64,000 nt of DNA from Eledone cirrhosa (Eukaryota), in assembly GCA_964016885.1 (NCBI GenBank), contig OZ024760.1:28396001-28460000 (forward strand), written 5' to 3'. Shown piece after piece: positions 1 to 64,000 of this stretch (positions are counted from its first letter, which is position 1; every line of letters starts with the position of its first letter). Under the pieces are notes generated by a model, which was given only the letters and a program-made list of their open reading frames with translations, was not told the DNA's origin and made no database searches. The translations under genes and the position numbers were made by a program.

Positions 1-12463: not shown

Positions 12464-13599
12464 CCCTTTACATTACTCTATATATACTATTGTATTTTCA
12501 CAGTAAAGTCTTTACCTCACATAATATCTCACATAACATTTACATTACTCTATATATACTATTGTATTTTCATAGTAAAGGCTTTACCTCACATAATATC
12601 TCACATAACATTTACATTACTCTATATATACTATTGTATTTTCACAGTAAAGGCTTTACCTCACATAATATCTCACATAACATTTACATTACTCTATATA
12701 TACTATTGTATTTTCACAGTAAAGGCTTTACCTCACATAATATCTCACATAACATTTACATTACTCTATATATACTATTGTATTTTCATAGTAAAGGCTT
12801 TACCTCACATAACATTTACATTACTCTATATATACTATTGTATTTTCATAGTAAAAGCTTTACCTCACATAATATCTCACATAACATTTACATTACTCTA
12901 TATATACTATTGTATTTTCATAGTAAAAGCTTTACCTCACATAATATCTCACATAACATTTACATTACTCTATATATACTATTGTATTTTCATAGTAAAG
13001 GCTTTACCTCACATAATATCTCACATAACATTTACATTACTCTATATATACTATTGTATTTTCACAGTAAAAGCTTTACCTCACATAATATCTCACATAA
13101 CATTTACATTACTCTATATATACTATTGTATTTTCACAGTAAAGGCTTTACCTCACATAATATCTCACATAACATTTACATTACTCTATACATACTATTA
13201 TATTTTCACAGTAAAGGCTTTACCTCACATAATATCTCATATAACATTTACATTACTCTATATATACTATTGTATTTTCACAGTAAAGGCTTTACCTCAC
13301 ATAATATCTCACATAACATTTACATTACTCTATATATACTATTGTATTTTCAAGGTAAAAGCTTTACCTCACATAATATCTCACATAGCATTTACATTAC
13401 TCTATATATACTATTGTATTTTCATAGTAAAGGCTTTACCTCACATAATATCTCACATGATATTGAATCTATGAAATTTTGATATTATTAATTTTGAGAA
13501 CAATACCTTAACATAAGTATGAGTGGCCAGTTACAGCCGGTTTGAACAGAAAGCGCTGAGAGAATTCTGGCCGGATGTAGCCGGTTTAAATGCTAATGG
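12464..13599. mobile_element. piggyBac-like MITE with an internal 72-bp tandem expansion (about 13 units)
   Basis: TTAA-CCCTTTA...TAATGG-TTAA; unique right part matches the unexpanded copy at 30423-30641. Confidence 0.8.
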
Positions 13600-13739
13600 T
13601 TAATATAATTAACCCTTTCTTTCTAACAAAAGACTGGATATGATTTTCACACCATTTTAATAATAGTCGTAGATGGAACATAACTTTACAACGGTTCTGA
13701 CATAATTATTGAATTGGAATTATAAATTCCAAGAGGACA

Positions 13740-14140
13740 AAAAGGCAGAGAAAAAGAATGGGTGGAGGAGAGGGGGAGGGGGGGGAGAGGAGAAGAGGAG
13801 AGATAGGGAGAGGAGGGGGGGAGAAGGGGAGATGGGGAGGAGTGAGAGCAGAGTAGGGTAGAGAAGGAGGAGAGGAAAAGAGAGGGGTGATAGGAGAAGA
13901 GAGGAGAGGAGAGAAGAGGGGAGAGGGGGAGGAAGAGAAGGGAGATGAGAGGAGGAAGAGAGGGGAGTTGAGAGGAGAAGAGGGGAGAGAGGGAGGGAAG
14001 GAGGAAGAGAGGGGGAAGGGAGAAGGAAGAGGGGGAGAGGAGAGTGAGGGAGAGGGGGGGATAAGAGGGGAGAGTGGGAGAAAGGAGGAGAGGGTGAGGA
14101 GAGAGGAGAGAAGAGGAGGAGGAGCAGGAGAGAGGGCGAG
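13740..14140. repeat. Polypurine (GA-rich) low-complexity tract
   Basis: Almost only G and A for about 400 nt, next to the donor at 14152. Confidence 0.9.
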
Positions 14141-14151
14141 TAATATGTGAC

Positions 14152-14315
14152 CTTTGAGAGGCAGGTCACCTCTGTGGAGTGGTTGTAGAGTTTAGAGAGG
14201 TCAACTTTATTTTCCTCCATTGGTTGGTCAGACAAAAGTTGTTGAATGGAGTTGAGACACTTCTTCATGTCCAGAATATTGTTCAGTTCTTGGTATTTGT
14301 GTTTGAAAGGCACAT
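14152..14315 (-). CDS. MYSM1: MYSM1 penultimate exon: YVPFKHKYQEL...EVTCLSK
   Basis: tacag acceptor, which is the innermost unit of the 41-bp array; weak gtcaca donor; 164 nt, phase 1 to 0. Confidence 0.82.
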
Positions 14316-17300
14316 CTGTAATAAATTAGGGGACAGAATATATTTGAAAGGCACATCTGTAATAAATTAGGGGACAAAATATATTTGAAAGGCTCATCTG
14401 TAATAAATTAGAGGACAGATTATATTTGAAAGGCTCATCTGTAATAAATTAGGGGACAAAATATATTTGAAAGGCACATCTGTAATAAATTAGAGGACAG
14501 AATATATTTGAAAGGCTCATCTGTAATAAATTAGGGGACAGAATATATTTGAAAGGCTCATCTGTAATAAATTAGGGGACAATATATTTGAAAGACATCT
14601 GTAATAAATTAGGGGACAGAATATATTTGAAAGGCTCATCTGTAATAAAAAGGGGACAGAATATATTTGAAAGGCTCATCTGTAATAAATTAGAGGACAG
14701 AATATATTTTAAAGGCACATCTGTAATAAATTAGGGGACAAAATATATTTGAAAGGCACATCTGTAATAAATTAGGGGACAGAATATATTTGAAAGGCAC
14801 ATCTATAATAAATTAGGGGACAGAATATATTTGAAAGGGCTCATCTGTAATAAATTAGGGGACAGAATATATTTGAAAGGCAAATCTGTAATAAATTAAG
14901 GGACAGAATATATTTGAAAGGCTCATCTGTAATAAATTAGGGGATAGAATATATTTGAACAGCGCATCTGTAATAAATTAGGGGACAGAATATATTTGAA
15001 AGGCTCATCTGTAATAAATTAGGGGACAGAATATATTTGAAAGGCACATCTGCAATAAATTAGGGGACAGAATATATTTGAAAGGCTCATCTGTAATAAA
15101 TTAGTGGACAGAATATATTTGAAAGGCACATCTGTAATAAATTAGGGGACAGAATATATTTGAAAGGCTCATTTGTAATAAATTATAGGACAGAATATAT
15201 TTGAAAGGCACATCTATAATAAATTAGGAGAGAGAATATATTTGAAAGGCACATCTATAATAAATTAGGGGACAGAATATATTTGAAAGGCTCATCTGTA
15301 ATAAATTAGGGGACAGAATATATTTGAAAGGCACATTTGTTATAAATTAGGGGACAGAATATATTTGAAAGGCTCATCTGTAATAAATTAGGGGACAGAA
15401 TATATTTGAAAGGCTCATCTGTAATAAATTAAGGGATGGAATATATTTGAAAGGCTCATCTGTAATAAATTAAGGGACAGAATATATTTGAAAGGCACAT
15501 CTGTAATAAATTAGGGGACAGAATATATTTGAAAGGCTCATCTATAATAAATTAGGGGATAGAATATATTTGAACAGTGCATCTGTAATAAATTAGGGGA
15601 CAGAATATATTGGAAAGGCTCATCTGTAATAAATTAGGGGACAATATATTTGAAAGGCACATCTGTAATAAATTAGGGGACAGAATATATTTGAAAGGCA
15701 CATCTGTAATAAATTAGAGGACAATATATTTGAAAGGCACATCTGTAATAAATTAGGGGACAGAATATATTTGAAAGGCTCATCTGTAATAAATTAGGGG
15801 ACAAAATATATTTGAAAGGCTCATCTGTAATAAATTAGAGGACAGATTATATTTGAAAGGCACATCTGTAATAAATTAGAGGACAGAATATATTTGAAAG
15901 GCTCATCTGTAATAAATTAGGGGACAGAATATATTTGAAAGGCTCATCTGTAATAAATTATGGGACAATATATTTGAAAGACATCTGTAATAAATTAGGG
16001 GACAGAATATATTTGAAAGGCTCATCTGTAATAAAAAGGGGACAGAATATATTTGAAAGGCTCATCTGTAATAAATTAGAGGACAGAATATATTTTAAAG
16101 GCACATCTGTAATAAATTAGGGGACAGAATATATTTGAAAGGCACATCTATAATAAATTAGGGGACAGAATATATTTGAAAGGGCTCATCTGTAATAAAT
16201 TAGGGGACAGAATATATTTGAAAGGCAAATCTGTAATAAATTAAGGGACAGAATATATTTGAAAGGCTCATCTGTAATAAATTAGGGGATAGAATATATT
16301 TGAACAGCGCATCTGTAATAAATTAGGGGACAGAATATATTTGAAAGGCTCATCTGTAATAAATTAAGGGACAGAATATATTTGAAAGGCACATCTGCAA
16401 TAAATTAGGGGACAGAATATATTTGAAAGGCTCATCTGTAATAAATTAGTGGACAGAATATATTTGAAAGGCACATCTGTAATAAATTAGGGGACAGAAT
16501 ATATTTGAAAGGCTCATTTGTAATAAATTATAGGACAGAATATATTTGAAAGGCACATCTATAATAAATTAGGAGAGAGAATATATTTGAAAGGCACATT
16601 TGTTATAAATTAGGGGACAGAATATATTTGAAAGGCTCATCTGTAATAAATTAGGGGACAGAATATATTTGAAAGGCTCATCTGTAATAAATTAAGGGAT
16701 GGAATATATTTGAAAGGCTCATCTGTAATAAATTAAGGGACAGAATATATTTGAGAGGCTCATCTGTAATAAATGAGCGGACAGAATATATTTGAAAGGC
16801 CATCTGTTATAAATTAGGGGACAGAATATATTTGAAAGGCTCATCTGTAATAAATTAGAGGACAGAATATATTTGAAAGGCACATCTGTATTAAATTAGG
16901 GGACAGAATATATTTGAAAGGCTCATCTGTAATAAATTAGGGGACAGAATATATTTGAAAGGCTAATCTGTAATAAATTAGGGGACAGAATATATTTGAA
17001 AAGCACATCTGTAATAAATTAGGGGACAAAATATATTTGAAAAGCACATCTGTAATAAATTAGGGGACAGAATATATTTGAAAGGCACATTTGTTATAAA
17101 TTAGGGGACAGAATATATTTGAAAGGCTCATCTGTAATAAATTAGGGGACAGAATATATTTGAAAGGCTCATCTGTAATAAATTAGGGGACAGAATATAT
17201 TTGAAAGGCACATCTGTAATAAATTAGGGGGCAGAATATATTTGAAAGGCTCATCTGTAATAAATTAGGGGATAGAATATATTTGAACAGCGCATCTGTA

Positions 17301-19190
17301 ATAAATTAGGGGACAGAATATATTTGAAAGGCACATCTGTTATAAATTAGGGGACAGAATATATTTGAAAGGCTCATCTGTAATAAATTATGGGACAAAA
17401 TATATTTGAAAGGCACATCTGTAATAAATTAGGGGACAGAATATATTTGAAAGGCACATCTGCAATAAATTAGGGGACAGAATATATTTGAAAGGCTCAT
17501 CTGTAATAAATTAGTGGACAGAATATATTTGAAAGGCACATCTGCAATAAATTAGGGGACAGAATATATTTGAAAGGCTCATCTGTAAGAAATTAAGGGA
17601 TGGAATATATTTGAAAGGCTCATCTGTAATAAATTAAGGGACAGAATATATTTGAGAGGCTCATCTGTAATAAATGAGCAGACAGAATATATTTGAAAGG
17701 CCATCTGTTATAAATTAGGGGACAGAATATATTTGAAAGGCTCATCTGTAATAAATTAGGGGACAGAATATATTTGAAAGGCACATCTGCAATAAATTAG
17801 GGGACAGAATATATTTGAAAGGCTCATCTGTAATAAATTAGTGGACAGAATATATTTGAAAGGCACATCTGTAATAAATTAGAGGACAGAATATATTTGA
17901 AAGGCACATCTGTATTAAATTAGGGGACAGAATATATTTGAAAGGCTCATCTGTAATAAATTAGGGGACAGAATATATTTGAAAGGCTAATCTGTAATAA
18001 ATTAGGGGACAGAATATATTTGAAAGGCACATCTGTAATAAATTAGGGGACAAAATATATTTGAAAAGCACATCTGTAATAAATTAGGGGACAGAATATA
18101 TTTGAAAGGCACATCTATAATAAATTAGGGACAGAATATATTTGAAAGGGCTCATCTGTAATAAATTAGGGGACAGAATATATTTGAAAGGCACATCTGT
18201 AATAAATTAGGGGACAGAATATATTTGAAAGGCTCATCTATAATAAATTAGGGGTCAGAATATATTTGATAAGCTCATCTATAATAAATTAGGGGACAGA
18301 ATATATTCGAAAGGCTCATCTGTAATAAATTAGGAGACAGAATATATTTGAAAGGCTCATCTGTAATTTATTAAGGGACAGAATATATTTGAAAGGCACA
18401 TCTGTAATAAATTAGGGGACAGAATATATTTGAAAGGCTCATCTGTAATAAATTATAGGACAGAATATATTTGAAAGGCACATCTATAATAAATTAGGGG
18501 TCAGAATATATTTGATAATCTCATCTATAATAAATTAGGGGACAGAATATATTCGAAAGGCTCATCTGTAATAAATTAGGAGACAGAATATATTTGAAAG
18601 GCTCATCTGTAATAAATTAGGGGACAGAATATATTTGAAAGGCTCATCTGTAATAAATTAAGGGACAGAATATATTTGAAAGGCACATTTGTTATAAATT
18701 AGGGGACAGAATATATTTGAAAGGCTCATCTGTAATAAATTAGGGGACAGAATATATTTGAAAGGCTCATCTGTAATAAATTAAGGGAAGGAATATATTT
18801 GAAAGGCTCATCTGTAATAAATTAACGGACAGAATATATTTGAGAGGCTCATCTGTAATAAATGAGGGGACAGAATATATTTGAAAGGCTCATCTGTTAT
18901 AAATTAGGGGACAGAATATATTTGAAAGGCTCATCTGTAATAAATTAAGGGACAGAATATATTTGAAAGGCTCATCTGTTAAAAGGTAAGGGACAGCATA
19001 TATTTGAAAGGCCCAACTGTAATAAATTAGGGGTCAGAATATATTTGAAAGGCACATCTGTAATAAATTAGGGGACAGAATATATTTGAAAGGCTCATCT
19101 GTAAGAAGTAAAGGGACAAAATATATTTGAAGGGCATATCTGTTAAAAGTTAAGGGATAGAATATATTTGAAAGGCTCATCTGTAATAAA
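14302..19190. repeat. 41-bp tandem array (about 119 units) made of the MYSM1 3' splice site and exon start
   Basis: Minus-strand unit TATTCTGTCCCCTAATTTATTACAG|ATGTGCCTTTCAAATA; period 41 (14311 to 14352); higher-order block duplication (about 14578 versus 15965). Confidence 0.95.
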
Positions 19191-19194
19191 TAGG

Positions 19195-19335
19195 TTACTA
19201 GTACTTTATTTTATTGACCCCGTAAGGTTGAAAGGCAAAGGTAACCTCGGTGGGATATGAACCCAGGATGTAAAGGGCCACGACTCTATGCTGCAAAGCA
19301 TGGCGTCTTACACTCTACCGATACTGCTAACTCAC
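19195..19335 (-). mobile_element. tRNA-headed SINE with a GCCTTTCATCCTTACGGGGTCGATAAAATAAAGTACC-type central domain
   Basis: A/B-box-like head. Related copies at about 29460-29590, 31455-31610, 36945-37042, 42855-43142, 50155-50500 and 50778-51196. Resembles the Meta/MESC domain from memory; not verified. Confidence 0.7.
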
Positions 19336-19496
19336 AATGGTTTCTAATTTAAGGACAAGGCCAGTAATTTGGAGGAGGAAGAAAGGTGATTATAGTGCCT
19401 GAAGGAGGTGAAAAACAAAGTTGACCCTTGTGTGATTTGATCAGAATGTAAAGAAGCCAGAAGAAGAAGAATGATGGGGGAAAAGCAGCAATGAAT

Positions 19497-20150
19497 AACT
19501 TCTTCTTCGCCCACTTATTCCTGAGAGTGTCATGGGGTCAGAGTCCTCAAACACTCCTTCTAGTAGGTCCTGTCAGAAGCAACTGTCTCCAACTGATCCA
19601 GCTAGACCCTCAAGTGAGACCAGCCAAGCTCATGGATGTTATCCAAACATCTTGCTCAGGGTCTACCCCTGGGTCTCCTGCCTGTTGGTTTTGGCCATAA
19701 AAGCTGTCCATATTATCAGAGCTATGATCTCTCAATTCAGAGAAGTAACAGCTCTACCTGGAGTGACTCTCTGATCTCTGAGCTACACATTTTGTCGAGT
19801 AATGTTACACCAAAGACCCTTCGGAGGAACCCCATTTTGTCCACTTGTATTCGCGATCGTACTCTTTCAGTCATTACCCAAAATTCATGACCATAGGTAA
19901 GGGTTGACACAAAAACTGCCTCCCTTCTTCTGATTACTGAATGCTGAAGCTGGTGCATTACTGCACCAGCTTTTGTAATACTTGGACTTAACTCAGCCTC
20001 CTGCCTTCCATCACTCATGAACACAACCCTGAGATACTTGAACTTCTCTACCTGCTTCAGTGGAACTCTATTCATATGTAGCATGCACTGCGCAGGCTTC
20101 CTTGAGCGGACGAGTGTCTCAGTTTTCCCAGCACTAGGCATCAAACCTAT
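19497..20150 (-). mobile_element. RTE (Expander/Rex3-like) 3' fragment
   Basis: LKQVEKFKYL...STLTYGHEFWVMTERVRSRIQ; (GAA)n tail. Confidence 0.85.
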
Positions 20151-20173
20151 CTAGTGACCAATAACTGACTTAC

Positions 20174-20294
20174 ATTTTAAATCAGGTTCCATGCTTTCTT
20201 CAACTGTTAAACAACACATTTCTGATTGAACTTTGCCCATATATGGACTGACAATGAAAGCCACGTATTTGGATCCACCACGAGCAAACCATTC
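20174..20294 (-). CDS. MYSM1: MYSM1 exon: EWFARGGSKYVAFIVSPYMGKVQSEMCCLTVEESMEPDLK
   Basis: ttcag acceptor, gtaagt donor; 121 nt, phase 0 to 1; F.RGG.K....IVSPY end of MPN. Confidence 0.92.
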
Positions 20295-20834
20295 CTGAAA
20301 GTACAACAACATCAGCAATGTTAAAAATAGAGAGAGGAGGGCAAAAAATGTAGAGGCAAAGAGTAAGAGACTAGAGAAATAAAGTGAAACATATACAGAA
20401 TATATATACAGGCTGTAATATGTAACGGGTCCCCCTGTATTTTTGAACGAAACATCCGCTGAGAAAGCAGTTTCCTCGTTCGTCTCTTTACTAGAAGTCA
20501 GATATATTTTTTTATGTGGGCTGACAGTAATTGATTAAGGAACTGCAGAAACCCAAAAAGTTAGAATTTAACATCCTTCTAGCGGGTCTGGGTGAGTTTT
20601 TACATTCATTTAATTTATTAAATGACCCGAATTTTCCTGGTCGTTTTTTTCGGCTGTGCGAATGATTTTAGGCATCGTCGCTATGTGTTGGTATTTTAAC
20701 GATAGTTATAGCTCTGGTTTATCCAAACTATTGAGCCCTCTGCCACACATGTCGAAGATTGTTTATCGTTATTTCGTGGGCCGAGATTCTGATTCTCAAT
20801 TATTTACTTGTATATATATGTATATATAGAATAG

Positions 20835-23560
20835 ATTATATCCTTACCAGAAGACGTAACACAGTGTCTGTTGTAAACACTAAATCCCTTACCCGCCTAG
20901 AATGCACCTCCCAATATAGCCTCATAGTTAGCAACCTCATAGTCAGGACGAGACGTACTCGACAACAGAGAAGGACTACCATAAGGAGAAGAATATGGAA
21001 GTTAAAGGACTCCACAGCTAGTAATAAATTTAAAAGCATATTACTTGATGCTTTTGACAGTAAGGAAGAGCAATTAGAGACGTACAATATAGAGGAACAG
21101 TGGGAATTCCTGAAAGCTAACCTGCTGAAGGCAACAGATGAAATCTGTGGCTGGAACAGACCTATAGGCAGGAGGAGAGTAACTTGGTGGTGGAACAGTA
21201 AGTTGGAGGAGTCAATCAAGGCCAAAAAGCAGGCTTGGAAAGTATGGCGGGATGGGGGAAGTAGAGAACACTATAAGGGGGCAAGGAGGGAAGCTAGGAG
21301 ACAAGTGTACTTCGCAAGAAGGGAAGCAGAGGACCAAAAATGTGAGGTGTTCAGGATTGCTAGGCAATGTGTCAAGGAAAACCATGATATTGTCGGGGAG
21401 AAGTGTGTCCGTAATGATGATGGTGTACTTGCCATCACTGACGCTGATAAGAAGGTAGCCTGGAAGTGTCACTATGAAAGGCTACTAAATGACGAGAATA
21501 AATGGGAGAAAGACAGCCTCCCCCACATCGATCCAATAGAGGGACCAGCAGTGCAAGTCGAAGGTAGTATAATAAGTAAGGCAATCAAAGATATGAAGAC
21601 AGGCAAGGCGGCTGGGCCTTCGGAAATAGTTGCTGAAATGCTGAAAGCATCTGGAATGGTGGGACACACTATGGTCGCCCGGATAGTAAACCAAGTTATA
21701 CAGAATGGGGTCGTACCAAAGGACTGGCGTAGCAGCATCATCATTAATTAACTGCTACAAGGGTAAAGGAGATGCCCTAGATTAAATTAATTGACCAGGT
21801 CATGAAGGTCACAGAAAGAGTTATAGCGCAACTAATTAGAGACCGAATTAAGTTAGATGAAATGCAGTTCGGGTTTGTGTCAGGTAAGAGTACCACAGAC
21901 GCTCTTTTCCTTGTACGACAACTACAGGAGAAGTACCTAGCTAAAAGTAAACCCCTCTACTTAGCTTTTGTTGACTTGAAAAAGGCCTTTGACCGAGTCC
22001 CATGCCCCATTATCTGGTGGGCTCTTAGAAAACTAGGTGTAAATGAATGGCTCGTGAGAGCTATACAAGCCATGTATAAAGAAACAGTCAGCAAGGTTAG
22101 AATTAACAACGAATATAGTGAAGAGTTTAGCGTAAAAGTTGGTGTTCATCAGGGCTCTGTCCTTAGACCCCTCCTATTTATTATTGCCCTTCAGGCTATA
22201 ACAGAGGAGTTCAAGACCGGCCACCCATGGGAACTCCTATACGCAGATGACCTAACGCTCATAGCTATAGCTGAATCGATGGCTGAACTAGAGAAGAAAT
22301 TCCAAACATGGAAGCATGGCCTAGAATCAAAAGGCCTTAAAATTAACCTGTCTAAGACTAAAGTTTTAGTATGTAGGAAGGAAAATATGGCACTGGTCCC
22401 CTCTGGGAAATGGACATGCTCAGTGTGTAGGAAAGGAGTAGGCAGAAACTCCATTTTATGTCCCAAATGCAAAGTGCATAAAAGATGTAGTGGGATCACA
22501 GGTAAGCTAACTAAGAACATAGATTTTATATGTGGCCGGTGATCAGGTGCAATAAGTAGTAGCAAGTGCCCACAGGATACTAGCTCCTTCCATTGCCCAG
22601 ATGGCTCTATAGAAATAGTGGACACCTTCCGTTACCTGGGTGACAAAATCAGCAGGGGTGGAGGGTGCTCTGAAAGTACAATAGTCAGAGTAAGAATGGG
22701 ATGTTCAGAGAGCTTATACCACTATTGGCTGCTAAAGGTTTCTCTCTAAAAATGAAAGGCAGACTGTATGATGCCTGCATACGAACAACAATGTTACATG
22801 GCAGTGAGACATGGGCATTACGTGCAGAGGTCCTGCGCAGACTGGAAAGGAATGAAGCTTGCATGCTCCATTGGATGTGTAATAGTAATATACGTGAACG
22901 GCAAAGCATAAATGAACTAAGTGAGAAATTAGTAATGAGAGGGATCAGATGCTGTTTAGTTACATGATGCGCATGAAAGACGACAGCTGTATAAAAAAAG
23001 TGCAGGGCGATAAAAATAGACGGTAGCTACGGAGTAGGCAGACCCAGAAAAACCTGGGATGATTTGATAAATTCCGACCTTACACACTTACACCTTTCCA
23101 AGACAATGTCACAGGACCGAGATCTTTGGCGCTACGCAGTAATACAGAAGACCCGCCTTGCCTAAGTACAAAGTGAAACCTACAGTCAGTAGGCACCTCT
23201 TAACCAAAATACACCCCCGTCCCACCACCCCTACCCCCACCCCCATCCACACCACCCCTTTTGATGAAAAGTTATGTTGGTTCCACAACATCCAGTCCTA
23301 AATAAATGAGGTTGTGTAGGTGTCACGACAAAAAAACAGACAGTCCACGTTGTAATGTGGCCGTGTAGGTAACACGGTAAAAACCTCCCAGTCCACACTG
23401 TAAACGTGGTTGGTGTTAGGAAGGGCATCCAGCCGTAGAAAACCCGCCAGACAGTCCTATACGAGCAAGACAACCAATCTTGCCTCAAGTGGGACAATTC
23501 CTGTCCAAACCCATGCTAGCGTGGAAGATGGATGTTAAACAATGATGATGATGATGATGA
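20835..23560 (+). mobile_element. 5'-truncated, frameshifted RTE LINE (family B) with a long SINE-like 3' UTR
   Basis: ORF pieces 20759-21751, 21802-22542 (YADD, PHD-like finger) and 22701-22967 align to family A; ends in (GAT)n. Confidence 0.92.
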
Positions 23561-23607
23561 TATATATATATATACTTGTTGCTGTGCTTATAATTGTTTT
23601 GTCATTG

Positions 23608-24145
23608 ATTGGAAGAAGTTTAGGGAGCTGCTTCCTCTGCTGACGAAGAATGGTTTCTTCCTGCATACGAAAGGCCGGTTATATGATGCCTGTGTGAGGA
23701 GCGCGATACTGCATGGTAGTGAGACATGGGCTGCAACTGCAGAGGATATGCGACGGCTGGAGAGAAATGAGGCAAGCATGCTCTGTTGGATGTGCAATGT
23801 CAATGTGCGTGAATGACCCAGCATGAATGTGTTGAGAGAGAAACTGTGTCTGAGAGGGATAGAATGTAGTGTGCGAGAGAGGAGACTGCGGTGGTATGGA
23901 CATGTGATGCGCATGGAGGATGATCGATGGGTGAAGAAGTGCTAGGAAATGCCAGTTGAAGGAAGACGTGGTAGAGGTAGACCACGAAAAACATGGGCGG
24001 AGGTGGTGAGAACAGACCTCAGATCACTGAAGCTCACGGTGGAGATGACGAAGGACCGTGACAAGTGGAGAGATGCTGTGCTGAATAAGACCCGTCCCAC
24101 CCTTGCAAGGGTGTGACGGGTCTTATTCAGCACAGCATCTCTCCA
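23608..24145 (+). mobile_element. RTE family A 3' fragment ending in an 80-bp fold-back palindrome (24066-24145)
   Basis: Near-identical to the reverse complement of 3100-3596; tail replaced by an inverted copy centred on TTG|CAA. Confidence 0.9.
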
Positions 24146-24199
24146 TATATATATATAGATATATATATACACATATATACACATACATACATGTATAAT

Positions 24200-49880: not shown

Positions 49881-50534
49881 TCAATTAAATTGACCTCAGT
49901 GCATTCGTTATAATCGATCGACAAGATCCCAGACCTCATTTGATTGACAAGTGGGGTGGACCTTGTCAAATCGGACCAAACCTTGGTCTTTCCATTGCTG
50001 ACATTATCTACCAGTCACAACTCCTGGCAGAAGGAGCAATGTGAAAATAAAGTGTCTTGCTCAAGGACGCAATGCATCACCCGGTCCAAGAATTGAACTC
50101 GCAACCTCCCAATTGCGAATCTAATTCTCTAATCACCAAGCCACGCACCTACACCAATGCATTACTGGTACTTTATTTTATTGACTCCAATAAGGATGAA
50201 AGGCAAAGCTAACCTCAACAGGATTTGAACTCATAATGTAAAGAGACGTAACTCTATGCCACAAAACGTTGTCTGACATTCCACCACTTACTACAAATCC
50301 ACTCTTTAATAAATAACTGTTTCTACTTTAGGCACAAGGCCAGCAATTACCCAGTGCATTACTGGTACTTTATTTTATCGACCCCGTAAGGATGAAAGGC
50401 AAAGTCAACCTCGGCGGGATTTGAACTCAGATCGTAAAGGGACGTAACTATGCTGGAAAGCATGGCGTCCGACCCTCTACCGATACTGCCAATCCACCGC
50501 CCTCTTTAATAAATAACAAGACGATACCACATAC

Positions 50535-50633
50535 CATATTCTTAAAATAATGCTGCGCATAATTTTTCACTTGTAAACTTGTTCTTTCAGGAATCATTAG
50601 AGCAATCTTTTTCCAGCTTCTTCCATAGAGTTC
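50535..50633 (-). CDS. MYSM1: MYSM1 exon, rest of SANT domain: ELYGRSWKKIALMIPERTSLQVKNYAQHYFKNM
   Basis: aaag acceptor, gtatgt donor; 99 nt; YGR.W.KIA...RT.LQVK.YA motif. Confidence 0.95.
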
Positions 50634-51246
50634 CTTTAATAGAAATAACAATAATAATAATATGATCCTTTATTGGCCACAAGGGCCAACATATAGGGGA
50701 CAATACAAAGACAGGGACAGTGGAGGGGTTTACAATAAGCTCAAGTAAAATTGCACAATAGCAAAAATAATAATAATAATTGTTTCTACGTTTGGCACAA
50801 GGCCAGCAATTACCTCAGTGTATTACTGGTACTTTATTTTATCAACCCTGTAATAATAGTTTCTACTTTTGGCACAAGACCAGCAATTACCCCAGTTCAT
50901 TACTGGTACTTTATTTTATCAACCCTGTAATAATAGTTTCTACTTTTGGCACAAGACCAGCAATTACCTCAGTGTATTACTGGTACTTTATTTTATCAAC
51001 CCTGTAATAATTGTTTCTACTTTTGGCACAAGGCCAGCAATTATCCCCCAGTGTATTACTGGTACTTTATTTTATCGACCCCGTAAGGATAAAAGGCAAA
51101 GTTAACCTCAGCGGGATTTGAACTCAGATCATAAAGGGCCATAACTCTATGCTGCAAAGCATGGCATCAGACCCTCTACCGATACTGCCAATCCACAAGG
51201 GTTAACATTGAGAAAAACATTATGATGGCATAGGACGAAAACATAG

Positions 51247-51625
51247 AGTGTGTGTGTGTGTGTTGTGTGTGTGTTGGTGTGTATGCGTGATGGTATATGT
51301 GTGTGTTGGTGTGTGTGTGTGATGGTATATGTGTGTGTTGGTGTTTTGGTGTGTGTTGGTGTATGTGTGTGTGTGTGTTGGTGTGTGTGTGTGATGGTAT
51401 ATGTGTGTGTTGGTGTTTTGGTGTGTGTTGGTGTATGTGTGTGTGTGTTGGTGTGTCTGTGTGTGTGTTGGTATGTGTGTGTATGTTCGTGTGTGTTGGT
51501 ATGTGTGTTGGTGTGTGTATGTGTGTGTTGGTATGTGTGTGTTGGTATGTGTGTTGGTGTGTGTGTGTGTGTGTGTGTGCTGGTATGTGTGTGTGTGTGT
51601 GTGTTGGTGTGTGGGTTTTGTGTGT
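51247..51625. repeat. (TG)n-type microsatellite
   Basis: Imperfect TG/TTGG run. Confidence 0.95.
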
Positions 51626-52244
51626 AAACAGTTTCAACAATTTAAAAAAAAAGAAAGATAATAAAATTATAGCAAAGTTCCTCAACAACATCGTCACTCC
51701 CATTGGCCACTAACTCTGTATAGAACGCTAGGGTGGAGTTTCCACCGATCATAATGCCCAATTAATGGAGGGTTGTGAGCGCTTGAAGACATTCCAGTTT
51801 CCAAGCGTTTCCCCCTGGGTTTCCGCTTGACCCAAGACTACAACTCCGTCAAGGAGACGAGCTGAGGGAACATGCATTTTGCGAATGGCAACCACACCTG
51901 TTCGCCGTTAAGGAAGAGATGGAGATGTCGTAGCTTTAGTGCATGTTTGTGCATTATCAGCCACGACATTTCCAATTCTCCATGCAGCGAGTGTTGACAG
52001 CAGATGAGCTGTCTGACCATTGGAACATATCCCTTCCACAAAAAACGGAAGAGTAAACACTCATATTTTATGTCTGAGAAATAGGCAAAAATCCAGACCC
52101 CATTTATCAGCTAAGGCAGCTAATCAATACATAGATGGCACATATAAGACGCCCTCCGCCATTTTACCATCGATTTTTTGGACACATATTCCCCAGCTTA
52201 TGTTCAAGTATATACAGTAAATCTAACAGAAGTCTTAGACTCAC

Positions 52245-52377
52245 CAGTCCTTGTTGAAAGAGTTTCTTTTCGTCAGTAGTCCATAATTTCTTGTTGGCAA
52301 CTGCTTTCTTCTTCACTGGGGTCTTTGTTGACTTTTCATGCAGCACCTTCGCTACAGATTTACCATTCATGTAATAT
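52245..52377 (-). CDS. MYSM1: MYSM1 exon, start of SANT/Myb domain: YYMNGK...LWTTDEKKLFQQGL
   Basis: gaag acceptor, gtgagt donor; 133 nt, phase 2 to 0; WT.DE..LF Myb helix 1. Confidence 0.92.
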
Positions 52378-52933
52378 CTTCAAACACATTGAAGGAAAAA
52401 TACATTGAAATTCAAACAGGCCCTACTTAAAGCTGGTGATAGGCCAAGGCTAGATATGAAAGGTGGACACCTACCACCCGACCTCCATTTCAACTAGCTG
52501 TTAAGTATTTTAGCAAGATCGACAAGGCCCAGACCTCATTTATTTACCAAGTGAGGTGGAACACGTGAAATCAGACAAATGTAACCATGTTTCCATTGCT
52601 AGTACTATCTAGCGGTCGCAACTCCTGGCAGAAGGAGCAACGTGAAATACAATGTCTTGCTCAAGGACATAACGCATCATCCGGTTCAAGAATCGAACTC
52701 ACAATCTCACAATTATGAATCCAATTTTCTACGCACTACGCCATGTGGCCTTCACTGTTATATTTTAGTAATCAGTGCTAAAAATACAGCTTGGTTCTTC
52801 TCTTAACCTTTTAACATTACTCTATATTTACTATTACATTTCCACGGTAAAGGCTTTACCTCACATAATAACAATATCTGTTTCAACACAGGTTTTTAGA
52901 TAAGAAATCTTGTAAAACAAATACAAAATCGAA

Positions 52934-52980
<47 letters not shown>

Positions 52981-53115
52981 TGGTTTCGGGCTGCCCTTTC
53001 TAGCAGCTCGTCCCTCAGAGGCCACTGGTTCACTGCCCGTAAACACGCTGTGACTTCTCTCTCCCACGTGTAGCTGGACAGTCACTTTAAAATTCTCTTA
53101 GTGTTGTCTGAAATG

Positions 53116-53218
53116 TATAGCCTTACACACGCTGATGAACCTGGCTTATTTCATTTCTGTCAACAAATTACTGGCGAAACAGATCTCTTTGGATTTGTAC
53201 GTGTGTTATATAGTTATA
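53116..53218 (+). ncRNA. Type I hammerhead candidate with a full stem III, in a (TA)n-flanked unit (about 52978-53460)
   Basis: ACACACG-CTGATGA-ACC...GGC-GAAA-CAGATCT cttt GGATTTG-TA-CGTGTGT; distal stem TATAGC/GTTATA; stem II weak (A.C closing pair). Confidence 0.78.
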
Positions 53219-53459
53219 GAGGTATTTATTTACGCTTTAATTTATATTTTTAATTATCGTGTCTATAGTCTGCCTTTCATAGGTTATAGATTCCATATAC
53301 TGGTGGTTTTTCCCTGTTTTATTGATAGCGCACTGTATATCTCTCTCTAGTGTGTTACCTTTTCAACATATTGTATTTTAAAGAGCTCAGGATTTCCTCT
53401 CTTTGAGCACATTATTTACAGGGAATGGCGAGAGTCTATGGCTCAGTTAATTTATCGTG

Positions 53460-53501
<42 letters not shown>

Positions 53502-53608
53502 TTATATATATTAGGTATTAGGATTGGTGCTCTGAAATAGCAATGTATACATGAATGTATGTATAGTATGTCTAAACCCATGCTAGCGTGGAAGATAGAT
53601 GTTAACCA

Positions 53609-53639
<31 letters not shown>

Positions 53640-53722
53640 GCCAATATACCGTATGTTTAATTAAAAACATTTAGAAGACCATACGCTATCGGTTTTAAAG
53701 TAGTGACTATCTCACTTACTTC

Positions 53723-53813
53723 TTTTCGGCAAAAGAAGGGAGAGAAGCTAACAGTCTGTTTCACGCTGGTTGGCAATCATCAGAGCCACACACTCCCCTG
53801 CTTCTGCCGAAAA
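53723..53813 (-). ncRNA. Type I hammerhead candidate, MYSM1-sense, inside the U12 intron
   Basis: TTTTCGGCAGAAGcAGGGGAG tgtgt GGCT-CTGATGA-T TGC caacca GCG T-GAAA-CAGaCTG-TT-AGCT tct CTCCCTTCTTTTGCCGAAAA; G.U pairs favour the minus-strand RNA. Confidence 0.83.
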
Positions 53814-54201
53814 TTATAGAAGCTGGATTCTTATAGAATTCCAGTAATAATCAGGAGCTGATTATACAGAGTCATTACCGGTCCAGCAAAAATTAAGTAT
53901 TATAATTGGTGCTCTGAAATAACGATGTATACATGAATGCATACATAACATATTTGGCAATATACCGTACGTTTAATTATATATACTTGTTTGTCCACAG
54001 ATTTGATGTGATTTTTGTTGTATTAACAAAGGTCTGAGGATCAGGCAGACTTGGCGTCTGGTCTGGGATGTCATCCCAGGTCATGAGCCAGCTGCTTGGG
54101 AAACATGTGTAACCTGGATTAAGCAATAAATCTCCTATGTAACATTTCCACTTTGTTCTCATTATCTATCTATCTATCTATCTATATATATCTATATATA
54201 T

Positions 54202-54408
54202 ATAGGAAAATGTATGACCCCGCCGGCAGAGGTCAAGCTGTTTCGACGGCTATTTCTGGACAGCTATTTGAGTCCAGAAATAGCCGTCGAAACGGCTTGA
54301 GCTCTGCCGGCGGGGTCATACATTTTCCTATTACTCACTCTACTACCCTAAGTATTGAATACTCTGGTGCATTATGGTCCATCTGGTTCCTTACCACACC
54401 TCCTTCGT
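54202..54408. repeat. Third member of the hammerhead fold-back family (hairpin 54202-54331, 10-nt loop)
   Basis: GACGGCTATTTCTGGAC agctatttga GTCCAGAAATAGCCGTC-GAAAC; shares the distal tail with 46343 and 47034, in opposite orientation. Confidence 0.88.
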
Positions 54409-55098
54409 TATATATATATATATACACACACACATATACATATATGCATATACATATATATATATATACATATACACGACCGTGACCTCTGGCGCCACGC
54501 AGTAATACAGAGTACCCGACCTCCCATGGGTACAAGCTGAAGCATATAGACAATATGCCCCCACACCCTCCCACTGCAAGGTGGTCGTGGAGGTGCCACG
54601 GCAAAAAAGCACCCAGCCCACACTGTAAAGTGGACATGGAGGCACCACGGAAAAAAAGTACCCAGCACTCACTGTAAATGAGGTTGGTGTTAGGAAGGGC
54701 ATCCAGCTGTAGAAATCAAGCCATGGTCAGCCGACCAGACACTGCCCACAACAGGACAAGCCGTCTAACCCATGCTAGCGTGGAAGAACGGACGTAAAAC
54801 GGTGATGATGATGATGATGATGATGATGATATACATATATATATATACATATATATACATATATACATATATATACATATATAACACCAACCTCATTTAC
54901 AGCACTCACTGTAAATGAGGTTGGTGTTAGGAAGGGCATCCAGCTGTAGAAATCAAGCCAAAATCAGTTCCTGTATGAGCAAGGTATGGTCAGCCGACCA
55001 GACACTGCCCACAACAGGACAACCCGTCTAACCCATGCTAGCATGGAAGAACGGATGTAAAACGGTGATGATGATGATATATATAAATGAAAGGATAC

Positions 55099-55169
55099 TG
55101 TTCCTCTTGCAACATTTTCTCAATTGTGGCTTTTGACTTCTCATCCATACAACTGTCCAGAGTCCAGCC
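55099..55169 (-). CDS. MYSM1: MYSM1 exon: GWTLDSCMDEKSKATIEKMLQEEQ
   Basis: ttctag acceptor; U12-type donor GTATCCTTT; 71 nt; resembles the vertebrate MYSM1 N-terminal WTLD...IEKMLLEE motif as I recall it. Confidence 0.9.
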
Positions 55170-55626
55170 CTAGAAGAAAGTTAAAATTGTATGTAATATA
55201 TGTATTATGTATATATGTAATATATGTATTATGTATATATGTATATATGTATTATGTAATATATGTATTAGGTATTATGTATATATGTATATATGTAATA
55301 TATGCATTATGTATATATGTAATATATGTATTATGTATATATGTATTATGTATATATGTATATATGTATTATGTATATATGTAATATATGTATATATGTA
55401 ATATATGTATTATGTATATATGTATTATGTAATATATGTATTATGTATATATGTAATATATGTATTATGTATATATGTAATATATGTATATAAGTAATAT
55501 ATGTATTATGTAATATATGTATTATGTATATATGTATATAAGTAATATATGTATTATGTAATATATGTATTATGTATATATGTAATATATGTATATAAGT
55601 AATATATGTATTATGTAATATATGTA

Positions 55627-56017
55627 TGAGGGTAATCCCAAAAGAAAGGTCTCCAAAGTGATGGGGACACAGAGAAACTGATCGTATGGCTGTTGGCAAC
55701 ACTGTTGTGATTGGTGCTTCCTTCACTCCCAAACAAGCATGCACGCGCTTCGCTGGGATGCTCAATCTTGGCTTGGCAGCAGTTGAGAATGGAGCTCCCG
55801 TTGAACGCTACCGCCAAGTGCGAAGTTCGCGCAATTATTATATAGAGGACAATCCCAAAAGTAAGGTCTCCTTCCGAGGAAAACGTGTAAAGATCGGCGG
55901 ATCACTCTGGGTGCTCTCTGCATTTTGGTTCCTGAGGTTTCCTGAAGCACCATCCACAGGATTTTAACAGAAAAGTTGCAATATCGGAAGGAGACCTTAC
56001 TTTTGGGGTTGCCCTCG
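55627..56017 (+). mobile_element. mariner-like deletion derivative inside a TA-rich microsatellite
   Basis: TA-TGAGGGTAATCCCAAAAGAAAGGTCTCC...GGAGACCTTACTTTTGGGGTTGCCCTCG-TA; transposase-like start MELPLNATAKCEVRAII; extra internal TIR near 55843. Confidence 0.8.
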
Positions 56018-56439
56018 TATATATGTAATATATGTATATATGTAATATATGTATTATGTATATATGTAATATATGTATATATGTAATATATGTATATATG
56101 TATATATGTAATATATGTATATATGTATATATATAATATATGTATTATGTATATATGTAATATATGTATTATGTAATATATGTATTATGTAATATATGTA
56201 TTACCTAATTTAAAAGGTAAAGACCCCTCTTCGGTCACGATTGACCGTCTGATTTGCACCTATAAAGTTCCCCTCCAAGACACAAAGTCTGGGGAAGGGT
56301 GTTGTGGAAGACCAGCAGTCACCCACGTATACCAGTCTCACATCTCTCCATACCACCAATGTCCAAGGGAAAGGAAAATCTAGTGCGATGATACGAGTCA
56401 ATAGAAATAAAGAGAGGTATATTCCAAGGGGACAGCCTG

Positions 56440-57195
56440 TCACCATTGATGTTTGTGGCATGAATAGAGAAACTGTATGGCGTATTAACAGTCAATGCAC
56501 ACTACTAGCTCAGAGAGAATATAAGAGACGTCACAATATCATAACAAGGATAGTTCATTGGACTTCTTGTGGCAAATATGCACTCAACAGAGGAGAAAAG
56601 TGGTACGAACATAACCCTGAGGGCATTATTGAAACTGGTGATGCAAAGATCCTGGGTGAAGAAGTGCCAAGAAGTCCCAGTGGAGGGAAGATCCAGTAGA
56701 GGAAGACCTCAAAAAACATGGGCGGAGGTGATGAGAGCAGACCTCAGATCGCTGAAACTCACGGAGGAGATGACGATGGACCGTGACAAGTGGAGAGATG
56801 CTGTGCTGAATAGGACCCGTCCAACCCTTGCAAGCAGGGAAAAGCGGACGTAAAATGATGATGATGATGATGATGTGACCATGAGATTGTATTAAGTGAG
56901 AAAGAAAGCAAACAGAGTTGGATCATAGATGTAGTCTGTCCAGCTGATAACAAGGTATGTGATAAAGAAGGAAAAAATATTGATAGATACGAGAGGTTAG
57001 CTTGGGAGGTTAGGCAGTTGTGGTCCCTGTAAAAATTGGTGGTAATACTATAATAGTTGGAGTCTTGGGAACAGGGAGAAGAGATCTTGAGAAGTATATC
57101 AGACAAATAGGGATTGCAATACGGATGGAACACTTACAGAAAACAGCATTGCTTGGAACAGCTTGAATACTCCAGAGGTACTCGTAAAATAAGGA
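56440..57195 (+). mobile_element. R4/Dong-like (restriction-like endonuclease) non-LTR 3' fragment, interrupted by an RTE family A tail (56653-56875)
   Basis: ETV.....C..LAQREYKRRHN...IVHW...KWYEH.P; after the insert IIDVVCPAD...K...Y..L..EV..LW...LQKTALLGTA. Confidence 0.75.
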
Positions 57196-57196
57196 C

Positions 57197-58165
57197 TGTT
57201 ACCTCAGTTAACTGGTAGTAAAGCTGAGATAAGGTGTGTTACCTCAGTTAACTGGTAGTAAAGCTGAGATAAGGGGTGTTACCTCAGTTAACTGGTAGTA
57301 AAGCTGAGATAAGGGGTGTTACCTCAGTTAACTGGTAGTAAAGCTGAGATAAGGTGTGTTACCTCAGTTAACTGGTAGTAAAGCTGAGATAAGGGGTGTT
57401 ACCTCAGTTAACTGGTAGTAAAGCTGCGATAAGGGGTGTTACCTCAGTTAACTGGTAGTAAAGCTGCGATAAGGGGTGTTACCTCAGTTAACTGGTAGTA
57501 AAGCTGAGGTAAGGGGTGTTACCTCAGTTAACTGGTAGTAAAGCTGAGGTAAGGGGTGTTACCTCAGTTAACTGGTAGTAAAGCTGAGGTAAGGGGTGTT
57601 ACCTCAGTTAACTGGTAGTAAAGCTGAGGTAAGGGGTGTTACCTCAGTTCACTGGTAGTAAAGCTGAGGTAAGGGGTGTTACCTCAGTTAACTGGTAGTA
57701 AAGCTGAGATAAGGGGTGTTACCTCAGTTAACTGGTAGTAAAGCTGAGATAAGGGGTGGTACCTCAGTTCACTGGTAGTAAAGCTGAGATAAGGAGTGTT
57801 ACCTCAGTTAACTGGTAGTAAAGCTGCGATAAGGGGTGTTACCTCAGTTAACTGGTAGTAAAGCTGAGATAAGGAGTGTTACCTCAGTTAACTGGTAGTA
57901 AAGCTGAGATAAGGGGTGTTACCTCAGTTAACTGGTAGTAAAGCTGAGATAAGGGGTGTTACCTCAGTTCACTGGTAGTGAACAGCTAACACTAATACAT
58001 CTCTAGTGTTAGAAGCTGAGATAAGGGGTGCTACTTCAGTTTACTGGTAGTGAACAGCTAACACTAATACATCTCCAGTGTTAGAAGCTGAGATAAGGGG
58101 TGCTACGTCAGTCCACTGGTAGAGCTGAGGTAACACTGTAATACATCTCTAGCATTAGAAGCTGA
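57197..58165. repeat. 40-bp tandem array (about 20 units) directly after the R4-like ORF end
   Basis: Unit GTTACCTCAGTTAACTGGTAGTAAAGCTGAGATAAGGGGT; degenerates about 30 nt from the exon donor at 58195. Confidence 0.92.
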
Positions 58166-58194
58166 GCAAAGAAACAATGATTATAACAACTTAC

Positions 58195-58291
58195 TTGTTC
58201 CAACATCCATGGAGGGTTGGTATATTCTGGTAATAAATTGGCACTCTTTGATGGTAACTCATTAACATCATAAGCAATGATTCCATTTGGT
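58195..58291 (-). CDS. MYSM1: MYSM1 exon (first visible): PNGIIAYDVNELPSKSANLLPEYTNPPWMLEQ
   Basis: ttttag acceptor and gtaagt donor; 97 nt, phase 2 in and 0 out; joins the next exon in frame (WMLEQ|GWTLD). No start codon, so upstream exon(s) are missing. Confidence 0.8.
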
Positions 58292-58409
58292 CTAAAATAT
58301 GAATATGAAAATATGTAAATCGTTAAAATACAAACAACATGAGAGTCTTAGACTTCTTGGTCGATCTGCTAGATATAATAGCTATATTTCTCTTGAAATC
58401 ACAACCTGC

Positions 58410-59042
58410 TCCTTCTTCTTCTTCTTCACCCACTTGTTCCTGGGCAGTAGAGTTCTCAAACACTCCTTCCAGGATCTCCTGTCACAAGCAGTCATCTCCA
58501 ATTGATCCATCTGGATCCCTAAGCGTGACCAGCCAAGCTCAAGGATGATGTTATCCAACCACCTTGCTCAGGGTCTACCCGTGGGTCTCCTGCCATTTGG
58601 TTTTGCTCGTAAAATCTGTCCGGCAATTCTTTCCTTAGACATTATAACCACATGTCCATAGTATTGGAGCTGTGATCTCTCAATTCGGAGAAGGAGCAGC
58701 TCTACCTGGAGTGACTCTCTCATCTCCAAGCTATGCACTCTATCAAGTAACATTACTCAAGAAGACCCTTTGGAGGAACCCCATTTCAGGTATCACCGTC
58801 TCCAGTCTGTATCTCCCAGCTGGAAGGAGAGATGTTGCAGGCTTTCAAGTCTCTCCGGCATGCATCCCTGAAACAGAGCAATGGGCAACCCACGCACCTG
58901 GTGCCAGGTGGCTAACTGTCTGTACAGGGTGTCTTTTGACAACCTCCCATCCTCCAAATGCTTAATATCTCCTAACCAACAAAGACAGCACTGGCTCAGC
59001 AGGGAATACATGCTGGGAATCTTGGCACATTGTAGTATGTCC
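58410..59042 (-). mobile_element. Two adjacent RTE-like fragments
   Basis: 58410-58790 Expander-like (LRIERSQL..YGHV); 58793-59042 IPSMYSLL...WLG...EDGRL.KD.LY. Confidence 0.75.
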
Positions 59043-62000
59043 TTGTGAGGGGTATGGTCCTACCAGCTGACTGAGGATGTTATTGTGTGGGGTATGGTCC
59101 TACCAGCTGACTGAGGATGTCCTTGTGTGGGGTATGGTCCTACCAGCTGACTGAGGGTGTCCTTGTATGGGGTATGATCCTACCAGCTGACTGAGGATGT
59201 CCTTGTGTGGGGTATGGTCCTATCAGCTGACTGAGGATGTCCTTGTGTGGGGTATGGTCCTACCAGCTGACTGAGGATGTCCTTGTGTGGGGTATGGTCC
59301 TACCAGCTGACTGAGGATGTCCTTGTATGGGGTATGGTCCTACCAGCTGACTGAGGATGTCCTTGTGTGGGGTATGGTCCTACCAGCTGACTGTGAGGAT
59401 GTCCTTGTATGGGGTATAGTCCTACCAGCTGACTGAGGATGTCCTTGTGTGGGGTATGGTCCTACCAGCTGACTGAGGATGTCCTTGTGTGGGGTATGGT
59501 CCTACCAGCTGACTGAGGATGTCCTTATGTGGGGTATGGTCCTACCAGATGACTGTGAGGATGTCCTTGCGTGGGGTATAGTCCTACCAGCTGACTCTGA
59601 GGATGTCCTTGTGTGGGATATGGTCCTACCAGCTGACTGTGAGGATGTCCTTGTGTGGGGTATGGTCCTACCAGCTGACTGTGAGGATGTCCTTGTGTGG
59701 GGTATGGTCTTACCAGCGGACTCTGAGGATGTCCTTGTATGGGGTATGGTGCTACCAGCTGACTGAGGATGTCCTTGTGTGGGGTATGGTCCTACCAGCT
59801 GACTGTGAGGATGTCCTTGTGTGGGGTATGGTCCTACCAGCTGACTGTGAGGATGTCCTTGTGTGGGGTATGGTCCTACCAGCTGACTGAGGATGTCCTT
59901 GTGTGGGGTATGGTCCTACCAGCTGACTGAGGATGTCCTTGTGTGGGGTATGGTCCTACCAGCTAACTGTGAGGATGTCCTTGTGTGGGGTATAGTCCTA
60001 CCAGCTGACTCTGAGGATGTCCTTGTGTGGGGTATGGTCCTACCAGCTGACTGAGGATGTCCTTGTGTGGGGTATAGTCCTACCAGCTGACTCTGAGGAT
60101 GTCCTTGTGTGGGGTATGGTCCTACCAGCTGACTGAGGATGTCCTTGTGTGGGGTATAGTCCTACCAGCTGACTGAGGATGTCCTTGTGTGGGGTATAGT
60201 CCTACCAGTTGACTGAGGATGTCCTTGTGTGGGGTATAGTCCTACCAGCTGACTGAGGATGTCCTTGTGTGGGCTATAGTCCTACCAGCTGACTGAGAAT
60301 GTCCTGGTATGGGGTATGGTCCTACCAGCTGACTGAGGATGTCCTTGTATGGGGTATAGTCCTACCAGCTGACTGACGATGTCCTTGTGTGGGGTATAGT
60401 CCTACCAGCTGACTGAGGATGTCCTTGTGTGGGGGTATAGTCCTACCAGCTGACTGAGGATGTCCTTGTATGGGGTATGGTCCTACCAGGTGACTGAGAA
60501 TGTCCTTGTATGGGGTATGGTCCTACCAGCTGACTGTGAGGATGTCCTTGTGTGGGGTATGGTCCTACCAGCTGACTGTGAGGATGTCCTTGGGTGGAGT
60601 ATGGTCCTACCAGCTGACTGAGGATGTCCTTGTGTGGGGTATGGTCCTACCAGCTGACTGTGAGGATGTCCTTGTGTGGGGTATGGTCCTACCAGCTGAC
60701 TGTGAGGATGTCCTTGTGTGGGGTATGGTCCTACCAGCTGACTGAGGATGTCCTTGTATGGGGTATGGTCCTACCAGCTGACTCTGAGGATGTCCTTGTG
60801 TGGGGTATGGTCCTACCAGCTGACTGAGGATGTCCTTGTGTGGTGTATGGTCCTACCAGCTGTCTGTGAGGATGTCCTTGTGTGGGGTATGGTCCTACCA
60901 GCTGACTGTGAGGATGTCCTTGTGTGGGGTATGGCCCTACCAGCTGACTGAGTATGTCCTTGTGTGGGGTATGGTCCTACCAGCTGACTGAGGATGTCCT
61001 TGTGTGGGGTATGGTCCTACCAGCTGACTGAGGATGTCCTTGTGTGGGGTATGGTCCTACCAGCTGACTGTGAGGATGTCCTTGTGTGGGGTATGGTCCT
61101 ACCAGCTGACTGAGGATGTCCTTGTGTGGGGTATGGTCCTACCAGCTGTCTGTGAGGATGTCCTTGTGTGGGGTATGGTCCTACCAGCTGACTGAGGATG
61201 TCCTTATGTGGGGTATGGTCCTGCCAGCTGACTGAGGATATCCTTGTGTGGGGTATGGTCCTACCAGCTGACTGTGAGGATGTCCTTGTATGGGGTATGG
61301 TCCTACCAGCTGACTGTGAGGATGTCCTTGTGTGGGGTATGGTCCTACCAGCTGACTGAGGATGTCCTTGTGTGGGGTATAGTCCTACCAGCTGACTGTG
61401 AGGATGTCCTTGTATGGGGTATGGTCCTACCAGCTGACTGTGAGGATGTCCTTGTGTGGGGTATAGTCCTACCAGCTGACTGAGGAGGTCCTTGTGTGGG
61501 GTATGGTCCTACCAGCTGACTGTGAGGATGTCCTTGTGTGGGGTATAGTCCTACCAGCTGACTGAGGATGTCCTTGTGTGGGGTATGGTACTACCAGCTG
61601 ACTGAGGATGTCCTTGTATGGGGTATAGTCCTACCAGCTGACTGAGGATGTCCTTGTGTGGGGTATGGTCCTACCAGTTGACTGAGGATGTCCTTGTATG
61701 GGGTATAGTCCTACCAGCTGACTGAGGATGTCCTTGTGTGGGGTATGGTCCTACCAGCTGACTGAGGATGTCCTTGTGTGGGGTATGGTCCTACCAGCTG
61801 AAAGGATGTCCTTGTATGGAGTATGGTCCTACCAGCTGACTGTGAGGATGTCCTTGTGTGGGGTATGGTCCTACCAGCTGACTGAGGATGTCCTTGTATG
61901 GAGTATGGTCCTACCAGCTGACTGAGGATGTCCTTGTGTGGGGTATGGTCCTACCAGCTGACTGAGGATGTCCTTGTATGGAGTATGGTCCTACCAGCTG

Positions 62001-64000
62001 ACTGAGGATGTCCTTGTGTGGGGTATTGTCCTACCAGCTGACTGAGGATGTCCTTGTGTGGGGTATAGTCCTACCAGCTGACTGAGGATGTCCTTGTATG
62101 GAGTATGGTCCTACCAGCTGACTGAGGATGTCCTTGTGTGGGGTATGGTCCTACCAGCTGACTGAGGATGTCCTTGTGTGGGGTATGGTCCTACCAGCTG
62201 ACTGTGAGGATGTCGTTGTGTGGGGTATAGTCCTACCAGCTGACTGAGGATGTCCTTGTGTGGGGTATGGTCCTACCAGCTGACTGAGGATGTCCTTGTG
62301 TGGGGTATAGTCCTACCAGCTGACTGAGGATGTCCTTGTATGGAGTATGGTCCTACCAGCTGACTGAGGATGTCCTTGTGTGGGGTATGGTCCTACCAGC
62401 TGACTGAGGATGTCCTTGTGTGGGGTATGGTCCTACCAGCTGACTGAGGATGTCCTTGTATGGAGTATGGTCCTACCAGCTGACTGAGGATGTCCTTGTG
62501 TGGGGTATTGTCCTACCAGCTGACTGAGGATGTCCTTGTGTGGGGTATAGTCCTACCAGCTGACTGAGGATGTCCTTGTATGGAGTATGGTCCTACCAGC
62601 TGACTGAGGATGTCCTTGTGTGGGGTATGGTCCTACCAGCTGACTGAGGATGTCCTTGTGTGGGGTATGGTCCTACCAGCTGACTGTGAGGATGTCGTTG
62701 TGTGGGGTATAGTCCTACCAGCTGACTGAGGATGTCCTTGTGTGGGGTATGGTCCTACCAGCTGACTGAGGATGTCCTTGTGTGGGGTATGGTCCTACCA
62801 GCTAACTGTGAGGATGTCCTTGTGTGGGGTATAGTCCTACCAGCTGACTCTGAGGATGTCCTTGTGTGGGGTATGGTCAAACCAGCTGACTGAGGATGTC
62901 CTTGTGTGGGGTATAGTCCTACCAGCTGACTCTGAGGATGTCCTTGTGTGGGGTATGGTCCTACCAGCTGACTGAGGATGTCCTTGTGTGGGGTATAGTC
63001 CTACCAGCTGACTGAGGATGTCCTTGTGTGGGGTATAGTCCTACCAGTTGACTGAGGATGTCCTTGTGTGGGGTATAGTCCTACCAGCTGACTGAGGATG
63101 TCCTTGTGTGGGCTATAGTCCTACCAGCTGACTGAGAATGTCCTTGTATGGGGTATGGTCCTACCAGCTGACTGAGGATGTCCTTGTATGGGGTATAGTC
63201 CTACCAGCTGACTGACGATGTCCTTGTGTGGGGTATAGTCCTACCAGCTGACTGAGGATGTCCTTGTGTGGGGGTATAGTCCTACCAGCTGACTGAGGAT
63301 GTCCTTGTATGGGGTATGGTCCTACCAGGTGACTGAGAATGTCCTTGTATGGGGTATGGTCCTACCAGCTGACTGTGAGGATGTCCTTGTGTGGGGTATG
63401 GTCCTACCAGCTGACTGTGAGGATGTCCTTGGGTGGAGTATGGTCCTACCAGCTGACTGAGGATGTCCTTGTGTGGGGTATGGTCCTACCAGCTGACTGT
63501 GAGGATGTCCTTGTGTGGGGTATGGTCCTACCAGCTGACTGTGAGGATGTCCTTGTGTGGGGTATGGTCCTACCAGCTGACTGAGGATGTCCTTGTATGG
63601 GGTATGGTCCTACCAGCTGACTCTGAGGATGTCCTTGTGTGGGGTATGGTCCTACCAGCTGACTGAGGATGTCCTTGTGTGGTGTATGGTCCTACCAGCT
63701 GACTGTGAGGATGTCCTTGTGTGGGGTATGGTCCTACCAGCTGACTGTGAGGATGTCCTTGTGTGGGGTATGGCCCTACCAGCTGACTGAGTATGTCCTT
63801 GTGTGGGGTATGGTCCTACCAGCTGACTGAGGATGTCCTTGTGTGGGGTATGGTCCTACCATCTGACTGAGGATGTCCTTGTGTGGGGTATGGTCCTACC
63901 AGCTGACTGTGAGGATGTCCTTGTGTGGGGTATGGTCCTACCAGCTGACTGAGGATGTCCTTGTGTGGGGTATGGTCCTACCAGCTGACTGTGAGGATGT
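59043..64000. repeat. 40/42-bp tandem array (about 120 units, runs off the window) derived from an RTE ORF segment
   Basis: Unit GAGGATGTCCTTGTGTGGGGTATGGTCCTACCAGCTGACT(GT), continuous with the RTE fragment on its left; 2839-bp higher-order duplication (ORFs 60500 and 63339). Confidence 0.95.

Follow-up and report, generated by a model that had tools for sequence, protein, structure and literature searches.

The MYSM1 locus

The window, the whole 64,000-bp stretch of Eledone cirrhosa DNA analysed here, contains about 15 exons of a MYSM1 gene on the minus strand, placed between 58296 and 12332 by tblastn with the Octopus vulgaris MYSM1 protein as query. When the translation of 46578-46772 was used as a query, two proteins were returned among 23 candidates. 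The best was a MYSM1-like protein from O. vulgaris (79% identity), whose cluster includes entries from O. sinensis and O. bimaculoides. The features of the gene and its introns described below all lie on the minus strand.

Amino acids 684-724 of the O. vulgaris protein aligned at 20297-20175, amino acids 726-781 at 14313-14149 and amino acids 781-815 at 12433-12332. The first block corresponds to the exon at 20174-20294, the end of the MPN/JAMM region, which is followed by a GTAAGT donor at 20173. The second corresponds to the penultimate coding exon at 14152-14315 (O. vulgaris amino acids ~725-780, 75% identity), and the third to the last coding exon at 12242-12433, which starts at 12433 and has an approximate end at the stop region. 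The O. vulgaris protein contains no insert at the exon junction on the side of the repeat array described below. The penultimate exon ends at an AAG/GTCACA donor (14146-14151) that matches the consensus at five of nine bases. Just downstream of it lies a pyrimidine-rich low-complexity tract (13765-14140), which on the gene strand is a 375-nt C/T-rich stretch beginning about 12 nt past the GTCACA donor. Proteins that help the donor could bind to this tract.

Elsewhere in the gene, the intron at ~55098-52378, which follows the exon at 55169-55099, starts with GTATCCTTT and carries, a short distance ahead of its AG, a TTCCTTCAAT motif. By the U12 consensus, this intron looks U12-type and would thus be a substrate of the minor spliceosome. 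An 18-bp repeat of 10.5 copies (48370-48558) is located within a coding exon, between two blocks that align to O. vulgaris, and is an in-frame expansion of six-residue units that is probably lineage-specific. The last coding exon contains a 12-bp repeat of 2.6 copies (12299-12329), and a 39-bp repeat of 3.1 copies is found just past the stop (12113-12229).

Structure and variation of the array

The original prediction described a 4.9-kb satellite of about 119 copies that fills most of the intron at 14316-20173. TRF identified this array as a minisatellite with a period of 41 bp and 119.6 copies at 14302-19191 (score 8164, 91% matches), which occupies 4876 of the 5858 intron nucleotides (~83%). 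The unit proved to be made up as predicted, from the acceptor and the first 14 nucleotides of the exon: it comprises the last 27 nucleotides of the intron (-27 to -1) followed by exon positions +1 to +14. The last unit was also correctly identified as the real acceptor, since it runs into the exon at 14315, where the likeness to the repeat ends at position +15 of the exon, and a contig of sequencing run X4 uses that acceptor. This authentic 3' splice site region (14316-14342) contains the CAG at 14318-14316 and a CTAAT motif. As the branch-like A of the motif is at only -11 relative to its own AG, CTAAT may not serve its own unit as the branch point in use.

Splitting the array on the minus strand yielded 120 acceptor-like positions, among them the real one; 103 are CAG, 11 are TAG and 6 are CAA. 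They are spaced by exactly 41 bp in 109 of 119 intervals. As the original prediction held, most units keep CAG or TAG: 113 of the 119 upstream copies, hereafter decoys, have YAG, and the other six have CAA. The pyrimidine fraction before the AG is 0.73, which is within the range of the other acceptors of the gene. The unit is unstructured and has a GC content of ~30%.

The 119 units fall into 53 distinct types. The commonest variant has an A at +4, present in 62 of 109 units, while 42 of 109 have the T of the exon. The units at the far end are the most diverged of the array, with 5, 8, 0, 2 and 8 differences from the column majority, compared to 0-4 in most other units. Within the array (14337-16900), a block has been duplicated: 16900-15723 and 15556-14337 are identical at 1146 of 1178 aligned bases, at an offset of ~1345 bp, and exact identity between the two offset parts extends over 270 bp at most. 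At its far end, the array adjoins an apparent tail of a dispersed repeat (19192-19330), where the first unit is truncated. A tail resembling 19192-19330 also follows the exon at 37181-37074.

Acceptor use in sequencing runs

Three of four public runs, all from one study and with no record of their kind, were compared to 14135-14380; a search for runs covering 12200-12460 listed none labelled as RNA. Run X4 (87.8 million letters, also of a kind not on record) contains a contig of 1609 nt at a depth of 7.76 that matches 14152-14315 exactly, without additional letters. One loose end matches the 30 nt with which the exon at 20294-20174 ends, and the other the opening 30 nt of the exon that starts at 12433. 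The junctions are exact: the 20294-20174 exon is joined to position 14315, and position 14152 continues into the last exon. Since the contig is spliced, it is most likely derived from RNA. It bears out the predictions that the exon at 14152-14315 is spliced in, that its GTCACA donor is used and that the decoys are skipped, as this one spliced contig joins only the real acceptor.

No decoy-containing contig was found in X4, nor did any X4 contig match 14324-14380, although contigs drop rare variants, and for decoys beyond 14380 the probing relied on how closely they resemble the last two units. A single contig at a depth of 7.76 cannot reveal forms that are rare or degraded by nonsense-mediated decay (NMD). 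Runs X1 and X2, which come from one sample, yielded 32 and 21 contig records, all of which fall on the repeat and include many unit variants; neither run has a contig on 14135-14296, which is uninformative. The records attest the repeat in reads but give no measure of its length, and they are possibly the source of the assembly itself rather than independent of it.

Origin of the unit

We compared 14150-14400 to the 3.0 Gb genome, a search that can skip common words, and all 50 of 50 DNA matches were in the array or its exon. Likewise, a 24-nt piece of the unit had 23 exact matches in the genome, all 23 inside the array. We therefore rejected the insertion of a dispersed satellite, as both sets of matches are confined to the MYSM1 locus. 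Within the reach of these searches, the unit thus originates from the boundary itself and belongs to no dispersed family. The array would then have arisen when 41 bp across the acceptor were duplicated in tandem, a step probably followed by amplification through slippage and unequal exchange. Ordinary minisatellite turnover of this kind is suggested by the 1.2-kb internal block duplication and by the more diverged units at the far end.

Choice of the last acceptor

Exon definition is a reasonable and the simplest account of how the last acceptor could be chosen over the decoys. The GTs in the array match the donor consensus at no more than four of nine bases, whereas the exon's own donor matches at five and the other standard donors of the gene at six to nine. 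Purine-rich 4-mers are a crude stand-in for exonic enhancers. Four of them occur seven times in the 164-nt exon and never in the 4876 nt of the array; for donors and enhancers alike, the scoring is crude counting rather than the output of trained models. In the X4 contig, donor 20173 is spliced to acceptor 14316, and this last acceptor alone appears to have both a purine-rich exon after it and a donor 164 nt away. The decoys would remain uncommitted because they are followed by a pyrimidine- and AT-rich repeat that has no good donor.

The three nearest decoys are nevertheless plausible competitors. They would yield exons of 205, 246 and 287 nt, which are ordinary sizes, and their intron side is nearly identical to that of the real acceptor. 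Considering these similarities and that the donor of the exon is the weakest standard donor in the gene, exon definition is not self-evidently sufficient.

Three other possibilities were rejected or appear unlikely. Masking of the decoys by hairpins was rejected, as the last five units together with the start of the exon are less stably folded than any of 200 shuffled sequences (z +2.54). Pseudo-exons inside the array are unlikely, since its best GT matches only 4/9. At a recursive-splicing (ratchet) site, GT comes directly after the AG and splicing recreates a donor. The AG or AA of the units is followed by AT at 119 of 120 positions, by TT at one and by GT at none, and recursive splicing was rejected on these grounds. 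The lack of additional letters in the X4 contig also disfavours it.

Consequences of decoy use

Transcripts are subject to NMD when a stop precedes the last junction by more than 50 nt. In simulated splicing of the 120 acceptor-like positions, all 119 upstream positions produced such a stop, and only the real acceptor read into the last exon. The frame shifts foreseen from the unit length were recovered: moving one unit upstream places a stop 131 nt before the last junction and moving two units places it 76 nt before, while with a three-unit shift the stop falls within the third unit, 174 nt before the junction. Slipping to any decoy would thus lead to a premature stop and likely to removal by NMD. 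This removal would lower the cost of such slips, allowing the array to persist. Because all decoys lead to premature stops, NMD could also hide leakage in steady-state RNA. The stops are no sign of design, however, since they would come from any AT-rich unit with a length not divisible by three, such as 41 bp.

Conservation and chance expectation

Among the 109 full-length units, the A at -2 is invariant, as are five other of the 41 columns, and the G at -1 is changed in six. We found no signal of selection on the AG in either direction among these units, whose counts are not independent given the block duplications.

The genome is rich in minisatellites, and the window contains 19 complex ones that together cover 21,760 of its 64,000 bp. 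If these were seeded at random, up to 0.65 boundary-spanning arrays would be expected over the 28 splice sites of the gene, which is an upper bound because dispersed families and the 41-bp array itself were counted. A 61-bp family is found at 62-926 and 31971-33310, a 72-bp family at 12467-13458, 34537-36030 and 41781-42069, and a 48/49-bp family at 9411-9867, 38056-41103 and 47774-47975. Recurring at several places in the window, these families are dispersed, which the 41-bp array is not. At 33310, the 61-bp unit follows on from the end of a reading frame that is presumably LINE-like. Another array, with a 40-bp unit and at least 122 copies (59037-64000), is located upstream of the exon at 58290 on the gene strand, without touching that exon, and runs off the end of the window. 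The copy number of the 41-bp array is high, though arrays of 62 and 122 copies share the same window.

As a yardstick we surveyed genomic matches to myosins and kinesins, using 172 of the 179 listed matches and the 340 of 344 edges with enough flank (412 kb). Six matches on two small contigs and one antisense to another match were dropped. The edges are ends of profile matches rather than verified splice sites. Twelve flagged loci were read base by base; the others were judged from their unit and coordinates. Under loose criteria, three independent boundary-spanning repeats were found at the 340 edges, compared to 5.4 expected, and under strict criteria one, in a kinesin, compared to 2.5 expected.

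The kinesin case is a putative second acceptor mirage with a 119/120-bp unit, located before an exon of a recently duplicated kinesin whose several copies are near-identical, with 4.3 units each in L058 (957-1471) and L055 (1746-2261), 2.3 units in L059 (1746-2022) and a partial array in L053 (1300-1480). As these copies differ in unit number, they are a natural series for comparing copy numbers. The other two cases are putative donor-side duplications in two myosin genes, a degenerate 24-bp unit of 2.4 copies (L022, 1707-1763) and a 51-bp unit of 2.0 copies (L103, 722-824). In seven further loci (L102, L112, L009, L077, L110, L116 and L023), the repeat does not cross the boundary, and these were rejected. 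A wider screen of the survey at 41-130 nt revealed no further boundary-spanning repeats. Boundary-spanning repeats are therefore ordinary in the E. cirrhosa genome and occur at about the rate expected by chance.

Discussion

Minisatellite-like repeats of splice boundaries are known as mirages, the original paper on Adh3 being that of Canestro in 2002. In amphioxus, mirages are described as minisatellite-like duplications of intron-exon boundaries (PMC3087553), and further examples are reported for Adh, troponin C and PGBD5 (PMC3902484). The mirage in BflGb6 has three to six units composed of the 3' end of an intron and the start of the next exon, many of which keep their splice signals (PMC3087553). 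Regular splicing is reported to be undisturbed (PMC3087553, PMC3902484), and the arrays to be unstable in length (PMC3087553). The MYSM1 array resembles the amphioxus mirages in that its tandem unit spans a splice boundary and its edge units escape homogenisation (PMC3087553, PMC3902484). Like BflGb6, it copies the 3' end of an intron together with the 5' portion of the next exon, and not all of its units keep the signals (PMC3087553). It differs from BflGb6 in its octopod mollusc host, in having ~120 copies rather than three to six, and in its short unit with only 14 exon nucleotides.

Five features of mirages are found in the MYSM1 array. The unit spans the boundary and is repeated head to tail. 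The splice dinucleotide is present in many, but not all, copies (YAG in 113 of 119 upstream). Within the limits of both genome searches, the unit is derived from its own locus. Splicing at the authentic site persists, as seen in one spliced contig of a kind that drops rare forms. Finally, the homogenised interior, diverged edge and internal block duplication are those of minisatellite turnover. The MYSM1 array is thus an unusually long example of a described class of repeats (PMC3087553). We found no cephalopod case of a mirage or an intronic minisatellite in the largely open-access literature searched, and a literature search on VNTRs and UPF3A returned nothing.

Two human VNTRs provide further comparisons. 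In the 37-bp VNTR of F7 intron 7, the first unit spans the exon-intron boundary and the identical pseudo-sites are reported to be silent (PMC1557585). As in the spliced MYSM1 contig, only the site adjacent to the exon is used. The F7 repeat is on the donor side, where the used site is transcribed first, whereas the MYSM1 array is on the acceptor side, where it is transcribed last. A simple 5'-to-3' first-come rule therefore cannot explain MYSM1. The 38-bp VNTR6-1 of TERT, which is likewise intronic and of similar unit size, is a precedent for an effect of length on splicing, as it is reported to shift splicing and NMD through an expandable G-quadruplex (PMC11830802). The abstract of that study contains no description of splice-site copies, and the MYSM1 unit, being AT-rich and unstructured, differs from a G-quadruplex.

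Taken together, we consider it quite probable that the array is a ~120-copy, locus-born and likely neutral mirage, whose last copy, the only one joined in the sole spliced transcript observed, is probably chosen by exon definition. The original prediction stands as far as the position of the real acceptor, the use of GTCACA and the skipping of decoys in one contig are concerned, while its regulatory and sponge proposals find no support. The former proposed that array length tunes the share of transcripts sent to NMD: some would use the nearest decoys, or undergo retention or skipping, in a fraction set by copy number or tissue. The 119 premature stops, the YAG kept in 113 copies, the weak exon donor and the TERT precedent, though acting via a G-quadruplex, all agree with such regulation. 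However, the stops follow automatically from the unit, X4 holds no decoy-containing contig (a weak argument), the AG columns are not unusually conserved, such arrays occur at about the rate expected by chance, and the F7 pseudo-sites are silent (PMC1557585). We therefore regard this reading as unlikely, and give length-dependent leakage to NMD a small chance.

The nascent array could instead act as a sponge for U2AF, SF1 or U2 snRNP and affect the splicing of MYSM1 or other genes, as each pre-mRNA would carry ~113 pyrimidine-tract/AG motifs with a pyrimidine fraction of 0.73. We find this extremely improbable, since a single-locus intron would provide few molecules relative to the whole intron pool of the cell, the branch-like A is at only -11, and neither AG conservation nor an excess of such repeats over chance points to selection. 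Nor is there a sign of stable intronic RNA, as X4 has no contig on the repeat part of 14135-14380. It is also very unlikely that the array is real but inflated or misassembled. The internal 1.2-kb duplication, at 97% identity, would invite such an error, but 53 unit types among 119 and a longest offset match of 270 bp speak against it. So do runs X1 and X2, albeit not independently, with many unit variants at summed depths of hundreds to thousands, including a rare variant of the assembly.

The array shows that 113 near-identical AG acceptors, each transcribed ahead of the true one, can be bypassed by a spliceosome. This argues against a first-come choice of acceptor and for exon definition, and makes the array a natural substrate for testing how 3' splice sites are chosen. 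We hold it improbable that array length is a heritable, mutable dosage dial for the histone H2A deubiquitinase MYSM1, working through decoy slippage and NMD, and that mirages, which would likely number thousands per genome at about 1% of splice sites, constitute widespread unrecognised splicing variation in cephalopods. From the small survey, boundary-spanning repeats seem to affect something like 1% of the splice sites of the E. cirrhosa genome, and at this frequency they would be relevant to gene annotation and as a source from which introns could be gained. The MYSM1 array itself would matter more only if its copy number changed the output of the gene.
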